Shown one piece after another: positions 1 to 34,489 of a stretch of 34,489 nt of DNA. Below the pieces are notes generated by a model, which did no database searches, was not told the origin of the DNA, and was given only the letters and a program-made list of their open reading frames with translations. How positions within the stretch are numbered: the stretch's first letter is position 1; each line of letters starts with the position of its first letter. The position numbers and the translations under genes are program-made. Location of the stretch: the IMG/VR virus record IMGVR_UViG_2671180921_000023, positions 1 to 34,489 of that record, one strand, 5' to 3'. Source of the stretch: a virus. Taxonomy: Duplodnaviria; Heunggongvirae; Uroviricota; Caudoviricetes.

Positions 1-243
1 ATGTATACCTATAAAATGATTCAGGTGCCGCCGAATATTTCTGTAAAGGCAAAAGATAATAAAGCAGGGGTGGCTGCTGCATATCTTCAGAATGTTGTTA
101 ATGAACAGGCGGCGGATGGCTGGGAATTTCAACGGGTTGATACAATTGGTATAGAAGAGCAGCCAGGGTGTTTCGGTGGTGGAAAGGCTCAGTTTTTTCA
201 ATACTATGTGATTACTTTTAGAAAAAAAGTATCAGATGCTTAA
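1..243 (+). CDS. Small DUF4177-like hypothetical protein; flank gene, or prophage cargo if the element extends past the window edge
   Basis: 80-aa ORF at window start, overlaps the next ORF by 8 nt (operon-like). Fold-family guess only; ORF may be truncated upstream by the window edge. Confidence 0.45.
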   Translation: MYTYKMIQVPPNISVKAKDNKAGVAAAYLQNVVNEQAADGWEFQRVDTIGIEEQPGCFGGGKAQFFQYYVITFRKKVSDA

Positions 244-469
244 ATGGCTTAGTATACATCTGATTCTTTATTATCGTGCTCATGCGCCAGCAAGCATTCG
301 TAACAGATGTCGTTATAGCCCAAGCTGCTCAGCTTATACCTTGATTGCAATAAGGCGCTTTGGTTTTTTTGAAGGGTGGCGATTAGGATTGAACCGGATC
401 TATCGCTGTCGTCCGCCTAATGGTGGCGCTGATTATCCCCCGCATATTTGTAAATGTCGCAAATCGTGA
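236..469 (+). CDS. YidD-family (DUF37) small protein, membrane protein insertion efficiency factor-like
   Basis: 77-aa ORF with the cysteine-rich YidD-like pattern (CRYSPSCSAY ... FG ... G ... CRPPNGGADYPP). Followed by a hairpin plus T-run at 488-518. Confidence 0.55.
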   Translation: MLKWLSIHLILYYRAHAPASIRNRCRYSPSCSAYTLIAIRRFGFFEGWRLGLNRIYRCRPPNGGADYPPHICKCRKS

Positions 470-487
470 GTGCGTTGGAAAAAGAAA

Positions 488-518
488 CCCGCAGTTTTTA
501 CGCTGCGGTTTTGTTGTT
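488..518 (+). terminator. Putative rho-independent terminator after the YidD-like gene
   Basis: Stem ccgcag/ctgcgg with an 8-nt loop, followed by ttttgttgtt. Confidence 0.45.
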
Positions 519-598
519 CATGTCTGTGAGATAGGGTGCCTTATCGACCTTACCCTGGCAACCGATTGACGGGGGATTGCTCCCCCGTCGCGGTTTCC

Positions 599-739
599 TT
601 ACTGCTTACACTGTAAGAACGCCGCAAACTCCGCTCCCCAGAAGCTCATCCGTATTTCGCACAGCGAACCGTGCAGCATCCAGATGATGAGGATTACCGT
701 CACGCAGAACGTGATGGCTGTAAGCGATTTTTGCGACAT
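599..739 (-). CDS. hok: Hok/Gef-family type I toxin (46 aa; below the ORF-track size cutoff)
   Basis: Hand translation of the minus strand: MSQKSLTAITFCVTVILIIWMLHGSLCEIRMSFWGAEFAAFLQCKQ. N-terminal TM segment plus the Hok signature SLCEIR and EFAAF motif; AAGGAG RBS 8 nt upstream of the ATG; GC-rich hairpin just 3' of the stop. Confidence 0.65.
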   Translation of the reverse strand: MSQKSLTAITFCVTVILIIWMLHGSLCEIRMSFWGAEFAAFLQCKQ

Positions 740-955
740 AGCGCTTGCTCCTTTTTCGGAGAGGCGCTAACCTGTCACTTGCTTAGGGTAGACGGTTAGG
801 GCCTCGGTTAAACAGAGATGTTTTCCGGGGCCTTTCCACATCCGGCCTTCGGGTATTCCCTCCGACCATCAGCCGAAAGGCACCCGCGCGTAATTTACCG
901 TTTTCTGAGTTAATTCTCCAAATAAAATTCCAGAGTCAAAAACAGATACAGGCGA

Positions 956-1213
956 TCACATTACCGGAAACGGCAGTGACAACTGCGCATCACCCCGGTG
1001 AGACGCAGGCAGGCTTTGCCACGGAATATCCTGTGAAGTGCTGTCATAACGTTTAACAGTGATTTTGTCGAAACTCTCCAGCGTCGAGAAGGAGAGACTG
1101 CATTCCGGGTTGTTGCACTGGCAGAGTTTCCAGCGGACAGTTCCGGTATCGTTCGCTGCGCGACTGGTGCGGGTGCGGGTGCTCGCACCACAAAAAGGAC
1201 ACGGAAAAGACAC
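956..1213 (-). CDS. ogr: Ogr/Delta-type zinc-finger late gene transcriptional activator
   Basis: C4 zinc-finger pattern FPCPFCG ... CQCNNPEC; GTG start at 1213 preceded by AAGGAGG RBS. The longer ATG-initiated ORF (to 1285) would overlap the gpD 3' end. Sits downstream of D as in P2. Confidence 0.7.
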   Translation of the reverse strand: MSFPCPFCGASTRTRTSRAANDTGTVRWKLCQCNNPECSLSFSTLESFDKITVKRYDSTSQDIPWQSLPASHRGDAQLSLPFPVM

Positions 1214-1263
1214 GACGAAGACCTCCTTTTTCGTGAAGGTGAATCGTCGTGATTTTATTCCGG

Positions 1264-2397
1264 TTATTCCTGTTGCGCTATCCATTCAGGAATTTTTAAT
1301 TCCATCTCAAGCCGCGTGGTGAAGCCGCTGTCGTCGATGTTGTGCTCCACCTTCGCCAGCACCCAGTCTTCCGCGTCGATGTCGCTCTTGAAACCGGATA
1401 CCGTGCCGCGCATTTCGGGGTACAGGTCGGGGCGACCGCGTGCCAGTGTGATGGAGAACTCAGCCGCACCGCGCTGTAGCTGCTGCCACTTTGCCGCAGC
1501 GGCACGGCGTGCGGCCTCCTCGTTTTTGAAGGTTTGGCGCATGACGTACACATTGCCGTCTGCGCCCTCCATGTAATCCCCCTCGCGGCTGCTGCTTTTC
1601 TCTTTTTTTGTTTTTTGGGCAGAACCACGTTTCTTCACGCTGACTTTTTTCTTTTTGCCATAGTCCAGGTCCAGCCAGTAAGCGCGTACCCCCGTGTACG
1701 CCTGCCGGTCTGCAATGCGGAAGTGATGGCTGTCACCGCTGCTGCGGGTGATGGCGAATGAGGGCAGCGGCTTTCCGCTGGCGCTCACCCCCTGTCCGGG
1801 CACGATGAAAAGCAGTGCGCCGTTCTTGACGGTGGCTATGGCTCCCAGCATGTCTGCCATACGCGTGAGAAACGAGATGTCACTTTCCTCCGTCTGGTCG
1901 GCGTGGTCGATTTCCACCCCTGCCAGCGAAGCGCTGATTTGCGCTTTCAGCCCGTAACGATACGCGATGGCAGAAACAACCTGCCCCACCGTCACGTCAT
2001 GCCAGGACACTTCACGCTTCACGTTGAACTCCTGGCGGAAGTCTGCGCTGCTGGCCGTAATGGTGAGTCTGTCCGGCGGTCCCTCGTGTGTCACCTCGTC
2101 AACGATGAACGCTCCCTTGTCCGTCAGCGCCTCACCTTTCCAGCCCAGCGCCAGCCCCAGCTTCTGCCCGCGCTTCGGGAGACGCACGCCGCCGTCGCTG
2201 TCGTCAATCGTGAGGGTTAACTGGTCTGCTTCAAATCCCCGGTTGTCGGTCATTGCCAGCGAGATGACCCGTCGGGTTAACGCCTCGTTTTCCTCTTTTT
2301 TTCCGGTTTCCGCGTTGTCAGTCGTGACGGAAAAATCCGGTATCTTCACGCACTCTGCCAGCCCGGCGAGGTATCCGTTAATGCCCGAAAGGTTCAT
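1264..2397 (-). CDS. D: Tail protein gpD (late control gene D protein)
   Basis: Matches P2 gpD motifs (RVISLAMTDNRGFE, ADRQAYTGVRAYWLD, WQQLQRGAA). Start chosen at ATG 2397 (MNLSG); upstream ATG at 2430 is also possible. Confidence 0.85.
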   Translation of the reverse strand: MNLSGINGYLAGLAECVKIPDFSVTTDNAETGKKEENEALTRRVISLAMTDNRGFEADQLTLTIDDSDGGVRLPKRGQKLGLALGWKGEALTDKGAFIVDEVTHEGPPDRLTITASSADFRQEFNVKREVSWHDVTVGQVVSAIAYRYGLKAQISASLAGVEIDHADQTEESDISFLTRMADMLGAIATVKNGALLFIVPGQGVSASGKPLPSFAITRSSGDSHHFRIADRQAYTGVRAYWLDLDYGKKKKVSVKKRGSAQKTKKEKSSSREGDYMEGADGNVYVMRQTFKNEEAARRAAAAKWQQLQRGAAEFSITLARGRPDLYPEMRGTVSGFKSDIDAEDWVLAKVEHNIDDSGFTTRLEMELKIPEWIAQQE

Positions 2398-2560
2398 CCC
2401 GCTTTCTCCGTCTGTGTCTTCGTCCCGCAAATCATTTCACACACGCGAAATACACCGCGAGCCGCGCATGTTGTAGGAGAGCGGCGAGAAGGGGCGGCGC
2501 GTGAATGTCGGGGTGTTTTTCGGGAGGATAGTGCCACAGAAAAAACACCAGGAGGTGCTC
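2398..2560. promoter_or_regulatory. Divergent intergenic region between gpD and FI; presumed late promoters
   Basis: 163-bp gap between divergently oriented late operons. No clear Ogr-type TGT-N12-ACA site found by eye. Confidence 0.35.
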
Positions 2561-3742
2561 ATGAGTGAAACACGCTTTCACGGTGCGCGCGTCAAAGAAA
2601 ACACCGACCTCGTGACCGCGATTAATGACATTGATTCCAGTGTCATCGGTATCGTGGCCACGGCGGACGATGCAGACAGCGACGCGTTCCCGTTAAACAG
2701 GCCCGTACTGATCACCCGCGTGGTGAATGTGCTGGGTAAGGCAGGCACAACAGGCACGCTGTACAAAACGCTCAAGGCGATTTCCGACCAGACCAGCCCG
2801 AAGGTTATTGTGGTGCGTGTGGCAGAAGCCGGAGAGGAAGGTGAGACACAGGACCAGCTTGTCATCGGTGGCTCGCAGGCTGACGGCAGCTACACGGGCA
2901 TGTATGCCCTGCTGGTTGCCGAACAGGATGAGAGCATTGGTTACCGCCCGCGCATTCTGGCCGCGCCCGGCCTTGATACCGAAGCCGTCACATCTGCCCT
3001 GTGCGTCATTGCGGACAAGCTCCGCGCCTTTGTGTACGCCGGATGTAACGGCTGTGACACGATGGCGGAGGCAATCACCTACCGCGCGAATTTCTCTGCG
3101 CGTGAGCTGATGCTGCTGTGGCCTGACTTCATTGCCTACAACCCGGTGAGCGGAAATAACGAAACGTTTCCGGCAGCGGCGTATGCGTGCGGGTTGCGTG
3201 CGCGGATTGACAGTGAACAGGGCTGGCACAAGTCTCTGTCCAACGTGGCGCTGAAAAATGTGCTCGGTATGTCGCAGCAGGTGTTCTGGTCGTTGCAGGC
3301 CGAAGACAGTGATGCGAACAGCCTGAACAACAAGGAAATCACCACGATTATTCGCCGTAACGGCTTCCGCTTCTGGGGGAACCGTACTGCCGAAACCAGC
3401 GACTACATCTTTGAGGTGTACACGCGCACAGCGCAGATTCTGGCAGATACCATCGCTGAGGCGCAGTTCGAAACCATTGACGAACCGCTGACCCCGGCGA
3501 ACGTGAAGGACGTGATTAGCGCCATCCGCGCAAAACTCAATGCCCTGGTCACCGCCGGAAAACTTATCGGTGCGGAGTGCTGGTATGACGTGCTGGACAA
3601 CGGCACGACGGATTTACGTCAGGGGCGCGTGCGTATCCGCTACAAGTACACACCAGTGCCGCCGATGGAAGACCTGACGCTGTACCAGACCTTCACGGAT
3701 GAGTATTTCGACTCCGCTTTTGCAACGCTGGGAGGTGCGTAA
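2561..3742 (+). CDS. FI: Contractile tail sheath protein gpFI
   Basis: 393 aa from ATG 2561 with AGGAGG RBS; resembles P2 FI (FPLNRPVLITRV, tail sheath family). Confidence 0.9.
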   Translation: MSETRFHGARVKENTDLVTAINDIDSSVIGIVATADDADSDAFPLNRPVLITRVVNVLGKAGTTGTLYKTLKAISDQTSPKVIVVRVAEAGEEGETQDQLVIGGSQADGSYTGMYALLVAEQDESIGYRPRILAAPGLDTEAVTSALCVIADKLRAFVYAGCNGCDTMAEAITYRANFSARELMLLWPDFIAYNPVSGNNETFPAAAYACGLRARIDSEQGWHKSLSNVALKNVLGMSQQVFWSLQAEDSDANSLNNKEITTIIRRNGFRFWGNRTAETSDYIFEVYTRTAQILADTIAEAQFETIDEPLTPANVKDVISAIRAKLNALVTAGKLIGAECWYDVLDNGTTDLRQGRVRIRYKYTPVPPMEDLTLYQTFTDEYFDSAFATLGGA

Positions 3743-4258
3743 ATGGCTGTACCACGTTACGTTCGCCAGTTCACGCTGTTTGTGAACGGCAAAAACAAAA
3801 TCGGCACGGTGACAGGCGTCACTCTGCCTAAACTGACCCGAAAAACCGAAGCCTATCGCGGTGGCGGGATGCTGGGTGCGGTGCATATTGACCTCGGACT
3901 GGATGATGGCGCACTGGATGCCTCGTTCACCACCGGTGGGGTTGAAAAAGAGCTGCTCCAGGAATACGCCACTGAAATTAACGAAGTGGCGCTGCGCTTT
4001 GTGGGTGAGCTGTTCACCGATGGTGAGGAAAGTCAGCTCCTTGAGGTGGAAATGCGCGGGCGTATCACGGAAATCGACCGTGGCGAAACCAAACAGGGCG
4101 ACACCACACAGTACACCTTCGCCGTCAAAAACACCTACTACAAGGAGTCGGTGGATGACAGCGATGTGACAGAAATCGACCTGCTGAACTTCATCTACAA
4201 AAAAGACGGCCAGAACGTCTTTGGTGACCGCGTGAGTTCGGCGCTCGGTCTGAACTGA
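3743..4258 (+). CDS. FII: Tail tube protein gpFII
   Basis: 171 aa; ATG immediately after the FI stop, GGAGG RBS; P2 FII-like. Confidence 0.9.
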   Translation: MAVPRYVRQFTLFVNGKNKIGTVTGVTLPKLTRKTEAYRGGGMLGAVHIDLGLDDGALDASFTTGGVEKELLQEYATEINEVALRFVGELFTDGEESQLLEVEMRGRITEIDRGETKQGDTTQYTFAVKNTYYKESVDDSDVTEIDLLNFIYKKDGQNVFGDRVSSALGLN

Positions 4259-4304
4259 CAGCATTAACAGGGCGGCACATTGTGCCGCCACAGGAGAAAG
4301 AAAA

Positions 4305-4721
4305 ATGGCAGCAAAGAAAGATGACATCATGAACAGCGAAATCGTCGCAGGTGACACCACCACTGAAAACATCGATGTGGCAGAGGAAAACACTGCGGAT
4401 AACGCAGAAGCCGCAGAGGAAAAAACGGGGGTGAAGTTATCCTGCCCGGTGGTGCGTGGCGAACGCGTTATTGACTACGTGGAGATTGGCGAGGAAATCC
4501 GTCAGGCAGGCTCGTTGCGCGGGCTGTCGCTGATTGAGGTGCTGAACCTCAAAACGGACCCGATGATGACGCTGCTTTCGCGCGTGACCGCACCACGCCT
4601 GAAACTGGCAGAAATTCAGTCACTGTCCACCGGTGATTTCGTGGCGCTGGCGACTATGGCTGCGAATTTTTTTGCTCCCACGGAGTCTGCGAAACCGTCC
4701 GTGGCGGTGATGGAAGCGTAA
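4305..4721 (+). CDS. E: Tail assembly chaperone gpE
   Basis: 138 aa; gpE-like core (VVRGERVIDYVEIGEEIRQAGSLRGLSL); position between FII and the tape measure. Confidence 0.8.
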   Translation: MAAKKDDIMNSEIVAGDTTTENIDVAEENTADNAEAAEEKTGVKLSCPVVRGERVIDYVEIGEEIRQAGSLRGLSLIEVLNLKTDPMMTLLSRVTAPRLKLAEIQSLSTGDFVALATMAANFFAPTESAKPSVAVMEA

Positions 4722-4885
4722 TCACGCTGGCGAAGTTCGACAACGTTGAAGAACTGGTCGCTGATATAGCAGTCGTGTTTAACTGGTCGCCCGGCGAGAT
4801 ATTCTCAATGCCTCTCGTCGAGGTGATGAGCTGGCGTGAGCGGGCGGCGCAACGTAGCGGAGTCCGCAACAGTGAAATCCCTTGA
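4305..4885 (+). CDS. E': gpE+E' extended chaperone from a programmed -1 frameshift (slip at the T7G run 4667-4674)
   Basis: Seven T then G at 4667-4674 inside the E frame. The -1 frame stays open for 70 codons to TGA at 4883-4885, overlapping the start of T, as in P2-family E/E'. Confidence 0.6.
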
Positions 4886-7800
4886 TATTCGTGTCAGCTT
4901 TGGCGCAATTGACCGGCTGACACGCCCGACCGAAAACGCCCGCCGTCAGGTGGGCGCTCTCACTGAATCCCTTCAGAAGACGCAGGACAACATACAGGCG
5001 CTCGACAGGCAGTCGAAGGTGTTCGAACGTGCCGCCGGAAATCTCAGTAAATACCGCGAACAGATTGCCCGTGCGGAGCAGAGGCTCGCCGGGCTGCGAA
5101 AGGCAGAGCAGAACGGTAACATCCTCTCCGAAAAGCAGCGCGAAACGCTGGCGGCACTCTCCGCGCGGCTTGAGCGCCTGAACGAGCTGCGCACGCGCGA
5201 ACGCGAAAAACTTCAGGCGGCGGCAGGGGAAATGCGCAAACACGGCATTCTGCTTTCCGGCAGCAGCCGCACCATTGAAAGTGCCGTTCGCCGTACACAG
5301 CAGTACAACGAGCTGCTCGAGCGCGAACGGCAGGCACTGGCTCGCGTGACGCAGGCACAGAGCCGCTATGAGGCCGCGAAGGCACAGGCGGAAAAACTGC
5401 GCAACACAGGGGCTGTGGCGATGGCGGCGGGTACAGGCGGCCTGTATGCGGCGCAGCGTATGATGGCTCCGGCGATGGAGTCCGAACAGCACGGTGCGGT
5501 CATCGCAGCCGGTTCGGGGGAAGGCGCACAGGATGGCGCACGTTACACCCACATTATTCGTAACATACAGGCTGACGGTCTCGCTGATTTTGCCGGTGCT
5601 GCGGAGGCTGTGAGTGCGGTACGCAGTACGCTCGGCGCGCTGGGCGACACCGGCGACCGGGAACTGGAGCGCATCAGCCGTCGTGCGCTGGATATGCGGA
5701 CCGTCTTTGGTGTTGATGTGCCACAGGGCATTCAGGCCGCTGCCATCATGATGAAGAACGGGCTGGCTGCCAGCAGTGACGAGGCCACCAACCTGATGAC
5801 GGCAGGGATGCAGCGCATGTCCGCTGAAATGCGCGATGAACTGCCGGAAATTCTGCACGAGTATTCCACCCACTTCCGCAACATGGGTTTCACCGGCAGA
5901 GAGACAATGAGCCTGCTGGTTGAGATGGCAAAGCAGGGCAAGTTTGCGCTGGATAAAACCGGCGATGCCGTGAAGGAGTTCAGCATCCGGGGTTCGGATA
6001 TGTCGAAATCCAGTGTCTCAGCGTATGAGACACTCGGCCTGAATGCCGAACGGGTGTCTGCTGCCATTGCACAGGGAGGCAGCACCGCACGTCAGGCGAT
6101 GCAGGTGACCGCCCGTGCACTGCTGGCCATCCGTGACCCGGCAGAGCGGGCGAACACGGCCATTGCGCTGTTCGGCACACCCGTTGAAGACCTCTCCGTT
6201 GACCAGATCCCGCAGTTCTTAAAGGCGCTGGCCGATGTCCGTGACAACCTGGGTGATGTCAGCGGCGTGGCAGAGCGCATGGGGCAGACGCTGCGCGGTA
6301 ATCTTTCCGGCGATGTTCAGGCGCTGAGTGGCGCGTTCTCAGGGCTACGCACGGACATCTTCGGTACTGTGACCGAGGATTTGCGCGGGCTGGTTCAGAC
6401 GGTGAGCGCGTGGGTGACCCGGATGCGCGAATGGGTCGGAGAGCATCAGGCGCTGGTCAGAGTCCTGGTGCTGACCGGCGGGAGTGTTCTGGCGCTGTCT
6501 TCCACGTTCGGTGCGCTGTCACTGACGCTCGGGCTGATTGCGGGGCCGCTGGCAAAACTGCAACTGGGACTGGGGTTGCTGACGGGGGGCGGCGGCATTG
6601 GTGGGGCTGTCCGGCTTGTGTCCGCGCTGGCGCTGCGCCTGACGGGATTGTCTTCCCTGTGGGGACTGGTCACAGGGGCGGTGTCGGTACTGGGGGGCGC
6701 ACTGGGGGCGCTGTTCAGTCCGGTCGGGCTGATTGTTGCCGCCCTGGTGGGCGGCGCGGTTCTGGTGTGGAAATACTGGGATCAGATCAGCGCGTTTTTT
6801 TCCGGCTTTTTTGCCGGAGTGTGGGAGGCGCTGCAACCGCTGCGGGAAGCCTTTGCATCGCTGGCTCCGGTGTTCGGGCTGATTGGCGACGGCATCAAAG
6901 CCGTGTGGGAGTGGTTCACCCGCCTGCTTGAACCTGCGAACGCCTCAAAAGAGACGCTCGACAAATGCACCAGAGCCGGGGAGTTGTTCGGCAAAACGCT
7001 GGGGTGGGTCATTCAGAACATTGTGCTGGGGCCGCTGACGCTGCTCCTTGAAGGCCTCGGTACTGTGCTGAAATGGCTGGGTGTCATTCCTGACGGCATC
7101 AAAAATGCACAGAAGGAGACGCAAAAACTTCAGGAGAGCGCCGCACAGCAAAACGAACAAAAAGCGCCGGTTGCGTGGGAGTGGGATCCCGCACAGAAAA
7201 AAATGGTGCAGAAGTCGTGGGCGTGGTCATCAGATGCAGCGGAAAACAACGGCGACAATAAACCCGCAATACCTGCCCCTGCTGTTCCCGGAGAGGTGAA
7301 GGGAACGGCAGGCAATCCGGTCGGCAATCCCGGCAGCAAATCCCCGCTGGATGAGGCATGGTTCCGGCAGGGGATACAGAAAACCGCCAGCAATACAGGC
7401 GGGCTTCTTGAGGAAACAAAAAAACGTACTGGCCCCGGCGATATTGTTTTCAAAAATCTGCCCGGACCCGAAATCATTCACGGCGAGTGGAAAGCGCCGC
7501 AGGTTATCCGGACAGTGCAGGCGGTATCGGCGGGCGGAGGACTGGCGGATGTGCTGACAACGCTCTGGCAGAAACTCACCGGAAGACAGACTGTTTCGCC
7601 CGTTCCGGCAGTGAATGTGCCAGCACCGGTGGTGAATGTGGCGCGTCAGGTGTCCGCACTGCCGCAGCCGCGTAACGTGACGGCAGGCATGACAGGTGCG
7701 GTAATGGCTTCCGCTCCCGTCGCGGAGGCTATCCGGCCCCCGTTGCGACCGGAACCGGCCGGAAGGGAAGCTGCGCCACAGCCGCAGGCGGCTGCGTTTT

Positions 7801-7940
7801 CCGGTGAGATACATGTGCATCTGCACAACGTCAACACACAGAATCCGCGCGAACTGGCAAAACTGGTTGGAGAGGCTGTCCGCGAAGAGATGCGCAGACA
7901 GGCACGTACAGGCATGAACAGCTTCCGCGACAGGGACTAA
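4836..7940 (+). CDS. T: Tail tape measure protein gpT
   Basis: 1034-aa ORF with coiled-coil N-terminus, Gly/Ala-rich hydrophobic core, Pro-rich C-terminus. True start may be the GTG at 4872 (GGAG RBS) instead of ATG 4836. Confidence 0.85.
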   Translation: MSGRRNVAESATVKSLDIRVSFGAIDRLTRPTENARRQVGALTESLQKTQDNIQALDRQSKVFERAAGNLSKYREQIARAEQRLAGLRKAEQNGNILSEKQRETLAALSARLERLNELRTREREKLQAAAGEMRKHGILLSGSSRTIESAVRRTQQYNELLERERQALARVTQAQSRYEAAKAQAEKLRNTGAVAMAAGTGGLYAAQRMMAPAMESEQHGAVIAAGSGEGAQDGARYTHIIRNIQADGLADFAGAAEAVSAVRSTLGALGDTGDRELERISRRALDMRTVFGVDVPQGIQAAAIMMKNGLAASSDEATNLMTAGMQRMSAEMRDELPEILHEYSTHFRNMGFTGRETMSLLVEMAKQGKFALDKTGDAVKEFSIRGSDMSKSSVSAYETLGLNAERVSAAIAQGGSTARQAMQVTARALLAIRDPAERANTAIALFGTPVEDLSVDQIPQFLKALADVRDNLGDVSGVAERMGQTLRGNLSGDVQALSGAFSGLRTDIFGTVTEDLRGLVQTVSAWVTRMREWVGEHQALVRVLVLTGGSVLALSSTFGALSLTLGLIAGPLAKLQLGLGLLTGGGGIGGAVRLVSALALRLTGLSSLWGLVTGAVSVLGGALGALFSPVGLIVAALVGGAVLVWKYWDQISAFFSGFFAGVWEALQPLREAFASLAPVFGLIGDGIKAVWEWFTRLLEPANASKETLDKCTRAGELFGKTLGWVIQNIVLGPLTLLLEGLGTVLKWLGVIPDGIKNAQKETQKLQESAAQQNEQKAPVAWEWDPAQKKMVQKSWAWSSDAAENNGDNKPAIPAPAVPGEVKGTAGNPVGNPGSKSPLDEAWFRQGIQKTASNTGGLLEETKKRTGPGDIVFKNLPGPEIIHGEWKAPQVIRTVQAVSAGGGLADVLTTLWQKLTGRQTVSPVPAVNVPAPVVNVARQVSALPQPRNVTAGMTGAVMASAPVAEAIRPPLRPEPAGREAAPQPQAAAFSGEIHVHLHNVNTQNPRELAKLVGEAVREEMRRQARTGMNSFRDRD

Positions 7941-7953
7941 AGGAGACGCAATT

Positions 7954-8421
7954 ATGATGATGATTTTCGGCATGTTTGTGTTTGAACTGAAAACGCTTCC
8001 GCATCAGCAGATCCAGCAGAGCAAAACATGGCGACATGTGAAAAATGAGCGAATCAACCGTTCTGCGGCCTGGCAGTATATCGGTGCGGGTGATGACCAG
8101 ATCACGTTGTCCGGCATGTTGTATCCCGAAATTACCGGCGGGGAGGTGTCACTGACACAGCTGAACACTCAGGCCTACACCGGATGCCCCTGGCCGCTGA
8201 TTGATGGCACAGGGCAGATTTACGGAATGTACGTGATTACGGGGTTACAGACCACCCGTTCTGAACTGGATCGCTACGGGAAGGCGAAAAAAATTGAGTT
8301 CTCCATCAGCTTTCAGCGGTGTGATGAGGATATGAGGGAGAAACTTCAGTCTGCTTCTGCAGGCGAGCTGCTCAACAGTATGAAGAGCAGGGCTGCATCT
8401 GTTCTCAATTCAGTCTTGTGA
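7954..8421 (+). CDS. U: Tail protein gpU
   Basis: 155 aa directly after T with AAGGAG RBS; P2 gpU-like. Confidence 0.85.
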   Translation: MMMIFGMFVFELKTLPHQQIQQSKTWRHVKNERINRSAAWQYIGAGDDQITLSGMLYPEITGGEVSLTQLNTQAYTGCPWPLIDGTGQIYGMYVITGLQTTRSELDRYGKAKKIEFSISFQRCDEDMREKLQSASAGELLNSMKSRAASVLNSVL

Positions 8422-8425
8422 CCCC

Positions 8426-8459
8426 CAAAAAAGCCCACCGTCCAGTCCTGACGGCGGGC
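8426..8459 (-). terminator. Hairpin terminator in the convergent U/G intergenic region; T-run lies on the minus strand
   Basis: Stem cccaccgtc/gacggcggg with one mismatch; followed by a T-run on the minus strand (A-run 8426-8432 on plus). Confidence 0.5.
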
Positions 8460-8501
8460 ATACTGAACACCCAGCTAGTGTGTCTGTAAAGTGAGATTAT
8501 A

Positions 8502-9146
8502 TCACTGAATCGTACTTGTGAAGGTTTGCGTATCGGTGTTTGTATTTTCGTCGGGAATGTCAGGCCAGATAATCGCCTCAACGTCCGCTTTGTTGGCGAT
8601 GCTTGTGAAATCCAGTGCGTGCAGTGCGTCAACGTAGTCAAGCCACGCATCCAGTGATGCCTGCTCGTTTTCCGTCAGTGAACGGCCAAGCAGCAATTTT
8701 GTCTGGCTGATAACAAGCTGCTGGCGTGCGCTGTTGAGTAACGAATCACGCTTGGTTACCGCCGCTGTGACTGCGGCACTGCGCTGTGCTTCCGTATCCG
8801 TCACCCAGGATGTGCCGTTCCACTTCTGATATTCACCATCCGGGGATAACCAGGTGACATTTTCCGGTAATGGGCCAAGTTCAGAAATAAATAACGCATC
8901 TCCTGTGTCCACGTCATAAACTGTTTTACCCCGATGGTCTTCAACGAGATGCCACGATGCCTCATCACTGTTGAAAACAGCCACGAAGCCTGCCGGAATA
9001 ACTGGCGGTGCAATATCGGTACTGTTTGCAGGCAGACCTGTATGAGGTGGAATGTGTGCATCACCTTCACCAATAAATTCATTGGTTCCTGGCAGCAGAT
9101 TATAAATTTTTATGGTCTGTGGTTGTTCACTCATTCTGAATGCCAT
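8502..9146 (-). CDS. G: Tail fibre assembly protein (gpG/Tfa family)
   Basis: 214 aa downstream of H, Tfa-like. Start ATG overlaps the H stop (TAATG coupling); alternative start at 9134. Confidence 0.8.
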
Positions 9147-10852
9147 TATGCAAGCCTCACAATATAGTTAAATGCGATGTTTTTGACGGTGTTTTCCGCG
9201 TTGCCATAAGCGGCAATGGTAATGGTGTGTGTGTGCGAACCAATAGCGAGCGTATGTGCATGCGCACCTATTGCTACTGTGTGAGCATGAGCTCCTGCGC
9301 TTAATACGCGATTACTTGCTGTCTTGCTTGTGTTAGTTGCATGCATTCCACCACCGGTACCGGGAGTTTCTGCGTATGCTGAAGTATTGTTGTAAGCAAA
9401 GTTGTGTGTATGTGCTCCGGTGTTATTTGTGGATTTAGTACCGTAATCAAACGATGACGTGGTTTTCGTTCCCAAATCCGTACTGGATGCGCTGGCGCTG
9501 TGGGTATGCGATTTAATGCCATCCTGTTCCTGAGACAATACGGCACGACCACTGGCGGGCTTGCCCTTAATCGTCCAGCCACGCATATCAGGGATCACGC
9601 CTGACGGATAAGCGACTGCAAGTTTCGGGTAGGCAGATTTGTCAAAAGTCTGCCCCTGCATCAGGGCATAACCAGACGGAACGGTATCCGATGGCCACGG
9701 GATTGGTGCGCCAGGCGGATAAAACTGCTCTGATGGCGTATAGAGTGAATAAACTGTACCGTCCGTTAACCCTTCCGGCTTATTAGCAGAATATGCTGGT
9801 GACGTATGAATCGTTACGCTGGCATTACTGGTATAATCCCATTGAATATTTACACCAGTCGCATAATTTCCGATTGCAACGTAAATATCGTAAGTATCAC
9901 CAGATGTATTGACCCAGGCAAAATTTGTAAACCCTGTCGATGTGCGCTGCCATAAAGCACCAGTAATCCCCTTCGGATTACCATTACCTGCACGCAAAAC
10001 AAGTTCAGATATACCTGCCTGTTGAGGTGAACCGACGTTATATCCAGCCCCACCAATCAACGTAATTGAAACAACAGAACTCTCCTGTGGCATGGTTACC
10101 GTTGCTAATTTGAACCAACCAGCACCACCGCTGAATGACATTGTTGTTGAGTTAAGCGTACCAATATCTTTCGGCGTCAGTGTTATATCCGCTGAAAGCG
10201 CCTTACCATTCACCTTACGGGCAGAAGGTACCCGACCATTCGCATTGTCATTAGCTGCTTTCACTGCTTTCGGCGTTGCAGCCTGCGTTTCAGACACGCT
10301 GTTAGTGTCGCTACTGAGTTGAACAAAGCCTTTTGCGGTCAGCGAGGCGTCCGGGTGACGGCGGGACTGCTCGTGCTCTGCAAGTTTGTCATCCACATAG
10401 TCCTGCGTTGCCATAATGGTTGTGCTGTCCACTGACAGGCTTATGGCATTAACGTCACTGATGATAATAATCATGCGACAGGTCATGGCGCGCCCGGAGC
10501 CTTCCGTGAGCAGGGGCTTGTAGCTTTCCGCCATGCTGGCCACCGCAATCAGGCTACCGGTACTGTCATACAGTCCCAGCTCACGCATCCAGAAGCCGCC
10601 GACTTCCGGCGGAATAACCAGTTCCGCAATCACCTGATTCGGCGCTTTGCTGTTCTGTGTAATTTTATTCAGCGTCCCGCGCCAGACTTCATGGATCAGG
10701 GCGGTCTGTGAGGCTGATGGTTCCGGGAGATTTCCATTACCATCTCCCACGGCCATATGTGTGATGCTGACTTTCTGCCCCGATGTTGTGGTGGCGGCGG
10801 CCAGTTTTGCCGCACCGGCAGTGGTGATCACAGTTTTAAATCTGATGCTCAT
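9146..10852 (-). CDS. H: Tail fibre protein gpH
   Basis: 568 aa; conserved N-terminal fibre attachment region, Ser/Thr/Gly-rich shaft, C-terminal HxH repeats ([25 protein letters not shown]). Confidence 0.85.
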
Positions 10853-10858
10853 ACTGTC

Positions 10859-11392
10859 TTATTCCTGCGGATAAATCGTAATAACGTCACCGTCATACAC
10901 AACGCCGCCGGTATACAGGTATCCCTGAATATCCTGCATGATATTCAGGCCAACCAGATGACGGCTCACCGGGCGGGCATCGGCAATGAGTCTTTCCATT
11001 TCGGAGTACATTTCCTCTGTGATCCCCACATCCAGTACACCGATGTCCAGCCGGAAAGTCCCTGGCGTATCGCCGGTTTCCCACCATTCCGTCACGTTAA
11101 TGACATAGCCAAAGGGTTCAACCACACGCCTGATGGCGCTGATGGTTCCCTTATGGCGGTGGATTGCCCGGGCATCACGGATCACCTGGCGCTTTGTTTC
11201 TTCCGTCCAGTCACGATCCCACCTGTCCACGGACAGCGCCCACGCCAGATAAGGCAGCAGGGCCACCGGGCAGGTGTCAGGATCCCAGAGCTGGTTAAGG
11301 CTGACAGGTAATGCTGACAGCCGGGCCGTTCCCCGTTCCACGCAGCGCATGAAATCGCTGGCTGAAGGGGGGAGCAGTGACGGTTCACTCAT
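10859..11392 (-). CDS. I: Baseplate/tail protein gpI
   Basis: P2 gpI-like; start chosen at MSEPSLL (11392), overlapping the J 3' end by 8 nt. The ORF-track start at 11455 is less likely. Confidence 0.8.
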   Translation of the reverse strand: MSEPSLLPPSASDFMRCVERGTARLSALPVSLNQLWDPDTCPVALLPYLAWALSVDRWDRDWTEETKRQVIRDARAIHRHKGTISAIRRVVEPFGYVINVTEWWETGDTPGTFRLDIGVLDVGITEEMYSEMERLIADARPVSRHLVGLNIMQDIQGYLYTGGVVYDGDVITIYPQE

Positions 11393-12281
11393 TGGTTCCC
11401 CCTGCGCTGACCGTGAACGATGTGCAGTACGCTGACTGCACATCGCTGATAACAATATTCTGTGCGGGACTGGTCAGTTCCACGCGCTGAACGCCCTGAA
11501 CATGCAGCGCGGCCATGATGGCGGAGAGCGCCACATCGCGACCGATTTTGCCCTGTTCAGCAAGCCAGGCTTTCAGGTTATTTCTGGCAGCATTCAGGAT
11601 GGGTTCCGACTCCGGCCCCGGATAAAAGTAAAGCCGGGCATCAATCTGATACCGGATGATTTCTGCGCTCTGCACCGTCAGGCGGTCACCGACCGGGCGA
11701 ACGTCTTCGGCATTCAGCGCATTTCTGACCGTCGTCAGGAGTGCTTCGGTCGCCGTACCGTCGCCTTCCGTGGACAGCACCGCCACCACCACTTCCGCCG
11801 GTGCGGGGCTGGTAGCGCGTGCGTCCGCCACCTGACCGCTGGCACTGCGGGCAAAATATTCATACGCCCCGGTGGGACCGGCCACGCTGAGGCCATCAAA
11901 TGCAGACTGCGCACGCAGCCGCAGGGCTGTGTCGCTTTCCATGACGGCCTCCGCGGTGTCCGTGGCAGGTGTGATGACCAGTCGCGCGGTGTTCATGTTG
12001 GCGGCGAGGTTATCCAGGTCGTCACCTGTGGAATGGCTCAGCATACAGGCCGCCGCCCCTTCATTAATTCGCTGGCGAAGCAGCAACTCACGCAGTGCAA
12101 ATGCCTGAGCGATGACCGTGAGCGGTTCGGACTCCAGCGCCATGGCTGACCGGACGGCAGCCTGCTGTGTCTGTGGAAATGACGTAATGATGTCTTCTTT
12201 TACCTCCGCCAGGATGACTTCAAAATCCGGCGTTTCAATAATCTGTGGTGTCGGCAGTTCCGACAGGTCAACGGCTGGCAT
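11385..12281 (-). CDS. J: Baseplate assembly protein gpJ
   Basis: 298 aa, P2 gpJ-like N-terminus (MPAVDLSELPTPQIIE); overlaps the W stop. Confidence 0.85.
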   Translation of the reverse strand: MPAVDLSELPTPQIIETPDFEVILAEVKEDIITSFPQTQQAAVRSAMALESEPLTVIAQAFALRELLLRQRINEGAAACMLSHSTGDDLDNLAANMNTARLVITPATDTAEAVMESDTALRLRAQSAFDGLSVAGPTGAYEYFARSASGQVADARATSPAPAEVVVAVLSTEGDGTATEALLTTVRNALNAEDVRPVGDRLTVQSAEIIRYQIDARLYFYPGPESEPILNAARNNLKAWLAEQGKIGRDVALSAIMAALHVQGVQRVELTSPAQNIVISDVQSAYCTSFTVSAGGTNE

Positions 12282-12633
12282 TGTCGCTCCTGAGTGTCAG
12301 TGTGTTCTGTACGGTTTCCAGGCTTTCTGTCAGTGTGCCGGTGAGGGTGATAACGGCTTTTCCGCCCGCCTCCCACTGAATGTCAACGGCATTCAGGGCG
12401 ATGCGTGGCTCCCACTGTGTCAGGGCAATCACCACGGCACTCATGCACTGAAGGCGGGTTGTGGCATTCATCGGTGCATCCAGCAAATCCGGCAGCAGGC
12501 TGCCGTATTCCCGGCGCATCACCCGGCTGGCGAGCGGTGTCAGCAGAATATCCCTCACGCTGTTCCACAGATGGTCCGTATCGCTGAGCGTGCCGGTGGC
12601 CTCGGGGTTCATCCCCAGAAAACGTGCACTCAC
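12268..12633 (-). CDS. W: Baseplate wedge protein gpW (GPW/gp25 family)
   Basis: 121 aa with the conserved SRVMRREYGSLLPDLLD motif. Confidence 0.85.
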   Translation of the reverse strand: MSARFLGMNPEATGTLSDTDHLWNSVRDILLTPLASRVMRREYGSLLPDLLDAPMNATTRLQCMSAVVIALTQWEPRIALNAVDIQWEAGGKAVITLTGTLTESLETVQNTLTLRSDNASR

Positions 12634-13211
12634 TGCGGGCCTCCTGTGGTGTCGCCGCCGCTCTTCACGCCACTGTGTTTGTGCGTGTGCAGCGTCACAC
12701 CGTTGGAGGTGAAATCACCGCCGCTGTGCGAGATATTGCCACTCAGGGTTCCGCCTTCTGTCACCTCAAACGTTGCCGCTTTCAGATGGTTTGTGCAGGT
12801 GACGGTGGGGGTGTCCAGCGTCACGCCCGTTCCGGCCTGAATGGTGGCTGTTCTGATTCCGCTGGCGCTCAGCGCGCCTGCGTCCGCATCGTAGCGGAAC
12901 ACCGCGCCGTCAGGCGCTGTGACCACGATTTCCGTCAGGCTGCTACCGGGCGCAGGATGTTCGCTGCTCCAGAGACTGCCGATGACGGTGGCGGTTGCGG
13001 GGTCGCCATTGATACAGGCAATCATGACCTGTTCGCCCACGGCAGGCGGCAGCCATATGCTGAACGCGCCCGCGCGTGGTGTGTTCCAGCGCAGCCAGTC
13101 GGTTTCCAGCTCTCCGCTGCGCACACGAACGCGCCACGTGGTTTCGTCTACGGCAAAAATCACGCCCGTGCGGATGATGTTTGCAAGCAGTCGCATGATT
13201 TCCGCTGTCAT
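12630..13211 (-). CDS. V: Baseplate spike protein gpV
   Basis: 193 aa, P2 gpV-like (TDWLRW, Gly-rich C-terminus); start coupled to the S stop. Confidence 0.85.
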   Translation of the reverse strand: MTAEIMRLLANIIRTGVIFAVDETTWRVRVRSGELETDWLRWNTPRAGAFSIWLPPAVGEQVMIACINGDPATATVIGSLWSSEHPAPGSSLTEIVVTAPDGAVFRYDADAGALSASGIRTATIQAGTGVTLDTPTVTCTNHLKAATFEVTEGGTLSGNISHSGGDFTSNGVTLHTHKHSGVKSGGDTTGGPQ

Positions 13212-13846
13212 CGTGCCGCACTCCTCAGGGAGCGGATAATCGTGTCATGTACCAGGCGTTCGTCGGCTGCCGTGATACCCAGCAGTTCACGCACCGGGTA
13301 GGTGGTCATCACGCCCGGAGCCACCTCGTCGCGTAACCCTGCCTGATGCACGCGGGCAATCCGTGCCGCCAGGCCATCGAAGCCCACAACAGCGCCTTCC
13401 GCATCTGAGCGCATTTTTAACCAGCGGTATGTGCGAAGACGCGCGAACATCGGCGTGTTTTTTTTGCTGGTCTGGCGGGCAGACATGGACGATACCGCGA
13501 TGTATCGCTCAATATCATCACGGTAAAACGTCCTCAGCGCGCCGCCACGGTCAGGGTCGCGCCCGATAATGGCGCGGCCTTTCCGGTAACGCTTGTGTCC
13601 CCACTGGCGCAGCGTGCGGACCTCGCCGTTCCACACAAATTTCACTTCACGACGGGTGTGCATCACCTGCCGTTTTCGTGCCGGATACGGCGAGCCGTCT
13701 GCGTTCTTCTGTGCGCGGATGCGCGCCTGCTGGCTCCGGCGCAGCGCCTGCCCGACAGCCCGCGCCGTGCGTGCCCGTCCGGCGGCGGAAAGCCCGCTCA
13801 GGATGTCGCGAAAAACCGTGTCCGTTTCATGCGTCGTCGTGTTCAT
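13208..13846 (-). CDS. S: Virion morphogenesis / tail completion protein gpS-like
   Basis: 212 aa, basic, sits between R and V as in P2; overlaps R by 20 nt. Confidence 0.7.
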   Translation of the reverse strand: MNTTTHETDTVFRDILSGLSAAGRARTARAVGQALRRSQQARIRAQKNADGSPYPARKRQVMHTRREVKFVWNGEVRTLRQWGHKRYRKGRAIIGRDPDRGGALRTFYRDDIERYIAVSSMSARQTSKKNTPMFARLRTYRWLKMRSDAEGAVVGFDGLAARIARVHQAGLRDEVAPGVMTTYPVRELLGITAADERLVHDTIIRSLRSAAR

Positions 13847-14309
13847 CCGTCAAATCCTTAAAGGTCACATCCTCAACAATCAGCTCCCCCCATGTGCCCG
13901 TCAGTGCGGCAGGCGGGCGGGGTTCCGGCAGGTGCACCGGATACAGTTCACCCCGTTCATTGCGGCAGACTTTCACGCGCTCGCGCACGGGAATTTCCAG
14001 TAACAGGTCGGTGCTGTCGTCGTCATTGACGGCAACGGAAAACTTAACGTCCTTGTTTTTCTCCGGGTTGAGCAGCAAATCCGGCTGGTTGTGCATGAGC
14101 CAGACAATCAGCGGCAGCATCAGCTCGTCGATGTGTCCCGGAAAATCCATGACGAAGGCCACGAGTGTGTAACGGTAGACAAACGTCGGGGTTTCACCGG
14201 TGGTCTCAATATTTCCGCTTTCTGCAAACACGGTGAGTTTTTCCGGATTCGCGCGACACCACCGGGATGAGGCGGTGAGGGCTTCGCGCAGACGGTTCAT
14301 TTTCAGCAT
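13827..14309 (-). CDS. R: Tail completion protein gpR-like
   Basis: 160 aa, immediately downstream of the lysis cassette as in P2. Confidence 0.7.
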   Translation of the reverse strand: MLKMNRLREALTASSRWCRANPEKLTVFAESGNIETTGETPTFVYRYTLVAFVMDFPGHIDELMLPLIVWLMHNQPDLLLNPEKNKDVKFSVAVNDDDSTDLLLEIPVRERVKVCRNERGELYPVHLPEPRPPAALTGTWGELIVEDVTFKDLTDEHDDA

Positions 14310-14318
14310 GACTTCTCC

Positions 14319-14612
14319 TTACGGTCGCATCCGGCGTTGTTGTTCGGTTGCTTTAATGGCTGCCTTGTCGGTGTTGCAGCTCTCCAGCGCGTCCAGCAGC
14401 CGGTCACTCCAGACGGCCAGTCCGCCCCACGTCAGCGGGCGGGGCAGGGAGGGGACCGGCGTTGGCTGTGTCAGACTTTCCGGCAGCGGTGCGTGCTGCG
14501 TCTGAGTGACCACGACGGGCCGCGGCGCGCTGTTGCAGGCGGTCAGCAACAGCGGCAGGCACAGCAGCAGCCGCGCACGGATTTTCCCGGAGTGCGTTGC
14601 GTATCTCTTCAC
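14319..14612 (-). CDS. lysC: LysC / Rz1-like outer membrane lipoprotein spanin, embedded in a second frame within lysB
   Basis: GTG start with AAGGAG RBS; lipobox LLLTAC; proline-rich mature region; extends past the lysB stop. Not in the ORF track as an ATG ORF. Confidence 0.6.
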   Translation of the reverse strand: MKRYATHSGKIRARLLLCLPLLLTACNSAPRPVVVTQTQHAPLPESLTQPTPVPSLPRPLTWGGLAVWSDRLLDALESCNTDKAAIKATEQQRRMRP

Positions 14613-14850
14613 GGCGTTTTTCTCCTTCCTGATTCCGGTGCTGCTCTGCGGCGCGGACCTGCGCCAGCAGGCCGCTGATGCCCCGGAGTTCTGCATGAAG
14701 TGCATCCACGGCGGCATTCGTTCCCGCCAGCGCCTGTTCGTGATATTCACGACGTGCCCGTTCATGCCCTGCCTGCCAGGCCAGACGCAGCGACACCAGA
14801 TACAGCGCCCCTGAAAACAGGGCGACAACGGCGGCGGTGGTCAGTCTCAT
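14404..14850 (-). CDS. lysB: LysB / Rz-like inner membrane spanin
   Basis: N-terminal TM segment (LTTAAVVALFSGALYLVSL) followed by a coiled-coil, charged periplasmic domain. Start at ATG 14850 overlaps the endolysin stop. Confidence 0.65.
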   Translation of the reverse strand: MRLTTAAVVALFSGALYLVSLRLAWQAGHERARREYHEQALAGTNAAVDALHAELRGISGLLAQVRAAEQHRNQEGEKRREEIRNALRENPCAAAAVPAAVADRLQQRAAARRGHSDAARTAAGKSDTANAGPLPAPPADVGRTGRLE

Positions 14851-15389
14851 TTCTGTTTCTCCACATCCCGCAGACACCAGGCGCGAAAATCGCTGCGGCG
14901 GTTAACCAGTCCCTGACTGCGCTTCCCACCCGCATTCACAAAATCCGTGAGGCGGGCACACATCAGTGCCCAGTTATGCGCCTGTGCCTGTTTCCAGATG
15001 GTGGTGCGCTGGCGATTTCCGTTGCGGTCCTTAAACCACATCAGGCCGGAACAGCCCAGATTGAAGGCCGCATCCGTCATCGCCTCGAAGGCCGACTGCG
15101 GCATGGCTGCCCCCTGAAAATTCTGGTTAATACAGTTTTCAGCCCGCTGCATGTCATTCACCCAGCGACGGGTCACCTCCTGCTCGCTGTACAGGTGTTT
15201 CTGTACGTTTCCCGTGGAGCCGCAGCCCACGGTGGCAACACCCGCGATGTCCGTGTAGGGTGTGGCGCGGCAGTCTTCCCACGTGGCAATTTTTATCTGT
15301 GCCTCCTGTGAGGTGCGCAGTGCTTCTGGAGCCAGCGAGACACCCAGCGCCACAATCACGGCGGCGGCATATCGCTTAATGTTTTTCAT
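14847..15389 (-). CDS. Endolysin, T4-type (GH24) lysozyme with N-terminal signal or signal-anchor-release segment
   Basis: Catalytic region WEDCRATPYTDIAGVATVGCGSTG (Glu/Asp/Thr-type) preceded by hydrophobic AAAVIVALGVSLA. Start chosen at MKNIKRY (15389). Confidence 0.8.
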   Translation of the reverse strand: MKNIKRYAAAVIVALGVSLAPEALRTSQEAQIKIATWEDCRATPYTDIAGVATVGCGSTGNVQKHLYSEQEVTRRWVNDMQRAENCINQNFQGAAMPQSAFEAMTDAAFNLGCSGLMWFKDRNGNRQRTTIWKQAQAHNWALMCARLTDFVNAGGKRSQGLVNRRSDFRAWCLRDVEKQK

Positions 15390-15669
15390 CGTTATCCCGT
15401 TGCAGTGCGGCAAGCGCCCGTTGTTCACTTTCATGAAGCCCGCGCGTTCCGGCCTGCGCCAGAATCTGTGCAATCAGCGCATTGCGGCGTACCTGTGCAC
15501 GCTCCATGCGGCGGCGGTGAAGCCAGCCCTGAAAGAGTGAAAGCGCACCCAGCAGCAGCCCGGCCAGTGCGATTTTTTCGCTGATGGTCATCGCGCCAAT
15601 CGTGACCGCAGAGACGGAGGCGGCGAAGGCGATGTGGTCGTAAATACTGCGAAAAAAACCTAATCCCAT
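15376..15669 (-). CDS. Putative holin
   Basis: Small protein with two hydrophobic segments and a charged C-terminal tail, between gpX and the endolysin. Start ambiguous (15669 or 15591). Confidence 0.55.
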   Translation of the reverse strand: MGLGFFRSIYDHIAFAASVSAVTIGAMTISEKIALAGLLLGALSLFQGWLHRRRMERAQVRRNALIAQILAQAGTRGLHESEQRALAALQRDNDEKH

Positions 15670-15860
15670 AACTGCACCGTCTCCCGTGTTTTTTTCTCTT
15701 CCTGCTCCGGTAATTCCACTTCCTGTCCGGCTTCCAGAAAAATCTGTCCGCACAGCCCCGGATTGGCGGTCAGCACCTTTTCAGTCACGCCCTGCGTTGT
15801 GCCGTAGTGCCGGAAGCACAGCAGGTCAACGGTGTCGCCCTGTAATGCCTTCACCTTCAT
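15660..15860 (-). CDS. X: Tail protein gpX
   Basis: 66 aa MKVKALQGDTVDLLCFRHYG..., P2 gpX-like; ATG overlaps the L stop. Confidence 0.8.
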   Translation of the reverse strand: MKVKALQGDTVDLLCFRHYGTTQGVTEKVLTANPGLCGQIFLEAGQEVELPEQEEKKTRETVQLWD

Positions 15861-16354
15861 CAGCACAGCCCCGCAAAGATGCGCGGTGCGCCCTGAATAT
15901 CGGCAATGGCCCAGCGCACGTCGCGCCAGAGGTCACCGGTCTGGGCTTCCAGTGCGTCCGCTTTCCGGTCGCCCTGTTCGGTGGTGTCCACATCGCGTAC
16001 GCGCTCCAGTATCAGGGCGCGGGTGGCGGCATACACCGCAAGGCGGAAGCGGTGCACGTTGACGCTTTCGCCGTTCACGCGGGAGGCCGGAACGTCCGCC
16101 AGCGTGCGGTATCCTTCATTCATCTGCTGCGTCTGCCAGTTGCGCAGCTCACCGGTGACGTGTGCCACGGCTTCGGTTGCCGCGTGCATCAGACGCGACG
16201 TGGTGGTGCGACCGGGCAGGCGAACGGCAAGGCGCAGCGCACGCAGTTCTGTCTCCGGCCAGAAGTCGTCCGTGGTGATGCGTGCATCACCGTCGTCCGT
16301 GTCCGCGACATCCTCCGTCGCGGCAGTGATGCCGGGTTTTGCAATCATGCTCAT
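15860..16354 (-). CDS. L: Head completion/stabilisation protein gpL
   Basis: 164 aa, P2 gpL-like, position after M. Confidence 0.8.
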   Translation of the reverse strand: MSMIAKPGITAATEDVADTDDGDARITTDDFWPETELRALRLAVRLPGRTTTSRLMHAATEAVAHVTGELRNWQTQQMNEGYRTLADVPASRVNGESVNVHRFRLAVYAATRALILERVRDVDTTEQGDRKADALEAQTGDLWRDVRWAIADIQGAPRIFAGLC

Positions 16355-16477
16355 GACGAGCCTCCGTTAAAAAGTCAGGCGGTGGGCGAACGGTCAGAAG
16401 GTCGCGGAGTTAAAAACCAGGTGACCGTCCGCGCCGCCTGTCGCCGGGGCGAAGTCGTTATGTGTGAAAGCTGAATT

Positions 16478-17290
16478 TCACGCGGATTTTTTGCTTTTCC
16501 GTGTGGCAGTGGCTTTTGCGGCGCTCTTTTTGCCTGCCTTTTTCGTCACGGTTTTCGTGGTGGCGGTTTTCGCGGTGCTTTTGTTTTCCGCGTTGTTCTC
16601 CCCGCCATCACTGCTGGTCAGCTTTTTCACCGCGCGGGACAGCGTGGCAATCTCGCGCTTCACGCCCGCGTTCGGGTTCAGGTGCATCGCTTCGCGCAGA
16701 AGTTTCAGCGACAGGGTCACACTGTCTGCATCTGTCAGAGCACGACGGGAAAACGCGCGCGCCTTGCAGAGTTTGGCGCGAACCTCGTCCGGCATGTCCC
16801 GACCGGCGACAATTTCCTGTAGCGTGTCCAGCGGGGCGATGTATCCGGACAAATCCGCGTCCTGGTCCGTGCCTGCCAGCGTCAGCACCGGGTTACAGAT
16901 TTCCTCTGTCAGCAGCGTGGCGGCATCGCGCCCGAAGCTGTCCGGTGTGCTGAGGTTATGGCGCACCACGTACTCACCGATACGCAGCGCCAGCGGCAAA
17001 TCACCACAGTCAACGGCCCAGACCATGAGGGTGACAATCACCTCATCCTGGCGTCCGCTGTCGCTCTCCAGCATGCCGTCAATCCAGCCGGAAAAATCCG
17101 GCAGCAGTGTCTTTTTCAGTTCCGCTTTCGCCGCCTTTGACTGAATGCCTTTCAGTCGTGCCTGTGCCAGTCGCAGGCGATGCAGGATTTGTTCGTGAGC
17201 CGTGCGCACTGTCTGTGACTGACTGTCATCGGTCAGTCCGGCGCGTTGTGCCATCGTGCGCTGAAAATGCGCCTGTGCCGGTGTCAGCAT
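16478..17290 (-). CDS. M: Terminase small (endonuclease) subunit gpM
   Basis: 270 aa, P2 gpM-like with a Lys/Ala/Thr-rich basic C-terminal tail. Confidence 0.85.
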   Translation of the reverse strand: MLTPAQAHFQRTMAQRAGLTDDSQSQTVRTAHEQILHRLRLAQARLKGIQSKAAKAELKKTLLPDFSGWIDGMLESDSGRQDEVIVTLMVWAVDCGDLPLALRIGEYVVRHNLSTPDSFGRDAATLLTEEICNPVLTLAGTDQDADLSGYIAPLDTLQEIVAGRDMPDEVRAKLCKARAFSRRALTDADSVTLSLKLLREAMHLNPNAGVKREIATLSRAVKKLTSSDGGENNAENKSTAKTATTKTVTKKAGKKSAAKATATRKSKKSA

Positions 17291-17339
17291 TGTTCTCTCC
17301 TCTTACGGGCGGTCAGCGCCTGCCCGTAGCTCAGATAAA

Positions 17340-18401
17340 TCAGTCTTCGTGATTACTTTCATCAGCCAGTTTCAGCCCCGTGATAAGGGCGCACTTGCCG
17401 AAGTCTTCCACCACCCAGGCATCGTTGGAGGACTGATAGGTTGCGATGCGGTTGTAGTCCGGCTCTTCGCGCATCAGGCGACGCAATGCCCCCACCTGGT
17501 AGTAGACGGACAGGTTGTCGAACGAGGTGATGAGCAGTGCATCTGCCGGGAAGAACGGCGCGAGATATACCGGCAGACCACCAATCAGGCGGGAGGAGGT
17601 AATCAACTGACCGGCCATCAGTTCCGTGTTCGGCGCGGCGGCACTCATGGCGTTAATGAGCGGCAGGCGCAGCGTGTTGAACAGGTCGCGTCCCATCATC
17701 ACCACAAGGTCGGATGAATCCTTGTACCACTCGTCCAGCAGGGATGAGCGCGCATCCTGTACCAGCGCGTCCGGGTTGTTGTACTTGCCTTTGTGGGTGA
17801 CGGCGTTGTTCATATCGCGTGCCGTAATGGTGACATCAGACATCACGCGCTGGGCTGCATTCTGGCGGATGCTTTCCAGCCAGCCCACGGCGCAGTCCTG
17901 CAACAGCGGGTTACTGCTGCGGTCGGACTTCACGGCGCGGGACGTGCCGTTGAAACCAATCATGATGCGGTCAAGGGCGACACGGCGGGCAATCTGCGCA
18001 CTGACCCGTGCCTGAAAATCCGGGTGTGCGGACCACGCGTCCAGTTGCGCGTAGCTGATGAACGTGTCGTAGTTGATTTGCTCGCAGGCGTACTGGCGTG
18101 CCGTCAGCTCGTGGAGTGATGCCGGCTCGCGGCGCTCGCTTGTACTGGTGTTCACACTGGCGGACGGACCGTTGATGCCGATCAGGACTTTTTCGCCCTT
18201 CTGGTCGGTCACGCCGATGACGTTGATTCTTTGCAGCAGCTCGTCGCTCAGCTGAATGGCGTTTTCCATGCGCTGCTGCACGGCGGGCTGAACGTTAAAA
18301 CGCTGGGCAAGCGCAGCAGGAGAAACATTGTTCATGCCCGCCTGCTGCTGCATATACATCGCCAGGGCGCCACGGGTGGTGGATGAAAGAGTCAGGTTCA
18401 T
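17340..18401 (-). CDS. N: Major capsid protein gpN
   Basis: 353 aa, P2 gpN-like major capsid; AAGGA RBS. Confidence 0.9.
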   Translation of the reverse strand: MNLTLSSTTRGALAMYMQQQAGMNNVSPAALAQRFNVQPAVQQRMENAIQLSDELLQRINVIGVTDQKGEKVLIGINGPSASVNTSTSERREPASLHELTARQYACEQINYDTFISYAQLDAWSAHPDFQARVSAQIARRVALDRIMIGFNGTSRAVKSDRSSNPLLQDCAVGWLESIRQNAAQRVMSDVTITARDMNNAVTHKGKYNNPDALVQDARSSLLDEWYKDSSDLVVMMGRDLFNTLRLPLINAMSAAAPNTELMAGQLITSSRLIGGLPVYLAPFFPADALLITSFDNLSVYYQVGALRRLMREEPDYNRIATYQSSNDAWVVEDFGKCALITGLKLADESNHED

Positions 18402-18418
18402 GGTTAATTCCTTAATCC

Positions 18419-19288
18419 TCAGAAATCACAGGACTGATAAACAACACTGCCGCCGGTTGCACCAGTGCGGGCGGGTGTGTCCGCGCCCGTTGCGGAGAAG
18501 CGCTGATGCGGGTCGCCGTCCTGTGCCTGCAACTGTGTACGCAGCGTGGTCAGTTCGCGGGTCAGGCGGGTGACTTGTGCGCGGTCTTCGTCGCGCTGGC
18601 GTTCCTGTGCGTTGAAACGGTCAAGCAGGTCAGCGTGCGCAGAGGCCACGCGCTCAACGACATCACGCATCTGGCTGAACTGTTCGCTGTCCGTTTTACG
18701 CCCGCCGCTGATAAGGTTCATGACACGCGCGAACCACTGAACGCCTTCGTCGTTCTGGCGCTGGTTCAGGGCGATAATTTCAGCCTCAATGGCATCGGTG
18801 AACAGCGGCGGCTCGCACTGCTGATTGTTAAACGCCATCACCTGCGCGCGCTGTTGTGCGGCAAACTGCAGACGCTCAGTGCCAAGACTTGCCGGGGTGT
18901 CGGTCATCGCCAGTCCCTGAAGATACGGACCGCCCGTGATGAATGACTGCGGGTAAAGCTCGACGCTGGCATAAATCTTTTTGCCGTCATCCAGCAGTTT
19001 TTTCATGCGCTCAGTCGGTTCAATTTCAGCATACAGCGCCGTGCGCCCCGCCAGCGGCCCGTCAGTGATGTCCTCTGCGCTCAGTGCCACCACATCTCCC
19101 ATCGCCGCGAAGGCGCTGTCCGGATGCGGTGAAAGGATGTGTTCCACGTTCACACGTGCACCGTAGACGGACGGGTCATAACTGGCAGCAGCAGCTTTCA
19201 GCATATCGCCACAGATTTCGCGCCCGTCTGAGGTCGTACCGGAAACGGCCACGCGGAATTTTTTTCGTTCAGGTTTCTTGTCTGCCAT
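18419..19288 (-). CDS. O: Capsid scaffolding protein gpO
   Basis: Start at ATG 19288 (MADKKPERKK) with GAGGAGG RBS; the longer ORF to 19441 lacks an RBS. P2 gpO-like. Confidence 0.85.
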   Translation of the reverse strand: MADKKPERKKFRVAVSGTTSDGREICGDMLKAAAASYDPSVYGARVNVEHILSPHPDSAFAAMGDVVALSAEDITDGPLAGRTALYAEIEPTERMKKLLDDGKKIYASVELYPQSFITGGPYLQGLAMTDTPASLGTERLQFAAQQRAQVMAFNNQQCEPPLFTDAIEAEIIALNQRQNDEGVQWFARVMNLISGGRKTDSEQFSQMRDVVERVASAHADLLDRFNAQERQRDEDRAQVTRLTRELTTLRTQLQAQDGDPHQRFSATGADTPARTGATGGSVVYQSCDF

Positions 19289-19439
19289 ACGGCCTCCTCG
19301 AATATCGTTGTGCTCATGATGACGCGCCCTGTGGCCCGTGCTCAACGCGGTGGTGTTGTCGGAGCGTTGCGACAAAGTGCGGTGTGAATACAGGCGGGAC
19401 GTGCGCGTGTAGCCTGTATGGCAGGAGGTGACAGACGGC
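19289..19439. promoter_or_regulatory. Divergent late promoter region between O and P
   Basis: 151-bp gap between divergently transcribed capsid (O) and terminase (P) operons, as in P2. Confidence 0.5.
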
Positions 19440-21182
19440 ATGATTCAGGACGCATTCATCAGGCTGCGGGCAAAACAGCTTTACTGGCAGGGCTACCCGC
19501 CCGCTGAAATATCGCGGCTGATGGGTATCAGTCAGAACACGATTTATTCGTGGAAAAAGCGCGACGGATGGGATGAAACGCCGCCCGTGGAGCGGGTCAC
19601 GCAGTCGATTGATGCGCGACTGGTTCAGCTGACCTCAAAAGCTGAAAAGAGCGGCGGTGATTTTAAGGAAATCGACCTGCTGACACGCCAGCTCGCAAAA
19701 CTGAATGACAACAGGGGCGGAGCGGAAAAAAGCCCGCGAAAACGAAAGCTGAAAAACCATTTTTCCGAATCGCAGGTTGCCGCACTGCGCGAACACATCA
19801 CCGGTCAACTGGCAGAGCATCAGAGACGCTGGTATGAGGCACTGGACGTCTGCCGTCGTGCCGGTGTTGATATTCGCATCATTGTGAAATCCCGACAGAT
19901 AGGCGCGACCTGGTATTTTGCGCAGGAGGCACTGCTGCGTGCGCTGGATGAGAGCGTGAAATATCCGTACCAGCGAAACCAGATTTTTTTGTCAGCCTCA
20001 CGCCGTCAGGCCTTTCAGTTTAAAAGCGTGATTCAGAAGGCGGCACAGGCTGTGGACGTCGAGCTGAAAGGCGGTGACAAAATTGTGCTTTCTAACGGCG
20101 CGGAACTGCATTTTCTGGGGACATCCGCCGCGACTGCGCAGTCCTATACGGGCAATCTGTATTTTGACGAATTTTTCTGGGTGTCGAACTTCATCACGCT
20201 GCGCAAGGTCGCAGGCGCGATGGCCACGCTGAATGGCCTGACGCAGACCTACTTTTCCACGCCGTCATCGGAGATGCACGAGGCGTTTCAGTTCTGGAAC
20301 GGCGCGCGGTGGAATGCCGGGCGACCACGCAGTGAGCGCCGGGAGATTGATGTGTCCCATCATGCTCTGAAGAGTGGGGTGCTGTGCCCCGACAGCGCGT
20401 GGCGACAAATCGTGACGATTCAGGATGCGGTGGACCTGGGCTGGACGCTCACCAGTATCGACAAAATCCGCAACATGAACTCGCCGGATGAGTTCCGCAA
20501 TCTCTACATGTGCGAGTTTGTCAGCGACGGCGAATCCGCCTTCGACCTTAATGCCCTGCTGGGCTGTGGTGTGGACGGCTATGATGAGTGGAATGACTGG
20601 AAACCGTTCGCAGCACGTCCGGTGGGTAATCGTCCGGTGTGGATTGGCTACGACGCTAACGGCAGCAGCGGTAACGGCGACAGCGGGGCGCTGTCTGTTG
20701 TTGTTCCGCCTGCTGTCAGGGGCGGCAAATTCCGCACGGTGGAGACGTTACAGGTGCAGGGGCTGGAATTTGAAGAGCAGGCCCGTGTGATTGAGCAGTT
20801 CACGCACAAATACAACGTCCAGCACATTGGTATCGACGTGACCGGCGGTAACGGTGAGGCGGTGTACCAGATAGTGCGGCGGTTCTGGCCTGCCGCCGTG
20901 CCGTACACGTTCACACTGGCATCCAAACGCGCGCTTGTGCTGAAGATGTTGCAGATTATTCGTGCGGGGCGCTGGGAGTATGACCGGGGCGAACGTGAGC
21001 TGGTCAGGGCATTCAACGCTGTGCGCAAGGCAAAAACGGCGGGTGGGGCAATAACGTATGAAACAGACCGCACACGCGGCGTGAACCACGGCGACCTCGC
21101 GTGGGCAACCATGCTTGCCGTCATTAACGAGCCGCTGGGCGATGAGGACGGTGCTACAGGAATGCGGGTGATTGAGTTCTGA
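19440..21182 (+). CDS. P: Terminase large (ATPase) subunit gpP
   Basis: P2 gpP-like. ATG 19440 preceded by AGGAGG; the ORF-track start at 19428 is a GTG inside the RBS. Confidence 0.9.
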   Translation: MIQDAFIRLRAKQLYWQGYPPAEISRLMGISQNTIYSWKKRDGWDETPPVERVTQSIDARLVQLTSKAEKSGGDFKEIDLLTRQLAKLNDNRGGAEKSPRKRKLKNHFSESQVAALREHITGQLAEHQRRWYEALDVCRRAGVDIRIIVKSRQIGATWYFAQEALLRALDESVKYPYQRNQIFLSASRRQAFQFKSVIQKAAQAVDVELKGGDKIVLSNGAELHFLGTSAATAQSYTGNLYFDEFFWVSNFITLRKVAGAMATLNGLTQTYFSTPSSEMHEAFQFWNGARWNAGRPRSERREIDVSHHALKSGVLCPDSAWRQIVTIQDAVDLGWTLTSIDKIRNMNSPDEFRNLYMCEFVSDGESAFDLNALLGCGVDGYDEWNDWKPFAARPVGNRPVWIGYDANGSSGNGDSGALSVVVPPAVRGGKFRTVETLQVQGLEFEEQARVIEQFTHKYNVQHIGIDVTGGNGEAVYQIVRRFWPAAVPYTFTLASKRALVLKMLQIIRAGRWEYDRGERELVRAFNAVRKAKTAGGAITYETDRTRGVNHGDLAWATMLAVINEPLGDEDGATGMRVIEF

Positions 21183-22225
21183 TGAAAAAACAAAAACGAA
21201 AATATTCGCGCCGCGATGACGGCGTGGCGCTGGCAGAGGCACTGCGCCGCCAGCCGTCGTTAAGCGCCTTCTCGTTCGACGGCCCTTACGATGCGCACGC
21301 ACTCGACCTGCTGGATAACGCATACTGTCTGAGTAACGGCAGATACTACGAAACGCCCGTTGACTGGTACGGACTGGCGCGGGCATCCCGGCAGACCTCG
21401 TGGCACCAGTCGGCGCTGTACTTCAAGCGGAATGCCCTTCTGGGCTGCTTCATTCCGCACCGGCTGTTGTCCCGGCAGGCGTTCTCCGCCTTTGCGCTGG
21501 ACTGGTTTGTGTTCGGGAATGCGTTTCTTGAACTGCGCACCAACAGGCTGGGCGGAAAGCTGGAACTGCGGCACGCGCTGGCGAAGTACACCCGCCGAGG
21601 TGTGGAACCGGATGTGTACTGGTTTGTGCAGACGGGGGAGCAGGATCACGAGTTCCGTCAGGGGCGCGTCTGTCACGTCATGAATCCCGACATCAACCAG
21701 GAAGTTTACGGGATGCCGGAATACCTCGGCGGCCTGCTGTCTGCCAGTCTGTCTCACTCGGCGGACCGCTTCCGCAAACTCTACTATGACAACGGTTCAC
21801 ACGCAGGCTGCATCATTTACGTGGGGGCTGCACAGGTTGACCGCGAAAGCATGCAGGCACTCGAAAACGCATTACAGGGCGCAAGAGGCGGCGGGGCATT
21901 CAAAAACCTGCTGCTCCAGGCACCGAACGGCGGGAAGGACGGCGTGCAGATCCTGCCGTTTCAGCAGATCACCGCACGGGATGAGTTCATCAACGTGAAG
22001 ACCGCCTCACGTGATGATGTGCTGGCCGCTCACCGCGTACCGCCACAGCTGATGGGCGCAATGCCTGGTGGGGCCGGTTCTTTTGGTGATGTGGAGAAGG
22101 CGGCAAGAGTGTTCGCAATCAACGAACTGATCCCCGTCATGGAGGCGATGAAACACGTCAATGACTGGCTGGGTGAGGAGGTGATCCGCTTTAATCCCTA
22201 CGCACTGCTTGATGCGTCAGCCTGA
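21182..22225 (+). CDS. Q: Portal (capsid vertex) protein gpQ
   Basis: 347 aa, P2 gpQ-like; ATG overlaps the P stop. Confidence 0.9.
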   Translation: MKKQKRKYSRRDDGVALAEALRRQPSLSAFSFDGPYDAHALDLLDNAYCLSNGRYYETPVDWYGLARASRQTSWHQSALYFKRNALLGCFIPHRLLSRQAFSAFALDWFVFGNAFLELRTNRLGGKLELRHALAKYTRRGVEPDVYWFVQTGEQDHEFRQGRVCHVMNPDINQEVYGMPEYLGGLLSASLSHSADRFRKLYYDNGSHAGCIIYVGAAQVDRESMQALENALQGARGGGAFKNLLLQAPNGGKDGVQILPFQQITARDEFINVKTASRDDVLAAHRVPPQLMGAMPGGAGSFGDVEKAARVFAINELIPVMEAMKHVNDWLGEEVIRFNPYALLDASA

Positions 22226-22251
22226 CGCGCTCCGCTTGTCTGCTGCTTCGC

Positions 22252-22276
22252 CGGGGCATAAAAAATTTATGCCCCG
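22252..22276. repeat. Near-perfect 25-bp palindrome immediately after Q (cggggcataaaaaatttatgccccg)
   Basis: Perfect inverted arms ggggcataaa/tttatgcccc; no T-run follows, so it may be a protein-binding site rather than a terminator. Confidence 0.5.
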
Positions 22277-22597
22277 ACTCACCAGCTCCGGTGTGTCACG
22301 CACCAGGCATCTCAGGGATCTACAGGTTGAATAACCTGTCAGCACACGCCGCACCAAAGCGCATCACAGGGCGTGTGATGCATCAGCCCATACTTCACAC
22401 ACAACCAATAAAACATCGCGTCAGGGGCGCAATCAGCCGCATTTCTGGCGATTTCTGGGGATGCTTTCAGACCCCAAATTGCGGGCTGTTCCCCCGGCAC
22501 CCGCGCGCAACAAAAACGCGTTTTTTTGTGCACGCACGGATCCTCGACGGATCCAGCCGCTACGCGGGCTTAATGGCAAAAAATATGGCTGAAAAAA

Positions 22598-22624
22598 TTG
22601 TGCAAATTTGTGCACTATTGTGCA
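22598..22624. repeat. Three direct TTGTGCA repeats at exact 10-bp spacing; candidate protein-binding array in the presumed cos region
   Basis: TTGTGCA at 22598, 22608 and 22618; a fourth copy at 22526-22532. Lies in the convergent gap downstream of Q where P2-family cos is expected. Confidence 0.4.
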
Positions 22625-22664
22625 GCAGGGTGATGTGTGATTATCGCCCTGGTTTGTCGAGGAT

Positions 22665-23204
22665 CTAATAATCTTCTGTCTCCTGCCACGAGACTTTTCC
22701 GCCTGCCTTTATGATGGCTCGCTCAACATCCCGTTCGTATCGCAAAGGCTGGAATACGCCGTTAATGAAATACTCCTTTGGGTCCGGGATCGATACGGTA
22801 AATTTGTCATTCTCTGGTTTTGGTATTGGTGAGACTGGATGCTCGTTTTTGGCAAGTTTTTTTATGACTCCCTCGTATTTTTCTTTTGTACATTGCATCG
22901 CCTCTTCAAAAGAAAGCGCTTTGTTACGCATTAACACGGCGTACTTTAGTGCATCCTGTGCTTTCTGGAATTTAAGTGCATAGTCAGTGGCGATTTTTTC
23001 CAGTTCAGCAGCCCGCCTTCGAAGCCCTTCAATCTCACCATTGCGGGCGATGAGGTTGCAGCACATTCTTTCATTCTCATCCAGCAACGCCAGCACAACC
23101 GATGGTGTCACCTGTTCATGGAAAATATCCGCATCATATCCCCAGTCATCATGTATTGCCTGCTCTGCCGCTTCACGCAGTGCCTGATAGTCAATCTTGC
23201 TCAT
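22665..23204 (-). CDS. Hypothetical phage protein, possibly Ead/Ea22-like
   Basis: 179 aa; N-terminus MSKIDYQALREAAE and motif PSVVLALLDE. Last gene of the accessory operon; 4-nt overlap with the upstream gene. Confidence 0.45.
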   Translation of the reverse strand: MSKIDYQALREAAEQAIHDDWGYDADIFHEQVTPSVVLALLDENERMCCNLIARNGEIEGLRRRAAELEKIATDYALKFQKAQDALKYAVLMRNKALSFEEAMQCTKEKYEGVIKKLAKNEHPVSPIPKPENDKFTVSIPDPKEYFINGVFQPLRYERDVERAIIKAGGKVSWQETEDY

Positions 23205-23725
23205 TGGATGACTCCTTTGTGTTGCGTCAGCTCTTCCTGTGCCTGCATCATGCGATTGACCTGAACGCGTGTGCGTCGAACGGAAAAAACAAACAGATTC
23301 AAAAGGCGGCGCATCTCTTTGTCCTCATGTCGCGCATGACGGATAAAGGCAAGTCGGTAGAACTCGGATTCGGCAGCGCGTTGAATCAACGACAGAGCAA
23401 AGTGAAGTGCGGGTCTGGTGCATTTTGCACATCTGGCGGCAAGCTCTGGCATCAATCTCTTAACGAAGGTGTTTTGCACCGCTTTGTTGAGACGCACCTG
23501 CATCCGAAGCGCAAAGGCCAGCGAACGCATGAGCCGGATTGCGTCGGGCAACGGCAGATAGATCATGCTGGCGGTTTTGGGTAGCGGATGAATCATTTTT
23601 ACGGAGATGCGATTGCGCAGCGTTCGAAACATCGTGCTCCCGACAACAGACTCCACGGAGATGGGGCAGGGAGCCATACCAACCCGCAACGCGTTCGTCA
23701 TGAACAGATATTCATCTTTTTTCAT
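23201..23725 (-). CDS. Hypothetical protein (174 aa), accessory operon
   Basis: Start chosen at ATG 23725 (MKKDEYLF) with AAGGA RBS. A GTG start at 23788 would abut the upstream stop. No recognisable domain. Confidence 0.4.
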   Translation of the reverse strand: MKKDEYLFMTNALRVGMAPCPISVESVVGSTMFRTLRNRISVKMIHPLPKTASMIYLPLPDAIRLMRSLAFALRMQVRLNKAVQNTFVKRLMPELAARCAKCTRPALHFALSLIQRAAESEFYRLAFIRHARHEDKEMRRLLNLFVFSVRRTRVQVNRMMQAQEELTQHKGVIQ

Positions 23726-23788
23726 CGTGTTTTCCTTAGTGCGGGGCGACAGTGCCCCGATAAAATTAAAAGCCGTCAAACTCGTCAC

Positions 23789-24121
23789 TCATCTTCCTAC
23801 TCCCTGCGTTCCTTGTTTTTCGCGGATAACTTCGTTGCACAGTTCCACACACTCGTCGCAGATGAAAACGTCGTCCCCGGCAATTAACTGTTTGACGGCG
23901 TGCTGTGGTTTCTTGCAGAAGCTGCAATAAAGCGTTTGCCTGACAGATACGGATGATGTGTAGGATGTCAGCCTCGCGATGTCGTTCTTGCGGCGCAACA
24001 TCACACGGCAGCACTCAACCAGTTTCTCCGGGGCGATTTCTTCCTCTGTGGCGAGCGCCTCCAGTCGTTCGAGTATGTGGAAGGCTTTTTCCTCGGTAAT
24101 TGCAGAATGCGATGTGGTCAT
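23789..24121 (-). CDS. Small protein with a C-terminal ClpX-type C4 zinc-binding domain
   Basis: C-terminal [39 protein letters not shown] closely resembles the ClpX N-terminal zinc-binding domain. Start at ATG 24121 with AAGGAG RBS. Confidence 0.65.
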
Positions 24122-24132
24122 CTCTTTCTCCT

Positions 24133-24333
24133 TCAAAGTTCAGTGTGCTGACAGAGGTGTCCTTTGCGACAGACCAGGACGCTTCCCTTACTTGAGTCGG
24201 TGATTGTCACCGTGCCGTCATCGCACTGGACAACGATGACGGTGTTGCTCTTTTCCGTTGCGCAGTTCGGCGTGGTTGAATGCGCCAACGGAATGAAAAA
24301 CAGCGAAAAAAGTAATGTCAGTCTTTTCATCAT
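24133..24333 (-). CDS. Small secreted cysteine-containing protein (66 aa) with N-terminal signal peptide
   Basis: [19 protein letters not shown] signal-like N-terminus; short Cys-containing mature part; overlaps the start of the ClpX-ZBD gene. Confidence 0.4.
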
Positions 24334-24407
24334 GGATGCCTCATGCTTACTGTTCTGAAGGCATGACGCACTAAATAAAACAGTCCGCCATGCCTTATCA
24401 CGTCGCC

Positions 24408-24719
24408 TTATTCGGGGAATAAGGCCCTGATGTTTGCGGCCATCTGGCTGGGTGTCTGCACCTCTGGCGCAACCTGTACTTTGGGGCTTTCCGCCCTGAG
24501 CTGTGTCACGGGTAACGGCTCATCGTCAGCCCATGCAGCCAGCCGGTAAGCCTCTGCCGGATTCGTCTTCAGAAGTGCCAGCCCGGCCAGAAAAGCCACA
24601 CGTTGCCCGCTTTTGCGGGCTTCCGGTGTAAGGCTGTCCAGCCAGGCACATGCTTCGTTTTCGTTCTTGACTGCGGCTGGCTTCAGATAGAAACTTATCC
24701 GCCTGGTTGATGTTGTCAT
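24408..24719 (-). CDS. parR: ParR/StbB-like partition adaptor
   Basis: 103 aa, immediately downstream of parM; N-terminal RISFYLKPAAVKNE ... AFLAGLALL resembles plasmid R1 ParR. Confidence 0.65.
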   Translation of the reverse strand: MTTSTRRISFYLKPAAVKNENEACAWLDSLTPEARKSGQRVAFLAGLALLKTNPAEAYRLAAWADDEPLPVTQLRAESPKVQVAPEVQTPSQMAANIRALFPE

Positions 24720-24723
24720 TGGT

Positions 24724-25683
24724 TCACTCCCTGTTCATGTCATGGAGTCCATTAACCAGGGCAAACTGTGGCTCCGGTGTTGTGTGAATGTTTGCGTTGA
24801 GGCCGTAAGCGTCATGTACCGCCGGAGCCACAATCTCCGCCCCTCCACCGACAATCATCACCCGACCGTATCCCGAAAAGCCCGCCAGTGCGCGGATCAC
24901 GCGTTGTTTCAGTGTTTCTTCCTTTTCACGAATAACCGCCATCAGGCTGGCGTAATGCGCGTCATTGTGGATGTGCTGGCGCAGCCAGGCTTCATCGTGG
25001 CGATGTTCGATAATGGTATTGGCGATGTGGTGACTGGTACGCATACCGTTAGTGGCCATCACCGACAGTACGGCATCGGTCATCAGTGAAACGCCTACGT
25101 GTGGATCGCAAAATACCTGGCTGATGCCTGCCAGTTGCCCCTGAACCTTTGCCACATCCAGCGTGGTTCCGCCTAAATCCACAATCAGCAGGGATTCAAA
25201 CGGACTCATGTCAGCCAGTGCTTTAAAACCAGCCGGAATGGATTCAGGCATAACCCGTACGTTACGGATAGTGAATGCTTTTCCGTTCTGGTACGCCACC
25301 GGGCGCATGACGTTTGCTTTTTTGCGGTTGATGTTGGCCATGTCCGGCTGTGCGTTTGTGTCGAAATACTCGCTCAGTGGCAGGGTGACAACCACATCCA
25401 CTTCCTGTGGTGTGATGCCTGATTTGACCAGCGCGTGATGAATGGCAATGACATTCACATCGCTGTACTGGTATTGCGTGTCGGTCGTCTGGACAAAGCG
25501 ATCGCTGACCGGATCAAAACCATAGCGCACGCCATCAAGCATGTAGTTCGCGGGCTGCGTGCCACCGAACGGCGCAGACCATTCCGACTTGAAGCTGTTC
25601 GGGCTGATGGCGTTGCGGCGTTCGCCGTTCTCAGTCCATGCCAGCTTGATGTTGGTGGAGCCGTCATCGATACAAATTTTCAT
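24724..25683 (-). CDS. parM: ParM/StbA actin-like segregation ATPase
   Basis: 319 aa with ParM phosphate-binding motifs: IDDGSTNIKL, FTIRNVRVMPESIPAG, LLIVDLGGTTLDV, VMIVGGGAE. Co-linear with R1 ParM. Confidence 0.85.
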   Translation of the reverse strand: MKICIDDGSTNIKLAWTENGERRNAISPNSFKSEWSAPFGGTQPANYMLDGVRYGFDPVSDRFVQTTDTQYQYSDVNVIAIHHALVKSGITPQEVDVVVTLPLSEYFDTNAQPDMANINRKKANVMRPVAYQNGKAFTIRNVRVMPESIPAGFKALADMSPFESLLIVDLGGTTLDVAKVQGQLAGISQVFCDPHVGVSLMTDAVLSVMATNGMRTSHHIANTIIEHRHDEAWLRQHIHNDAHYASLMAVIREKEETLKQRVIRALAGFSGYGRVMIVGGGAEIVAPAVHDAYGLNANIHTTPEPQFALVNGLHDMNRE

Positions 25684-25714
25684 GTCGCTTTTCCTTATGT
25701 TGATTAATTAATCG

Positions 25715-25827
25715 TTTACGGGATTCTGAAATCCCGTTTTTGCCTGTTTTGTGCGCGCTTCATATATCGCTGCGCGTTTTTTGCTCATTTACGGGATTCG
25801 TGAGTCCCGTTTCTGTCTGTTTTTTGT
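25715..25827. repeat. Two 40-bp direct repeats, each a hairpin plus T-run; candidate parC centromere/promoter or origin-associated element
   Basis: Copy 1 at 25715-25753 (intergenic, upstream of parM); copy 2 at 25788-25827 (inside the last codons of gene A). Each has an ACGGGATT-type 8-bp stem. Confidence 0.5.
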
Positions 25828-28600
25828 TTCCGCTGGTCAGGCCACCCCGCAGCAGGTCTGCTTTGCGGCTGGCGCGTTCAGTGGTTTCACTGATTCTCTG
25901 TGCGTGCTCTGCGTCGCGGATGGCGCGCAGCATGTCAGAAAGCACGGTAACGGGTGTTTTCATGGTGTTCTGGTCCTGCTGAAGTGTGGATGCCAGGCGT
26001 GCGGCGGCTTCAGGGTCTGATGCCCCCAGCTGTGCCAGATAGCTGGCGACCGGGTTATGGCGGATCTCCGTGCTGCTTACGCCATGATTACGGCTCAGGC
26101 GCTGCCAGAGCTGCGTGATTCGGCTGTCCGGGCGGGTATCCGGTTTGCGTACAATTTCAAATCCCTGCGGTGCAATGATGCTGCCGTCAACGTACAGACT
26201 GCCGCCCCGTAACAGGTGCTGCATCTGTTGTTCACCGATATGCAGGCCGAGAGATTCAGCAGACTCCCGCCATTCTTTAGCGAGTAATTCGTGGTTATCA
26301 GGCAAAGGCCGCTGCTGTTTGCGGCTCTGTGTCCAGCTCTGCATTTCATCACTGCTGTTTTTTGCCTGTTTGTCACGAAGCGAACGCATCAGCGCCCGGC
26401 GTTCGTGCCGTTTCAGTGAGCGCATCCATTCGTTCACTTCAACGCCGTCAGGGAGCTGCGGCCACGGTGCTGGCCGTTCTTCCGGCTGTTCTGTCCCGTT
26501 GTTGTCCGTTTCCTGTACACGGGGACAGTTATTGCCACGAGTCCAAGGGGCGGCAGGGCCGCCCTGAAGGTCAAAACCATTTTCGCGGGAGCTGTCTTCC
26601 GCTTCCGGTTTACGTCTTACCAGCTTCCAGTTATCCGGGTGCGTGCACACACGGGAGGATTCCCCGATGAGTGGTGACCAGATCCCGTAAATCTGTACAC
26701 TCTGTTCGCCGTAATCGTTCAGCTCATCTGCGAGGTCGTAGGCGGTGCGAATCAGGTAGTCTTTACGTGGAACAAGTACTCCGCCCTGTTTCTCAATGTA
26801 GGTGGCAAAACATCCGGCATCAGCGGCAGCAAGAACCGCATCCATTGCGTCATCCTTCAGCCGTTGTGGGCCTTCCGGGTTGCGTGCCATCTGGCTGGCA
26901 AGGCGGCGCAGTTCACGCCATACCTGACGGGAGGGGATACCAAAGAACTGGAACTGGCGGACCCGGTGAAGGCGCGCCCAGCCGATGGCGCGCTCCACGC
27001 TCTCGGCCATTGATTTTCCGGTTTCGTGGTCAACGCGTGGCTTGCCCGTTTTCGGGTCGATGCCATCCACGGCGCGGCTATCCAGGTTCTTTCCGATGTA
27101 GGTGGCGATGTAGCTGGTTGGCGTGCCTTTCGAACCGTCGACGTACTCTGCCTTAAAGCGCGGAGTAATATCATTGCCCAGCTCGTGGCGGTCTTCCTGA
27201 ATGGCAATATCGCAGACGTGGGACACGATGGTTTCAATCTCGTCCGGATGTGCAAAGACCATCATATGCCAGTGCACCGTGCCGTCATGGTGAGGCTCCA
27301 CCGTGCGGATGCCATACCAGCGCAGACCGTCGCGGTTCAGTTTTTTGCGGACCGCCGCAAAAAACGTGTTAACCAGGTAATCGCTGGAGTCGCGCATGGT
27401 GGCTCCGTTCCATTTGGGGTTCGGATGACCGTTCTCCGTTGTTGCGTGGTATTTTGACGGGCAGGTGACAGTCAGAAACACCGCTCTGTCGCCACGGGCT
27501 TCGGCCAGAAGTTCCAGCCCCTTCATGGTGGCCATCATTTCTGCCTTACGGTGAACCGGGTTACTTACTCCCGCGTAATACACTGTCTCGAGATCAATCG
27601 TGAACCCGTCTTCATTTTCCAGCATGAAACTTTTCAGGAAATCGCGTGTTTTCTCGCGCTGTGCGCGAAACTCGCTTAACGCGTCCTGGCTCAGATAGGG
27701 TGATGTTTTTCTGGAAACCAGACAGGCGGCGCGGAGTTGTTCTTCTCTCCACTCGCAACGTAACAGCCACAGTTTGCGTTTCCACCATTCCGCACAGGTC
27801 AGGCGAAGGATTGCGCCCGGCAGCAGCTCCGTGTCCGGTTCGTTCCTCCGGTCTTTGTCTGTTGTCAGTGCGTCATAATGTGGAGGCATGGCGTGCAGGT
27901 GTAACGCCATGCGGGCCAGCATCTGATACGCCTTCAGCGTTACATCCATGGTCAGTTCGCCATCAGTAGCGCCAAAGCCATCGCAGAGTTTTTCGAAGGT
28001 GCTGCTGAACATCGCCGCCGTCATGGTGGCCAGCGTCTGTATCTGGTGTTTGTTGAGCTGCGGCAGGTAAAGCAAATCGTCCAGGCGTTCGCGTCCGGCA
28101 AGGGAGCGATAACCCGGTGTCAGCCAGCGGTGATCGGTGCGGTCCAGACGTTCGAATATTTTGCGCAGGGTTCCGCGCGCGTAGCGTTCAGCCTGCCAGC
28201 TCTTTTTGCCTTTCTGGCGATCGGCTTCCTGTTTTTTGCGCAGGAAAGAGAGGTGGCGGCTCAGAGGTTCACGCAGATAAACGGGAAGCACCTTCAGTGT
28301 GGCAAAAGCACGGGCCACCGGGTCTTGTTCTGTTGCCTGACGCTTGCTGATGATGCTTTGTGCCAGCTTTTCACGCTGTCCGGCTTCCTCAAGGGATGCC
28401 ATGAGTTTTTTACCCATGGCGGATTGTGCGAAAAAGGCTTCCTCCTTCGCTTCCTGTTCTTCCTGGGCCTTTTTGTCTGCCTCAAGGTAGTAACGGATGG
28501 CGCGTTGCAGGTCGGTTTCAGTTTCCTGCCTGCACTCCGTAAATCTGGCCGGATCAATGGCTGGCCGCGGTTCATTCCAGCTCCATGCAAACTCACTCAT
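25760..28600 (-). CDS. A: Replication initiation protein gpA (rolling-circle HUH endonuclease)
   Basis: About 946 aa, P2 gpA-like with HUH motif (VHWHMMVF). Start at ATG 28600 overlaps the upstream stop (ATGA coupling). Confidence 0.85.
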   Translation of the reverse strand: MSEFAWSWNEPRPAIDPARFTECRQETETDLQRAIRYYLEADKKAQEEQEAKEEAFFAQSAMGKKLMASLEEAGQREKLAQSIISKRQATEQDPVARAFATLKVLPVYLREPLSRHLSFLRKKQEADRQKGKKSWQAERYARGTLRKIFERLDRTDHRWLTPGYRSLAGRERLDDLLYLPQLNKHQIQTLATMTAAMFSSTFEKLCDGFGATDGELTMDVTLKAYQMLARMALHLHAMPPHYDALTTDKDRRNEPDTELLPGAILRLTCAEWWKRKLWLLRCEWREEQLRAACLVSRKTSPYLSQDALSEFRAQREKTRDFLKSFMLENEDGFTIDLETVYYAGVSNPVHRKAEMMATMKGLELLAEARGDRAVFLTVTCPSKYHATTENGHPNPKWNGATMRDSSDYLVNTFFAAVRKKLNRDGLRWYGIRTVEPHHDGTVHWHMMVFAHPDEIETIVSHVCDIAIQEDRHELGNDITPRFKAEYVDGSKGTPTSYIATYIGKNLDSRAVDGIDPKTGKPRVDHETGKSMAESVERAIGWARLHRVRQFQFFGIPSRQVWRELRRLASQMARNPEGPQRLKDDAMDAVLAAADAGCFATYIEKQGGVLVPRKDYLIRTAYDLADELNDYGEQSVQIYGIWSPLIGESSRVCTHPDNWKLVRRKPEAEDSSRENGFDLQGGPAAPWTRGNNCPRVQETDNNGTEQPEERPAPWPQLPDGVEVNEWMRSLKRHERRALMRSLRDKQAKNSSDEMQSWTQSRKQQRPLPDNHELLAKEWRESAESLGLHIGEQQMQHLLRGGSLYVDGSIIAPQGFEIVRKPDTRPDSRITQLWQRLSRNHGVSSTEIRHNPVASYLAQLGASDPEAAARLASTLQQDQNTMKTPVTVLSDMLRAIRDAEHAQRISETTERASRKADLLRGGLTSGNKKQTETGLTNPVNEQKTRSDI

Positions 28601-29016
28601 GGCTGGTATCCCGTCACGCGCTGCCACTCCTGCGAGAAGAGGGTGGAAAGGCGGTTAAACTCAGCGGTGTATTCACTCAGCGAGGCACACCCGCCAGCAG
28701 TGTGATGCGCCAGCATTGCCGCAAATACGGAGGCCGGGGAGTCGTAATACGCCAGCAGTGATTCGCCGTGTGGTGTCAGGCAGTGCAACGCCAGCCCGTG
28801 TGGTGTCAGGCAGTGCAACGCCAGCCCGTGTGGTGTGAAGTCCACGCGGTAGCAGTCGTCTACTGTGAAATAAAGGGTGTCCGCATTCTCCGGTTTTGTG
28901 GTGCGTGCTCTGTTGTCACGACCGCGGATGTAGAGATCAAATAATCCCTGAAGAACGGGAGCCAGACGGGTGTCCTGTGTGCGCACCCATCTTGTGAAGT
29001 CATGAGCGTCAATCAT
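28597..29016 (-). CDS. Hypothetical early protein (139 aa) with an internal in-frame tandem duplication
   Basis: Protein repeat TPHGLALHCL x2 plus a partial third, encoded by a perfect 30-bp tandem repeat; translationally coupled to A. Confidence 0.5.
   Translation of the reverse strand: MIDAHDFTRWVRTQDTRLAPVLQGLFDLYIRGRDNRARTTKPENADTLYFTVDDCYRVDFTPHGLALHCLTPHGLALHCLTPHGESLLAYYDSPASVFAAMLAHHTAGGCASLSEYTAEFNRLSTLFSQEWQRVTGYQP
28767..28836. repeat. Perfect 30-bp tandem direct repeat (2 full copies plus a 10-bp partial) inside a CDS
   Basis: cgtgtggtgtcaggcagtgcaacgccagcc repeated at 28767-28796 and 28797-28826, then cgtgtggtgt. Confidence 0.9.
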
Positions 29017-29088
29017 GCTGCAATTCTCTTTACTACAGATGTGCGAAGGCCTCCCGCCGCAAGGTGCAGGAAAGGCCCGGAACAGGAA

Positions 29089-29319
29089 TTAATGGAGTTT
29101 GTTTTGCTGCTGGATGAGATCCTGAAGAGACAGGAGGTCTTCCGCCAGATAGCTGAATACAGCGGCGCAGTAGTCGGCTGAAATAGTGCTGTTGAGTCTG
29201 TGCAATGTGTTGGATTGCATGATAAAAGCGATGTGTGCAGCGCGGGTGAGTCTGCGGTTGATTTCAGTCTGGATGTGACGACGCTCCGCGATAGCGCGGT
29301 GCTGTTTGCGGTTTGCCAT
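29089..29319 (-). CDS. Hypothetical early protein (76 aa)
   Basis: Helical-looking basic small ORF; preferred over the overlapping low-complexity 205-aa ORF in another frame. Confidence 0.4.
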   Translation of the reverse strand: MANRKQHRAIAERRHIQTEINRRLTRAAHIAFIMQSNTLHRLNSTISADYCAAVFSYLAEDLLSLQDLIQQQNKLH

Positions 29320-29496
29320 GATGTGGCCTCTTTGGTTGTAAGTTTTGAAAACTCACCATCCAGAGCTGCGAAACTGTGGGTGGCGAGACGTACGAGGTTC
29401 GCAGTACCGGCAACCAAAGAACCCGGCCCGACCGAAGTCGGCCCCGTACGTCCCGCCATAATTCGTGTGCGAAAAAGACGTGGCAATACAGTACGC

Positions 29497-29520
29497 ACAA
29501 AAAAACCGCTGGCGCGGTTG
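29497..29520 (-). terminator. Putative intrinsic terminator/attenuator inside the early operon
   Basis: Minus-strand hairpin aaccgc-gcca-gcggtt followed by 7 T; lies in a 320-bp non-coding gap. Confidence 0.35.
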
Positions 29521-29639
29521 TGTGCTTTGGTTGTCAGCAGGCTGCGAAACCCGGCATCCGTTTTATGAGATGCAGCGGAAATGTAACCTGACTGATTGCG
29601 GCATGGCAAGCGGTTTTTTTGTGTGTACATAGTGGTTAC

Positions 29640-30191
29640 TCAGTCCGGTAGTAGTTCGCAAAGCACGGTATCAGCGGCGGTATATCGTGCGTAAAGCCTG
29701 GCGGGGACCCATCTTTTAAGGGATATCCCGGTCGTGTCCCGGATGTGCTTCCTGATTTCGCTGAATGTCATCCCCTTCTCATCACGCAGTTCAGTTACCA
29801 GCTCCACCAGGTGATCGCTGTATCTGGTTCTGTGGTGGAGTTCCCCGTATTTCCTGAACCGATACCCTCTTTTTCTCAGGTTCAGTTCTACCGTGGATGG
29901 CGAGCGCCCCAGCTCATTCGCGAGTTCCCGGATGGTTTTTGTGTGGCGATTCCTGATGAGCATGCTGAGTTCTTTTGTACTCAGTGGAGTTTGTTTGGCG
30001 TGAATAATCCCCTGAGAGAGCAAAAGACGGATGCGGCTTCGTATTGCTGACTCGGTTCTCTGAAAGTGCTTTGTCAGCTCCGGCGCTGTGTGGGAGTGGT
30101 ATAACGTGGCTAAAAGTTCATCCTCCTGCTGTGTCCATGGCTTTACATGTGCCGGAGCCACACCAGGCGTACCCATTGGTTTGAGTTTCAT
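29640..30191 (-). CDS. Multi-helix-turn-helix DNA-binding early protein (183 aa)
   Basis: Three HTH-like segments (for example LSTKELSMLIRNRHTKTIRELANELGRSPSTV); function unknown, possibly replication or regulation. Confidence 0.5.
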   Translation of the reverse strand: MKLKPMGTPGVAPAHVKPWTQQEDELLATLYHSHTAPELTKHFQRTESAIRSRIRLLLSQGIIHAKQTPLSTKELSMLIRNRHTKTIRELANELGRSPSTVELNLRKRGYRFRKYGELHHRTRYSDHLVELVTELRDEKGMTFSEIRKHIRDTTGISLKRWVPARLYARYTAADTVLCELLPD

Positions 30192-30205
30192 TGTGATTTA
30201 CTCCC

Positions 30206-30505
30206 TTACTGGTTAAGGAAAAAATCGAAAACGTTGTCGATGCGTTGCAGCAGCTCCTGCTGCATCGCTTCCGGCGTTTCTGATTCACCTGGTGACTCCA
30301 GCGGTGCGCAGAAATCCTTGATTTCATGATGGAGCGTCAGGCGAATGGCAGGAGCCATGGTTCTGGCGTGCTCCAGCTCATCCAGAAGCGCCAGCACGGC
30401 AGACGGCGAGAGCATTGCGCAAAACGCCAGTAATTTTTGATGTGTTGCCATTCGTTGCAGGTCAGTCGCCAGTTCGCGTAATTTCTGGTGGTTGATGGTG
30501 CTCAT
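30206..30505 (-). CDS. Hypothetical early protein (99 aa)
   Basis: Contains PSAVLALLDE, shared with the 179-aa accessory protein; 4-nt overlap with the upstream gene. Confidence 0.45.
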   Translation of the reverse strand: MSTINHQKLRELATDLQRMATHQKLLAFCAMLSPSAVLALLDELEHARTMAPAIRLTLHHEIKDFCAPLESPGESETPEAMQQELLQRIDNVFDFFLNQ

Positions 30506-30741
30506 GCTCTGGCTTCCTTCAGTAGCTGGTTAAACATGTGGGTTAGTGGGTTGCCACACCCGAACGGCAGCGTGTTCACCTCGTAGCAAAACTCCGATGC
30601 GCGTTCTTTCCTGTTAACGTGACCATCGCTCCAGAGTTGGCGTAGCCCTCTAGTGATAACTTGTTTTGGCATATTCAATGCGGCTGCAATCTCGCTACTG
30701 GTGCATCCCGGATGGGCTGCGATGTAGTCCAGAATGGTCAT
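30502..30741 (-). CDS. Small winged-helix-like DNA-binding protein (79 aa)
   Basis: MTILDYIAAHPGCTSSEIAAALNMPKQVITRGLRQL resembles a wH/HTH recognition module. Confidence 0.45.
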   Translation of the reverse strand: MTILDYIAAHPGCTSSEIAAALNMPKQVITRGLRQLWSDGHVNRKERASEFCYEVNTLPFGCGNPLTHMFNQLLKEARA

Positions 30742-30941
30742 CTGCGTGGCTCCTGTACCTGTCGGATAAGATTCACCCGTGCCACGTTGGTGGCGCAGAA
30801 GTAAGTGCCGTCAGTGAGATAGATGTGATGTGCATCCTTTTCTGAACGGTGTTTGTCGATTGTGGTAATCAGGCGTTCGTCAACTTCGTATTCACGTCCT
30901 CTGGAGGTGAAACGAACGACAGGAAAATGCTTAATTGCCAT
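30738..30941 (-). CDS. Hypothetical early protein (67 aa)
   Basis: Start at ATG 30941 with AGGAGG RBS; the ORF-track start at 30992 is less likely. Confidence 0.45.
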   Translation of the reverse strand: MAIKHFPVVRFTSRGREYEVDERLITTIDKHRSEKDAHHIYLTDGTYFCATNVARVNLIRQVQEPRR

Positions 30942-31027
30942 TACGCCTCCTGGGGGTGTGCGAATACCTCCGCGAATGCGGATTTTTTTCACATTTTCTT
31001 ATTTAAACTGGTGTTTTATTGGCGCTG

Positions 31028-31141
31028 TTATTCGCCAGTGAAAAAACGTTCAATCTTTTTCACGGAATCAATAATTCGCACAATGCCAATGGCGCAGAAC
31101 ACCGAAATAACCAGGACAAGCCAGGATATAAATATACTCAT
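31028..31141 (-). CDS. Putative 37-aa single-pass membrane peptide, translationally coupled to the upstream gene
   Basis: Hand translation: MSIFISWLVLVISVFCAIGIVRIIDSVKKIERFFTGE. ATGA overlap with the stop of the 80-aa gene. Below the ORF-track size cutoff. Confidence 0.35.
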   Translation of the reverse strand: MSIFISWLVLVISVFCAIGIVRIIDSVKKIERFFTGE

Positions 31142-31380
31142 GCGATATTCCCCAGTGTGTACGGCTTAATATAATCCCCGTTTTCTGCGGCGCAGACGAG
31201 TTCGGAAAGTTCGTCGAGTGCATCGAAATCGTCAGCGTAAAAAGCTGCGTCGTACAGACTCCTGATGGCTCTGGTCAATGACTCGCGGGCTGCACGTTCA
31301 GCATGAACCCCTGATGCGCTTAAACGAAAATAAAAACGCTCAAGAGCTTTGTTGATGAGGGTTTTGTATTCTGTACCCAT
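31138..31380 (-). CDS. Hypothetical early protein (80 aa)
   Basis: Acidic helical small ORF in the early operon. Confidence 0.45.
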   Translation of the reverse strand: MGTEYKTLINKALERFYFRLSASGVHAERAARESLTRAIRSLYDAAFYADDFDALDELSELVCAAENGDYIKPYTLGNIA

Positions 31381-31401
31381 CTGGCGTTATCCCGAAAATA
31401 A

Positions 31402-31659
31402 TTAAAGAAGATGCTCGATTGATTTACCGGATTTAATCTGTTCAATCATTTCGTTAATCATGAAGAACGGTGGATAATCATTTGCGACTGCGGCAACCTC
31501 TCTTAATGACTCCAGTCCGTTAATCAGTTGGCGTTTTGCTTTGGCTGGACTTCTTTCTCCGTTAAGCATTTTGAAAGCGCAGTGCGTGACTACTCGATGA
31601 GCAAGACATCGGTAGACCGCCTCCGGTGTTGCTTTTTCGCCTGTTGTTGAGGCTGTCAT
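31402..31659 (-). CDS. Hypothetical early protein (85 aa)
   Basis: Small ORF in the early operon; no recognised domain. Confidence 0.45.
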   Translation of the reverse strand: MTASTTGEKATPEAVYRCLAHRVVTHCAFKMLNGERSPAKAKRQLINGLESLREVAAVANDYPPFFMINEMIEQIKSGKSIEHLL

Positions 31660-31662
31660 TGG

Positions 31663-32013
31663 TCAATGGCTCCACGGGTGCTGAAAACTACGGCCTGCAA
31701 TTAAGCGGTCAACGGTGCGCAGTGCTTCGTATAATGTGAAATCCTGTCCGAACTGATTGTCGCCGTTGCTCAGTGCAAAAATGCGGTTTCCGGTAAACGG
31801 ATTACGTGGGCATTTGTGGACCACGATTCCAGCTTTCTCAATCAGCCAGGCATGTTCGCCGATTTGTTTTACAACGTGACCATCTGGTGTCGCGTGTGTA
31901 TTGCTCAGGCTGTAGCGGATGCTATTGCGCGATGCGCTGGTAGCGAAACGGTTGGTGTGGCGTTTCGTTCCGTTGTGGAAGCGCTGCTGTGAAGAATTGC
32001 GCCGTTCTTTCAT
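31663..32013 (-). CDS. Hypothetical early protein (up to 116 aa; start uncertain)
   Basis: ORF in the early operon directly after the cox-like gene. Confidence 0.4.
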   Translation of the reverse strand: MKERRNSSQQRFHNGTKRHTNRFATSASRNSIRYSLSNTHATPDGHVVKQIGEHAWLIEKAGIVVHKCPRNPFTGNRIFALSNGDNQFGQDFTLYEALRTVDRLIAGRSFQHPWSH

Positions 32014-32050
32014 ATCAAAATACTCCGCCTAAAATGAATTATTGTTTGAG

Positions 32051-32476
32051 TTATGCTGCTTTACCGCTGATATTTCTGTTTCGCCTGCCACTTGTTGGCT
32101 TAAATAAAAACAGACGGTTTTCCCAGTCGTGCCATTCCTGAGGTGCGTTTTCGATGAGTCGATCGCATGCTTCATCCCACGCTTTTCTGTTGATGTAGAG
32201 TTCAGCGTTTCCGCCTGGTTTGAGAGGGTCCGCCATATACACCGCAGGTAGCTTTCCTGCTTTGGCCATGCTTACGATGGCGTCAACGGTCTTTCCGATA
32301 TATATCGCAAATCCTTCTTTTGACAGGAGATGCGAGGGATTTTCTGAAAGTCGAATTTCTTCACGTTCACGTGCTTTGCGTCCTGTTTTTTGATGCTCCC
32401 CTTCTGGCATTTTTGGCTGGTGATCGCATCGTGTTTCGCAAAGTGACTCAGGCGCGTTTTGAGTGCTTTCTTGCAT
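32051..32476 (-). CDS. cox: Cox-like early regulator/excision directionality factor (start uncertain; likely shorter than the 141-aa ORF)
   Basis: First gene of the operon divergent from C; C-terminal part (KEGFAIYIGKTVDAIVSMAKAGKLPAV) resembles the Cox HTH family. Confidence 0.5.
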   Translation of the reverse strand: MQESTQNAPESLCETRCDHQPKMPEGEHQKTGRKAREREEIRLSENPSHLLSKEGFAIYIGKTVDAIVSMAKAGKLPAVYMADPLKPGGNAELYINRKAWDEACDRLIENAPQEWHDWENRLFLFKPTSGRRNRNISGKAA

Positions 32477-32505
32477 CTGATATCCTCCGCCATTGGTGCT
32501 TTCTT

Positions 32506-32533
32506 CTAACTAGCACCATTTAGAACTAGTTAG
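32506..32533. promoter_or_regulatory. Candidate operator in the C/cox divergent promoter region
   Basis: Perfect inverted repeat CTAACTAG-N12-CTAGTTAG, with internal direct repeats of AACTAG. Confidence 0.45.
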
Positions 32534-32584
32534 CGCAATCCATCGTGTGTTAATTGATGCATAAACCAAGTGAGTTAACTTACT

Positions 32585-32884
32585 ATGTCAACTACCGTAG
32601 CTATGAAAATTCGCATCATGCGGAAGTCAGAAATGCTTACGCAAGAAAAAATGGCAGAGATTACTGGGCTTACTCTTGCTGCATTAAGGCAATATGAGCA
32701 AGGACGAAATGAACCCAACCTTGAGTCAACAAAAAAGCTTCTGAAAGCTCCCATGTTCCGTAAGTACCGCGACTGGTTTCTGTTTGATGAAGTTGACCCC
32801 AAGGCCGGGCAGGTTGTGCCGGCTCTCGCACACATTGGGCAAGGCGAAGCGGAATTATCCCGCTCCGGCAAGAAAACTGGTTAA
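32585..32884 (+). CDS. C: P2 C-type immunity repressor
   Basis: 99 aa; IMRKSE ... PALAH ... GQ ... SGKKTG pattern and length match P2 C; position upstream of int. Confidence 0.8.
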   Translation: MSTTVAMKIRIMRKSEMLTQEKMAEITGLTLAALRQYEQGRNEPNLESTKKLLKAPMFRKYRDWFLFDEVDPKAGQVVPALAHIGQGEAELSRSGKKTG

Positions 32885-32950
32885 CGGTTCACCAGGCATT
32901 TTTTTCCCAGAGCTGTGATCAAGATGATGTTTTCATTGGAGGGCTTCCTT

Positions 32951-33946
32951 ATGTCGATTAAGAAGCTCGCTAATGGCAAATTTTGTGTGGACGTGCGGCC
33001 TGCTGGATCGGAAGGAAAGAGATTCAGACGGCGATTTGATACTCGTGGTGAGGCTGTTTTGTATGAGCGTCATGTATTGCAGCATTACCACGACAAAGAC
33101 TGGGTTGATAAGCCAACAGAACGGCGCTCGCTGAGGGAGTTGCTGGATTGTTGGTGGCTATACCACGGGAAAAATCATCCTTACGGTGCGATGGAGCGAG
33201 TGCGTATTTCTGCGGTCATTAGTGATCTTGAAAGTATTAATGTTACACGCAGTGACCAACTTACTCGTAAGAACATAATTAATTATCGCTTATTGCTGCT
33301 TAACCGCGGAATAAAACAATCCACGGTTAATCGTTATTGTGCAATGATGAGTGGTTTCTTCACAAAACTAATTGACGCAGAGGAATATTCTGGGGCTAAT
33401 CCGTTTCATGATGTAAAAAAACTTAATATCAAACAGCCTGAAATGGCTTATTTGTATCATGAAGATATTCCACGATTACTGGAGTTGTTATCTGGTGATG
33501 AATTAAAAGCCGTCTTGTTGTGTCTGGCAACAGGTGGAAGATGGAGTGAGGTTGCAAATATCAAGGGGGAGCATGTTATTAGCGGCAAAGTCATTTTTAT
33601 GGAAACCAAAAATGGGAAGCGTCGCGTTATACCTATATCGTCAGAACTGGAGTGCATGATTAAAACAAAGGCCACTGGTCGTTTAATTTATCCAAGTTAT
33701 GCAGCTGTCAGAGCTGCTATCAGAAAGGTGAGGCCCGATCTTCCTGAAGGGCAGTCGATACATGTTTTACGGCATACCTTTGCCACTCACTTCATGATTA
33801 ATGGTGGGAATATCATCACTTTGCAGAGAATACTTGGACATAGCACTATTCAGCAGACGATGACTTATGCCCATTTTGCACCGGATTATCTACAGGATGC
33901 TGTGCGCTTTAATCCTGTGGCTGAGTTGTCCAGATATTGCCCATAA
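32951..33946 (+). CDS. int: Tyrosine integrase (P2 Int-like)
   Basis: Start at ATG 32951 (MSIKKLANGKF) with GGAGGG RBS; catalytic R ... HVLRHTF ... GHSTIQQTMTYAH signature. Confidence 0.9.
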   Translation: MSIKKLANGKFCVDVRPAGSEGKRFRRRFDTRGEAVLYERHVLQHYHDKDWVDKPTERRSLRELLDCWWLYHGKNHPYGAMERVRISAVISDLESINVTRSDQLTRKNIINYRLLLLNRGIKQSTVNRYCAMMSGFFTKLIDAEEYSGANPFHDVKKLNIKQPEMAYLYHEDIPRLLELLSGDELKAVLLCLATGGRWSEVANIKGEHVISGKVIFMETKNGKRRVIPISSELECMIKTKATGRLIYPSYAAVRAAIRKVRPDLPEGQSIHVLRHTFATHFMINGGNIITLQRILGHSTIQQTMTYAHFAPDYLQDAVRFNPVAELSRYCP

Positions 33947-34008
33947 AATAGGACTAAATAAGCCGACTTAAGACTATGTGTATTGATGTAACTAATTGAT
34001 ATATCAAA

Positions 34009-34060
34009 GGGAGGCCAGTGTGCTCGGCCTCCTTCATGTCACCTTCGGGTGGCGTTGTTT
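34009..34060 (+). terminator. Two hairpins after int (the second followed by a T-rich run); terminator and/or att-proximal structure
   Basis: gggaggcc-loop-ggcctcc at 34009-34032; caccttcgggtg at 34040-34051 followed by gcgttgtttta. Confidence 0.4.
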
Positions 34061-34237
34061 TATGCGATGTATCTCGCGATTTTTTTTTGTAACTTTTCCA
34101 TCTTTTGCTTTTCTCTCCGAGCCGCTTTCCATATCTGCAATCGCATAAAAAACTCTGCTGGCGTTCACAAATGTGCAGGGGTAAAACGTTTCCTGTAGCA
34201 CCGTGAGTTATACTTTGTATAACTTAAGGAGGTGCAG

Positions 34238-34489
34238 ATGCGTATTACCATAAAAAGATGGGGGAACAGTGCAGGTATGGTCATTCCCAATATCGTAATG
34301 AAAGAACTTAACTTACAGCCGGGGCAGAGCGTGGAAGCGCAGGTGAGCAACAACCAACTGATTCTGACACCCATCTCCAGGCGCTACTCGCTTGATGAAC
34401 TGCTGGCACAGTGTGACATGAACGCCGCGGAACTTAGCGAGCAGGATGTCTGGGGTAAATCCACCCCTGCGGGTGACGAAATATGGTAA
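34238..34489 (+). CDS. chpS: ChpS (ChpBI) antitoxin of the chpB-chpS toxin-antitoxin pair
   Basis: 83 aa MRITIKRWGNSAGMVIPNIVMKELNLQPGQ ... GDEIW, complete; the stop TAA is the last 3 nt of the window. The ATGGTAA ending suggests an overlapping chpB start just beyond the window. Confidence 0.85.
   Translation: MRITIKRWGNSAGMVIPNIVMKELNLQPGQSVEAQVSNNQLILTPISRRYSLDELLAQCDMNAAELSEQDVWGKSTPAGDEIW

Follow-up and report, generated by a model that had tools for sequence, protein, structure and literature searches.

A probable type I toxin-antitoxin cassette of the hok/sok type in the accessory cargo of a P2-like prophage

Beside the ogr gene of a P2-like prophage lies a short reading frame that raises two questions, namely whether it encodes a toxin of the Hok family together with the RNA elements typical of such genes, and whether it belongs to the phage or to the chromosome in which the phage resides. 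The original prediction named it a hok gene and left both origins open. We analysed the whole stretch of 34,489 nucleotides in which it is found (hereafter, the window). We conclude, with a probability of about 0.88, that positions 480-921 form a hok/sok-type type I toxin-antitoxin cassette, which is accessory cargo of a P2-like (P88/Xuanwuvirus-type) prophage and is situated between ogr and the attachment site. The features on which this reading is built are collected in Table 1.

Table 1. Positions of the observed and predicted features (window coordinates unless a sequence record is named)
Feature	Position	Strand	Basis or remark
hok coding sequence	599..739	minus	46 codons plus TAA stop; open reading frame listing
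Shine-Dalgarno sequence AAGGAG	748..753	minus	8 nt 5' of the hok ATG; read from the sequence
Predicted full-length hok mRNA, ~406 nt	480..885	minus	5' end from Rfam model position 1 and start of conservation; 3' end from the terminator
5' element GGGUGCCUUUCGGCU, tac-like	871..885	minus	pairs with the 3' fold-back element
3' fold-back element GGUCGAUAAGGCACCC, fbi-like	534..549	minus	just 5' of the terminator; fold and alignment
Bidirectional intrinsic terminator hairpin	489..508	both	terminator scan; helix 15, 3 compensatory pairs
Conserved GC hairpin GACGGGGGAGCAAUCCCCCGUC	567..590	minus	shortly 3' of the hok stop; terminator scan and fold
Predicted Sok promoter	745..773	plus	-35 TTGCTC 745-750, 17-nt spacer, -10 TAACCT 768-773; positional homology to K-12 sok genes
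Predicted Sok-like antisense RNA, ~58-62 nt	~781-840	plus	both ends inferred; homology to annotated sokB and sokC hairpin
Putative weak hok promoter	892..921	minus	-35 TTGGAG 921-916, 18-nt spacer, -10 TAAATT 897-892, start G885; inferred
DUF4177 gene	1-243	plus	Pfam, NCBIfam
YidD-like gene ("membrane protein insertion efficiency factor")	236-469	plus	Pfam, NCBIfam; 8-nt overlap with the DUF4177 gene
Attachment core CACCTTCGGGTGGC, 14 bp	34040..34053		right prophage junction; shared 14-mer
Published hokW leader vs 46-aa module, Sp5 (VT2-Sakai)	AP000363.1 57778-57827 vs 44533-44906		
Published hokW leader vs 46-aa module, 933W	AF125520.1 58737-58786 vs 45492-45865		

The predicted 46-residue reading frame was recovered, and its product is MSQKSLTAITFCVTVILIIWMLHGSLCEIRMSFWGAEFAAFLQCKQ. 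It lies in a gap of 486 bp (470-955), which extends from the end of the YidD-like gene at 469 to the end of the ogr reading frame at 956, and the good ribosome-binding site that had been claimed for it is present. Read from the letters, the peptide starts with MSQKS, continues with LTAITFCVTVILIIWML (17 uncharged residues, L6-L22) and ends in a 24-residue tail. The uncharged stretch is followed by SLCEIR and AEFAAF, as had been described, and the tail carries the cysteines C27 and C44. On direct reading, the peptide shows the Hok layout of a short polar N-terminus, one hydrophobic helix and a cysteine tail. The gene had been called unlisted; it was missing only from the track of reading frames used for the original prediction and is annotated in RefSeq and in phage records. 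Identical peptides are WP_000078920.1 of RefSeq ("Hok/Gef family protein") and gp52 of phage P88 ("MokW-like host killing"), the MokW-like label being the one used in phage records. Reading-frame tracks with a floor of 60 residues overlook toxins such as this 46-residue Hok.

The assignment to the Hok family was confirmed by profile searches. The Pfam family HOK_GEF (PF01848) matched with 30.1 bits against a gathering cutoff of 22 (E 3.7e-7), residues 7-44 of the peptide being aligned on profile positions 5-42 of 42, and PHROG 251 ("MokW-like host killing") matched with 82.8 bits (E 2.5e-23). In an alignment with HokA-E of K-12 (taken from NC_000913.3), a check that had been proposed together with the prediction, similarity extends beyond the short motif. 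L26, E28 and E37 are invariant in all eight rows of this alignment, and C27 is kept in every row save HokB. Seven residues are conserved in more than 80% of the Hok peptides of a recent catalogue (logo positions M1, C16, T18, L30, C31, E32 and E41; 10.1101/2025.08.07.668861), and the counterparts of all seven are present in the window peptide (M1, C12, T14, L26, C27, E28 and E37). The closest K-12 paralogue is HokA, with 43% identity over 47 residues. HokA is also the best NCBIfam match, yet with 35.8 bits it does not come near the equivalog cutoff of 89 bits (NF007290); the Hok subfamily model, at 23.6 bits, likewise falls far under its cutoff. We therefore rejected the peptide as a HokA orthologue and regard it as a member of a related subfamily. 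We found 68 homologues among 5.8 billion proteins, mostly of 46 residues, from E. coli, Shigella, Salmonella and Klebsiella, and nearly all of those named by their source are labelled Hok/Gef family protein. By these sequence comparisons, the reading frame is real and its product is a member of the Hok/Gef toxin family.

Next, we considered the transcript. A closed architecture, in which the tac element at the 5' end is paired with the fbi element at the 3' end, is a hallmark of hok mRNAs (PMC9841398). The region 885->480 folds at -169.5 kcal/mol with a z score of -6.1, in agreement with the claim that the reading frame is surrounded by structured non-coding sequence; the gap of about 450 bp that had been named for it measures 486 bp with the reading frame included. 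In the minimum-energy fold, 885-871 is paired with 549-534, a segment that borders the terminator hairpin on its 5' side, and a fold-back element that had been suggested as something to look for is therefore predicted. This terminator is common to the convergent yidD-like (plus) and hok (minus) transcripts. A hairpin of the form UAGCGC-CUCUCC-GAAAAA-GGAG-CAA-GCGCUA is predicted to hold the hok Shine-Dalgarno sequence and start codon.

We then mapped this fold onto 13 diverse loci that had been aligned, among them P88, an Stx phage, E. albertii, several Salmonella contexts and Klebsiella. The diversity of this set came from genome contigs and exact-protein look-ups; a scan of viral contigs gave only copies with 98-100% identity, which were of no use for covariation. 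We observed that 88.7% of the cells were paired, compared with 40-45% when the partners were slid, and that 27 pairs were changed on both sides, compared with 6-14 in the slid controls; as the fold was computed on a member of the alignment itself, the percentage of paired cells is favoured by this design and the compensatory counts are less affected. The helix between the 5' and 3' ends (helix 1) has 15 pairs, four of which are changed on both sides, for example with CG in 8 loci and UA in 5. The GGCACCC of the fold-back element is kept in 9 of the 13 loci, and the other four have a one-base difference that leaves a G-U or U-G wobble. In helix 14, the hairpin that closely follows the hok stop, 99% of the cells are paired and 5 pairs are compensatory; in helix 6, the Shine-Dalgarno hairpin, 93% are paired and all changes are one-sided. 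By analogy with the R1 model (PMC9841398), from which this role is taken, helix 14 is likely to be a stabiliser of the 3' end of the processed mRNA. The modelled fold and its covariation show that the transcript region of ~400 nt is closed in the conserved manner of hok mRNAs, with its 5' end paired to the 3' fold-back element. When the RNA was folded without this element, the 5' end was predicted to re-pair with 837-827 (GGAAAGGCCCC), which left part of the Sok target unpaired. As a minimum-energy prediction, this refolding upon 3' truncation fits the R1 refolding model.

A covariance-model search, which had also been proposed, gave a match of the leader to Rfam RF01794 (sok / CssrC) at 885..726, end to end and on the hok-sense strand, with 45.4 bits and an E value of 1.4e-8, though under the gathering threshold of 59 bits. 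Other loci of the 46-residue family score 33-57 bits, in comparison with 84-118 bits for hokC, hokB and hokE of K-12. In these K-12 controls, too, the matched strand was that of hok and not that of the annotated sokC, sokB and sokE, and we take this to mean that RF01794 describes the hok leader and that the 46-residue subfamily is a divergent branch. The K-12 matches span the distance from the 5' end of the mRNA to the hok start codon (L100 502-654 for hokC, L102 1067-1218 for hokB and L104 1190-1345 for hokE). A model that is named "sok antitoxin" and marks the hok-sense strand leads derived annotations to put Sok on the wrong strand. The other Rfam matches in 1-1500 (Thr_leader, sR1 and CsrC; E 0.7-8.5) were discarded as chance.

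The original prediction expected a Sok-like antisense RNA in the vicinity of the toxin gene. We compared the plus strand of the window with the bodies of the annotated sokB, sokC and sokE of K-12 and 50 nt upstream of each, and observed that the -35, the -10, the start and the hairpin of a predicted Sok line up with all three. Its terminator-like hairpin (798-834) reads GGGCCUCGG...CCGGGGCC and is followed by a short U tract; the counterpart in sokB and sokC is GGCCUCGG...CGGGGCC. The predicted RNA is fully complementary to the hok leader from -42 to about -100, and would start ~42 nt upstream of the hok ATG as compared with 44-49 nt in K-12. The 64-nt Sok stretch folds at -24.7 kcal/mol (z -3.4), and the complement of the Sok -10 is AGGTTA or AGGATA in 13/13 loci. 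The hexamers themselves match the consensus at 3/6 and 3/6 positions only. A search for an antisense promoter had been proposed as well, and its outcome was divided: positional homology gives the promoter listed in Table 1, whereas a generic sigma-70 scan of 400-1000 called neither the Sok nor the hok promoter, its sole call (460-432) being irrelevant. The sokB hexamers of K-12 would likewise fall short of the threshold of such a scan. As the scan is silent at both sites, the promoter assignments rest on homology. At the position of the putative hok promoter, the relatives have TTGCCG or TTGCCC, then 17 nt, then TAGATT or TAAATT; the -35 of the window lies outside the conserved module, as identity to the relatives stops near 904-907. 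The Sok gene is therefore predicted, with good support from homology.

The mok leader that had also been expected is absent from the window and is not conserved in the relatives. In the window, in P88, in the Stx phage and in most of the Salmonella loci, no reading frame that starts upstream extends as far as the hok start, and the same script recovered the annotated mokB and a frame containing the annotated mokC in K-12. The position at which mok starts in R1 and in the K-12 loci, after the conserved GAGG, holds no start codon in the window, which reads CGU there. The SD-like GAGG of the leader itself is kept. Among 57 distinct modules, the frames of the leader ATGs end anywhere from -112 to +137. 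Longer overlapping frames, from -130 or -103, are present in 13/57 relatives and are closed in the window. The overlapping mok frame coupled to hok, a regulatory feature that helps to define canonical hok/sok/mok loci, was thus not found at this locus. With no conserved mok, the coupling of Sok to hok is expected to go through mRNA decay or refolding of the Shine-Dalgarno hairpin, and not through a leader peptide.

The leader does contain a reading frame of 24 codons (841..767, minus strand), which is in frame with hok and covers the whole Sok-complementary region. Its stop, a TAG, falls within both the Shine-Dalgarno hairpin and the predicted Sok -10 box. It resembles a coupling device and is not conserved in the relatives. 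We rejected it as a mok analogue, as its start or its stop is not conserved in the Stx, Salmonella and many of the E. coli copies.

Such a leader could belong to a decaying remnant, in which the hok frame survives, the regulation (mok and promoters) is broken and nothing is expressed. The lack of a mok frame and the widely varying ends of the leader frames among close relatives would agree with this, as would the weak promoter hexamers and the Rfam score below threshold, and K-12 does have inactivated hok loci, for example hokA and hokE, which are interrupted or abutted by IS elements. However, the hok frame is intact in 57/57 distinct modules examined, and its pN/pS of 0.18-0.45 (against 11 relatives) indicates purifying selection. 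Compensatory changes among E. coli, Salmonella and Klebsiella keep the RNA helices intact, and the predicted Sok -10 and hairpin are likewise conserved. Of 5426 complete E. coli genomes, 1553 have Megablast matches to window 1-960, most of which cover only the hok module of ~380-430 bp. Moreover, a variant with a single residue changed is implied to be toxic by the text of a published study (10.1101/2025.08.07.668861). We therefore consider a remnant improbable.

That study is the Hok catalogue of 2026 (Escalera-Maurer et al., bioRxiv 10.1101/2025.08.07.668861), the supplement of which holds the exact window peptide as unique peptide 1628 of cluster 72; at the peptide level, there is no difference between that entry and the window. 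Two mates from the cluster, 72_1621 (V15A) and 72_1589 (the Stx-phage version), were cloned for the toxicity assay. Among the 45 constructs tested, the only ones named as non-toxic are 19_179, 60_1482 and 69_1540. As 72_1621 and 72_1589 are absent from these three, the text implies that both are toxic, and thus that the one-residue variant 72_1621 is toxic on expression. The catalogue also reports that hok is enriched in prophages; it has no analysis of mok, Sok or mRNA structure.

We then addressed the origin of the cassette. The window is a P2-like prophage, as shown by ogr, gene D and an integrase gene (32915-33946), with chpS at its right. The hok gene had been placed at the prophage boundary, next to flank genes that were taken to be non-prophage. 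If this were so, hok could be a resident chromosomal locus that neighbours the integration site; hok genes are common on enterobacterial chromosomes (K-12 has five), and the left 469 bp of the window, with the DUF4177 and YidD-like genes, look non-phage at first. However, the entire 1-907 stretch is found within the circular genome of phage P88 (NC_026014, Xuanwuvirus), and over window 1-904 the end of that genome shows 91.5% identity, the DUF4177 gene and hok included. Both flank genes are phage cargo, lying within the P88 genome and within the prophage of E. coli PEC148, where the order is tamB, ytfP, att core, DUF4177, yidD-like, hok, ogr, D. A search for direct repeats between window 1-1000 and 33801-end found no att repeat, as the left copy of the core falls outside the window; comparison with PEC148 and K-12 revealed its place. 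In PEC148, this left copy of CACCTTCGGGTGGC marks the left junction, at a point that would be ~147 nt to the left of the first window position. Window 1-469 therefore also belongs to the prophage, and the true junction is the core in the ytfP terminator, left of the window.

A comparison with a locus that lacks the prophage, which had been suggested as a check, points the same way. In K-12, the core forms the ytfP terminator hairpin and occurs as a single copy in the empty, uninterrupted ytfP-chpS spacer of 211 bp, in which there is no hok. A chromosomal origin is refuted by this empty site, and we regard it as extremely improbable. From the gene order in P88 and PEC148, the core and the empty K-12 site, we conclude that hok is cargo ~750 bp inside the prophage, and the alternative of phage-borne cargo in the original prediction is the one that was borne out. 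Beyond the peptide, P88 shares with the window the neighbourhood (DUF4177, the yidD-like sequence, hok and tail gene D) and the integration site as seen in PEC148. The two differ in the region between hok and ogr, which diverges beyond ~904-907, and the P88 record annotates neither an antisense RNA nor the yidD-like gene.

Two further features of the insertion were observed. A phage-borne YidD paralogue adjoins the gene of a membrane toxin, which is curious. The prophage also immediately precedes the host type II toxin-antitoxin operon chpS-chpB, as seen at 34054-34489, and by its insertion in the ytfP terminator hairpin the upstream region of chpS is split from ytfP.

The cassette has a distribution much wider than that of the arm that carries it here. 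The whole DUF4177-yidD-hok arm was found in only 20/5426 complete E. coli genomes. Stx phages such as 933W and Sp5 (VT2-Sakai) carry the module with 82% identity, beside lom. Among Salmonella prophages, one of P2-like type has it beside ogr and another has it at its tail-fibre end; further copies adjoin a relaxase gene or an IS66 element, or are found in plasmid records. In contigs of Salmonella enterica, three 46-residue hok cassettes stand in tandem, ~500-700 bp apart (L096 3001-4487 and L097 3001-4143); each leader of these copies matches RF01794, and the peptides differ at several positions. An identical Hok is encoded at 1294-1431 of NZ_CP148288.1, a record of 34,461 bp labelled as an E. 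coli plasmid. This is nearly the size of the prophage, and the record is probably a circular P2-like phage genome that was assembled as a replicon. In a Salmonella P2-like prophage (L092 3295-3492), hok is the last phage gene and is followed directly by a match to the STnc540 sRNA (171.6 bits), which adjoins a gene of the HU/IHF family (Pfam Bac_DNA_binding); the STnc540 match may mark the integration site of that Salmonella phage.

A studied system with which the cassette might be confused is hokW-sokW of Sakai prophage 5, likewise a phage-borne hok/sok locus. Toxicity of this locus has been shown, as has its neutralisation by the antisense RNA, in which RNase III and Hfq take part, and the locus helps in the release of the phage (PMC8621323). 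If the window hok were its orthologue, its role would be faster lysis and phage release after induction. The MokW-like labels of the phage records and of PHROG 251 would suggest this, and so would the 82%-identical module in Sp5, 933W and related Stx phages. However, the published HokW has 51 residues and starts with MKQQKAM (primer YO-357; PMC8621323), a start that matches that of K-12 HokD, and its published leader (GCGGGTGCTTGAGGCTATCTGCC...) maps ~13 kb from the 46-residue module in the same Stx phage records (Table 1). We therefore rejected the identity of the window hok with the published hokW; the two are paralogues, and orthology is very unlikely. Sp5 (VT2-Sakai) and 933W have two hok loci each, of which only the HokD-like hokW-sokW has been studied; the lom-adjacent 46-residue hok is annotated as hypothetical (L0129 in 933W) or as "MokW-like". 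The latter label wrongly implies identity with the characterised hokW. A role as a lysis helper is possible for the window cassette by analogy with hokW-sokW.

The preferred reading, a phage-borne hok/sok cassette, allows the mode of action to be proposed from that of R1 (summarised in PMC9841398) and of the K-12 loci. The cassette shares with R1 and with hokB-sokB and hokC-sokC of K-12 the peptide family, the 5'-3' fold-back and the terminator directly after the fold-back element, as well as the GAGG and, by prediction, an antisense start 41-49 nt upstream of the hok ATG and the hairpin GGCCUCGG...CGGGGCC. It differs from them in that it has no mok frame and a peptide of 46 rather than 49-52 residues, and from the K-12 hok loci in its leader score of 45 bits on RF01794 as against 84-118. 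By this analogy, the full-length hok mRNA would be stable but not translatable. Slow trimming of its 3' end would strip the fold-back element, and the 5' end would then re-pair locally, as predicted with 837-827. The leader would thereby be exposed to the short-lived plus-strand antisense RNA of ~60 nt, and the duplex of antisense and leader would be destroyed by RNase III. Once synthesis of the antisense RNA stops, Hok would be made, enter the inner membrane and collapse the membrane potential. Without mok, the control by Sok would be exerted through mRNA decay or through refolding of the Shine-Dalgarno hairpin. The phage might benefit by addiction to the prophage, by help in lysis as for hokW-sokW, or by exclusion of other phages.

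It is tempting to go one step further, and we do so tentatively, with somewhat less than even confidence. The 46-residue Hok cluster may be a branch of hok/sok that naturally lacks mok, in which control is exerted only by RNase III decay or refolding of the Shine-Dalgarno hairpin, and its module of ~380 bp may be a mobile element that serves phage release or exclusion rather than addiction. Such a branch would have kept the fold-back mRNA, the SD-like GAGG and the Sok gene and lost the leader peptide, and the module would move between P2-like phages, lambdoid Stx phages, plasmids and the tandem arrays of Salmonella.

The window hok is an already known and already annotated element, which the original prediction identified correctly. 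Beyond correct annotation, its significance is small, as the gene is named in records and a near-identical variant has published toxicity data; the existence of a conserved, mobile and apparently functional Hok cluster without mok is the only, and mildly, new point.

Follow-up and report, generated by a model that had tools for sequence, protein, structure and literature searches.

In phage P2 (NC_001895), the tail genes are annotated in the order V W J I H G, fun(Z), FI FII E T U D ogr, and only fun(Z) lies on the opposite strand. The prophage sequence that we analysed (34,489 nucleotides, the whole of IMG/VR record IMGVR_UViG_2671180921_000023; hereafter, the window) has a tail region with three strand blocks: ogr and D on the minus strand, FI-FII-E/E'-T-U (2561-8421) on the plus strand, and G-H-I-J-W-V (8502-13211) on the minus strand, as determined from the map of open reading frames, Pfam and tblastn. 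Because FI..U is on the plus strand here and the genes share a single direction in P2, the block is inverted relative to P2, and the co-directional order FI-FII-E-T-U-D-ogr, 3' of G, is absent from the window. How did this arrangement arise, and how are D and ogr transcribed? The initial annotation of the window offered an ancestral inversion (with breakpoints at G|FI and U|D), a lineage-specific architecture, or an assembly artefact. We consider it probable (roughly 80%) that the window is a Peduoviridae (P2-family) prophage of the lineage to which Xuanwuvirus belongs, that a single ancestral inversion of FI-U was fixed in this lineage, and that a divergent promoter, acting through the activator site of the FI promoter (P_F), most likely serves D and ogr.

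The window encodes a P2-like contractile tail and late-gene set (FI, FII, E/E', T, U, D, V, W, J, I, and an Ogr/Delta activator; Table 1). Pfam matches cover all of this set except E itself, and the proteins are 42-75% identical to their P2 homologues (tblastn); gpD is 48% identical to D of P2 and 71% identical to D of phage P88. The 3' region of E has a run of seven T's near 4665 that could be slippery, and Phage_P2_GpE (PF06528) matches the -1 frame that ends at 4885; the -1 programmed frameshift of P2-like phages, which yields E', is predicted here as well. The ogr gene is 3' of D on the same strand and has the same length as the ogr that is annotated in the chromosome of E. coli strain 135.

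Table 1. Features of the window that bear on the orientation and transcription of the FI-U block.
Feature	Position	Strand	Evidence or remarks
ogr-like late activator, 85 aa	956..1213	-	Pfam Ogr_Delta, E 1e-11; GTG start after AAGGAGG
gpD, baseplate hub / late control D	1264..2397	-	Pfam Phage_GPD; outside the inverted block, co-directional with V..G
Divergent D/FI spacer, 163 bp, proposed bidirectional late promoter region	2398..2560	.	Sequence; dyad and two-sided -10-like elements conserved in the clade
Predicted -10 of the proposed D promoter, AATGAT within TGGAATGAT	2431..2436	-	Motif conservation; predicted start ~2424-2425
Ogr-box-like dyad TTGTAGGAGAGCGGCGAGAA, TGT-N12-AGA, centre 2480.5	2471..2490	.	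15/20 positions match the O/P dyad TTGTCGGAGCGTTGCGACAA
Predicted -10 of P_F, GATAGT	2527..2532	+	Conservation of the A..AT pattern; predicted start ~2536-2540
FI tail sheath, opens the inverted block	2561..3742	+	Pfam sheath domains
FII tail tube	3743..4258	+	Pfam Phage_tube, E 4e-46
E and E' (predicted -1 frameshift product)	4305..4885	+	E 4305-4721, E' frame ends at 4885; three-frame translation
T tape measure	~4836-7940	+	Pfam PhageMin_Tail; start at 4836 or 4872
gpU, closes the inverted block	7954..8421	+	Pfam Phage_P2_GpU, E 1e-40
Hairpin, T-run on the minus strand only	8433..8459	-	Terminator scan; fold -32.7 kcal/mol (z -2.8)
Baseplate/fibre genes G (Tfa), H, I, J, W, V, convergent with U	8502..13211	-	Pfam, map of open reading frames, tblastn
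G, Caudo_TAP tail-fibre assembly protein	8502-9146	-	Pfam
H, tail fibre	9146-10852	-	Pfam
I, Tail_P2_I	10859-11392	-	Pfam
Perfect TGT-N12-ACA dyad TTGTCGGAGCGTTGCGACAA, centre of the divergent O/P spacer	19356..19375	.	~77 bp to the O ATG and ~75 bp to the P ATG

The initial annotation placed FI..U on the plus strand, with D and ogr to the left and G..O to the right on the minus strand. Pfam and the map of open reading frames agree with this for ogr, D, FI-U and G-V, and both of the proposed spacers are exact: the divergent D/FI spacer is bounded by the start codons of D (at 2397) and FI (at 2561), and the convergent U/G spacer (8422-8501) is bounded by the stop codons of U (at 8421) and G (at 8502). 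The Z/fun position is indeed empty, as the 80-bp U/G spacer contains only a hairpin terminator. On the plus strand this hairpin lacks a U-tract (-23.5 kcal/mol); it is a predicted intrinsic terminator for the minus-strand transcript that comes from H-G, and a transcript of H and G would stop inside the spacer.

We sorted 316 distinct loci by the orientation of the block and by the identity of their gpD to that of the window. The flipped block was present in all 90 distinct loci whose gpD was at least 56% identical (range 56-99%), and the canonical order was present in all 222 loci with a more distant gpD (33-53% identical); one surveyed locus had a mixed arrangement. The flipped loci include phages P88 and phiSM and prophages of Salmonella, Klebsiella, Citrobacter, Edwardsiella, and Providencia, and we also found the flipped order in phage 520873 and in the chromosome of E. 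coli strain 135. Thus, the block is inverted relative to P2 and identical in order to that of P88, phiSM, and 520873. In neighbour-joining trees of D (which lies outside the block) and of FI and U (which lie inside it), the flipped group was monophyletic, and the window's proteins were inside the clade that holds all of the flipped genomes; these trees have no bootstrap values and few canonical outgroups, and the more diverse canonical loci that were classified later are not in them. This monophyly fits a single ancestral inversion in place. The flip is an old and fixed trait of the entire P88/Xuanwuvirus-like lineage: it is ordinary for its kind and is not a peculiarity of this prophage. The initial annotation had itself named a lineage-wide orientation as a finding that would count against its reading. 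The ancestral inversion and the lineage-specific architecture, which had been listed as separate possibilities, are both supported by the clade-restricted order and the monophyletic trees, and they amount to one explanation.

Could the assembly of this one sequence have put the block in backwards? We found nothing in favour of an assembly artefact, except that the right junction was initially unconfirmed: window positions 8377-8786 have no match among the complete E. coli genomes in RefSeq, because the prophages in those genomes have a different fibre module. Using exact-protein look-up of G, we located seven independent assemblies that are 99.3-100% identical across the U/G junction, with colinearity to the window extending up to 9.5 kb in the longest ones, and one of these assemblies was built from public raw reads (run ERR12723413). 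Across the D/FI junction, 10 complete E. coli genomes are colinear with window positions 900-9200 over about 90% of this region, at 91-97% identity. With the same order in 90 distinct related loci as well, we reject an artefact as having practically no chance of being correct. It is also very improbable that the block is a programmed segment that is still being switched by an invertase of the Hin/Gin/Cin type, as in the tail-fibre shufflons of related phages. Such segments are recognised by inverted crossover repeats, an adjacent invertase, and the occurrence of both orientations. A DNA invertase does adjoin the U end of the block in P88, phiSM, and 520873, but in the window, a tblastn search with the P88 enzyme as query gave no invertase gene closer than 1.5 kb to the block's U end. 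More broadly, an invertase is at the U end in 10 of 70 flipped loci and at the equivalent position in 26 of 139 canonical loci; most loci of either group lack one at the junction, so it is uninformative as a cause of the flip. A repeat search of 800-9300 found no pair of inverted repeats linking 2398-2560 with 8422-8501, and the longest inverted match in a direct comparison of the two junctions was 7 nt, which 63% of shuffles also reached. So, the short inverted repeats or recombinase sites that the initial annotation had suggested looking for do not rise above chance, and Rfam and tRNA scans gave no match at either junction. Finally, none of the 90 loci in the clade has the opposite orientation, and both flanks have promoter or terminator features that are specific to one orientation.

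A different possibility is that a foreign FI-U cassette was recombined in backwards in an ancestor, so that the lineage's own genes never flipped. The G/FI boundary is a known hotspot for recombination and for morons in P2-like phages (PMC3573123), and the adjacent fibre module is mosaic, with 92-93% identity to stf/tfa of phage lambda. However, the clade that is monophyletic in the D tree is also recovered from FI and U, and the groupings within it are similar; identity to P2 is similar inside the block (FI 47%, FII 43%, U 47%) and outside of it (D 48%, V 46%, W 43%). Also, the P_F dyad is at the canonical distance from FI, and a single inversion is more parsimonious. We therefore consider module replacement to be improbable. 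We propose instead that a single inversion in place turned over exactly the FI-FII-E/E'-T-U operon, between the tail-fibre end of V..G and D. It is fixed: it is present in every surveyed member, and there is no sign in the sequence of continued switching.

The initial annotation reasoned that D would need its own late promoter, which seems reasonable, and comparative evidence points to a divergent promoter on a shared activator site. Ogr/Delta-dependent late promoters are recognised by a TGT-N12-ACA dyad about 55 bp upstream of the start and by a -10 element, with no good -35. The D/FI spacer has no exact TGT-N12-ACA; we recognised the site by alignment to P88 and phiSM and by comparison with the O/P dyad. 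It has a single mismatch (AGA for ACA) and lies in mid-spacer, 80 bp from the ATG of FI and 83 bp from the ATG of D. In P2, the P_F site is 83 bp upstream of FI, and in all 85 of the flipped loci whose D/FI spacer could be analysed, the dyad is 74-91 bp upstream of FI (mostly 82-88 bp). On the D side, the predicted -10 motif recurs in relatives as TGGAATCAT or TGAAA(T/C)CAT, at +42..+50 from the dyad. We asked how often a -10-like A..AT occurs at +45/+48-49 from the dyad centre, in a register-tolerant test that used canonical genomes as the control. On the FI side, 28 of the 30 flipped representatives have it, as do 56 of the 59 canonical ones. On the side that faces D, it is present in 26 of the 30 flipped representatives (it is missing from the other 4) and in just 2 of the 59 canonical ones (Fisher p = 4e-16). 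This test took over from a weight matrix trained on relatives, for which the F side of the window was the top match and the D side was sixth (combined matrix) or outside the top eight (D-side matrix). The matrix missed the window's D side because the -10-like motif is shifted by one base. Within the window, only the dyad at 2480.5 passed the dyad-plus-(-10) test on both sides.

The O/P spacer is the window's other two-way late promoter region, as predicted from its sequence. P2 is annotated with one activator site (3057-3087) that is common to pO and pP, whose starts are at 3016 and 3127. Both the D/FI and the O/P sites resemble Ogr/Delta-dependent late promoters, with putative -10 elements at +44..+50 on both sides and a geometry like that of the mapped P2 sites. 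Neither a matrix scan nor a dyad-plus-(-10) scan found a late promoter like P_V near V in the window.

From the conservation of these elements, we infer that Ogr binds the dyad, that D has a promoter there, and where transcription starts. The flipped operon would have retained its Ogr-dependent promoter P_F, whose palindromic activator site would have faced D after the flip; because the site is palindromic, the inversion would have left a ready-made activator site upstream of D. D and ogr would then most likely be transcribed from a divergent promoter that uses this one site, which is about 55 bp from each predicted start. Going further, we lean slightly towards the view that the inversion produced a second bidirectional Ogr-dependent late promoter, for which a new D-side -10 element would have evolved, so that the late genes of the lineage would now be run from two symmetric two-way regions (O/P and D/FI), with no separate P_V. 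If the inversion is real and lineage-wide, D and ogr might still be expressed without the P_F activator site, for instance by read-through or from a promoter that does not depend on Ogr. The D side of the window fits the clade matrix poorly, ogr in P2 has its own promoter downstream of D, and the spacer between D and ogr in the window contains TAAAAT. On the other hand, a simple consensus scan found no sigma-70-like promoter within 2398-2560, and the D-side -10-like element is as far from the dyad as the FI-side element is and is specific to the flipped clade (26/30 versus 2/59). Read-through from the H-G transcript would have to cross the predicted terminator (8433-8459) and go on through 6 kb of antisense sequence. 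Overall, we think that expression by another route is unlikely, but its chances are not negligible.

These results are mainly useful for annotation and comparative work: by its flipped FI-U block, a broad Enterobacterales lineage of P2-family prophages can be cleanly recognised from synteny, and the block should not be marked as a misassembly or as a recent rearrangement. The wider interest is regulatory: once the block had flipped, a new divergent promoter seems to have made use of a single palindromic activator site that was already there. If so, this would be a natural case of a promoter emerging beside a palindromic activator site following an inversion. In the literature that could be searched, we found no description of the inversion or of this divergent D promoter, although genomes with this gene order became public years ago.

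Among known phages, Escherichia phage P88, Citrobacter phage phiSM, and Escherichia phage 520873 (all Xuanwuvirus) are like the window in having D, the flipped FI..U, and the fibre and baseplate genes. In the Xuanwuvirus phages, gpD is 71% identical and FI is 85% identical to the window's proteins, and the dyad and two-sided elements are conserved; 520873 also shares the ParM partition genes. Unlike the window, which has an 80-bp spacer and a lambda-like Tfa at the U junction, these three phages have a DNA invertase and a fibre shufflon there. By megablast, about 16% of an 8.3-kb query from the tail region aligned to the Xuanwuvirus phages, at 78% identity. The ICTV criterion for a genus is about 70% nucleotide similarity across the genome. 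This comparison of the tail region suggests that the window lies outside Xuanwuvirus, probably in a species or genus-level group separate from that of P88, phiSM, and 520873.

The nearest canonical relatives that we sampled are Salmonella phage SEN8 and other Fels-2-like phages (Felsduovirus), whose gpD is 51% identical to that of the window. They have a variable element (invertase and shufflon) at the G|FI boundary. Unlike in the window, their FI..U and D are co-directional, as in P2, and the side of their P_F dyad that points away from FI lacks a -10-like element. P2 itself (Peduovirus P2) shares the tail and late gene set, the E' -1 frameshift (predicted in the window), an Ogr-family activator, and the distance from the P_F activator site to FI (83 bp in P2, 80 bp in the window). 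In P2, however, FI..U is co-directional with G and D, the F operon ending with D, whereas in the window FI..U is flipped and D-ogr is its own unit; the window also lacks both a Z/fun gene and the S/V gap that contains the P_V site. D and FI are not divergent in P2, but its pO/pP region, which was experimentally mapped according to the record's annotation, offers a parallel for the predicted D/FI region. The P2 dyad is centred 55.5 bp from both of the mapped starts, and in the D/FI and O/P spacers of the window, a central dyad is similarly placed 75-83 bp from the start codons.

The ORF map and Pfam scans recognise a P2-family prophage in the window. In the P2 reference annotation, V W J I H G, FI FII E T U D, and ogr are all co-directional, with fun(Z) between G and FI. 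Comparison of the two gene maps bears out what the initial annotation had claimed from the sequence alone: the FI-U block runs opposite to D and ogr and to G through O. The limits it gave for the divergent D/FI spacer and the convergent U/G spacer are exact. The prophage has all of the gene-content features of a P2-like tail and late-gene cluster, and canonical synteny is the feature that it lacks.

Coordinates of genes, spacers, and putative regulatory sites in the window
Feature	Position	Strand	Details
ogr, Ogr/Delta zinc-finger gene	956-1213	-	Pfam; GTG start, AAGGAGG ribosome-binding site ahead
gpD	1264-2397	-	ORF map and Pfam; start codon at 2397
D/FI spacer	2398-2560		163 bp, between D start (2397) and FI start (2561)
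D-side -10-like motif, TGGAATGAT	2429-2437		relatives have TGGAATCAT or TGAAA(T/C)CAT
D/FI dyad, TTGTAGGAGAGCGGCGAGAA	2471-2490		half-sites 2472-2474 and 2487-2489; one mismatch to TGT-N12-ACA
FI sheath	2561-3742	+	ORF map and Pfam; start codon at 2561
FII tube	3743-4258	+	ORF map and Pfam
E	4305-4721	+	E' in -1 phase behind T7 run, ending at 4885; PF06528 match
T tape measure	about 4836-7940	+	ORF map and Pfam
gpU	7954-8421	+	ORF map and Pfam; stop at 8421
U/G spacer	8422-8501		80 bp, between U stop (8421) and G stop (8502)
Tail-fibre assembly gene G (Tfa)	from 8502 (stop) rightwards	-	
Fibre H, then I, J, W, V, S, R, lysis genes, L, M, N, O	right of G	-	
O/P dyad, TTGTCGGAGCGTTGCGACAA	19356-19375		perfect TGT-N12-ACA
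P, Q	beyond O	+	
gpA replication gene, cox, integrase	beyond P and Q		

Two RNA families match the minus strand of the early region above their Rfam gathering scores: the C4 antisense RNA (29376-29463, 85 bits) and the Hfq-binding sRNA isrK (29499-29573, 65 bits). Both overlap an Ash-family ORF. These matches point to a putative P1/P7-type antisense-RNA immunity or anti-repressor module inside a P2-like prophage.

The flipped orientation is not an assembly artefact, which was one of the explanations offered initially, as independent assemblies carry both junctions in the flipped order. Using megablast against complete E. coli genomes, we found ten chromosomes that are colinear with about 90% of window 900-9200 (91-97% identity), and all ten span the D/FI junction. 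The annotation of E. coli strain 135 reads ogr (-), D (-), sheath to U (+), and then fibre and baseplate genes (-). The exact U/G junction was not found among the complete E. coli genomes in RefSeq because the fibre module of the ten colinear prophages is a different one. When the G protein was looked up by its exact sequence, this junction turned up on at least 24 contigs. We retrieved seven, including one assembled from raw reads (run ERR12723413). All seven match window 8200-8800 at 99.3-100% identity, and colinearity with the window extends to as much as 9.5 kb in the longest. Thus, the ten complete chromosomes (for D/FI) and the seven contigs (for U/G) rule out an artefact.

The fibre module is a mosaic that is exchanged across phage families. 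The 3' part of H and most of G (window 8787-9200) share 92-93% DNA identity with lambda stf/tfa and with many lambdoid phages, and nothing in complete E. coli genomes from RefSeq matches the adjacent window 8377-8786.

We then surveyed the regions around gpD homologues in one representative genome per species, in IMG/VR viral contigs (using four different queries), and in phage records. Tail genes were placed on each locus by tblastn, which gave 316 loci once duplicates were removed. FI, FII, and U are opposite to D at 90 loci, whose gpD is 56-99% identical to the window's, while 222 loci have the canonical order (gpD 33-53% identical). One locus is mixed and 3 could not be classified. The flipped loci include prophages of Escherichia, Salmonella, Citrobacter, Klebsiella, Edwardsiella, Trabulsiella, and several Providencia species. 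The orientation is therefore standard for the whole lineage, being found at all 90 loci with gpD at least 56% identical, and is not an anomaly of this prophage; the initial annotation had itself named this outcome as one that would refute it. Wherever J is on the same contig, it is co-directional with D in flipped and canonical loci alike, which implies that only FI-U changed orientation.

Several records in the survey have peculiarities of their own. In the mixed locus (CP052639.1 22546-25891, Klebsiella pneumoniae "plasmid unnamed"), the sheath gene is split: the N-terminal portion, together with D and ogr, has the opposite orientation to the C-terminal portion. Either a second inversion has occurred locally, or the genome of an excised phage was misassembled. 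Phage 520873 (NC_049344.1) has an IS100 element within the sheath gene (31638-34782), and its annotation gives D, T, A, and int as fragments too; the "phage" in this record is therefore a decayed prophage. A 226-kb contig from a Firmicutes-labelled assembly (NZ_JBQPOM010000071.1, labelled Vagococcus sp.) carries a prophage of this enterobacterial lineage (70% identity to the window for gpD and 84% for FI, by tblastn), which is probably contamination or a mislabelled assembly. In P88 (NC_026014.1), an ogr homologue just downstream of D (about 1088-1330; 59% by tblastn) is missing from the annotation. In phiSM (OR565851.1, 2294-4745), D carries the label "ogr", and the sheath gene has been given the name "late control gene D protein".

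The simplest reading is that FI-U was inverted in place once, in an ancestor, and that the whole lineage inherited the inversion. In neighbour-joining trees of gpD (outside the block) and of FI and U (inside the block), the flipped genomes form one clade. A single origin is well supported, but it is not proven, as the trees lack bootstrap values and include few canonical outgroups. Together, the survey and the three gene trees favour the initial proposals of an ancestral inversion and a lineage-specific architecture. A foreign FI-U cassette that was inserted backwards is less likely than inversion in place: FI and U give the same flipped clade as gpD, and identity to P2 is equal inside the block (FI 47%, FII 43%, U 47%) and outside it (D 48%, V 46%, W 43%). 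Nor does anything suggest that the block is a segment that still switches. None of the 90 distinct loci of the clade has the block in the P2 orientation. The initial annotation had proposed searching the junctions for inverted repeats, and between the two we found none above chance (the longest exact match, 7 nt, is reached by 63% of shuffles). In the window, no invertase gene lies at the U junction. Among the surveyed loci, 10 of 70 flipped ones and 26 of 139 canonical ones have an invertase at this boundary; the gene goes with the fibre shufflon as an accessory and is not a correlate of the flip. We conclude that the window prophage is not an invertible-segment system.

If FI-U was inverted in place, D was cut off from the F operon and, as was noted at the outset, would need its own late promoter. 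P2-family activator sites have the form TGT-N12-ACA. By comparing the window's D/FI and O/P spacers we found two similar dyads of this kind, each placed centrally between its two genes. The one in D/FI lies 80 bp before the FI start codon and 83 bp before that of D, and for the one in O/P the distances are about 77 bp to O and about 75 bp to P. Alignment with P88 and phiSM also shows a conserved core in the D/FI spacer. In all 85 analysable flipped loci a dyad precedes FI at a distance of 74-91 bp (82-88 bp in most), and the mapped site of P2's late promoter for the F operon, P_F, is 83 bp upstream of FI. The D/FI dyad is therefore an ordinary P_F site that was carried along with the block.

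When we anchored the flipped-clade spacers on the dyad, we found a conserved ACAAC half-site on each side of it and a -10-like element on both sides (A at +45 and AT at +48-49). As a control, we used canonical genomes. On the FI side, 28 of 30 flipped representatives and 56 of 59 canonical ones have the -10-like pattern; on the opposite side, 26 of 30 flipped representatives have it but just 2 of 59 canonical ones do (Fisher p = 4e-16). Thus, the opposite-side element goes with having D on that side, which is comparative support for the predicted divergent promoter. The window's own D-side motif scores poorly on a matrix built from its relatives because it is shifted by one base. No site in the window other than the one at 2480.5 passes the dyad-plus-(-10) test in both directions. 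Transcription is predicted to start near 2536-2540 (+) for FI and near 2424-2427 (-) for D, and the leaders from these starts would be about 25 nt, like that of P_F in P2. Secondary matches to the late-promoter matrix at 29540 (+), inside the isrK match, and at 8155 (+), inside U, have z of about 4.2-4.9 and are probably due to chance.

We propose that the flip would have placed the palindromic P_F activator site upstream of D, where the same site could be re-used for a new divergent promoter, and that D is probably expressed in this way. P2 itself offers a direct precedent for a shared two-way activator site: a single annotated site serves both pO and pP, with its centre 55.5 bp from each mapped transcription start. 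Our literature searches found no published description of the FI-U flip or of the D promoter, although public genome records have shown the flipped arrangement for years. The one modestly interesting and testable idea here is that a new divergent promoter arose by re-using a palindromic activator site.

At the convergent end, the U/G spacer contains a GC-rich hairpin (8433-8459) with a T-run on the minus strand only, which should terminate the transcript arriving from H and G. FI-U transcripts meet a hairpin that lacks a U-tract, and some of them may therefore read through into G and H in antisense. Matrix and dyad-plus-(-10) scans found no P_V-like site, that is, no dyad with a correctly spaced -10 upstream of V, and S and V, within window 12630-13846, overlap (13208-13211). 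Our guess is that O through G may be one transcription unit and that this lineage may lack P2's separate P_V.

The window element is a P2-family prophage of a P88/Xuanwuvirus-like lineage. P88, Citrobacter phage phiSM, and phage 520873, which all belong to the genus Xuanwuvirus, have the window's gene order in their deposited annotations, including the orientation of the block. The window prophage, which also bears an integrase, has a gene for an actin-like segregation protein, ParM (24724-25683, -), with a small ORF after it (24408-24719, -), and 520873 has a matching pair annotated as ParM and a partition protein. Nucleotide similarity between the window's tail region and P88 is low, so the window prophage is probably outside the genus Xuanwuvirus in the strict sense.

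Follow-up and report, generated by a model that had tools for sequence, protein, structure and literature searches.

Genes and repeats at the locus

The window, that is, the whole stretch of DNA analysed here, spans 34,489 nucleotides, and its closest phage records are P88-like Peduoviridae (Xuanwuvirus, Gemsvirus). The small terminase subunit gpM is encoded on the minus strand (16478-17290, assigned with Pfam) along with the scaffold and capsid genes, and the large terminase gpP on the plus strand (19428-21182; Pfam Terminase_5, HTH_23, Terminase_6N and Terminase_6C). The portal protein Q follows at 21182-22225 (Pfam Phage_portal). The region under study occupies a non-coding position by Q and terminase P in this P2-like head module, as defined with Pfam. 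Q lies upstream of it, in agreement with the initial annotation, which had presumed a cos region here. Between this region and the replication gene gpA (25760-28627) we found cargo genes, all on the minus strand, at 22665-23204, 23789-24136 and 24408-25683. The cargo products include a ParM/StbA actin-like segregation ATPase, a ParR-like protein (Plasmid_stab_B), a ClpX-zinc-finger ORF and an Ead/Ea22-like ORF, and the annotation of the partition cargo in P88 agrees with that of the window. For a P2-like phage, a partition operon of the plasmid type is a hint of a plasmid-prophage stage or of a role in stabilisation. At the very start of the window, matches to the IHF consensus cluster at 127-142, 230-242 and 334-346, one of them exact, and this cluster may be part of an attP/integration region.

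Three copies of TTGTGCA lie at 22598-22604, 22608-22614 and 22618-22624, spaced by exactly 10 bp, and a fourth copy occupies 22526-22532, 72 bp from the distal triplet. This arrangement is present in the sequence just as it was first described. On the plus strand, the distal array (22592-22624) opens with a run of six A residues, and the proximal site (22521-22532) is a T-run followed by GTGCA (TTTTTTTGTGCA). TTGTGCA occurs 9 times in the 34.5 kb, against 9.24 expected, which amounts to no enrichment over the window as a whole. The triplet is, on the other hand, the sole 7-mer occurring three times at 8-13 bp spacing in the window, and none of 300 dinucleotide-preserving shuffles of the window produced a 7-mer triplet phased at 9-12 bp.

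The palindromes that had been proposed as part of the same signal are also real as sequences. A 14-bp palindrome, AAAAACGCGTTTTT, lies at 22512-22525, in the position of the P2 hairpin CGCCCGCTTCACGGGGCGG. Two GGATCC units (22538-22543 and 22549-22554) belong to a direct repeat of ACGGATCC, 11 bp apart, that brings two Dam GATC sites into the spacer (22536-22554, plus strand). The spacer itself runs from the proximal to the distal sites (22533-22591) and is constrained in length and variable in sequence. The direct repeat is confined to the P88 "type A" spacer; other P88 spacer types have a single (C/G)GATCC, and an Escherichia coli satellite described below has none. Neither element is conserved, the palindrome and the second GGATCC being missing in divergent relatives and in satellites in which all four repeats are retained. 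The palindrome carries uncompensated substitutions in close relatives, is missing from other spacer types and folds no better than shuffled sequences (z = +0.39). We therefore rejected functional hairpins, given the lack of conservation and of compensatory changes and a fold within the range of the shuffles. Most probably AAAAACGCGTTTTT does not act as a palindrome, its T-run being the conserved part, and both it and the GGATCC pair probably lie outside the core signal.

Another hairpin, formed by CGGGGCATAAA and TTTATGCCCCG at 22252-22276, lies 27 nt past the Q stop codon. It is very stable, with a folding energy of -22 kcal/mol (z = -5.6), and is invariant in P88-type relatives, and since a T-tract follows it on neither strand it is no canonical intrinsic terminator. 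In the non-coding interval between Q and cos, P88 is annotated with two short "hypothetical protein" CDSs, SF19_gp22 and gp21 (1577-1705 and 1725-1868 of our P88 locus, L001), which are probably spurious, as relatives differ by indels in that interval. An Rfam scan of 22100-22800 returned only sub-threshold chance matches, and a promoter scan returned none in the cos region.

Layout of the cos region and its two word classes

The GenBank records of P2, 186 and P4 begin and finish at the cohesive ends and thus serve as experimentally defined references for cos. The P2/P4 site has been described as 19-nt cohesive ends and a 55-bp core (Ziermann and Calendar, 1990, as cited in PMC5694545 and PMC9594776). 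When P4 and 186 are read in the same direction as the window, their 19-nt end is followed by a short hairpin, by TTTTAATGCA at +20 to +29, by a stretch of about 65 bp and by three ATGCA at +97, +107 and +120 from the cos end. P2 has the same proximal copy, and its distal triple is spaced by 10 and 12 bp. If the core of the window is set at 22485-22503, all four repeats fall at the offsets of P2, 186 and P4, and for this reason we placed the putative cosN or cohesive-end core, GCTGTTCCCCCGGCACCCG, at these plus-strand positions, to within 1-2 nt as judged by the repeat spacing. Counted from this core, the window carries TTTTTGTGCA plus GTGCA at +25, +97, +107 and +117. The matching layout and offsets suggest that the array is the counterpart of the classical cos element, in which G takes the place of A. 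We dropped another way of aligning the P88 core, on a common GCGCGC motif, since it destroyed the conserved offsets.

Several traits are common to the window and to P2, 186 and P4. The site lies between portal gene Q and the replication or cargo side, the core, putative in the window, is GC-rich with a CCCC run, a T-run plus RTGCA stands at +25, three RTGCA follow at about +97 to +121, some 72 bp away, and a gene hotspot comes right after. The first of the RTGCA elements, about 25 nt from the core end, falls inside the published P2/P4 55-bp core, and the three phased distal ones match a pattern that we derived here from P2, 186, P4 and 106 relatives. The window differs in having GTGCA instead of ATGCA at the four sites, an A/T palindrome or nothing in place of the core-side hairpin, and a terminase with 35-48% identity. 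Its core also differs. By eye, 22485-22503 equals the reverse complement of the P2 cohesive end GTGCTTTCCCCGCCTCGCC at 11 of 19 bases and shares the CCCC run of the P2-type 19-nt GC-rich end (GGCGAGGCGGGGAAAGCAC), the exact P2-type end being absent. Among 19 divergent representatives, the putative core is nearly invariant. Judged by layout homology with P2, 186 and P4, the region is the cos site of a P88-like phage of the Peduoviridae, as the initial annotation had presumed.

In an alignment with P88 and phage 500465-2, the conserved block extends from about 22455 to 22624 and ends exactly after the third TTGTGCA. On the Q side, the flank of the core (22458-22484, plus strand; ...CCCC(A/T)(A/G)AA(T/C)(T/G)GCGG) is common to P88-type phages and the E. 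coli satellite. Conservation there starts only about 27 nt left of the core, far less than the approximately 121 bp conserved on the other side. Neither of the linear P88-type records NC_049391 and NC_049343 starts at the putative core, which makes them uninformative on virion ends, and the start of the P88_4B11 record, considered as a virion end, was rejected because its place, about +78, seems to be no more than an arbitrary point at which the assembly begins. In Ralstonia and Burkholderia relatives, cos was not located with the patterns used.

We refer to P2/186/P4-type regions, with ATGCA, as the A class and to P88-type regions, with GTGCA, as the G class. The A class was sampled by scanning viral contigs for the P2/186 cohesive end, which gave 106 unique cos regions. 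ATGCA stands at +25 in 102 of these; 74 have it at +97, 65 at +107 and most at +117 or +120, the third distal copy varying in position from +117 to +120. In all, 25 of the 106 lack a clean distal pair under the strict pattern. In the G class, GTGCA is found at all four offsets in 65-69 of 72 unique sequences (69/72 at +25). The opposite word is essentially absent at the four offsets in each class, ATGCA being absent there in the G class. Spacing is tightly kept in the A class, with 10 bp between the first and second distal sites in 80 of 81 sequences and 72 bp between the proximal and first distal site in 50 of 81 (71-73 bp in 65). The window and P4 likewise have 72 bp between these two sites, and one further locus (L008) has 71 bp. 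Median pairwise identity in the A class is 0.87 at +1 to +30, falls to 0.35 in the spacer, rises to 0.67 at +95 to +112 and drops to 0.27 beyond. By this comparison, constraint acts on the repeats and their spacing, not on the sequence of the spacer.

Both classes occur in E. coli phages. The ATGCA type is also found in Yersinia YenM_56.17, Erwinia ENT90, Salmonella RE-2010 and Klebsiella ST13-OXA48phi12.1, and Klebsiella Kp4846-1 has a degenerate mix of AATGCA, TACGCA and TGTGCA. The packaging proteins of the window have 67-77% identity to those of the G class and 35-49% to those of the A class (gpM 35%, gpN 41%, gpP 48% and gpQ 49%). Between clades, all four copies switch jointly with the cos core and the terminase.

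This concerted switch is what would be expected of sites read by a phage protein, not of sites for a host factor, which the initial annotation had named as one possible binder. The corresponding alternative holds that the repeats are host nucleoid-protein sites, or intrinsically bent phased A/T tracts, with no phage protein reading them. It can draw on the A/T-rich hexamers that alternate with GTGC at a 10-bp period after the run of six to seven A, and on the use of IHF and intrinsic bending by lambda cosB (PMC9611059). Yet among phages of a single host species, E. coli, the terminase clade decides whether all four positions hold ATGCA or GTGCA, and the invariant letters are the (A/G)TGCA cores, the A/T spacers being variable. 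Moreover, the IHF consensus WATCAANNNNTTR, with up to one mismatch allowed, has no match in 22440-22640. We consider a host factor an unlikely reader of the array.

In Aeromonas phage LPM4, ATGCA stands at +25 and the distal array is replaced by GATCC-type repeats, with three GATCC(TT) at +92, +104 and +123 (L337, around 6320-6360). As the proximal and distal words of this phage differ, both need not be read by one protein. GATCC also appears once or twice in P88-type and 186-type spacers and, GATC being the Dam methylation site, a link to methylation state is possible.

Conservation, cargo junctions and satellites

The conservation of the repeats was assessed in 80 P88-type loci that had been collected through the Q protein and are hence unselected for the repeat. 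The triplet is exact in 71 of them, carries one substitution in 6 and is truncated or interrupted in the remaining 3. Prophages with unrelated spacers, from E. coli ET650, Pantoea, Mixta, Enterobacter, Citrobacter, Trabulsiella, Erwinia and Symbiopectobacterium, retain the T-run plus GTGCA and an intact AAAAAAATTGTGCAAATTTGTGCACTATTGTGCA. These same prophages lack AAAAACGCGTTTTT and have one (C/G)GATCC, which identifies the repeats, not the palindromes, as the conserved feature. A pattern scan of genome contigs was dominated by unrelated matches (Bryobacteraceae and others), about 20 Enterobacterales loci being informative among the matches listed. A few Bryobacteraceae/Bryobacterales MAGs (within L089-L208) contain at least dozens of exact TTGTGCA-N3-TTGTGCA-N3-TYGTGCA, at many loci per genome, which suggests an unrelated family of dispersed repeats.

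Among 5426 complete E. coli genomes, 1148 contain a match to the module, and in nearly all E. coli matches listed the alignment ends at 22623-22625. Variable cargo takes over from the conserved cos module at 22625. Where two Q-anchored loci have similar left sides and unrelated right sides, they begin to diverge most commonly right after the third GTGCA (571 of 1240 pairs), and in the ATGCA class it sets in 1-7 nt past the third copy. More than 15 kinds of unrelated right flanks were found next to the P88-type array. From these alignments, the array is the outer edge of the DNA that selection appears to retain and the last conserved element before the cargo hotspot. The defence hotspots of P2 and P4 directly adjoin cos (PMC9122126), and our junction data agree. 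The repeats stay at fixed distances from the putative cutting site, and past them the sequence is free to change, so that they most likely belong to a signal for the packaging enzyme.

A junction as sharp as this one could also mean that the array is a recombination or crossover site used to exchange the adjoining defence and cargo cassettes. In most comparisons the cargo does begin exactly where the third repeat ends, and the locus beside cos is known as a hotspot at which genes turn over (PMC9122126, PMC13586616). Selection for packaging up to the last base of the repeat, however, predicts an equally sharp junction, and no recombinase is consistently found with the locus. An exchange site would also leave unexplained the distance to the core, the proximal copy, the clade-specific word and the satellites. 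In addition, Fels-2-like and Klebsiella phages carry an extra gene between Q and cos, on the side opposite to the array. We regard recombination as a quite unlikely explanation.

The genes on that side are an abortive-infection gene in Salmonella RE-2010 (L333, 7067-8731, with cos at about 8850-9000) and RloB/ATP-binding genes in the Dagavirus Klebsiella ST13-OXA48phi12.1 (L332, cos at about 9245). As they lie opposite to the cargo side of P2 and P88, the hotspot flanks cos on a lineage-dependent side. In another locus (L064, around 7385-7427), an IS1 end (GGTAATGACTCCAACTTATTGATAGTG...) is inserted right behind the cos core (…GTCACCTG/GGTAATGAC). This insertion splits the core from the proximal repeat, so that the prophage is presumably packaging-defective.

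Transcription from the cargo side offers another explanation, namely that the array is a weak intrinsic terminator or insulator halting convergent minus-strand cargo transcription before cos. The adjacent minus-strand cargo gene (22665-23204) ends 40 bp from the array, and at 22615-22600 of the minus strand a terminator scan picked up GTGCACAAATTTGCAC with AATTTTTT after it. The hairpin in question has a 5-bp stem, a folding energy of -6.1 kcal/mol and a z of -0.33 against shuffles, short of the stable GC-rich hairpin with a T-run expected of an intrinsic terminator. Termination would leave the third repeat, the proximal copy 72 bp away and the invariance of GTGCA without explanation, and the array is retained beside cargo of both orientations and in satellites. 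The classical phages point in the same direction. The p95 terminator t95b annotated in 186 is situated outside the array, towards the cargo, and in P2 the old/tin transcript starts just past the third repeat and runs away from cos, the third repeat overlapping a -35-like TTGAAT as judged by eye. A terminator is thus very unlikely. Finally, a chance repeat or low-complexity artefact, compatible with a whole-window count equal to expectation, is excluded by the shuffles and by the conservation of the array between genera and in over 1000 genomes of E. coli.

The module is present in satellites as well. Contig QAKE01000006 (L172 and L204) has a copy at each end, repeating with a period of 12,207 bp, and encodes two integrases, a toprim/alpha-like primase, an AlpA-like regulator and a P2-family capsid protein, with neither terminase nor portal. 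The record, QAKE01000006.1 (12,723 bp), has been binned as "Bacillota" and is clearly enterobacterial. An element of about 12 kb in E. coli ETEC1748 (L335, 5500-17800), located by a tRNA-Arg gene, has the same gene make-up plus an Ogr/Delta-like gene, and carries the core, TTTTTTGTGCA and GTGCAAATTTGTGCACTTTTGTGCA. Both satellites are devoid of the AAAAACGCGTTTTT palindrome and of the GGATCC pair. Since satellites that depend on a helper terminase retain exactly this module, their composition supports its reading as a packaging signal. The same satellite logic once revealed the common cos of P2 and P4.

These elements belong to a family of satellites of about 12 kb that includes L105, L122 and L153. 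Its members carry an alpha-like toprim primase, one or two integrases, an Ogr/Delta-like activator, a P2-family major capsid gene of their own and a GTGCA-type cos, and have no psu, sid, terminase or portal genes. A tblastn search for the P4 genes psu, delta and sid found none beside GTGCA-type cos sites. By their gene content, the satellites found here are of another type than P4.

Proposed recognition of the repeats

A fixed distance to the core, a position at the last conserved bases, retention in satellites and a switch with the terminase clade are the behaviour of a packaging-linked recognition element. The terminator, host-factor and recombination explanations fit worse than a cosB-like one. 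Hence, we propose that the four YGTGCA copies are probably the cosB-like, sequence-specific terminase recognition part of a P88-type cos, and that they represent its GTGCA specificity variant. One copy lies about 25 bp from the putative nick site and three lie about 97-121 bp away, all on the side opposite to Q. As the distal sites are one helical turn apart and the proximal site is about seven turns off, all four should fall on roughly one face of the DNA. Terminase protomers are predicted to bind the three phased sites cooperatively. The length-constrained spacer would then bend or loop, so that the complex also holds the proximal site, and the nuclease would thereby be set on the adjoining GC-rich core for the staggered cut. 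Binding of this kind would mark phage rather than host DNA for packaging. The GTGCA variant accompanies a different cos core and a diverged terminase, P2, 186 and P4 using ATGCA. In this scheme, the binding protein, the looping, the nick positions and the direction of packaging are what we infer, next to the observed layout, conservation, concerted switch and satellites. A cosQ-like role in termination could apply instead of a cosB-like one.

The cosB site of lambda, with its R3-I1-R2-R1 sites bound by gpNu1 and a bend introduced by IHF, is a comparable scheme in outline. Both systems have several short repeats on one side of the nick, within about 120 bp and asymmetrically placed, and in both a spacer could join distal and proximal sites. 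They differ in that the two have no sequence relation, no match to the IHF consensus occurs in the cos region of the window, and its sites are 5-7 bp long at exact 10-bp spacing instead of the 16-bp R elements. A winged-helix small terminase is lacking too, the gpM model being without one and the HTH of the window residing in the large subunit. Repeat-based pac sites, such as the TGATCA/G hexamers of P1 pac or the pacL and pacR boxes of SPP1, serve headful packaging, which makes no cohesive ends. Here too, short helically phased repeats flank the region of terminase cleavage, and the P88-type spacer has GATC (Dam) sites, but these are not conserved across spacer types.

The initial annotation interpreted the phased sites as recognised by a protein, such as the small terminase or a host factor. 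A selected element tied to packaging is upheld by our data; as to the binder, a host factor is unlikely and the small terminase is not clearly the reader. The model of gpM is a TPR-like helical solenoid with no HTH or recognisable DNA-binding fold, unlike the small terminases of lambda, SPP1 and P22, which combine an HTH with an oligomerisation core. The same model shows a disordered, Lys-rich tail of 40 residues, and the old label of gpM as "endonuclease subunit" finds no support in the predicted fold. A sequence search of gpM and gpP against the PDB gave no matches. We keep gpM as a candidate partner or reader. An HTH occupies the N-terminus (aa 11-67) of the large subunit gpP, the other candidate reader, and the differences fixed between classes are densest in that part of the protein (14 of the first 30 compared residues, against about 25% overall). 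That the gpP N-terminus reads the repeats is nevertheless only weakly hinted at by this pattern, because the entire module co-diverges, and for the same reason residues specific to one class do not tell whether gpM or gpP is the reader.

In a bolder version, RTGCA would be a packaging specificity code of the Peduoviridae that defines helper-satellite compatibility groups and is read by the N-terminal HTH of gpP, not by the small terminase. We hold this to be possible, and on balance rather doubtful. If true, an ATGCA group would unite P4 with helpers of the P2/186 type, and a GTGCA group would unite the capsid-gene-bearing 12-kb satellites with P88-type helpers. Several gpP protomers would be docked on the three phased sites, a division of labour unusual for a cos phage.

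The P2/P4 cos and its 55-bp core are classical, and on sequence comparison we rate the GTGCA array as a new specificity variant of it. The accessible literature mentions only the 55-bp core, and we came across no account in it of distal phased RTGCA repeats or of a P88-type cos. In the work of Ziermann and Calendar from 1990, a fragment of about 125 bp was reportedly enough to transduce a plasmid. In that case, one or more of the outermost repeats may boost packaging and not be essential. Cos fragments of varying length show large, unexplained differences in efficiency (PMC9594776). For the design of P2/P4-based cosmids and transducing particles, reaching the third repeat may therefore matter for efficiency.

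Altogether, the comparison defines the full natural packaging module of the P2 family as about 27 bp, the core and about 121 bp, which is much beyond the quoted "55-bp core". A core followed by four RTGCA at fixed offsets is also a simple cos marker for thousands of Peduoviridae prophages. The array accounts for the start of the defence-gene hotspot at exactly the base that follows its third repeat. The packaging module exists in at least two specificity versions, and the word class would predict which satellites are mobilised by given helpers.

What the first reader, a model, noticed from the sequence alone, without database searches (positions are those of the whole stretch)
23789..24121. 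Phage-encoded free-standing ClpX zinc-binding-domain mimic
A 110-aa protein carries at its C-terminus a near-canonical copy of the ClpX N-terminal C4 zinc-binding domain ([11 protein letters not shown] ... [15 protein letters not shown]), fused to an unrelated acidic helical N-terminus. In ClpX this domain dimerises and docks adaptors and substrates. A free ZBD from a prophage could act as a decoy or dominant-negative that shields phage proteins from ClpXP, or redirect ClpX. This is a hypothesis; the domain match is the observation.
Basis: partly seen in the sequence, partly recalled or inferred. Interest (0 to 1): 0.65.

Follow-up and report, generated by a model that had tools for sequence, protein, structure and literature searches.

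The report
Phage-borne copy of ClpX zinc domain
A P2-family prophage of E. coli carries a small, conserved gene whose product is a free-standing copy of the substrate and adaptor docking domain of the host ClpX protease motor, joined to a phage-specific helical hairpin; it probably competes with ClpX for its partners, but nobody has tested this.

Summary
Window 23789-24121 (minus strand) is a 110-aa gene with a good ribosome-binding site. Residues 63-102 are a true ClpX-type C4 zinc-binding domain (ZBD): Pfam E=4.7e-18, 66% identical to E. coli ClpX, identical Cys spacing, and a predicted fold 0.5 A from the crystal structure. Residues 1-60 form a two-helix hairpin found nowhere except attached to this ZBD.

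The window is a P88-like (P2-family) prophage. The gene lies in the gpA-portal cargo hotspot, after a ParM/StbB partition cassette. The family is restricted to E. coli and Salmonella temperate phages that carry partition functions (P88-like, P1/D6-like, SSU5-like). NCBI already names it "ClpX C4-type zinc finger protein", and it is phrog_6797 (function unknown). I found no functional study.

The Zn ligands, the hydrophobic core and the F16/I46 docking pocket are conserved. Purified ZBD added in trans is known to inhibit ClpXP delivery in vitro. The decoy reading is therefore the best-supported mechanism, but it remains inference (about 0.4). Retargeting of ClpX, or a role unrelated to ClpX, is not excluded. 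This is a real, uncharacterised and directly testable family of moderate interest.

The parts
23789..24121 (-). 110-aa gene for the free-standing ClpX-ZBD protein (phrog_6797; NCBI name 'ClpX C4-type zinc finger protein')
   Evidence: ORF list and sequence. phrog_6797 matches full length at E=2.9e-49. The exact sequence occurs in 35 public E. coli contigs. Pairwise dN/dS against distinct orthologues is 0.38-0.49.
24128..24132 (-). Shine-Dalgarno AGGAG, 6 nt before the ATG; only 11 nt separate the stop codon of the upstream 66-aa ORF from this ATG
   Evidence: Read directly from the sequence.
23942..24121 (-). N-terminal domain (residues 1-60): a two-helix hairpin specific to this family (H10-26 acidic, H31-52 basic) plus a low-confidence Ser/Thr-rich linker (residues 53-62)
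   Evidence: AF2 model. An exhaustive profile search of 1.84 billion representative proteins found 11 hits; every recognisable relative is this family, full-length or truncated, and the other three are repeat or low-complexity matches. No relation to any PDB sequence and no informative fold match. Residues E11 K12 R19 L20 E21 L23 A24 T25 E26 E27 I29 L34 L42 R44 K45 D47 L51 are invariant. dN/dS is 0.20-0.47.
23816..23935 (-). ClpX-type C4 zinc-binding domain (residues 63-102; Cys66, Cys69, Cys88, Cys91)
   Evidence: Pfam PF06689 E=4.7e-18. PDB ClpX ZBD E about 1e-15. Foldseek: 2ds5_A at rmsd 0.5 A, 71% identity over 38 columns. Per-position conservation.
24133..24333 (-). Context: upstream 66-aa ORF with a signal-peptide-like N-terminus, apparently in the same operon
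   Evidence: phrog_20764 E=2.5e-11. Conserved in P2-like relatives.
24408..25683 (-). Context: ParM (24724-25683) and StbB/ParR-like (24408-24719) partition cassette, immediately upstream on the same strand
   Evidence: Pfam StbA_N E=6.9e-82, ParM_N E=2.7e-65, Plasmid_stab_B E=1.4e-23.
25760..28627 (-). Context: replication protein gpA, the left border of the P2-type cargo hotspot
   Evidence: Pfam Phage_GPA E=1.9e-129. Hotspot defined in PMC9122126.
22665..23725 (-). Context: downstream genes, the orphan orf174 (23201-23725) and an Ead/Ea22-like gene (22665-23204)
   Evidence: orf174 has no Pfam, PHROG or PADLOC hit. Ead_Ea22 E=2.5e-14.
21182..22225 (+). Context: portal gpQ, the right border of the hotspot
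   Evidence: phrog_68 portal E=6.3e-146.

Best explanation
The gene encodes a soluble two-domain protein: a family-specific helical hairpin followed by a bona fide ClpX N-terminal zinc-binding domain that temperate enterobacterial phages captured from an enterobacterial clpX. It has no AAA+ motor, so it cannot unfold anything itself. The most likely mechanism has three steps. (1) The ZBD folds around Zn and dimerises as in ClpX. (2) Its conserved hydrophobic pocket (the F16/I46 equivalents, F68 and V98) binds the same ligands as the host ZBD: the XB-type tails of the adaptors SspB and RssB, trigger factor, and N-domain-dependent substrates of the lambda-O / MuA class. (3) By titrating these ligands away from ClpX, it selectively dampens N-domain-dependent ClpXP degradation and remodelling, while direct pore substrates are largely spared. 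The conserved N-terminal hairpin either adds oligomerisation and avidity or tethers the decoy to a second, conserved partner. The beneficiary is probably a ClpXP-labile phage, plasmid-maintenance or antitoxin protein, or the lysogen itself through sigmaS stabilisation. Shown here: domain identity, fold, conservation pattern, genomic context and distribution. Inferred: dimerisation, ligand binding, competition and the identity of the beneficiary.
For: - Domain identity and fold are established.
- There is no AAA+ module: the TIGR00382 clpX model scores 49 bits against a cutoff of 371.
- Across 35 unique family ZBDs, the four Cys, F16, K19, G30, I35 and E38 are invariant. L12, S15, V24, I28, V33, V40, C43, N44 and I47 are kept in 89-97% of sequences, D37 and Q21 in 86%, and I46 is I or V in 31 of 35.
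- F16 and I46 form the pocket used by trigger factor and lambda O, and the same hydrophobic region binds SspB and RssB (PMC7804408).
- Purified ZBD added in trans at 5-20 uM inhibits RssB-mediated sigmaS turnover by ClpXP (PMC7226468 Fig. 1d).
- Divergent subfamilies (P88, P0033, P0019) are 76-80% identical to E. coli ClpX but only 51-76% identical to the window protein. The ClpX-like state is therefore ancestral and retained.
- The gene is under purifying selection overall (dN/dS 0.38-0.49). It travels without a fixed partner among three phage groups, as expected for a self-sufficient modulator.
- Bare 65-aa ZBDs occur in unrelated phages, for example just after the replication protein P of Pseudomonas phage phi1 (phrog_12435).
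Against: - There is no direct evidence of binding or of any effect on ClpXP.
- dN/dS for the ZBD (0.40-0.67) is higher than for the N-domain (0.20-0.47). In the nearest pair almost all ZBD changes are non-synonymous (Nd 6.8 against Sd 1.2, small numbers).
- Surface positions G18, E23, P31, S32, L42 and D45, which differ little among the five or so ClpX ZBD sequences seen here, vary freely in the family. A pure mimic of an invariant host surface would be expected to vary less.
- The N-terminal hairpin is the more constrained half and carries many invariant charged residues. A simple decoy does not need such a domain.
- No promoter was detected, so the timing of expression is unknown.
Confidence: 0.4

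Rival explanations
1. Retargeting or pseudo-N-domain model. The protein attaches to ClpX, either through its conserved N-terminal hairpin or by ZBD heterodimerisation, and supplies an extra ZBD of altered specificity. ClpXP is thereby redirected to new substrates, such as host defence proteins, a competitor's proteins or the phage repressor, rather than being inhibited.
For: The N-terminal hairpin is more constrained than the ZBD and has many invariant charged surface residues, which suggests a fixed partner. Positions around the ZBD ligand surface (L42, D45, I46, G18, E23) diversify, with raised dN/dS, as expected for evolving specificity.
Against: The N-domain has no detectable similarity to any known ClpX-binding module or adaptor. 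The ZBD dimer of ClpX is described as a stable dimer (own knowledge, Wojtyra 2003 and Donaldson 2003, not re-read here), so subunit exchange is not expected. I know of no precedent.
Confidence: 0.2
2. Function unrelated to ClpX. The captured treble-clef zinc domain serves only as a dimerisation or protein-binding module in a small regulator, for example of the lysis-lysogeny decision, of the plasmid state, or of the neighbouring Ead/Ea22-type proteins. It would have no effect on ClpXP.
Against: The oldest splits in the family still retain 76-80% identity to E. coli ClpX, including the docking-pocket residues. That is more than a generic zinc scaffold needs. The immediate neighbour is not conserved across phage groups: orf174 in the window, Ea22-like in L004, a 112-aa protein in P88, none in D6.
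Confidence: 0.25
3. Prophage-encoded defence (superinfection exclusion). Expressed in the lysogen, the free ZBD blocks ClpX N-domain functions that incoming phages need, for example MuA remodelling in Mu-like phages.
For: The gene sits in the gpA-gpQ hotspot, which in P2-like phages is a reservoir of anti-phage systems (PMC9122126). zf-C4_ClpX is listed among the cargo of that hotspot in the paper's supplementary table.
Against: There is no PADLOC hit. The same paper notes that the hotspot also carries non-defence cargo such as the partition system, next to which this gene sits. In P1-like and SSU5-like elements the gene lies in arrays of small accessory genes, not in a defence island. No lysogen-type promoter was detected.
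Confidence: 0.1
4. Decaying remnant of a captured clpX 5' end, with no function.
For: Truncated and frameshifted copies exist (P0034, P0036, P0037, P0038). dN/dS is not very low.
Against: The intact 105-120-aa architecture is kept across three phage lineages and down to about 47% overall protein identity (window against P88). Both domains have invariant residues, all four Cys are kept, and dN/dS is below 1.
Confidence: 0.03

Closest known systems
[quoted passage not shown]
   Same: Same C-x2-C-x18-C-x2-C treble-clef domain. 66% identical here, up to 80% in other family members. The predicted fold lies 0.5 A from the crystal structure. The F16/I46 docking pocket and the hydrophobic core are retained.
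   Different: It is free-standing, with no linker or AAA+ motor. It sits at the C-terminus of the protein rather than the N-terminus. It is fused to an unrelated helical hairpin. Surface positions G18, E23, P31, S32, L42 and D45 are variable.
Recombinant ClpX ZBD used in trans as a competitive inhibitor in vitro (PMC7226468; also Wojtyra 2003 and Thibault 2006, from own knowledge)
   Same: A ZBD detached from the motor. In vitro it blocks adaptor-dependent delivery (RssB/sigmaS) to ClpXP.
   Different: That is a laboratory fragment. This is a natural, phage-encoded gene with an additional conserved domain, and its activity is untested.
Phage and host modulators of AAA+ proteases: T4 PinA and T7 Gp4.5 (Lon inhibitors), lambda RexB (protects lambda O from ClpXP), and the anti-adaptors IraD, IraM and IraP (own knowledge; IraD in PMC6546054, listed)
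   Same: The proposed outcome is the same: a small accessory protein that stabilises selected protease substrates.
   Different: There is no sequence or fold relationship. Those proteins bind the protease or the adaptor through unrelated folds, whereas this one would work by copying the protease's own docking domain.
Bare ZBD-only proteins of about 65 aa in other phages (phrog_12435, phrog_5259; e.g. Pseudomonas phage phi1 ALY08156.1, PP9W2)
   Same: A stand-alone ClpX-type ZBD encoded by a temperate phage, often near replication genes.
   Different: They lack the N-terminal hairpin, share only about 46% identity in the ZBD, and infect a different host clade. They are equally uncharacterised.

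Membership tests
Pfam PF06689 zf-C4_ClpX (ClpX C4-type zinc finger) | HMM score above the gathering threshold (27 bits) | tested here: met
   65.2 bits, E=4.7e-18, profile positions 2-39 of 39.
Pfam PF06689 zf-C4_ClpX (ClpX C4-type zinc finger) | Four Zn-ligand cysteines with ClpX spacing C-x2-C-x18-C-x2-C | tested here: met
   C66, C69, C88 and C91 have the same spacing as E. coli C14, C17, C36 and C39. They are invariant in 35 unique family sequences.
Pfam PF06689 zf-C4_ClpX (ClpX C4-type zinc finger) | Treble-clef fold: beta-hairpin followed by a C-terminal helix | tested here: met
   In the AF2 model residues 63-109 have pLDDT 82-89 up to residue 100, falling to 64 at the C-terminal tail. 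Foldseek matches 2ds5/2ds6/2ds8 at rmsd 0.5-0.6 A over 38 residues. This is a prediction, not an experiment.
Pfam PF06689 zf-C4_ClpX (ClpX C4-type zinc finger) | Zn binding and constitutive dimerisation | not testable with these tools
The only indirect support is conservation of the hydrophobic beta2 and helix positions V33, I35, V40 and I47.
Pfam PF06689 zf-C4_ClpX (ClpX C4-type zinc finger) | Hydrophobic docking pocket for adaptors and substrates (F16, I46) | tested here: met
   F16 is kept in 35 of 35 sequences and I46 is I or V in 31 of 35. The role of the pocket comes from PMC7804408. Actual binding was not tested.
ClpX AAA+ unfoldase (TIGR00382 / NF003745) | Full-length equivalog score; AAA+ module with Walker motifs and a ClpP-binding loop | tested here: not met
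   49.2 bits against a cutoff of 370.75, with only model positions 7-51 matched. The protein is 110 aa. It is not a ClpX.
phrog_6797 (phage protein family, function unknown) | Full-length profile match | tested here: met
   E=2.9e-49, residues 1-103 against profile positions 1-103 of 107.
Known ClpXP adaptors and anti-adaptors (SspB, RssB, IraD/M/P) | Sequence or fold homology to one of these families | tested here: not met
   No such hit in Pfam or NCBIfam. The N-domain has no PDB relative by sequence or by fold.
Known anti-phage defence systems (PADLOC-DB v2) | Match to a defence-protein model | tested here: not met
   No hit at E<=0.1 for this gene or its five neighbours.
Cargo of the P2-like gpA-gpQ hotspot (Rousset et al. 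2022) | Location between replication gene A and portal gene Q of a P2-like prophage | tested here: met
   gpA lies at 25760-28627 and the portal at 21182-22225. The hotspot definition and the 'StbA + Plasmid_stab_B + zf-C4_ClpX' loci come from the paper's supplement.

The most novel reading that the evidence does not exclude
Temperate phages with a plasmid-type lifestyle (P88-like phages with ParMR, P1/D6-like and SSU5-like phage-plasmids) have stolen the docking domain of the host ClpX motor and deploy it as a natural mimic. It would either sequester ClpX adaptors and N-domain-dependent substrates, protecting a labile phage, plasmid or antitoxin protein or raising sigmaS in the lysogen, or it would plug into ClpXP through the conserved N-terminal hairpin to reprogramme substrate choice. 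The ZBD surface would be diversifying in an arms race. To my knowledge this would be the first described virus-encoded decoy of an AAA+ protease recognition domain.
Probability: 0.35. Interest if true: 0.75.

Novelty: new variant of a known kind. Interest (0 to 1): 0.55.

Why it matters
ClpXP controls the stability of sigmaS, SOS proteins, antitoxins (P1 Phd), replication initiators (lambda O) and the transposase MuA (own knowledge). All adaptor-dependent delivery goes through the small N-terminal ZBD. A natural, phage-encoded free ZBD would be a selective brake on N-domain-dependent proteolysis, supplied by the mobile element.

If true, it would do three things:
- Add a new principle, domain theft and mimicry of the protease's own receptor, to the short list of phage anti-protease strategies.
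- Offer a genetically encoded tool to separate adaptor-dependent from direct ClpXP degradation in vivo.
- Possibly explain how phage-plasmids stabilise maintenance or antitoxin proteins.

The hypothesis can be tested directly with existing ClpXP assays.

Tried and rejected
- **SOS-controlled antirepressor (186 Tum-like).** A search for a LexA box (CTGT-N8-ACAG, up to 1 mismatch) found no more matches than chance (14 against 12 expected) and none upstream of the operon. Rejected.
- **Own promoter or terminator.** The consensus scan found no sigma70-like promoter in 22200-25800 and no minus-strand terminator between stbB and the gene. Timing of expression stays open.
- **'Mini-ClpX' idea.** phmmer printed a weak alignment of residues 23-58 to the ClpX small AAA+ subdomain (score -0.7). 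A profile of the N-domain found nothing in ClpX or elsewhere in the PDB (best E=3.3, a helicase). Rejected.
- **Weak Pfam hits.** RIF2_ASCE and DUF4461 both scored below threshold. Ignored.
- **Conserved partner gene.** orf174 and the 176-aa neighbour in the SSU5-like element are unrelated (E=5.7), and the neighbour differs between phage groups. No obligatory partner exists; the only recurring feature is proximity to Ead/Ea22-superfamily genes.
- **Defence system.** No PADLOC hit.
- **afdb50 fold library** was unavailable.
- **GTDB species representatives** contained no copy.
- **Eight literature searches** for a characterised phage-encoded free ZBD found none.
- **The NCBI name 'carboxylate--amine ligase'** has no support from any domain search. 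I regard it as a propagated misannotation.

Full report

Yes. The ORF at window 23789-24121 lies on the minus strand. It starts with an ATG at 24121, preceded by AGGAG at 24128-24132 (6-nt spacer), and begins 11 nt after the stop codon of an upstream 66-aa ORF. The 110-aa product matches Pfam zf-C4_ClpX over residues 65-101 with E=4.7e-18 (65.2 bits, cutoff 27). The NCBIfam ClpX equivalog models match only through their first ~50 positions, at 49 bits against a cutoff of ~370. The protein is therefore a ZBD without a ClpX motor.

phmmer against all PDB sequences finds the E. coli ClpX ZBD structures 2DS5 and 1OVX at E about 1e-15. Identity over the 41-residue core is 27/41 (66%). The spacing C-x2-C-x18-C-x2-C is identical to ClpX C14/C17/C36/C39.

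An AlphaFold2 model built on 18 family sequences has mean pLDDT 76. It shows helices at 10-26 and 31-52, a disordered linker at 53-62, and a beta-hairpin plus helix at 63-109. The last part superposes on 2DS5, 2DS6 and 2DS8 at 0.5-0.6 A over 38 residues. One small correction to the finding: the N-terminus is only mildly acidic overall. Helix 1 is acidic and helix 2 is basic.

**2. Where is it?**

The window is an almost complete P2-family prophage. It contains gpD, tail sheath, tape measure and tail fibre genes, the P2-type capsid and scaffold, terminase, portal, gpA, Cox and integrase. The closest phage records are Xuanwuvirus P88 and its relatives.

On the minus strand the gene order is:
- gpA (25760-28627)
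- ParM (24724-25683)
- StbB/ParR-like (24408-24719)
- a 66-aa protein that looks secreted (24133-24333)
- the ZBD gene
- an orphan 174-aa ORF (23201-23725)
- an Ead/Ea22-like gene (22665-23204)

The portal follows on the plus strand (21182-22225).

This gpA-to-portal interval is the cargo hotspot of P2-like phages described by Rousset et al. 2022. They report that it holds many anti-phage systems and also, in about a quarter of P2-like phages, a putative partition system (PMC9122126). Their supplementary table lists loci such as 'StbA + Plasmid_stab_B + zf-C4_ClpX + hypothetical...'. The gene has therefore been catalogued there, but not studied.

No PADLOC defence model matches the gene or its neighbours. 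No sigma70-like promoter, LexA box or minus-strand terminator separates the gene from the genes upstream. It looks co-transcribed with them, but its timing of expression is unknown.

**3. The family**

The full-length protein is phrog_6797, function unknown. The word-index homologue search found 31 clusters, all from Escherichia or Salmonella. They are named either 'ClpX C4-type zinc finger protein' or, without any support from domain searches, 'carboxylate--amine ligase'. The exact window sequence is present in 35 public E. coli contigs.

A profile of the N-terminal 60 residues alone was run against 1.84 billion representative proteins. It found only 11 hits. Eight are this same family: full-length hairpin-plus-ZBD proteins or truncated/frameshifted copies. 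The other three are repeat or low-complexity matches. The hairpin has no relative in PDB sequences and no informative structural neighbour. The two-domain architecture is thus a closed, narrow family.

P88 itself carries a divergent member at the same locus. It is about 47% identical overall by my rough count from the alignment, and tblastn gave 49% over residues 33-100.

In 5,426 complete E. coli genomes, copies at 84% nucleotide identity or more occur in 37. Of these, 35 are on 87-216 kb plasmids and 2 are on chromosomes. Annotated examples are the P1-like phage-plasmid D6 and an SSU5-like 110-kb element. Thirty-five IMG/VR loci sort into the same three backgrounds: P2-like with ParM/StbB, P1/D6-like, and SSU5-like. 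GTDB species representatives hold no copy. Every context recovered is therefore a temperate phage that carries plasmid-partition functions. This is a correlation, not a demonstrated link.

**4. Neighbours**

There is no obligatory partner gene. The gene downstream differs between contexts:
- orf174 in the window and its closest relatives
- an Ea22-like gene in other P2-like prophages (L004, L005)
- an unrelated 112-aa protein in P88
- nothing in D6
- a phrog_6026/phrog_368 protein in most phage-plasmid loci

.

The recurring theme is that the gene is embedded among modular Ead/Ea22-superfamily genes. The 119-aa variants (P0025-P0027) carry the N-terminus of the upstream Ea22-like gene (the 13-residue MKSEGLTPxQLAE start, differing at one position), which indicates recombination within these arrays.

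**5. What the conservation says**

Across 35 unique family ZBDs:
- The four cysteines, F16, K19, G30, I35 and E38 (E. coli numbering) are invariant.
- L12, S15, V24, I28, V33, V40, C43, N44 and I47 are kept in 89-97% of sequences, and D37 and Q21 in 86%.
- I46 is I or V in 31 of 35.
- G18, E23, R25, P31, S32, Y34, L42 and D45 are replaced or vary.

[quoted passage not shown] Trigger factor and lambda O need this pocket, and the same hydrophobic region binds SspB and RssB (PMC7804408).

Divergent subfamilies (P88, P0033, P0019) are 76-80% identical to E. coli ClpX but only 51-76% identical to the window protein. This is a star-like pattern: it indicates descent from an enterobacterial-type ClpX ZBD, with the ClpX-like state retained in the deep branches.

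Pairwise Nei-Gojobori estimates give dN/dS of 0.20-0.47 for the hairpin and 0.40-0.67 for the ZBD. In the nearest pair (97% nucleotide identity) the ZBD has 6.8 non-synonymous against 1.2 synonymous differences. The counts are small and the alternative C-terminal helix variants look mosaic, so this is a hint of diversification or recombination, not proof. The hairpin is the more constrained half and carries many invariant charged residues: E11, K12, R19, E21, T25, E26, E27, R44, K45 and D47.

**6. Mechanism**

Established knowledge: the ZBD is the docking platform of ClpX for adaptors and N-domain-dependent substrates. Purified ZBD added in trans at 5-20 uM inhibits RssB-mediated sigmaS degradation by ClpXP (PMC7226468, Fig. 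1d).

The phage protein has the ZBD, keeps its pocket and lacks a motor. The best-supported reading is therefore a trans-acting competitor (decoy) for ZBD ligands. It would selectively dampen adaptor- and N-domain-dependent ClpXP activity.

What is shown: domain identity, predicted fold, pocket conservation, origin, context and distribution. What is inferred: Zn binding, dimerisation, ligand binding, competition, and who benefits. Plausible beneficiaries, from general knowledge, include:
- ClpXP-labile replication or maintenance proteins of plasmid-state prophages
- antitoxins such as P1 Phd
- the lysogen itself, via sigmaS stabilisation

I put this reading at about 0.4.

The decoy model does not explain the strongly conserved hairpin or the variable ZBD surface. 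This keeps two rivals alive: a retargeting or pseudo-N-domain model (about 0.2), and a role unrelated to ClpX in which the zinc domain is only a dimerisation or binding scaffold within the Ea22-type gene arrays (about 0.25). A superinfection-exclusion role is suggested only by the hotspot address (about 0.1). A decaying remnant is very unlikely.

**7. Comparison with what is known**

The C-terminal domain is a member of Pfam PF06689, and every testable defining feature is met. The protein is not a ClpX, because the AAA+ module is absent (tested, not met). It is not related to any known adaptor, anti-adaptor or phage protease inhibitor.

Functionally, the nearest things are:
- the laboratory ZBD fragment used as a competitor
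- conceptually, phage and host protease modulators such as T4 PinA, T7 Gp4.5, lambda RexB and IraD/M/P (own knowledge), which use unrelated folds

Stand-alone 65-aa ZBDs without the hairpin exist in other phages. One example sits directly after replication protein P of Pseudomonas phage phi1 (phrog_12435). Free phage ZBDs are therefore a wider, equally uncharacterised phenomenon.

Eight full-text searches found no functional study of any of them. The held library is incomplete, so a paper in a subscription journal could have been missed.

**8. Verdict**

The finding is real. It is correctly described and already annotated by domain name in public databases, but it is functionally unexplored. 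I rate it a new variant of a known kind: a host protease recognition domain redeployed as a free-standing phage protein. The interest is moderate (0.55), because the hypothesis is specific, has in vitro precedent and can be tested with standard ClpXP assays. It would rise to about 0.75 if mimicry or retargeting were demonstrated.

Noticed in passing
window 24133-24333 (-): A 66-aa ORF with a signal-peptide-like start ([19 protein letters not shown]) and four cysteines, matching phrog_20764 (E=2.5e-11), lies directly upstream of the ZBD gene. In the close relative NZ_CP080223, PGAP instead annotates the overlapping opposite-strand 64-aa ORF (window 24164-24358 +), which is probably the wrong strand.
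   Followed up: partly
window 23201-23725 (-): An orphan 174-aa ORF with no Pfam, PHROG or PADLOC match. It is present only in the closest P2-like relatives (L007, L011, L012) and absent from L004/L005, where the Ea22-like gene follows the ZBD gene directly. It therefore looks like a recent insertion into the operon. A GC-rich hairpin (CGGGGC-actgtc-GCCCCG, at about 23745-23765) sits between the ZBD stop codon and its start.
   Followed up: partly
window 24408-25683 (-): A ParM/StbB (ParMR-type) plasmid partition cassette inside an integrase-bearing P2-like prophage. All other carriers of the ZBD family found here are phage-plasmids (P1/D6-like, SSU5-like), so the gene tracks elements that have partition functions.
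   Followed up: partly
L014 7300-8001 and 8270-9031; L008 4449-4979; P0025-P0027: In phage-plasmid loci the ZBD gene is flanked by modular Ead/Ea22-superfamily genes (phrog_368, phrog_6026). The 119-aa ZBD variants have acquired the N-terminus of the upstream Ea22-like gene (the MKSEGLTPxQLAE start, one position differing), which is evidence of recombination between adjacent genes.
   Followed up: partly
window about 24352-24392 (-), between stbB and the 66-aa ORF: An inverted repeat AAGGCATG-N23-CATGCCTT lies in the 74-nt intergenic spacer. It has no T-run, so it is not an obvious terminator. Its function is unknown.
   Followed up: no
window 25760-28627 (-): The gpA replication protein is 955 aa, which as I recall is considerably longer than P2 gpA (about 760 aa). 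The Phage_GPA domain covers only residues 194-518, and the C-terminal ~400 residues match separate PHROGs of unknown function (phrog_14885, phrog_14675).
   Followed up: no
database annotation (P88 AIZ95127.1, D6 YP_009914770.1, many NCBI records): Many records name the family 'carboxylate--amine ligase'. No domain search supports this name, and it looks like a propagated misannotation.
   Followed up: yes
L009 2504-2701 (Pseudomonas phage phi1) and other hits: Bare ZBD-only proteins of about 65 aa occur in D3-like Pseudomonas phages directly downstream of replication protein P. ZBD-like matches also occur in Caulobacter phage Cr30 and Pantoea phage PdC23. This suggests repeated, independent capture of the ClpX N-domain by phages.
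   Followed up: partly

Follow-up and report, generated by a model that had tools for sequence, protein, structure and literature searches.

The window analysed here, a stretch of 34,489 nucleotides, holds a P88-like (Xuanwuvirus, Peduoviridae) prophage of E. coli integrated next to chpSB, in which parM and parR form a fixed backbone module, shared with related P2-like temperate phages of enterobacteria, and not variable cargo. We consider it probable on balance that the module is a bona fide type II partition cassette, kept by selection, that acts on a transient extrachromosomal circle of the phage. The presence of parMR in P2-like prophages is itself a known and annotated feature: RefSeq phage records (P88, phiSM and others) already name these genes as ParM or partition protein, and a putative plasmid partitioning system was reported in roughly one in four P2-like phages of E. 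coli (Rousset et al. 2022; PMC9122126). Newly shown here are the fixed place of the module in the P88-like backbone, the strong purifying selection on parMR, and the gpA-parM-parR order in divergent enterobacterial prophages, with the spacing of two similar dyads retained in those of Plesiomonas and Hafnia. A literature search found no functional study of the parMR cassette in any P2-like phage.

Identity and constraint of ParM and ParR

The gene parM (24724..25683, minus strand) encodes an actin-like partition ATPase of 319 aa, and parR (24408..24719, minus strand), which starts 4 nt past the parM stop, encodes a ribbon-helix-helix centromere-binding adaptor of the StbB family (103 aa). ParM matches both of its Pfam domains along their whole length, with scores that exceed the gathering cutoffs by a wide margin (StbA_N, E = 6.9e-82; C-terminal domain, E = 2.7e-65), as well as PHROG 691 "partition protein" (2.6e-86) and the structures of R1 ParM (PDB 1MWK and others, E = 1e-91). 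It is 47% identical with R1 ParM over 314 residues, that is over the full length, and keeps all the nucleotide-binding motifs (IDDGSTNIKL, MPESIPAG, DLGGTTLD and GGGAE). ParR matches Pfam Plasmid_stab_B (E = 1.4e-23) and PHROG 2515 "partition protein" (2.7e-52), and a profile of the window ParR with its phage and plasmid relatives matches the pB171 ParR structure 2JD3 (E = 7.6e-16). The preliminary description, which had recognized an actin-like ATPase with the ParM phosphate-binding motifs and a ParR-like adaptor, is thus borne out by profile searches that place both proteins inside the ParM and ParR/StbB families.

All 85 copies of ParM are full length, at 319 aa, and dN/dS among 70 distinct alleles is 0.07, indicating strong purifying selection. 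The window allele is slightly divergent: its ParM is at most about 95% identical to relatives in the phage database and IMG/VR, and the best cluster found for it shows 97% identity. In ParR, residues 1-65, the N-terminal DNA-binding part, are conserved (dN/dS 0.11-0.16), residues 66-90 form a hypervariable linker (0.69, near neutral), and the C-terminal part with the motif NIRALFPE is again conserved (0.06-0.2). The beta-strand TRRISFYLKP is essentially invariant, and so are the arms of the dyads described below. Moreover, the window ParR is of the same Pfam family as the R1 and pCTX-M3 ParRs, and its C-terminal N-x3-LFP motif recurs in the pCTX-M3 ParR and in divergent phage ParRs. The pattern of conservation, with constraint on the DNA-binding part and on the presumed ParM-binding peptide, is that of a working partition adaptor.

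Candidate parC repeats upstream of parM

Two 42-nt direct repeats are found upstream of parM, where the preliminary description expected parC, with 34 of the 42 positions identical and 73 bp from start to start. For comparison, when the 300 nt ahead of parM were shuffled 300 times with dinucleotides preserved, the highest 42-nt match had a mean of 23.0 (sd 1.1) and a maximum of 28. Each repeat contains a dyad CGGGA-N8-TCCCG that occurs nowhere else in the window. The proximal repeat (25712..25753) has its dyad core ACGGGATTCTGAAATCCCGT at 25718-25737, and the distal repeat (25785..25826), with its core at 25791-25810, sits within the last ~22 codons of gene A. Comparison of 54 distinct upstream sequences shows the dyad arms to be conserved. 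At one locus (L066) the upstream gene is different and homology resumes exactly at the distal repeat, which suggests that this repeat marks the left boundary of the module. Similarly, Plesiomonas and Hafnia P2-like phages, whose ParM is only ~62% identical, carry a pair of GGGA-N8-10-CCC dyads in the corresponding place, with a spacing of 72-73 bp. The sites lie ~30-140 bp upstream of parM, and both position and spacing are kept where the intervening sequence is unrelated.

The order of repeats, parM and parR is the same as in parMRC of plasmid R1/NR1 (the stbAB/parA locus) and in parMR of the IncL/M plasmid pCTX-M3, and ahead of its parM the latter likewise has two blocks of repeats, spaced by 73 bp. 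However, R1 parC consists of ten 11-bp direct iterons in two sets of five and pCTX-M3 has 10-bp periodic repeats, whereas the window has two dyad-symmetric candidate ParR sites, the distal one overlapping the 3' end of the upstream gene, a further difference from both plasmids. We therefore take the two repeats as a candidate parC; because there are only two such sites against the repeat arrays of R1 and pCTX-M3, centromere function is not assured.

A weak candidate sigma-70 promoter for parMR (25703..25730, minus strand) was found by a relaxed scan with 8 of 12 matches and is tentative: its -35 TTCAGA (25730-25725), overlapped by the proximal repeat, is followed by a 16-nt spacer and a -10 ATTAAT (25708-25703), and a ribosome-binding site, AAGGA, lies at 25696-25692. 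The Hafnia phage shows an analogous arrangement with the -35 within the proximal dyad. A stricter scan returned no promoter.

The repeats could instead be transcriptional or RNA elements, such as antisense-strand terminators or stem-loops of the A-parM mRNA, with the real ParR sites elsewhere or absent. Scored on the plus strand, each dyad resembles a terminator hairpin with a T-run after it, and RNA of the A-parM junction, in which the two dyads can pair together, has a more stable fold than its shuffled controls (z = -4.1); the small number of sites, unlike the iteron arrays of R1, would also fit such elements. However, no rightward gene needing termination was identified just upstream on the plus strand, both flanking genes being on the minus strand, and dyad symmetry fits dimeric ribbon-helix-helix proteins. 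The spacing kept between lineages and the inclusion of the distal repeat within the module boundary at L066 also argue against this explanation. We consider it improbable as a replacement for the candidate parC, and an RNA-level role for the dyads may exist.

A fixed module of an integrated prophage

The preliminary description placed the cassette directly downstream of replication gene A and inside an integrated P2-like prophage, and both points stand. Gene A (25760..28627, minus strand; Pfam Phage_GPA, 1.9e-129) encodes the P2-family rolling-circle replication endonuclease and lies directly upstream of parM. A predicted integrase ORF (32915-33946) adjoins a 3' flank of E. coli chpS/chpB, so the copy in the window is integrated. 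It is also evident that the cassette is not atypical of integrating P2-family phages, as had been supposed: it is present in 1303 of the 5426 complete E. coli genomes (24%). Among related loci, gene A is immediately upstream of parM in 83 of 85, the other two being cut by contig ends. The order gpA-parM-parR-cargo-portal recurs in divergent P2-like prophages from four further genera (Plesiomonas, Hafnia, Serratia and Enterobacter), which suggests that the linkage of gpA with parMR is long-standing. Escherichia phage P88 (NC_026014), Citrobacter phage phiSM (OR565851) and other Xuanwuvirus carry the orthologous cassette at the same position, with 91-94% nucleotide identity to the window from parR through parM into the 3' end of A; P88 and phiSM differ from the window in the cargo downstream of parR and in the slight divergence of the ParM allele, with no difference in kind.

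P2 does carry old and tin between A and cos, as the preliminary description stated (PMC9122126), but its assignment of the cassette to this variable cargo did not hold, the variable slot lying downstream, between parR and cos/portal (22665..24333, minus strand, outside the cassette). From parR to the portal gene the slot ranges from 537 to 2487 bp across related loci. In the window it encodes a secreted, Cys-rich protein of 66 aa, a protein made up of a ClpX zinc finger only, a protein of 195 aa and unknown family, and an Ead/Ea22-like protein; its contents differ in P88 and phiSM. The cassette lies between gpA and gpQ, an interval that in P2-like phages houses old, tin and numerous defence systems (PMC9122126), and a rival idea is that parMR acts against plasmids or competing phages, through partition-mediated incompatibility or another form of exclusion. 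The cassette is, however, invariant within the lineage, PADLOC models match neither ParM nor ParR, and the constraint on ParR fits a working partition adaptor. In a tblastn search of 72,556 PLSDB records the window ParR, too diverged to match any plasmid ParR, found only 7 P88-like copies and no true plasmid ParR; cross-reaction with plasmid centromeres is therefore unlikely, and we regard a defence role as highly improbable.

Rousset et al. (2022; PMC9122126) proposed that the partitioning system might let P2-like phages persist as plasmids, and ParMRC could accordingly support long-term maintenance as a low-copy plasmid prophage instead of integration. The preliminary description likewise suggested that the cassette might stabilize an episomal form, or else have been co-opted for another function. 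The cassette is of plasmid type, its nearest homologues below ~54% identity being on plasmids or ICEs, and one 34,461-bp circular record deposited as a "plasmid" (NZ_CP148288.1) consists of a whole P88-like genome, closed at the int side and free of bacterial DNA. Episomal circles of these phages thus exist, in line with a transient extrachromosomal form as well. Nevertheless, cassette places in the 5426 complete E. coli genomes number 1449 chromosomal against 2 plasmid, which argues against a habitual plasmid lifestyle. The 7 PLSDB records with this ParR comprise a circle of phage size, a linear fragment ridden with IS elements and, for the remainder, very large records. Replicon typing of the circular record found no plasmid-type replicon, and the record may be spontaneously induced phage DNA. 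Together with the predicted integrase and the integrated state of the window copy, these results make a facultative plasmid life unlikely. A tblastn search of 50,697 phage records with ParM returned only 14 P88-like (Xuanwuvirus) records, the P1-like phage-plasmid D6 and an Acinetobacter phage. D6 has StbA/StbB in the same order, an R1-type ParM (46% identical) followed by ParR, and its record itself mentions similarity to "phage P88 StbA"; D6, however, has a genome of 91 kb and lives as a true plasmid prophage, whereas P88-like phages integrate.

Gene A and the probable role of the cassette

Rolling-circle gene A is the only replication gene recognized near the cassette, a further point against a plasmid life; the carrier is an integrating phage that replicates by rolling circle, whereas R1 and pCTX-M3 are low-copy theta plasmids. 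Lytic rolling-circle replication gives many copies, and multicopy DNA barely needs active partition, a counterpoint to a partition role. ParMR might serve lytic growth rather than inheritance, by positioning or activating replicating phage DNA or gpA. The tight and apparently ancient linkage to an HUH rolling-circle initiator and the distal repeat within the 3' end of gene A are consistent with this, and the HUH relaxase TraI is bound and stimulated by R1 ParM/ParR (PMC4949242). Because no strong independent promoter was found, co-transcription of parMR with the early replication operon is plausible. A precedent is AlpAC/alpS of CGP3 in Corynebacterium glutamicum, likewise an integrated prophage with an actin-like protein and a DNA-binding adaptor; AlpAC links circular phage DNA to actin-like filaments (Donovan et al. 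2015), repeats ahead of the operon are bound by the adaptor that it encodes, and the system has excised circular phage DNA as its target and is needed for efficient replication (PMC4446434). However, AlpC is a distant actin-like protein of a Gram-positive host, and the relationship is too remote for AlpAC function to be transferred to the window cassette. Neither P2 nor 186 needs a ParMR to replicate well, and an interaction of ParM/ParR with gpA is purely hypothetical. A lytic role is a possibility that we hold to be rather doubtful, and it and partition of a transient circle are not mutually exclusive.

The most likely role of parMR, as judged from these comparisons, is partition or positioning of a transient extrachromosomal phage circle; such a circle is the most likely substrate because P88-like phages are almost always integrated and keep their integrase. 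ParR dimers would bind the two dyads just upstream of parM through their ribbon-helix-helix domains, filaments of ATP-bound ParM would be captured by the conserved C-terminal ParR peptide, and filament growth between ParR-bound copies would push or position the circles, either between infection and integration or, once the phage has excised, during replication of the DNA by gpA. Precedents for such a role are AlpAC of CGP3 and srpMRC of the SXT/R391 ICEs. The latter is a type II-like partition system on a normally integrated element, and there too an HUH enzyme replicates the excised circle by the rolling-circle mode. The kinship of SrpM and SrpR with R1 ParMR is only distant, whereas the window ParM is a close R1-type homologue, and the srpMRC host is an ICE, whereas the present cassette belongs to a phage. 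srpMRC was shown to reduce element loss, stabilizing the excised, relaxase-replicated form (Carraro et al. 2015; PMC4489591), and the phage cassette would similarly reduce the loss of unintegrated or excised phage at cell division.

The ParM and ParR proteins

The 319-aa ORF parM (24724–25683, minus strand) starts 76 bp after gene A (25760–28627, minus strand; Pfam Phage_GPA, 1.9e-129), which encodes gpA, the P2-family rolling-circle initiator. The preliminary description took its product for an actin-like ATPase of a type II partition cassette, and profile searches place it in the ParM family. Both ParM domains in Pfam were matched full length and above the curated thresholds, StbA_N (PF06406) at residues 1–157 with 273.5 bits (cut-off 24.6; E = 6.9e-82) and the C-terminal domain PF21523 at residues 159–316 with 219.7 bits (cut-off 27.4; E = 2.7e-65). 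The protein also matches PHROG 691 ("partition protein") and, in a PDB search, the structure of R1 ParM (1MWK, E = 1e-91), with which it shares 47% identity over 314 residues. In this alignment the nucleotide-binding motifs IDDGSTNIKL (phosphate 1, DDGSTN), MPESIPAG, DLGGTTLD (phosphate 2) and GGGAE (adenosine) are identical. Because the ParM-like matches in NCBIfam were all sub-threshold, the identification rests on Pfam, PHROG and PDB. To follow the cassette among its relatives, we used a set of 85 related loci drawn from three annotated public records, three GTDB species-genome loci, 80 IMG/VR loci and the window; phages P88 and phiSM were dropped from it by the orientation filter. ParM is 319 aa long in all 85 loci, and dN/dS among 70 alleles is 0.07 (pairwise Nei–Gojobori). 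Judged by its sequence, ParM is an intact actin-like type II partition ATPase with predicted filament-forming activity.

The 103-aa ORF parR (24408–24719, minus strand) starts 4 nt after the parM stop codon, directly downstream and in one operon, an arrangement kept in all related loci. Its product matches Plasmid_stab_B (StbB/ParR, PF10784; 82.9 bits, cut-off 25, E = 1.4e-23) and PHROG 2515. A search of the PDB with the single sequence gave no match and a profile was needed: the one built from the window ParR and six phage and plasmid relatives matches pB171 ParR (2JD3) over its full length (E = 7.6e-16). The identification of the second gene as parR is thus borne out as well. Pairwise Nei–Gojobori estimates of dN/dS are 0.11–0.16 for residues 1–65, 0.69 for the hypervariable, near-neutral linker and 0.06–0.2 for the last 13 residues, which are under purifying selection. 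The extreme C-terminus of R1 ParR binds ParM (PDB 4A62). A C-terminal motif, N-I-R/Q-x-L/F-F-P, is kept in both ParR allele classes, and its reduced form N-x3-LFP, after the linker, is common to divergent phage ParRs and the ParR of plasmid pCTX-M3. The layout read from these patterns is that expected of a ParR, in which a flexible linker joins an RHH DNA-binding domain to a putative ParM-binding tail.

The two ParR allele classes (seen in loci L007–L086) differ mainly in the helix residues and the linker, and the beta-strand TRRISFYLKP is invariant across alleles. At the DNA level, roughly half of the E. coli genomes share with the window parR no more than its first ~18 codons, and up to three copies are present in some genomes. 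This pattern may be the mark of recombination, or of incompatibility groups among P88-like prophages that share a host.

Candidate ParR sites upstream of parM

Repeat elements had been noted where a parC centromere would sit, and two 42-nt direct repeats (25712–25753 and 25785–25826) are indeed found there, 73 bp apart and identical at 34 of 42 positions; the best 42-nt match in shuffled controls was at most 28/42. Each repeat holds one CGGGA-N8-TCCCG dyad, which occurs nowhere else in the window, and the distal repeat is contained in the final ~22 codons of gene A. Tandem Repeats Finder reported no array near parM, the repeats being dispersed rather than tandem. At 28766–28825, just upstream of gene A and inside an ORF at 28597–29016, there is a perfect 30-bp tandem duplication (CCGTGTGGTGTCAGGCAGTGCAACGCCAGC, twice).

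The arms of the dyads hardly change over 54 distinct upstream sequences, and the 8-nt centres are variable. In one IMG/VR locus (L066, IMGVR_UViG_2547132279_000014) another gene precedes parM and homology resumes exactly at the distal repeat, which marks the boundary of the module. The Plesiomonas and Hafnia phages carry two GGGA-N8-10-CCC dyads in the same place, 72–73 bp apart, in surrounding sequence that is unrelated. In the Serratia/Enterobacter type, the two dyads are replaced by a single long inverted repeat with GGGAAC...ATAGAAAAAT as its core, and ParR has a different beta-strand, NRKISFYLKP. Phylogenetic footprinting is therefore in favour of the dyads as candidate ParR sites, although it is not proof. 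A test for covariation between ParR alleles and repeats had no power, the DNA-reading beta-strand and the dyad arms both being invariant. Whereas R1 parC consists of 2×5 direct iterons, the candidate centromere here has only two sites, and these are palindromic.

Locus L066 shows two further peculiarities (variant at 5459–5905). Its gene A ends early and is separated from parM by an additional Cys-rich ORF of zinc-ribbon-like type, the last ~20 codons of which are those of A and contain the distal repeat. Its dyads have ACAGGA in place of ACGGGA, with the identical change in both copies.

In type II loci the par promoter lies within parC, where ParR represses it. Here the interval from A to parM yielded no sigma-70 promoter in a strict consensus scan, and a relaxed scan gave one weak candidate (TTCAGA-16 nt-ATTAAT, 25730–25703, 8/12 matches) with its −35 element inside the proximal dyad; the arrangement in the Hafnia phage is analogous. 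Transcription of parMR could come either by read-through from the early replication operon or from a weak promoter under ParR control. Nothing usable on the expression of CP-933T genes was found in the literature searched. The dyads resemble terminator hairpins on the plus strand and are able to pair with each other in RNA, as would suit terminator or RNA elements; we nevertheless consider it unlikely that the repeats are such elements rather than a centromere.

A backbone module of integrated P88-like prophages

The preliminary description placed the cassette directly behind gene A, at the position where P2 holds its old/tin-type cargo between A and cos. The first part stands: in 83 of the 85 related loci parM has gene A as its immediate upstream neighbour, and the remaining two are cut by contig ends. 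That the cassette fills the variable slot is not supported, for it is invariant in the 85 loci, and what varies is the stretch from parR to the portal gene, from 537 to 2487 bp among related loci and in content between P88, phiSM and the window. A fixed cassette beside a varying segment indicates that the old/tin-type slot lies downstream of parR, and that parMR is fixed backbone and not cargo. Neither the cassette nor any of the four ORFs that follow it had a match in a PADLOC scan, which leaves a defence reading without support; neither the variable presence nor the known defence family that mark the old/tin-type anti-phage cargo of the P2 hotspot, between gpA and gpQ, was found for the cassette.

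The slot downstream of parR encodes in the window, on the minus strand, a 66-aa Cys-rich protein whose N-terminus resembles a signal sequence (24133–24333, PHROG 20764) and a 195-aa ORF (23201–23788) that matches nothing in Pfam, NCBIfam, PHROGs or PADLOC. Between them lies a 115-aa protein (23789–24136), present also in P88, that consists of little beyond a ClpX C4 zinc finger (PF06689, 5.2e-18; PHROG 6797) and lacks the AAA+ ATPase. It could be a mimic of, or a competitor for, the ClpX adaptor site.

The corresponding region of P88, Citrobacter phage phiSM and other Xuanwuvirus (Peduoviridae) is 91–94% identical to the window, and records of the P88/phiSM type annotate the pair as "plasmid segregation protein ParM" and "partition protein". 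P88 and phiSM are described as active temperate phages. The window copy is an integrated prophage, as the preliminary description held: the sequence beyond the integrase (32915–33946) is that of the E. coli chpS/chpB locus, found in 5247 of the 5426 complete genomes of this species. The right end of the window (33947–34489) is thus a bacterial toxin-antitoxin locus, beside which the prophage is inserted. The left end (1–950) is still prophage, with Hok/Gef-family and YidD-like morons found in only ~1560 genomes.

DNA of parM-parR occurs in 1303 of the 5426 complete E. coli genomes, at 1449 chromosomal and 2 plasmid places, so that about a quarter of E. coli strains, O157:H7 included, have the cassette in a P2-like prophage. 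With this prevalence and the existing annotation in P88-type records, the claim that such a cassette is atypical of integrating P2-family phages is not upheld. Only seven of the 72,556 plasmids in PLSDB encode this ParR: one 34,461-bp circle, one linear IS-ridden fragment and otherwise very large records. The circle (NZ_CP148288.1, pZ1323PEC0009-2; loci L003 and L090) is a complete P88-like genome recorded as an E. coli plasmid, closed on the int side, between int and the methyltransferase/Hok morons, with no bacterial DNA. The record stands either for a circle produced by induction or for a true episome. The linear IS-ridden fragment, a 26.7-kb "plasmid" of Shigella boydii, was rejected as evidence for an episome. 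A P88-like gpA-parM region with a ParM 92% identical to that of the window was also found in an assembly labelled Vagococcus sp. WN89Y (L005, NZ_JBQPOM010000071.1); its presence in a Gram-positive genus is probably due to contamination or mislabelling of the assembly.

Phage-plasmids such as P1, D6, N15 and SSU5 reside extrachromosomally and have a plasmid-type replicon. Extrachromosomal residence does not characterize the P88-like phages, because the prophage is integrated at chpSB, chromosomal places outnumber plasmid places by 1449:2, and a single phage-sized circle is found among 72,556 plasmids. Nor was a plasmid-type replicon typed on NZ_CP148288.1, and rolling-circle gene A is the only replication gene recognised. 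The idea that P88-like phages live as plasmid prophages is weakened by both the ratio and the absent replicon; a facultative plasmid state keeps a small probability.

Among 50,697 phage records, R1-type ParM was found only in 14 P88-like phages (Xuanwuvirus), in the P1-like phage-plasmid D6 (46% identity) and in an Acinetobacter phage. P2 and 186 appear to lack it, since they are missing among the 18 matching phage records. In a wider protein search, an identity gap separates the P88 group (≥92%) from the next relatives, which are P2-like prophages too, with the order gpA, 0–2 ORFs, parM, parR, cargo, portal; they come from Plesiomonas (ParM identity 63%), Hafnia (62%), Serratia (57%) and Enterobacter (54%). 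At ≤50% identity the homologues sit in Dickeya on an ICE and in Mangrovibacter on an integrated plasmid. A neighbor-joining tree of 107 ParM homologues, computed without support values, groups the P2-like ParMs in two clades beside ParMs of IncL/M-type plasmids. The Dickeya chromosome (CM001975.1, L097) bears its R1-type parM-parR (ParM 48% identical) inside an integrated conjugative element with TraG_N and TraU genes and an integrase, and is another case of an integrating element with type II partition genes.

The ParM/ParR cassette is real but already known. RefSeq has annotations for its genes, "phage P88 StbA" is cited in the record of D6, and both the observation of the cassette and a plasmid-maintenance hypothesis were published in 2022 (Rousset et al., PMC9122126). 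No functional study of a P2-like ParMR cassette was found in the literature searched. This analysis contributes the boundary of the module, candidate parC dyads together with the evidence that they are conserved, the pattern of selection, the occurrence in further genera and an argument against plasmid life as the habitual state.

Proposed partition in an integrating phage

An intact ParM, an intact ParR in which the DNA-binding and tail regions are constrained, conserved paired dyads, a fixed place behind the rolling-circle initiator and the integrated state are shown here, and the following mechanism is proposed. ParR would bind the dyads, and ParM filaments would act on the ParR-bound phage DNA. 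The substrate would be an extrachromosomal circle, present between infection and integration or after excision. Partition of such a circle is supported by two precedents: srpMRC lowers the loss of SXT/R391 ICEs, the excised form of which is replicated by a relaxase (PMC4489591), and AlpAC, which links the circular DNA of CGP3 to actin-like filaments, is required for efficient replication (PMC4446434).

ParM and ParR of R1 bind and stimulate the HUH relaxase TraI (PMC4949242). Like TraI, gpA is an HUH enzyme, of the rolling-circle type, and it is the constant neighbour of the window-type cassette. We tentatively suggest, as a possibility still short of an even chance, that in a large branch of P2-like phages ParMRC is functionally coupled to gpA, its filaments delivering or segregating gpA-replicated circles so that an unintegrated genome survives host division. 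This reading is proposed because the candidate centromere extends into gene A at its 3' end and the two remain linked where ParM has diverged to as little as 54% identity. If true, the coupling would set the efficiency of lysogenisation or permit a carrier or pseudolysogenic state, and it would give type II partition a new role, in an integrating virus.

In the P2-like phages that have it, the cassette is neighboured by defence systems, toxins and other cargo. If the cassette stabilises a transient episomal phase, it would affect how efficiently lysogeny is established and kept, and it would join the ICE and CGP3 systems, as a phage example, among the integrating elements that make use of "plasmid" partition machinery.

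Follow-up and report, generated by a model that had tools for sequence, protein, structure and literature searches.

A parC-like candidate site made of two palindromic boxes upstream of parM and parR in P88-like prophages

Between its replication gene A and parM, a P88-like (Xuanwuvirus, P2-family) prophage carries two direct repeats, one of which runs into the end of gene A. What are these repeats for? The prophage is the 34,489-nt stretch of DNA that we analysed, referred to below as the window. An original prediction, made from the letters of the window, had proposed as candidate roles a parC centromere or ParR operator, plus-strand terminators insulating the junction of gene A and parM from antisense transcription, or an origin-associated element. 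Our analysis supports the first of these. We estimate a probability of about 75% that a type II ParM/ParR cassette, carried in the accessory region of the prophage, has in these repeats its parC-like centromere and probably its operator as well, and we predict that they are bound by ParR. We favour this reading because of the position of the repeats, their inheritance together with the parMR module, and the two-box architecture that diverged parMR cassettes have kept, all of which come from comparison of sequences.

Over the 601 bp around the repeats, P88 and 13 further phage records have 96.5–99.3% identity to the window. Of 5426 complete E. coli genomes, 1370 contain the 401 bp around the repeats, which span the junction of gene A and parM, and the junction was chromosomal in 1530 of the 1532 places where it occurred. 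Genomes with the junction include ST131 (EC958) and O157:H7 strains. One plasmid match (H15) was rejected as a plasmid using the cassette, as it proved to be a P88-like prophage inserted in an IncHI2 plasmid; the record L134 is a prophage copy inserted in an IncHI2 Salmonella plasmid. Our search of the literature returned no description of parMRC or parC for P88-like or Xuanwuvirus phages. The features of the locus, in window coordinates, are the following.

25760–28600, minus strand: gene A, replication endonuclease (Phage_GPA in Pfam, E = 2e-129); its start is set at the first in-frame ATG, where it overlaps the stop codon of the frame upstream (ATGA)
25785–25826, no strand assigned: distal 42-nt repeat (copy 2), overlapping the last codons of gene A
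25763–25819, minus strand: 19-codon C-terminal extension of gene A, QTETGLTNPVNEQKTRSDI, from an alignment of gene A C-termini (A4)
25791–25810, no strand assigned: distal palindromic box, with its GGG-N10-CCC core at 25793–25808
25754–25784, no strand assigned: 31-bp spacer between the repeats, with the gene A stop codon and an extra iteron-like AAAAACGCGCA
25712–25753, no strand assigned: proximal 42-nt repeat (copy 1), intergenic, ending 29 nt upstream of the parM ATG
25718–25737, no strand assigned: proximal palindromic box, with the sole -10-like hexamer (CAGAAT) at its centre
25691–25696, minus strand: Shine-Dalgarno sequence of parM, AAGGAA, kept in the alignment of upstream regions (A3)
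24724–25683, minus strand: parM, actin-like partition ATPase, 319 aa (StbA_N/ParM in Pfam, E = 7e-82 and 3e-65)
24408–24719, minus strand: parR, centromere-binding adaptor, 103 aa, the presumed binder of the boxes (Plasmid_stab_B in Pfam, E = 1e-23)

A search of the window for direct repeats returned the two 42-nt copies, which start 73 bp apart and match at 34 of 42 positions (81% identity). The spacing is thus the one originally given, but the copies, there described as near-identical elements of about 40 bp, are less alike than that. Their placement was given correctly: copy 1 is intergenic, upstream of parM, and copy 2 lies within the end of gene A, of which it occupies the last 22 codons, the stop codon itself (25760–25762, minus strand) falling within the spacer. 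When we shuffled the surrounding 1.6 kb 300 times and allowed spacings of 42–149 nt, the best 42-nt match reached 27 of 42 positions (mean 23.4), and the repeat pair is therefore not due to chance.

In each copy, a 4-nt centre is flanked by inverted arms of 8 nt (25718–25725/25730–25737 in the proximal copy and 25791–25798/25803–25810 in the distal one), and the general form of both palindromes is ACGGGATT-N4-AATCCCGT. On the coding (minus) strand the proximal palindrome reads ACGGGATT-TCAG-AATCCCGT and the distal one ACGGGACT-CACG-AATCCCGT, the distal stem having one non-Watson-Crick position, which is G-U in plus-strand RNA and C-A on the minus strand. Folding of both strands gave hairpin energies of -9 to -12.7 kcal/mol (-10 to -12.7 kcal/mol on the plus strand) with modest z-scores of -1.7 to -2.6.

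The repeated units are arranged in blocks, as in a parC, at two levels: the 42-nt repeats and, within and between them, phased AAAYR sub-motifs. The latter lie on the coding strand at 25826, 25819, 25809, 25787, 25776, 25746, 25736 and 25714, with a phasing of 10.4–10.5 bp and a resultant R of 0.76–0.79 that was reached by 5 of 491 shuffles. Direct AAAC(A/G)G motifs stand 10 bp apart in the window and are conserved in the proximal block only (alignment A3). In the spacer (25754–25784), a CGCGCA...CGCGCA direct repeat, 19 bp apart, surrounds ATATAT; in lineage L129, by eye, both copies have become CGTGCA, that is, they have changed jointly. The CGYGCA pair suggests a further constrained element, possibly a protein site or part of a promoter.

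The gene order on the minus strand is gene A, repeats, parM, parR, and the repeats (25712–25826) thus lie directly upstream of parM-parR on the same strand, with ATTAATCAA conserved directly upstream of the parM Shine-Dalgarno sequence. Both proteins are recognizable members of the partition families. ParM matches R1 ParM structures at E = 1e-91, and plasmid ParM proteins are at most ~51% identical to it. Among 64 relatives, parM varies at 25 of 66 third codon positions and at 5 of 67 and 5 of 67 of the other two, a third-position bias indicating that the gene is maintained by purifying selection. A single ParR sequence gave no match among solved structures; the family profile alone reached pB171 ParR/StbB (PDB 2JD3, E = 8.5e-15). 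ParR keeps an N-terminal RRISFYLKP strand and a C-terminal N-x3-LFP motif, the latter aligning with the ParM-contacting region in R1. At 103 aa it is short compared with the 116–147 aa of ParRs from plasmids and other prophages; relative to these, P88-like ParR is without ~12–25 residues in the middle of the protein.

Downstream, the parR stop codon is overlapped by a hairpin with a 9-bp stem (24405–24425, GCCTTATTC-CCC-GAATAAGGC), which is terminator-like on the plus strand in the scan and is followed by no T-run on the parR strand. Beyond parR, positions 22665–24136 hold accessory ORFs with Ead/Ea22-like and ClpX-type C4 zinc-finger domains; the window and P88 are not alike in this segment, which is suggestive of variable cargo beside cos.

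A consensus scan of the repeat region found no sigma-70 promoter. A relaxed scan returned candidates matching at only 7–8 of 12 positions, which were not common to all lineages; the best of these weak candidates, AAAACA-16-CAGAAT, overlaps the proximal box. Since there is no convincing sigma-70 promoter and the candidate is not found in all lineages, both an operator role and independent expression of the cassette are uncertain, and parMR may owe its expression to early-operon transcripts that read through gene A.

Cassettes with parMR between gene A and the portal gene occur in P2-like prophages of Hafnia, Plesiomonas, Serratia, Enterobacter, Salmonella and E. marmotae. We compared the upstream regions of seven lineages: the window, L133, L132, L131, L129, L005 (Hafnia) and L007 (Plesiomonas). 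A contig with a partial ParM (L128) begins inside parM and is without an upstream region for comparison. Two GGG-N10-CCC boxes, 72–73 bp apart, are present in 7 of 7 lineages, and the proximal box lies 51–59 nt before the parM ATG in all of them. This layout persists while ParR diverges: overall, ParR identity to the window protein is 38–98%, with 71% in L129, 56–59% in L131–L133, 41% in L005 and 38% in L007. In the most diverged of these, from Plesiomonas, the direct-repeat search returned a 26-nt repeat, again at 72-bp spacing. Of 200,000 shuffles per upstream region, a fraction of no more than 1.5e-5 produced two boxes 70–76 bp apart. The original prediction had named conservation in related prophages as a check on the repeats, and the two boxes are kept in seven parMR lineages.

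What is kept within the boxes is informative as to their role. The GGG and CCC show no variation, and the box centres are unconstrained, both in the seven lineages (alignment A3) and among 64 P88-like variants. The closer lineages, L129–L133, retain the hairpin and its T-rich tail. In L005 and L007, stems are only 3–4 bp with loops of 10 nt, and the tails have 2–5 T in 12 nt; despite this loss of hairpin and T tail, the position and spacing of the boxes are retained, which argues for selection on the half-sites and their spacing and not on a hairpin or terminator. The spacing of 72–73 bp corresponds to about seven helical turns, placing the pair on the same face of the helix. Arm substitutions are one-sided, and the resulting G-U wobble falls on opposite strands in different copies and lineages; the two-sided changes, few in number, are to be expected equally for a palindromic protein site and for a hairpin. 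All seven two-box lineages have in common the ParR N-terminal strand TRR(I/V)SFYL. In the Serratia/Enterobacter group, the ParR strand is NRKISFYL and the upstream architecture is different, a combination that fits co-variation of the site with its protein.

We found that the repeats travel with parMR and not with gene A. L093 and L072 become homologous to the window at ~25824–25826, where the distal repeat has its outer edge; upstream of the repeats they have an unrelated ORF, and the end of gene A is ~400 bp further off. Another ORF sits between gene A and the repeats in L132 and L133, and in L131 (E. marmotae) the end of gene A falls 9 nt short of the distal box, leaving both boxes intergenic. 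Conversely, no GGG-N10-CCC box is found downstream of gene A in P2 or in L094 and L095, which have a gene A closely related to that of the window and are without parMR. Judged from these junctions, the repeats belong to the parMR module and are inherited with it as one unit: the edge of the module is at the distal repeat, and the architecture tracks the strand of the cognate ParR.

How did the distal repeat come to overlap gene A? The A proteins of L094, L095 and L131 end in ...NKK, ...KKK or ...NKE (alignment A4), and those of the window and P88 run 19 residues past this usual end (QTETGLTNPVNEQKTRSDI). In the DNA, the TAA of L131 corresponds to CAG in the window, and the overlap is thus explained by loss of the ancestral stop codon (TAA to CAG) and read-through. 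The 19-codon extension is without third-position bias (positions 1, 2 and 3: 5/22, 8/23 and 9/23), although these numbers are small. The overlap with gene A is a by-product of stop loss. This would also account for an annotation oddity in P88-type phages, the 19 extra codons of A being read-through into a centromere-like site.

Could the hairpins instead be plus-strand Rho-independent terminators that block antisense transcription into gene A? The consensus scan does call both of them terminator-like on that strand, with 8-bp stems, four G-C pairs and T-rich tails, and L129–L133 retain this arrangement. The 8-bp stems of the original prediction are indeed present, but the T-run that it placed after each stem is interrupted in both cases (TTTTTGCCTG and TTCTGTCTGT, the second beginning TTCTG). 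Moreover, the P88 genes annotated from the portal gene to gene A are all on the other strand, and the hairpins, antisense between gene A and parM, mark no end of a plus-strand transcription unit, there being no plus-strand gene upstream. The boxes outlast both stem and tail in Hafnia and Plesiomonas, the arm substitutions show no strand-consistent compensation, and a search of Rfam gave no family match at E ≤ 1 in 25500–26000. On the basis of folding of both strands, the seven-lineage comparison of hairpins and T tails, and the pair changes, we rejected termination as the conserved function and consider it very unlikely. The repeats would be a replication element, either an accessory P2-type origin site or a rolling-circle single-strand initiation hairpin, if the location of the P2 origin inside gene A and the fact that hairpins are typical of single-strand origins were decisive. 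However, the nick site of P2, which precedes the stop codon of its gene A by 427 nt, has its homolog at 26525–26562 of the window, ~700 bp away from the repeats; these are lacking in the gene-A-only relatives (L094, L095) and P2, and they move with parMR when a different gene is upstream. The origin association originally suggested was thus rejected, since the nick site maps elsewhere, and its probability is slight. The nick-site homolog in the window is itself adjoined by a 12-nt inverted repeat that P2 is without (CTGTCCCCGTGT...ACAACGGGACAG, 26491–26502/26517–26528), and the sequence of this inverted repeat, GAAACGGACAACAACGGGAC, loosely resembles the parC repeat as the third member of direct-repeat family D1 (79%).

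That the two copies are a functionless recent local duplication or a chance similarity might be argued from the modest z-scores of the hairpins; the match of 34 of 42 positions against at most 27 in shuffles and the persistence of the two-box layout in seven lineages, down to 38% ParR identity, make it negligible in our estimate. A reading that shares more ground with ours is that the boxes are a transcriptional operator only, for ParR or another phage regulator, acting on parMR or on read-through from the early operon and having no centromere role, as in a cassette repurposed in an integrated prophage. Several features would suit such an operator, and some of them also count against a parC: the proximal box covers the only -10-like hexamer, just upstream of the parM ribosome-binding site; the prophage sits in the chromosome (almost universally, in 1530 of 1532 places); there are just two boxes, compared with ten iterons in R1; and ParR is shortened (103 aa against 116–147 aa in its homologs). 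It also counts against a parC that the best-conserved units are inverted half-sites, whereas characterized systems have direct repeats. Against an operator alone, ParM is intact and under purifying selection, and the C-terminal motif of ParR is conserved. Furthermore, operator and centromere of R1 are one element (PMC2241845), so that an operator role overlaps the parC-like reading rather than excluding it. We regard an operator without a centromere role as unlikely.

How closely does the proposed site resemble known partition sites? In R1, parC lies upstream of parM, the same DNA serves as operator and centromere, and this DNA is intrinsically curved (PMC2241845). The window site is like it in lying directly upstream of parM-parR, in having two repeat blocks that flank a centre and in being rich in A-tracts, and the phasing of AAAYR motifs recalls the curvature of R1 parC (PMC2241845), by analogy. 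It is unlike it in other respects: R1 parC, 159 bp long, has ten 11-bp direct iterons (2 × 5) and, in its 39-bp core, a clear promoter, whereas the window has two ~20-bp palindromic boxes of inverted half-sites, 73 bp apart, within ~115 bp and with no clear promoter. The proteins have diverged as well, with ParM ~47% and ParR ~27% identical between the window and R1, ParR remaining in the same Pfam family. L001, whose ParM is identical to R1 ParM at 319 of 320 positions, has an R1-type parC upstream, with A/C-rich 11-bp iterons such as AAACCCAAAAAC in two blocks round a promoter core. When the right half-site of the window with its flank, AATCCCGTAAAC, is set against the R1-type iteron AAACCCAAAAAC, the likeness is visible at the level of single units: the box half-site with flank, AATCCCGTAAA(C/T), matches the iteron at 9 of 12 positions, and the distal box of Hafnia contains the exact 12-mer AAACCCAAAAAC. 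Direct-iteron arrays have been described for R1, pB171, pSK41 and C. perfringens plasmids, the iterons of the first three being about 10–20 bp, and according to a review-type statement direct repeats are what every characterized ParR binds (PMC9426499). To find a parC upstream of parM is in itself expected; the two-palindrome layout is unusual.

Other systems gave partial likenesses. The parC1 of pB171 par1 is a small centromere, and the window has AAAACAGGC and AAAAACGGGA 10 bp apart; the upstream regions of the pB171-like L002 and L004 are, however, T-rich, with GTATTTTTCT-type iterons unrelated to the window repeats and no palindromic boxes evident. The Serratia/Enterobacter P2-like cassettes L008, L009 and L099 occupy the same slot as in the window, from gene A to the portal gene, and have in common with the window proximal block the motif AACGGGCAAAAACGGGA. 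Unlike the window, they have no GGG-N10-CCC pair and instead a long inverted repeat, GGGAAC...GAAATAGAAAAAT / ATTTTTCTATTTC...GTTCCC, round a core of 20–28 bp. In these three cassettes (L008 3870–3945, L009 3870–3955, L099 3370–3445) the inverted repeat is GAAATAGAAAAATG / CATTTTTCTATTTC, 14–20 nt, extended to GGGAAC/GTTCCC, and is preceded by two ACGGG motifs 10 bp apart. The StbA-type locus of the phage-plasmid D6 has a phage-borne ParM homolog that is 46% identical to the window ParM. D6 is a plasmid prophage; P88-like prophages, unlike D6, are integrated. In L123, an Apirhabdus apintestini plasmid, parM is 62% identical to that of the window and apparently split into two ORFs, and at positions 3340–3470 a promoter-like TTGTATAAT has classical direct iterons, GTTCTCAAATA, to either side of it. 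We rejected L123 as a comparable site, its parC being unrelated and of the iteron type.

If the repeats are a parC-like site, it would work along the lines described for ParMRC (PMC2241845, PMC9426499). Dimers of ParR, a ribbon-helix-helix protein, would bind the inverted half-sites (AATCCCGT) of each box, and the two ParR clusters, on one face of bent DNA, would form a compact nucleoprotein complex, the assembly of which may be helped by the degenerate AAAC(G/A)G motifs between the boxes and by intrinsic bending. The C-terminal N-x3-LFP tail of ParR would then capture the ends of ParM filaments, and filament growth would move parC-carrying DNA molecules apart. When bound at the proximal box, 27 nt ahead of the parM ribosome-binding site and over the only -10-like hexamer, ParR probably represses parMR too; such an operator role is plausible but weakly supported.

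On which DNA might such a system act in a prophage of the chromosome? We raise tentatively, as an idea with the odds against it, that integrated P2-like prophages run a working actin-type segregation system with a new two-palindrome centromere, its boxes seven turns apart. It could act on the free phage circle, after infection and before integration or else after induction, when it would space or segregate replicating genomes; alternatively, the target of the cassette may be the host chromosome or competing parMRC plasmids. As the cis-acting half of ParMRC, parC sets partition specificity and incompatibility. Should the predicted binding of ParR to the boxes be true, a palindromic two-box architecture would join a class that has been described as built of direct repeats, and the segment 25712–25826 would provide a handle on why so common an integrated prophage keeps an intact segregation machine of the plasmid type.

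What the first reader, a model, noticed from the sequence alone, without database searches (positions are those of the whole stretch)
28767..28836. Perfect 30-bp in-frame tandem duplication inside the gene upstream of A
The 139-aa early protein contains TPHGLALHCL twice plus a partial third copy, from a perfect 30-bp tandem DNA repeat. Perfect identity implies a recent slippage or duplication; such repeats can act as copy-number-variable switches, or could be an assembly artefact.
Basis: seen in the sequence. Interest (0 to 1): 0.4.

Follow-up and report, generated by a model that had tools for sequence, protein, structure and literature searches.

The report
Young in-frame 30-bp repeat, prophage gene
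A small P2-like prophage gene of unknown function just upstream of the replication gene A carries a real, recently arisen 30-bp in-frame tandem duplication, made by slippage between two 11-bp direct repeats; it is an ordinary mutation and shows no sign of being a switch.

Summary
Window 28766-28836 is a perfect 30-bp x 2.4 tandem array, in codon register, inside the 139-aa ORF 28597-29016 (-). That ORF overlaps the gpA-type replication gene by 4 bp (ATGA).

- **Usual state in relatives:** one unit plus an 11-bp partial copy, that is, an 11-bp direct repeat (ACACCACACGG) at 30-bp spacing. This is seen in 399 complete E. coli genomes and 2 phages.
- **Window allele (2 units):** found in 14 draft-genome contigs. 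The loci read are 100% identical to the window.
- **3-unit allele:** found in 3 contigs. The two read differ from the 2-unit loci only by the extra unit and one host-flank SNP over 20 kb.
- **0-unit allele (exact 30-bp deletion):** found in 77 contigs as four protein variants, each with an exact 1-unit parent in the collection.

So this is a newly born coding minisatellite, made by slipped-strand or template-switch misalignment, and it varies in copy number. Every change is a whole number of 10-codon units, and alleles are inherited clonally. An assembly artefact is unlikely.

The unit encodes a beta-hairpin turn plus a strand; AlphaFold loops out the extra copy. The protein is probably a divergent relative of P2 Orf83 (DUF5405), function unknown. 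Interest is low.

The parts
28766..28836 (-). Perfect tandem array, 2 full 30-bp units plus an 11-bp partial third copy. Coding-strand unit: ACACCACACGGGCTGGCGTTGCACTGCCTG = TPHGLALHCL.
   Evidence: TRF score 142, 100% matches; sequence read; exact pattern counts.
28826..28836 (-). First copy (5'-most on the coding strand) of the 11-bp direct repeat ACACCACACGG (codons T61-P-H-G). In the ancestral 1-unit allele this is the upstream member of the 11-bp repeat pair.
   Evidence: Alignment with E. coli A8 and phage PhiR44_2 orthologues; regex on loci.
28796..28825 (-). One of the two identical 30-bp units, absent from 1-unit relatives. Which of the two is 'new' cannot be decided, because they are identical.
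   Evidence: 30-column gap in the alignment against relatives; all listed E. coli and phage matches span 390 rather than 420 bp.
28766..28776 (-). Last (partial) copy of the repeat: the downstream 11-bp direct repeat (T81-P-H-G), followed by unique sequence (CGAATC...).
28597..29016 (-). Host gene: 139-aa protein (129 aa in most relatives), phrog_3237, unknown function. It is the positional counterpart and probable distant relative of P2 Orf83 (DUF5405).
   Evidence: ORF list; PHROG hit 1e-59; no Pfam or NCBIfam hit; dN/dS about 0.39 against a 76%-identical orthologue; same gene order in the remote homologue P0040 and in P2.
25760..28600 (-). gpA-type replication initiator/endonuclease gene. 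Its ATG overlaps the stop codon of the repeat-bearing gene (ATGA), so translational coupling is possible. In-frame unit changes leave this junction untouched.
   Evidence: Pfam Phage_GPA 1.9e-129; 946-aa product with a 4-bp overlap in relatives and identical loci.

Best explanation
This is a newly born coding minisatellite. In the common form of this small early gene of a P2-like (P88/Xuanwuvirus-type) prophage, the codons for T-P-H-G occur twice, 30 bp apart, as an exact 11-bp direct repeat (ACACCACACGG).

Misalignment between these two 11-mers during replication, either slipped-strand mispairing or RecA-independent template switching, has two possible outcomes. It can delete the 30 bp between them, giving the 119-aa alleles; the four backgrounds suggest this happened more than once. 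Or it can duplicate them, giving the 139-aa allele of the window, seen on one prophage background.

Once duplicated, the misalignment target grows from 11 bp to 41 bp. A further step to three units (149 aa) has already occurred in the same, otherwise identical prophage.

Each step adds or removes exactly 10 codons. The reading frame and the ATGA junction with gene A are therefore preserved.

At the protein level the unit is the beta2-beta3 turn plus strand beta3 of a four-stranded beta-meander. The extra copy is predicted to loop out as a longer hairpin loop and leave the fold intact. The change is most likely neutral or mildly deleterious and drifts in a prophage gene under only moderate constraint.

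- **Shown:** the anatomy, the ancestral state, the allelic series, and clonal inheritance.
- **Inferred:** the misalignment mechanism, the tolerance of the insertion, and the absence of a regulatory role.
For: Array and ancestral state:
- The array is perfect and in codon register.
- Orthologues in 399 complete E. coli genomes give one ungapped 1-unit match. None carries the 2-unit allele or the 0-unit allele. Two phages carry 1 unit.
- In the ancestral state the 11-bp repeat sits at both ends of the 30-bp segment, with different flanking bases on both sides.

Allelic series on the window's own protein background:
- 129 aa (P0045): 12-16 contigs.
- 139 aa (P0020): 14 contigs.
- 149 aa (P0046): 3 contigs.
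- 2-unit loci L007, L008 and L023 are 100% identical to the window or to L021. 3-unit loci L009 and L010 are 100% identical to the window over 5,724 + 10,240 bp apart from the extra 30 bp.
- Over 20,360 bp including host flank, 2-unit and 3-unit loci differ at one SNP. That SNP co-segregates with copy number; the 3-unit and 1-unit loci share the G.

Deletion alleles:
- Four 119-aa variants on 18 + 56 + 2 + 1 contigs.
- The DNA shows an exact 30-bp loss.
- Each has an exact 129-aa parent in the collection.

Other points:
- 11-mer direct repeats within 60 bp are not unusual: 3 observed in the ancestralised window against 0.55 expected, maximum 5 in shuffles.
- Structure: the 129-aa model has pLDDT 77.6, with strands at 49-52, 56-61, 64-71 and 74-81. 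In the 139-aa model residues 63-73 are a loop with pLDDT below 50 and the rest is unchanged.
- Literature: direct-repeat-mediated de novo in-frame tandem repeats in a bacterial gene (PMC4169377); RecA-independent deletion and expansion at short direct repeats in E. coli (PMC7145654).
Against: - No reads were available, so the copy number in the source isolate and any heterogeneity within a culture are untested.
- Contig counts are not counts of independent isolates or events. The exact-sequence look-ups would miss repeat variants that carry any other substitution.
- Neutrality is inferred. The AlphaFold alignment is shallow (8-9 sequences) and has a gap at the insert, which biases the model toward looping the insert out.
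- The 0-unit allele removes a predicted beta-strand yet is on 77 contigs. The structural argument about tolerance is therefore weak, or the gene is dispensable in lysogens.
- The function of the protein is unknown, so a phenotypic effect of unit number cannot be excluded.
Confidence: 0.8

Rival explanations
1. Assembly or sequencing artefact: the true sequence has one unit and the extra 30 bp was created by the assembler.
For: The 2-unit pattern is absent from 5,426 complete E. coli genomes, from viral contigs, from GTDB species representatives and from JGI metagenomes. It is seen only in draft assemblies.
Against: The exact 139-aa product is on 14 contigs, and the loci read come from at least three different assemblies with different accession series (LOCS01, ABGTRE01, ABEISN01). 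Copy number (2 versus 3) co-segregates with a SNP 6.6 kb away in host DNA, which random assembler noise would not do. The ancestral repeat is 11 bp, shorter than assembler k-mers, and a 71-101 bp array is spanned by single short reads (inference).
Confidence: 0.03
2. Adaptive tunable or contingency locus: unit number is varied at high frequency to modulate the activity of this Orf83-like protein, and so replication, induction, or evasion of a host sensor.
For: Four length classes exist in nature. Expansion from 2 to 3 units happened with at most one SNP of divergence in 20 kb. A reversible in-frame tandem-repeat toggle is documented for a beta-lactamase (PMC4169377).
Against: Duplication alleles were found on one background only: 7 other 2-unit and 2 other 3-unit constructs, and 4- and 5-unit constructs on the window's own background, were all absent. 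Alleles are clonally inherited. Changes never alter the frame. In remote homologues the second TPHG is not conserved, so the repeat substrate is not a conserved feature of the family.
Confidence: 0.07
3. A one-off selected gain-of-function insertion: the longer hairpin was favoured in this prophage lineage but is not a switch.
For: The allele persists in at least 14 contigs and expanded further to 3 units. The gene is under purifying selection (dN/dS about 0.39), so it is not junk.
Against: All carriers read are essentially one clone (0-1 SNP in 20 kb), so persistence needs no selection. There is no recurrence on other backgrounds. The insert is predicted to be disordered.
Confidence: 0.08
4. 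A DNA-level element, such as iterons or protein-binding repeats near the start of the replication gene, rather than a coding feature.
For: Direct repeats lie about 170-240 bp upstream of the A start codon.
Against: Relatives have a single unit. The unit occurs nowhere else in the window, even with 3 mismatches. In P2 the origin is annotated inside gene A, not upstream of it. There is no significant DNA hairpin (z-scores +0.55, +1.09 and -0.51) and no Rfam family over the array.
Confidence: 0.02

Closest known systems
De novo in-frame tandem repeats mediated by short direct repeats, as in the penA beta-lactamase omega-loop duplications of Burkholderia thailandensis (Yi et al. 2014, PMC4169377)
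   Same: The duplicated coding segment is bounded by a pair of short direct repeats in the parent allele. The copies are perfect and head-to-tail, the change is in-frame, the insert lies in a loop or turn region, and contraction back is possible.
   Different: No selection regime or phenotype is known here. Reversion was not observed. The event is seen in natural prophage populations rather than under antibiotic selection.
RecA-independent deletion and expansion between short or tandem direct repeats in E. coli, by replication slippage or template switching in post-replication gaps (PMC7145654 and work cited there)
   Same: Both deletion and expansion products of the same repeat pair are seen. 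The repeats are close together and far shorter than 200 bp.
   Different: The mechanism is inferred from the products only. No genetic dependence (recA, uup, radD) was tested, and the repeats here (11 bp, then 41 bp) are shorter than the 101-bp assay repeats.
Phage P2 Orf83 (DUF5405, PF17399), the small ORF immediately upstream of and overlapping gene A
   Same: Same position and overlap with A. The remote family member P0042 passes the DUF5405 gathering score (29.0 versus 21.6 bits). A BFVD DUF5405 protein is among the best fold matches (TM 0.53/0.68). hhalign aligns the same C-terminal strand-plus-helices region.
   Different: The window protein itself gives no Pfam hit. It is 129-139 aa against 91 aa and has an extra N-terminal helical part. 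The direct profile comparison is weak (probability 9%). The function of Orf83 is also unknown.
Simple-sequence contingency loci (phase-variable genes of Neisseria, Haemophilus and Campylobacter)
   Same: Repeat copy number changes by slippage.
   Different: Those loci use 1-8 bp units whose changes shift the frame or the promoter spacing, and the tracts are conserved and hypervariable. Here the unit is 30 bp, always in-frame, and the multi-unit tract exists in one clone only.

Membership tests
Direct-repeat-mediated de novo tandem duplication (newborn minisatellite) | Perfect head-to-tail copies | tested here: met
   2.4 copies, 100% identity, 0 indels.
Direct-repeat-mediated de novo tandem duplication (newborn minisatellite) | Close relatives carry the unduplicated state, in which a short direct repeat marks both ends of the segment, and the unit length equals the repeat spacing | tested here: met
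   ACACCACACGG occurs twice at 30-bp spacing in L001, L002 and L011-L020. 399 complete genomes carry the 1-unit state.
Direct-repeat-mediated de novo tandem duplication (newborn minisatellite) | The reciprocal deletion product of the same repeat pair exists | tested here: met
   119-aa alleles with an exact 30-bp loss. Each has an exact 1-unit parent in the collection.
Direct-repeat-mediated de novo tandem duplication (newborn minisatellite) | Dependence on replication misalignment (RecA-independent) | not testable with these tools
   This needs genetics. It is inferred from the products and from PMC7145654.
Phase-variable contingency locus | Unit changes toggle expression, by frameshift or altered promoter spacing | tested here: not met
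   The unit is 30 bp = 10 codons and lies inside the ORF. The 119-, 129-, 139- and 149-aa products are all full length.
Phase-variable contingency locus | The repeat tract is conserved across relatives with many different counts | tested here: not met
   All 399 complete genomes matched without a gap carry 1 unit. Multi-unit alleles were found on one background only.
Phase-variable contingency locus | High-frequency variation within a strain | not testable with these tools
   No reads were available. Indirectly, copy number tracks a flanking SNP, which suggests clonal stability.
DUF5405 / P2 Orf83-like proteins (PF17399) | Pfam PF17399 score above the gathering threshold | tested here: inconclusive
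   The window protein and P0001 give no hit even at E up to 10. Family members do better: P0042 scores 29.0 bits (cut-off 21.6) and P0040 scores 14.9 bits. P0042 relates to P0001 at E 2.2e-10.
DUF5405 / P2 Orf83-like proteins (PF17399) | Gene lies immediately upstream of and overlaps gene A in a P2-like early operon | tested here: met
   Window and relatives. P2 Orf83 at 27769-28044 against A at 28034-30319. P2 Orf83 hits DUF5405 at 4.2e-13.
DUF5405 / P2 Orf83-like proteins (PF17399) | Shared fold | tested here: inconclusive
Inositol monophosphatase (the name given by RefSeq/UniRef) | Match to the inositol monophosphatase family domain | tested here: not met
   No Pfam or NCBIfam hit of any kind, no PDB sequence hit below E 0.2, and the protein is only 129-139 aa. 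The name looks like propagated mis-annotation.
Replication-origin iterons | Several conserved copies of a binding repeat in relatives, at or near the origin | tested here: not met
   Relatives have a single unit. There are no other copies in the window. The P2 origin is annotated inside A.

The most novel reading that the evidence does not exclude
The array could be a tunable in-frame repeat that lets this prophage lineage vary the length of a surface beta-hairpin of an Orf83-like accessory protein translationally coupled to the replication initiator. Unit number would then modulate replication or induction, or escape from a host factor that recognises this protein. That would be an in-frame 'rheostat' locus in a temperate phage early operon.
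Probability: 0.06. Interest if true: 0.5.

Novelty: new member of a known kind. Interest (0 to 1): 0.22.

Why it matters
The practical value is modest.

First, the 30-bp duplication is real. It should not be "corrected" as an assembly error, and it can serve as a clonal marker for this prophage lineage.

Second, public genomes here capture every stage of minisatellite birth at one site: the 11-bp direct-repeat substrate, the reciprocal deletion, the first duplication, and the next expansion. This gives a clean natural illustration of how coding tandem repeats arise in bacteria and phages.

Third, both loss and gain of a predicted beta-strand unit are tolerated in lysogens. This says the Orf83-like gene upstream of A is under only moderate constraint.

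The finding does not open a new mechanism or make an open question testable.

Tried and rejected
- **Hairpin-assisted slippage:** DNA folds of both strands of the array and of the ancestral region are no more stable than shuffles (z +0.55, +1.09, -0.51). Rejected.
- **Iterons or dispersed copies:** the unit and the 11-mer occur only in the array. Rejected.
- **Structured RNA over the array:** Rfam gives only C4 and isrK, about 540-740 bp away from the array.
- **Exact 71-bp pattern scans** of IMG/VR, GTDB representatives and JGI metagenomes: 0 hits each. These collections simply do not hold the clone.
- **Wider allele search:** 2-unit alleles on 7 other protein backgrounds, 3-unit alleles on 2 others, and 4- and 5-unit alleles on the window background are not in the collection. 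These look-ups are exact-match only.
- **The RefSeq name 'inositol monophosphatase':** considered and rejected for lack of any support.

Full report
**1. The observation**

Tandem Repeats Finder reports a perfect array at 28766-28836: period 30, 2.4 copies, no mismatches or indels, score 142. This is the highest score in the window.

The 30-mer occurs exactly twice and its first 11 bases exactly three times in the window. Dinucleotide-preserving shuffles give none.

The array lies in the minus-strand ORF 28597-29016 (139 aa). It begins at the first base of codon 61 (window 28836), so the protein reads TPHGLALHCL-TPHGLALHCL-TPHG. The description is therefore correct.

**2. Context**

The window is a P2-like (Peduoviridae) prophage. 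Its best phage matches are P88-type phages (Xuanwuvirus is the name one match carries), and the match is mosaic.

The gene downstream of the ORF is a gpA-type replication endonuclease (Pfam Phage_GPA, E 1.9e-129). In annotated relatives and in identical loci its ATG overlaps the stop codon of the repeat-bearing gene (ATGA). This gives A = 25760-28600, 946 aa.

Upstream lie three known elements:
- a 76-aa 'derepression protein' gene at 29089-29319;
- a C4 antisense RNA at 29376-29463;
- an isrK sRNA at 29499-29573.

In related loci the prophage sits between host ppa, with a pemK/mazE pair, and the phage integrase.

**3. What relatives look like**

The gene is present in 408 of 5,426 complete E. 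coli genomes and in two phages (PhiR44_2 and Chuche). Every listed match spans 390 bp rather than 420 bp.

The alignment shows a clean 30-column gap and otherwise about 98% identity. The common allele reads GACTTC-ACACCACACGG-GCTGGCGTTGCACTGCCTG-ACACCACACGG-CGAATC. That is an exact 11-bp direct repeat at 30-bp spacing, with different bases on each side of the two copies.

Junction-specific searches of the complete genomes gave these counts:

| Allele | Complete genomes |
|---|---|
| 1 unit, ungapped | 399 |
| 2 units | 0 |
| 0 units | 0 |

Such an 11-mer repeat is not exceptional. With one unit removed, the window has 3 such pairs within 60 bp, against 0.55 expected and a maximum of 5 in shuffles. 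A 76%-identical orthologue carries an imperfect version, ACACCACAAGG...ACACCACACGG. In the two remote homologues the second TPHG is absent.

**4. The allelic series**

Exact-sequence look-ups in the 15-billion-protein collection changed the picture.

| Units | Protein | Contigs |
|---|---|---|
| 1 (window's protein background) | P0045, 129 aa | 12-16 |
| 2 (window allele) | P0020, 139 aa | 14 |
| 3 | P0046, 149 aa | 3 |
| 0 (four protein variants) | P0002, P0034, P0035, P0036, 119 aa | 18 + 56 + 2 + 1 |

- **2 units.** The allele is in NCBI draft genomes. Loci L007, L008 and L021-L023 come from three different assemblies. They are 100% identical to the window or to each other wherever they overlap.
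- **3 units.** Loci L009 and L010 are 100% identical to the window over 5,724 + 10,240 bp apart from one extra unit.
- **1 unit.** The nearest loci differ from the 2-unit loci by 9 SNPs in 10.7-12.4 kb.
- **Flanking SNP.** Over 20,360 bp including host flank, 2-unit and 3-unit loci differ at a single site, position 3433 of L021. It is T in both 2-unit loci and G in both 3-unit loci and in the 1-unit relatives. Copy number is therefore phylogenetically coherent. The sampled T-bearing 2-unit isolates are a sister branch of the 3-unit lineage, not its ancestors.
- **0 units.** The DNA shows an exact loss of one unit. Each of the four variants has an exact 129-aa parent in the collection. Two of those parents are very common, at 1,000 or more contigs each. 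This indicates recurrent deletion, or less likely recombination.
- **Not found.** 2-unit alleles on seven other backgrounds, 3-unit alleles on two others, and 4- and 5-unit alleles on the window background are all absent. These are exact-match tests only.

**5. Mechanism**

The products are those expected from misalignment between short direct repeats: deletion or duplication of exactly the repeat spacing. After the first duplication the homologous target is longer (41 bp), which favours further steps.

This matches two published cases. One is direct-repeat-mediated de novo tandem repeats in a bacterial coding region (PMC4169377). The other is RecA-independent deletion and expansion at short direct repeats in E. 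coli, by slippage or by template switching in post-replication gaps (PMC7145654).

No hairpin assists the process. The mechanism itself is inferred, not tested.

**6. Artefact?**

An artefact is unlikely, for four reasons:
- the same allele appears in at least three independently accessioned assemblies among 14 contigs;
- a further 3-unit allele exists;
- copy number co-segregates with a SNP 6.6 kb away;
- in the ancestral state nothing longer than 11 bp is repeated, so an assembler has no ambiguity from which to invent a copy (inference).

Reads were not available, so this is not proven.

**7. The protein and the effect of the insert**

The family is narrow. There is no Pfam, NCBIfam or PADLOC hit, and the matching PHROG (phrog_3237) has unknown function.

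A full HMMER scan of 1.84 billion representatives found only two full-length remote homologues, P0040 (44% identity) and P0042 (33% identity). P0040 has the same gene order: derepression gene, this gene, then an overlapping downstream ORF, cut at the contig end and not identified, at the position of A.

Evidence linking the protein to P2 Orf83 (DUF5405):
- P0042 passes the Pfam DUF5405 threshold, 29.0 against 21.6 bits.
- P2 Orf83, the ORF immediately upstream of and overlapping P2 gene A, is a DUF5405 protein.
- A DUF5405 phage protein is among the best BFVD fold matches (TM 0.53/0.68, E 0.014).
- The direct profile comparison with P2 Orf83 is weak (probability 9%).

I therefore regard the protein as a probable divergent, N-terminally extended Orf83/DUF5405 relative. 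Its function is unknown.

The RefSeq name 'inositol monophosphatase' has no support. dN/dS against a 76%-identical orthologue is about 0.39, so this is a real gene under moderate constraint.

AlphaFold2 on the 129-aa form (pLDDT 77.6) gives:
- N-terminal helices at 4-34;
- a flexible linker;
- a four-stranded beta-meander at 49-52, 56-61, 64-71 and 74-81;
- two C-terminal helices.

The unit is the beta2/beta3 turn plus strand beta3, and the partial copy is the next turn. In the 139-aa model (pLDDT 71.7) the extra unit, residues 63-73, is a low-confidence loop and the rest of the fold is unchanged.

**8. Verdict**

The array is a real, recent, in-frame tandem duplication: a newborn coding minisatellite. 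It arose by direct-repeat misalignment in an Orf83-like early gene of a P2-like prophage.

It does vary in copy number in nature, with 0, 1, 2 and 3 units. But the variants are rare and clonally inherited, and they never change the frame or the junction with gene A. There is no evidence for a switch.

This is an ordinary mutational phenomenon, unusually well documented by public genomes. Interest is low. Its kind is known, and this instance is new.

Noticed in passing
window 29376-29463 (-) and 29499-29573 (-): Rfam hits well above gathering scores: C4 antisense RNA (85.1 bits) and isrK Hfq-binding sRNA (64.7 bits). They lie between the HTH-regulator gene (29640-30191) and the 'derepression protein' gene (29089-29319), an arrangement that recalls the P1/P7 c4-ant immunity module but sits in a P2-like early operon. 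A mechanical 205-aa ORF (29013-29630, minus strand) overlaps both RNAs and the derepression gene. Some records annotate it as a CDS, and it is probably a spurious call.
   Followed up: partly
window 28597-29016 (-) and orthologues: RefSeq, UniRef and nr name this 129-aa family 'inositol monophosphatase'. No Pfam, NCBIfam or PDB sequence evidence supports that name, so it looks like propagated mis-annotation. A remote member (P0042) instead passes Pfam DUF5405, the family of P2 Orf83.
   Followed up: yes
window 28692-28702 and 28750-28760: A second exact 11-bp direct repeat (CGCCAGCAGTG) lies in the same gene, 58 bp apart. Misalignment here would shift the frame. No such alleles were looked for.
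   Followed up: no
window 24408-25683 (-): ParM/StbA-like (319 aa) and Plasmid_stab_B (103 aa) genes lie directly downstream of gene A. This is a plasmid-type partition module inside an integrated P2-like prophage, and it is conserved in relatives.
   Followed up: no
window ~34063-34489; L009 4184-4779; L011/L016 3371-4843: The right end of the window is the mazE antitoxin gene of a pemK/mazE pair lying between host ppa and the phage integrase. In some 1-unit relatives (L011, L016) this spot holds a 490-aa ORF with no Pfam hit instead. It is a variable cargo site beside the attachment site.
   Followed up: no
L014 8111-10950; L011 10387-13206: In one 1-unit relative (L014) gene A is split into 420-aa and 501-aa ORFs, probably a pseudogene or an assembly error. 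In another (L011) it is 939 aa rather than 946 aa.
   Followed up: no
L021 position 3433 (host intergenic region upstream of ppa): A single SNP separates the 2-unit loci (T) from the 3-unit and 1-unit loci (G). This implies that the sampled 2-unit isolates are a side branch and that an unsampled 2-unit, G-bearing intermediate exists, or that a 3-to-2 contraction occurred.
   Followed up: partly

Follow-up and report, generated by a model that had tools for sequence, protein, structure and literature searches.

Immunity cassettes that combine an antisense RNA of the C4/CI kind with an IsrK/seqA leader are an already known type of control element. In phage P1, c4 blocks the synthesis of ant around the ribosome-binding site and underlies the heteroimmunity of P1 and P7 (reviewed in PMC12197685), and the corresponding RNA of P4 prevents expression of the replication genes by premature termination (summarized in PMC4825925). 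In Gifsy-1, where the locus is arranged as isrK-orf45(STnc1160)-anrP, IsrK occurs in two forms, a short RNA that stops at the terminator and an mRNA that arises by read-through, and the short form, acting in trans, activates downstream translation (Hershko-Shalev et al., PMC4825925). The same authors likened IsrK to SeqA of P4 and the processed downstream RNA STnc1160 to CI, and IsrK of Salmonella is known to bind Hfq (PMC4825925). Regulation in Gifsy-1 has been explained through a translated upstream ORF, orf45, that overlaps the C4-like RNA, in conjunction with alternative structures, rather than through masking of the downstream ribosome-binding site (PMC4825925).

The window considered in this article (the whole stretch of DNA that was analysed, 34,489 nucleotides in length) is a P2-like prophage belonging to the P88 group (Xuanwuvirus, Peduoviridae). 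Accounts of P2-like phages usually attribute their control to the C/Cox protein switch alone. A large P2-like subgroup carries an antisense-RNA cassette in the style of P1 and P4, located between the early genes and the replication gene A. If it works as in P1 and P4, this cassette would add an RNA-specified layer of immunity together with a route to induction via an epsilon-like protein.

Prophage setting and content of the gap

The right-hand 10 kb of the window matches phage P88 with 94% identity over 76% of the query, and phiSM, PhiR44_2, and P884B11 also match. Of these phages, P88 can be induced by mitomycin C, whereas phiSM shows spontaneous release. The early operon of the window is encoded on the minus strand and extends from a Cox-like gene, which lies beside the C repressor and integrase genes, down to replication gene A. 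Within this operon, a gap at 29320-29639 separates the stop codon of a 183-aa HTH gene (29640..30191, minus strand) from the ATG at 29319 of a 76-aa gene on the same strand. The gap had been called non-coding and ORF-poor in a preliminary description, and this has held up in that it contains no credible protein gene; a mechanical ORF of 205 aa (29630..29013, minus strand) spans it but lacks a coding signature where it overlaps the 76-aa gene.

When the whole window was scanned with Rfam models at gathering thresholds, exactly two matches were obtained, isrK and C4, both on the minus (sense) strand and both within the gap. The preliminary description had offered a small RNA locus as one of its options and had proposed covariance-model searches and a conservation analysis; the former found isrK (RF01394) and C4 (RF01695) far above threshold, and these two Rfam families substantiate that option. 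It is almost certain that the gap contains genes for two small RNAs catalogued previously, namely IsrK and the antisense RNA C4. A tRNA/tmRNA scan of the window found none, and an NCBIfam scan of the proteins neighbouring the gap gave no useful match.

The isrK gene

The IsrK sRNA gene occupies 29497..29573 on the minus strand (Rfam span 29573..29499) and comprises a 5' hairpin, two pairing boxes termed a1 and b1, and a predicted intrinsic terminator. Its score with RF01394 is 64.7 bits (gathering score 50; E = 8e-12), whereas the gathering score of the related c4-a1b1 model (RF03163) is not reached in the window. The folding energy of IsrK alone is unexceptional (z = -1.07), and the gene was identified by its covariance-model match together with its terminator and boxes. 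Judged from sequence, IsrK is the equivalent of the a1b1 leader of P1 c4 and of the seqA region of P4.

A candidate promoter, detected in a promoter scan by its match to the consensus, is located at 29580..29620 (minus strand). It is made up of an A7 tract (29620..29614), a -35 hexamer TTGCCA (29609..29604), an 18-nt spacer, and a -10 hexamer TACATT (29585..29580), the end of which is 6 nt upstream of the isrK 5' end at 29573. In 82 related cassettes, both hexamers and the terminator are essentially invariant; the lambdoid copies carry other hexamers in the same placement (TTGATT-17-TACACT and TTGACT-17-TATATT).

At the other end of the gene, a terminator scan identified a 6-bp stem at 29519..29504 (AACCGC-GCCA-GCGGTT, minus strand) followed by a run of seven U (T7 in the DNA) at 29503..29497, which is the minus-strand hairpin with 7 T that had been noticed at 29497-29520. 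Over the region 28500-30600, the scan returned 9 terminator-like sites, compared with 2.3 +/- 1.5 in shuffled sequences. The earlier reading of this hairpin as an attenuator stands insofar as hairpin and T7 form a predicted terminator; however, they would constitute the 3' end of the IsrK sRNA, which has its own promoter-like site, rather than a bare attenuator of the early operon.

Structure of the C4 RNA

The C4 antisense RNA gene is located at 29376..29463 on the minus strand (Rfam model span 29463..29376) and matches RF01695 over its full length (1-87) with 85.1 bits, compared with a gathering score of 45 (E = 1.3e-15). By analogy with the annotation of P1, the mature C4 would extend over about 29457..29379. 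The RNA has a three-helix, tRNA-like architecture in which a 17-bp closing stem encloses two hairpins, and the stem is followed by ACC, which in sequence resembles the acceptor end of a tRNA. One of the enclosed hairpins, ccgac-cgaa-gtcgg at 29428-29441, is the second GC hairpin of the preliminary description; it is present as stated there, yet it is no separate element but the inner UUCG stem-loop of C4.

The minimum free energy of C4 is -47.4 kcal/mol (z = -4.6), equally good folds were found in 0/200 shuffles, and the minimum free energy fold coincides with the Rfam consensus. Covariation was assessed in an alignment of nine diverse homologues, namely the window, P88, phiSM, PhiR44_2, three lambdoid phages, P4 CI, and P1 c4. 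In this alignment, 98.8% of cells are paired and both sides have changed in 15 of the 27 pairs; these values were reached in 0/500 shuffles, and slid controls were only 33-45% paired. An AUG is present in the 5' strand of the C4 stem in 8/9 of the same homologues, including P1 and the window, and is shifted by one base in P4.

Pairing boxes

Two segments of C4 are predicted to be largely accessible: b' (CUUUGGUUG; 29419..29411, minus strand), which lies in the 12-nt loop of the second hairpin, and a' (CUGCGAA; 29404..29398, minus strand), which lies in a single-stranded junction. The computed probability of being unpaired is 0.81 in b' and 0.91 in a', but 0.26 in the remainder of the molecule. 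Both are exactly complementary (over 7 nt for a and 9-10 nt for b) to two further sets of boxes on the minus strand. One set lies inside IsrK and consists of a1 (UUCGCAG; 29548..29542) and b1 (CAACCAAAG; 29533..29525), and the other lies in the mRNA leader of the 76-aa gene and consists of a2 (UUCGCAG; 29372..29366) and b2 (CAACCAAAGA; 29338..29329). Box b2 overlaps the Shine-Dalgarno sequence of the 76-aa gene (AAGAGG; 29332..29327, minus strand), and the target-site region of the leader, comprising a2, b2, and the Shine-Dalgarno sequence, spans 29327..29372 on the minus strand.

Three occurrences of the composite motif TTCGCAG-N(5-35)-CAACCAAAG were found in the 34.5 kb of the window, all of them within the gap, and 0/100 shuffles had even one; two of these occurrences correspond to the target sites, and the remaining one is the antisense counterpart within C4. 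Predicted duplex energies for the leader are -10.5 kcal/mol for a':a2 and -15.9 kcal/mol for b':b2, and those for a1 and b1 of IsrK are -12.0 and -12.5 kcal/mol. Whole-molecule RNAduplex calculations of C4 against the leader or IsrK gave a weak signal, with 8/300 and 3/300 shuffles, respectively, being as good, because this method unfolds C4; the box duplexes and the accessibilities are the meaningful numbers. A third complementarity involves the 3' strand of the C4 stem, which could pair with UGGUGAG in the leader (29358..29352).

Variation and distribution of the cassette

The tandem of isrK and C4 was present in all six related loci that were first fetched (two P88-like and four lambdoid), and a scan of IMG/VR with the 76-aa protein recovered 80 loci, every one of which has the cassette. 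Alignment of 82 cassettes, 57 of them distinct, provided the conservation analysis that had been proposed, and it revealed pairing boxes that are hypervariable but change together. Columns within the six boxes have an average entropy of 0.77 bits, compared with 0.18 for the remaining columns. Five variants of a' and 13 of b' give rise to 17 (a', b') specificities among the 82 loci, and complementarity is perfect at all four sites in 65 of these loci and nearly so in the others. When non-self combinations of boxes were considered, only 1/272 had a full match in a together with a match of at least 8/9 in b.

Among the P88-like phages, the cassette is nearly identical outside the boxes, and it is the boxes that differ, again in concert. 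P88 itself has a' GUGGAAA with a1/a2 UUUCCAC, and b' CUGUAGUUG with b1/b2 CAACUACAG, while a' is GUUCCAA in phiSM and b' is CUUGUGUAG in PhiR44_2. Such co-evolution of the boxes is the signature of a functional RNA-RNA interaction that determines specificity. In genomes with two cassettes, the specificities differ in 4/4 pairs; since 92% of random pairs differ as well, this comparison carries no information.

The whole cassette is absent from phage Chuche, a close relative, and the gene upstream of it differs among relatives; the cassette thus behaves like an accessory module. Of 5426 complete E. coli genomes, 1407 have a match to part of the 1.8-kb region around it (28500-30300).

The epsilon-like gene and the genes downstream

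The 76-aa gene that follows the cassette (29089..29319, minus strand) is a probable homologue of P4 epsilon (helper derepression), a family whose defining activity is inactivation of a P2-type C repressor. The protein is 29% identical to P4 epsilon over 66 of its 76 aa (BLASTP, E = 2e-8) and matches PHROG 3688 (E = 5e-38); its match to Pfam PF25738 'Derepression', at 23.2 bits, is under the cut-off of 27. Its counterpart in phage P88 is annotated as a 'derepression protein'. A role for the 76-aa protein as a self-specific anti-repressor was considered and is unsupported, the epsilon allele not following the phage's own C type in three phages: between the window and P88, the C repressor is 98% identical and the epsilon-like protein 72%, and for NZ_OZ039818 C stands at 34% and epsilon at 99%.

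Downstream of the 76-aa gene, and likewise on the minus strand, are a conserved 72-nt spacer (29088..29017), a 139-aa ORF (29016..28597), and replication gene A (28627..25760; Pfam Phage_GPA, E = 1.9e-129). Polarity could alter expression throughout the region formed by these three elements (25760..29088, minus strand). No consensus-like sigma-70 promoter was detected between C4 and A when 28500-30600 was scanned.

Alternative readings of the gap

Many records leave the cassette unannotated, and elsewhere it has been mistranslated as an 'Ash family protein', as a 'transcriptional regulator', or as an N-terminal extension of anti-repressor genes. That the gap encodes an 'Ash family' protein, through the 205-aa ORF or through a shorter ORF starting from AUG 29459 in C4, and that its conservation reflects protein constraint, is very unlikely. 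The frame is open over 618 nt in 6/6 P88-like phages compared, PGAP labels the region 'ash family protein', other annotators also call the 618-nt ORF a gene, residues 16-108 of the 205-aa ORF match Pfam PF10554 Phage_ASH with 28.8 bits against a cut-off of 26, and there are matches to PHROG 'transcriptional regulator' families. In Gifsy-1, moreover, orf45 was tagged for western detection, and mutation of its start codons or an added stop codon lowered downstream expression (PMC4825925). The Pfam and PHROG matches, however, cover only those residues that translate isrK and C4 DNA, P88 lacks a start codon for the ORF, the promoter-like site and terminator lie inside it, and variation is concentrated in the RNA pairing boxes, where it is compensatory at the RNA level. 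Where the frame overlaps the 76-aa gene, the window and P88 differ by 1 synonymous and 29 non-synonymous codon changes, compared with 11 and 21 in the frame of the 76-aa gene itself, and it is on this substitution pattern that a protein-coding reading of the gap was rejected, despite the database matches. Protein families built on the translated cassette should be treated with caution.

Two other readings were considered. A bare intrinsic attenuator, at which the hairpin and T7 would terminate part of the early-operon transcripts before A without any trans-acting RNA, would be in keeping with the terminator-like hairpin and seven T that separate the early genes from A on the sense strand, and with the scan that found no consensus-like promoter between this hairpin and A. 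It leaves unexplained a promoter-like site 6 nt before the 5' end of isrK whose position is conserved in relatives, an 88-nt C4 structure that covaries, the co-evolving a and b boxes, and the Rfam matches, and it is to be regarded as very improbable. A fold of the type proposed for Gifsy-1 is unlikely to be the main mode of action, but deserves more credit, having experimental support in the homologous Salmonella locus (PMC4825925). In this reading, pairing in cis between IsrK and the C4 region would lock the read-through transcript in an inactive fold, short IsrK acting in trans would open a short ORF that starts inside C4, and the downstream genes would be expressed by translational coupling, leaving free antisense C4 a minor role. 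The AUG retained in the C4 stem of all but one of the diverse homologues favours this reading, and the complementarity of the leader UGGUGAG to the C4 stem hints at alternative folds. In the window, however, the ORF from the C4 AUG is out of frame with the 76-aa gene and runs for 149 codons to 29013, an end that is not near that gene, so that coupling to the epsilon-like gene is not evident. Moreover, the co-evolution of b2, which lies over the epsilon Shine-Dalgarno sequence, with b' would be unexplained if the internal ORF alone were regulated. The Gifsy-1-type fold and the C4 antisense mechanism are not mutually exclusive, and the two may operate alongside each other.

Proposed working of the cassette

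The reading preferred here is that the gap is an RNA-based cassette for immunity and anti-repressor control, of the type represented by P1 immI, the P4 immunity region, and Gifsy-1 isrK, and this is considered likely. A transcript from the predicted promoter would begin with IsrK and end at the intrinsic terminator, with read-through continuing into C4 and then into the leader. From the read-through transcript, C4 would be cut out as a stable RNA of about 77 nt, its 5' end being generated by RNase P as in characterised homologues, and by pairing with a2 and b2 it would block translation of the epsilon-like gene. By analogy with the known systems, this control of epsilon-like translation by C4 can be proposed with good confidence. 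The untranslated RNA might in turn be subject to Rho-dependent termination, resulting in less transcription of the 139-aa ORF and A. Equipped with the same boxes as the mRNA target, the short IsrK could titrate C4 as a decoy and in this way turn translation on, in line with its trans activity in Gifsy-1.

The preliminary description had suggested that the gap gates expression of replication genes. This is plausible, since A is downstream with no consensus-like promoter in between and the homologous P4 RNA gates a replication gene; however, the target that is directly supported is the ribosome-binding site of the 76-aa gene and not A, and gating of A by the cassette can be advanced only tentatively. 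Gene A is essential for lytic growth. A permanent gating by C4 would therefore need an escape route, for which the IsrK decoy is proposed.

As the boxes are hypervariable and co-evolve, they would set the specificity of a trans-acting immunity among related phages that does not depend on the protein repressor C. A broader proposition, which is rather doubtful at present, is that a single homologous module of RNA immunity and epsilon is common to P4-like satellites and to the P2-like, helper-type phages related to P88. The boxes of P88-like phages would then represent a hypervariable RNA 'barcode' under diversifying selection, with at least 17 types in 82 loci and no linkage to C type, providing a second, RNA-based layer of superinfection immunity that also gates A. 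Cross-talk, in the form of silencing or decoying, could occur among co-resident helpers, satellites, and lambdoid prophages with matching or complementary boxes.

Comparison with known systems

The papers on P88, phiSM, and P2-like diversity do not mention the RNA cassette, and no description of such a cassette ahead of an epsilon-like gene and A in a P2-like phage was found in the literature searched. With respect to organization, a close parallel can be drawn with P1. The C4 model (RF01695) matches P1 c4 with 68.8 bits, compared with 85.1 bits for the window, and in P1, unlike the window, the c4-a1b1 model (RF03163) reaches its gathering score (51 bits against 46.7). The GenBank record of P1 lists the P1c4 promoter, a1, b1, c4, a2, b2, and icd, and the window has the same order with nearly the same spacing: in both, the start of a2 is 3-4 nt from C4, and 9-10 nt separate the end of b2 from the start codon. 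P1 also has a hairpin and T-run after b1. As in P1 immI, the predicted target is a ribosome-binding site that belongs to the leading gene in an anti-repressor operon, and in P1 and P7 specificity likewise shifts through compensatory changes in the boxes, which is the basis of their heteroimmunity (PMC12197685). The differences are that icd-ant lies downstream in P1 and a 76-aa epsilon-like protein is encoded here; that P1 is a plasmid prophage with C1, whereas the window is an integrated P2-like prophage with a C/Cox switch; that P1 possesses the C1-controlled Op51/P51a, whereas the scan of the window found no second upstream promoter and no P1-type operator is evident; and that in the window replication gene A lies downstream in the same direction of transcription.

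The window also resembles P4. The C4 model matches the cI RNA of P4 with 74.9 bits and the isrK model matches the seqA region with 60.8 bits, and the immunity region is laid out as PLE-seqA-cI RNA-seqC ... epsilon-orf151-alpha. The next conserved protein gene is probably homologous in the two elements (P4 epsilon, E = 2e-8), and a replication gene, alpha in P4 and A in the window, lies further downstream. In P4, however, about 250 nt, historically annotated as a 'cI' ORF, intervene between cI and epsilon, whereas in the window the epsilon-like gene comes directly after C4 and b2 lies on its Shine-Dalgarno sequence. The 139-aa ORF of the window is unrelated to P4 orf151, with which it has no similarity, the replication gene encodes a P2-type GpA instead of the alpha primase, and P4 is without the protein repressor C that the window element has.

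In lambdoid and Stx phages, isrK and C4 also occur in tandem with a promoter directly upstream, at 70-72% DNA identity, and in one public Stx-phage record the two are already found as neighbouring annotations, 'isrK Hfq binding RNA | C4 antisense RNA'. Gifsy-1 and the lambdoid phages are alike in having an anti-repressor as the downstream gene; the anti-repressor in these elements is of the Rha/Ant type and set in a lambdoid context, whereas the corresponding position in the window is taken by the epsilon-like protein.

Independent assortment of repressor, epsilon and box types

Between the window and P88, the C repressor (window 32585-32884) is 98% identical, whereas the epsilon-like protein (window 29089-29319) is only 72% identical and the a and b boxes, through which the C4 antisense RNA is predicted to pair with its targets, are not shared. 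The converse arrangement is found in E. coli NZ_OZ039818, which has an epsilon 99% identical to that of the window and boxes in common with it, but a C repressor that is only 34% identical. From these sequence comparisons, C repressor type, epsilon allele, and a/b box type are seen to assort independently of each other.

Separating the 139-aa ORF from the epsilon-like gene is a 72-nt spacer (29017-29088, minus strand) that is almost identical among all six P88-like phages compared, with a single difference in its first 57 nt, unlike the genes on both sides of it, which are strongly diverged alleles. The spacer could represent a recombination joint or, alternatively, a regulatory or termination signal; it contains a 13-bp hairpin, the energy of which is unexceptional (z = -1.5). 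Within the 139-aa ORF is a perfect 30-bp tandem repeat (28766-28836; 2.4 copies, 100% identical) that gives rise to the in-frame protein repeat HGLALHCLTP and is present in one fewer copy in PhiR44_2.

Neighboring genes and annotation of the RNA genes

The gene slot directly upstream of the isrK-C4 cassette (window 29640-30191, minus strand, with equivalents in P88 and comparison locus L009) is variable in content and may be a hotspot for accessory genes. It is occupied by a 183-aa HTH protein (PHROG 323, "transcriptional regulator, D5-like") in the window, phiSM, and NZ_OZ039818. In P88 it holds both a lipoprotein/serine protease and a membrane protein, and in PhiR44_2 it is empty. Replication gene A is directly followed in P88-like phages by a gene for a ParM-type plasmid segregation protein (comparison locus L001 1-808; P88 locus 1-735), and phiSM encodes an additional partition/stability protein in this position; this is out of the ordinary for an integrating P2-like phage.

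The DNA of isrK and C4 is rendered as protein by databases and annotators alike (window 29013-29630, minus strand; Stx2a_1447 locus 2146-3297; comparison loci L001 4360-4620, L009 1501-2118, and L011 1501-2118). Matches to Pfam Phage_ASH and to several PHROG "transcriptional regulator/repressor" families are confined to residues that translate the two RNA genes, PGAP annotates a pseudogene for an "ash family protein" in the gap, and in lambdoid phages anti-repressor CDSs are annotated with an upstream extension over both isrK and C4.

Box complementarity and alternative pairing

Two IMG/VR cassettes depart from the rule of box complementarity. In L024, b' (CUGUAGUUG) matches its own b1/b2 (CAACCAAAG) at 7 of 9 positions, and in L035, a1 is mismatched, with 5 of 7 positions matched. 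Both cassettes resemble products of recombination between specificity types and are possibly derepressed variants.

Reverse-complementing the a' box of Stx2a_1447, UUUCCAC (C4 at 2607-2694 of its locus), gives exactly the a' box of P88, GUGGAAA (C4 at 4366-4453), and a' of VT2phi_272, GUGAGAA (C4 at 2600-2687), bears the same relationship to UUCUCAC of P4 CI (8420-8507). Given such complementarity, some C4 RNAs could pair with one another; alternatively, specificity may change through an exchange of the strands of a pair.

A further potential interaction involves UGGUGAG in the leader (29352-29358, minus strand), directly after a2, which is complementary, with one G-U pair, to CUCGCCA (29381-29387), on the 3' side of the stem that closes C4. 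This may be an alternative pairing in competition with C4 folding or processing. In the lambdoid copies, the corresponding complementarity is perfect and spans 11 nt, and a similar segment is present in P1.
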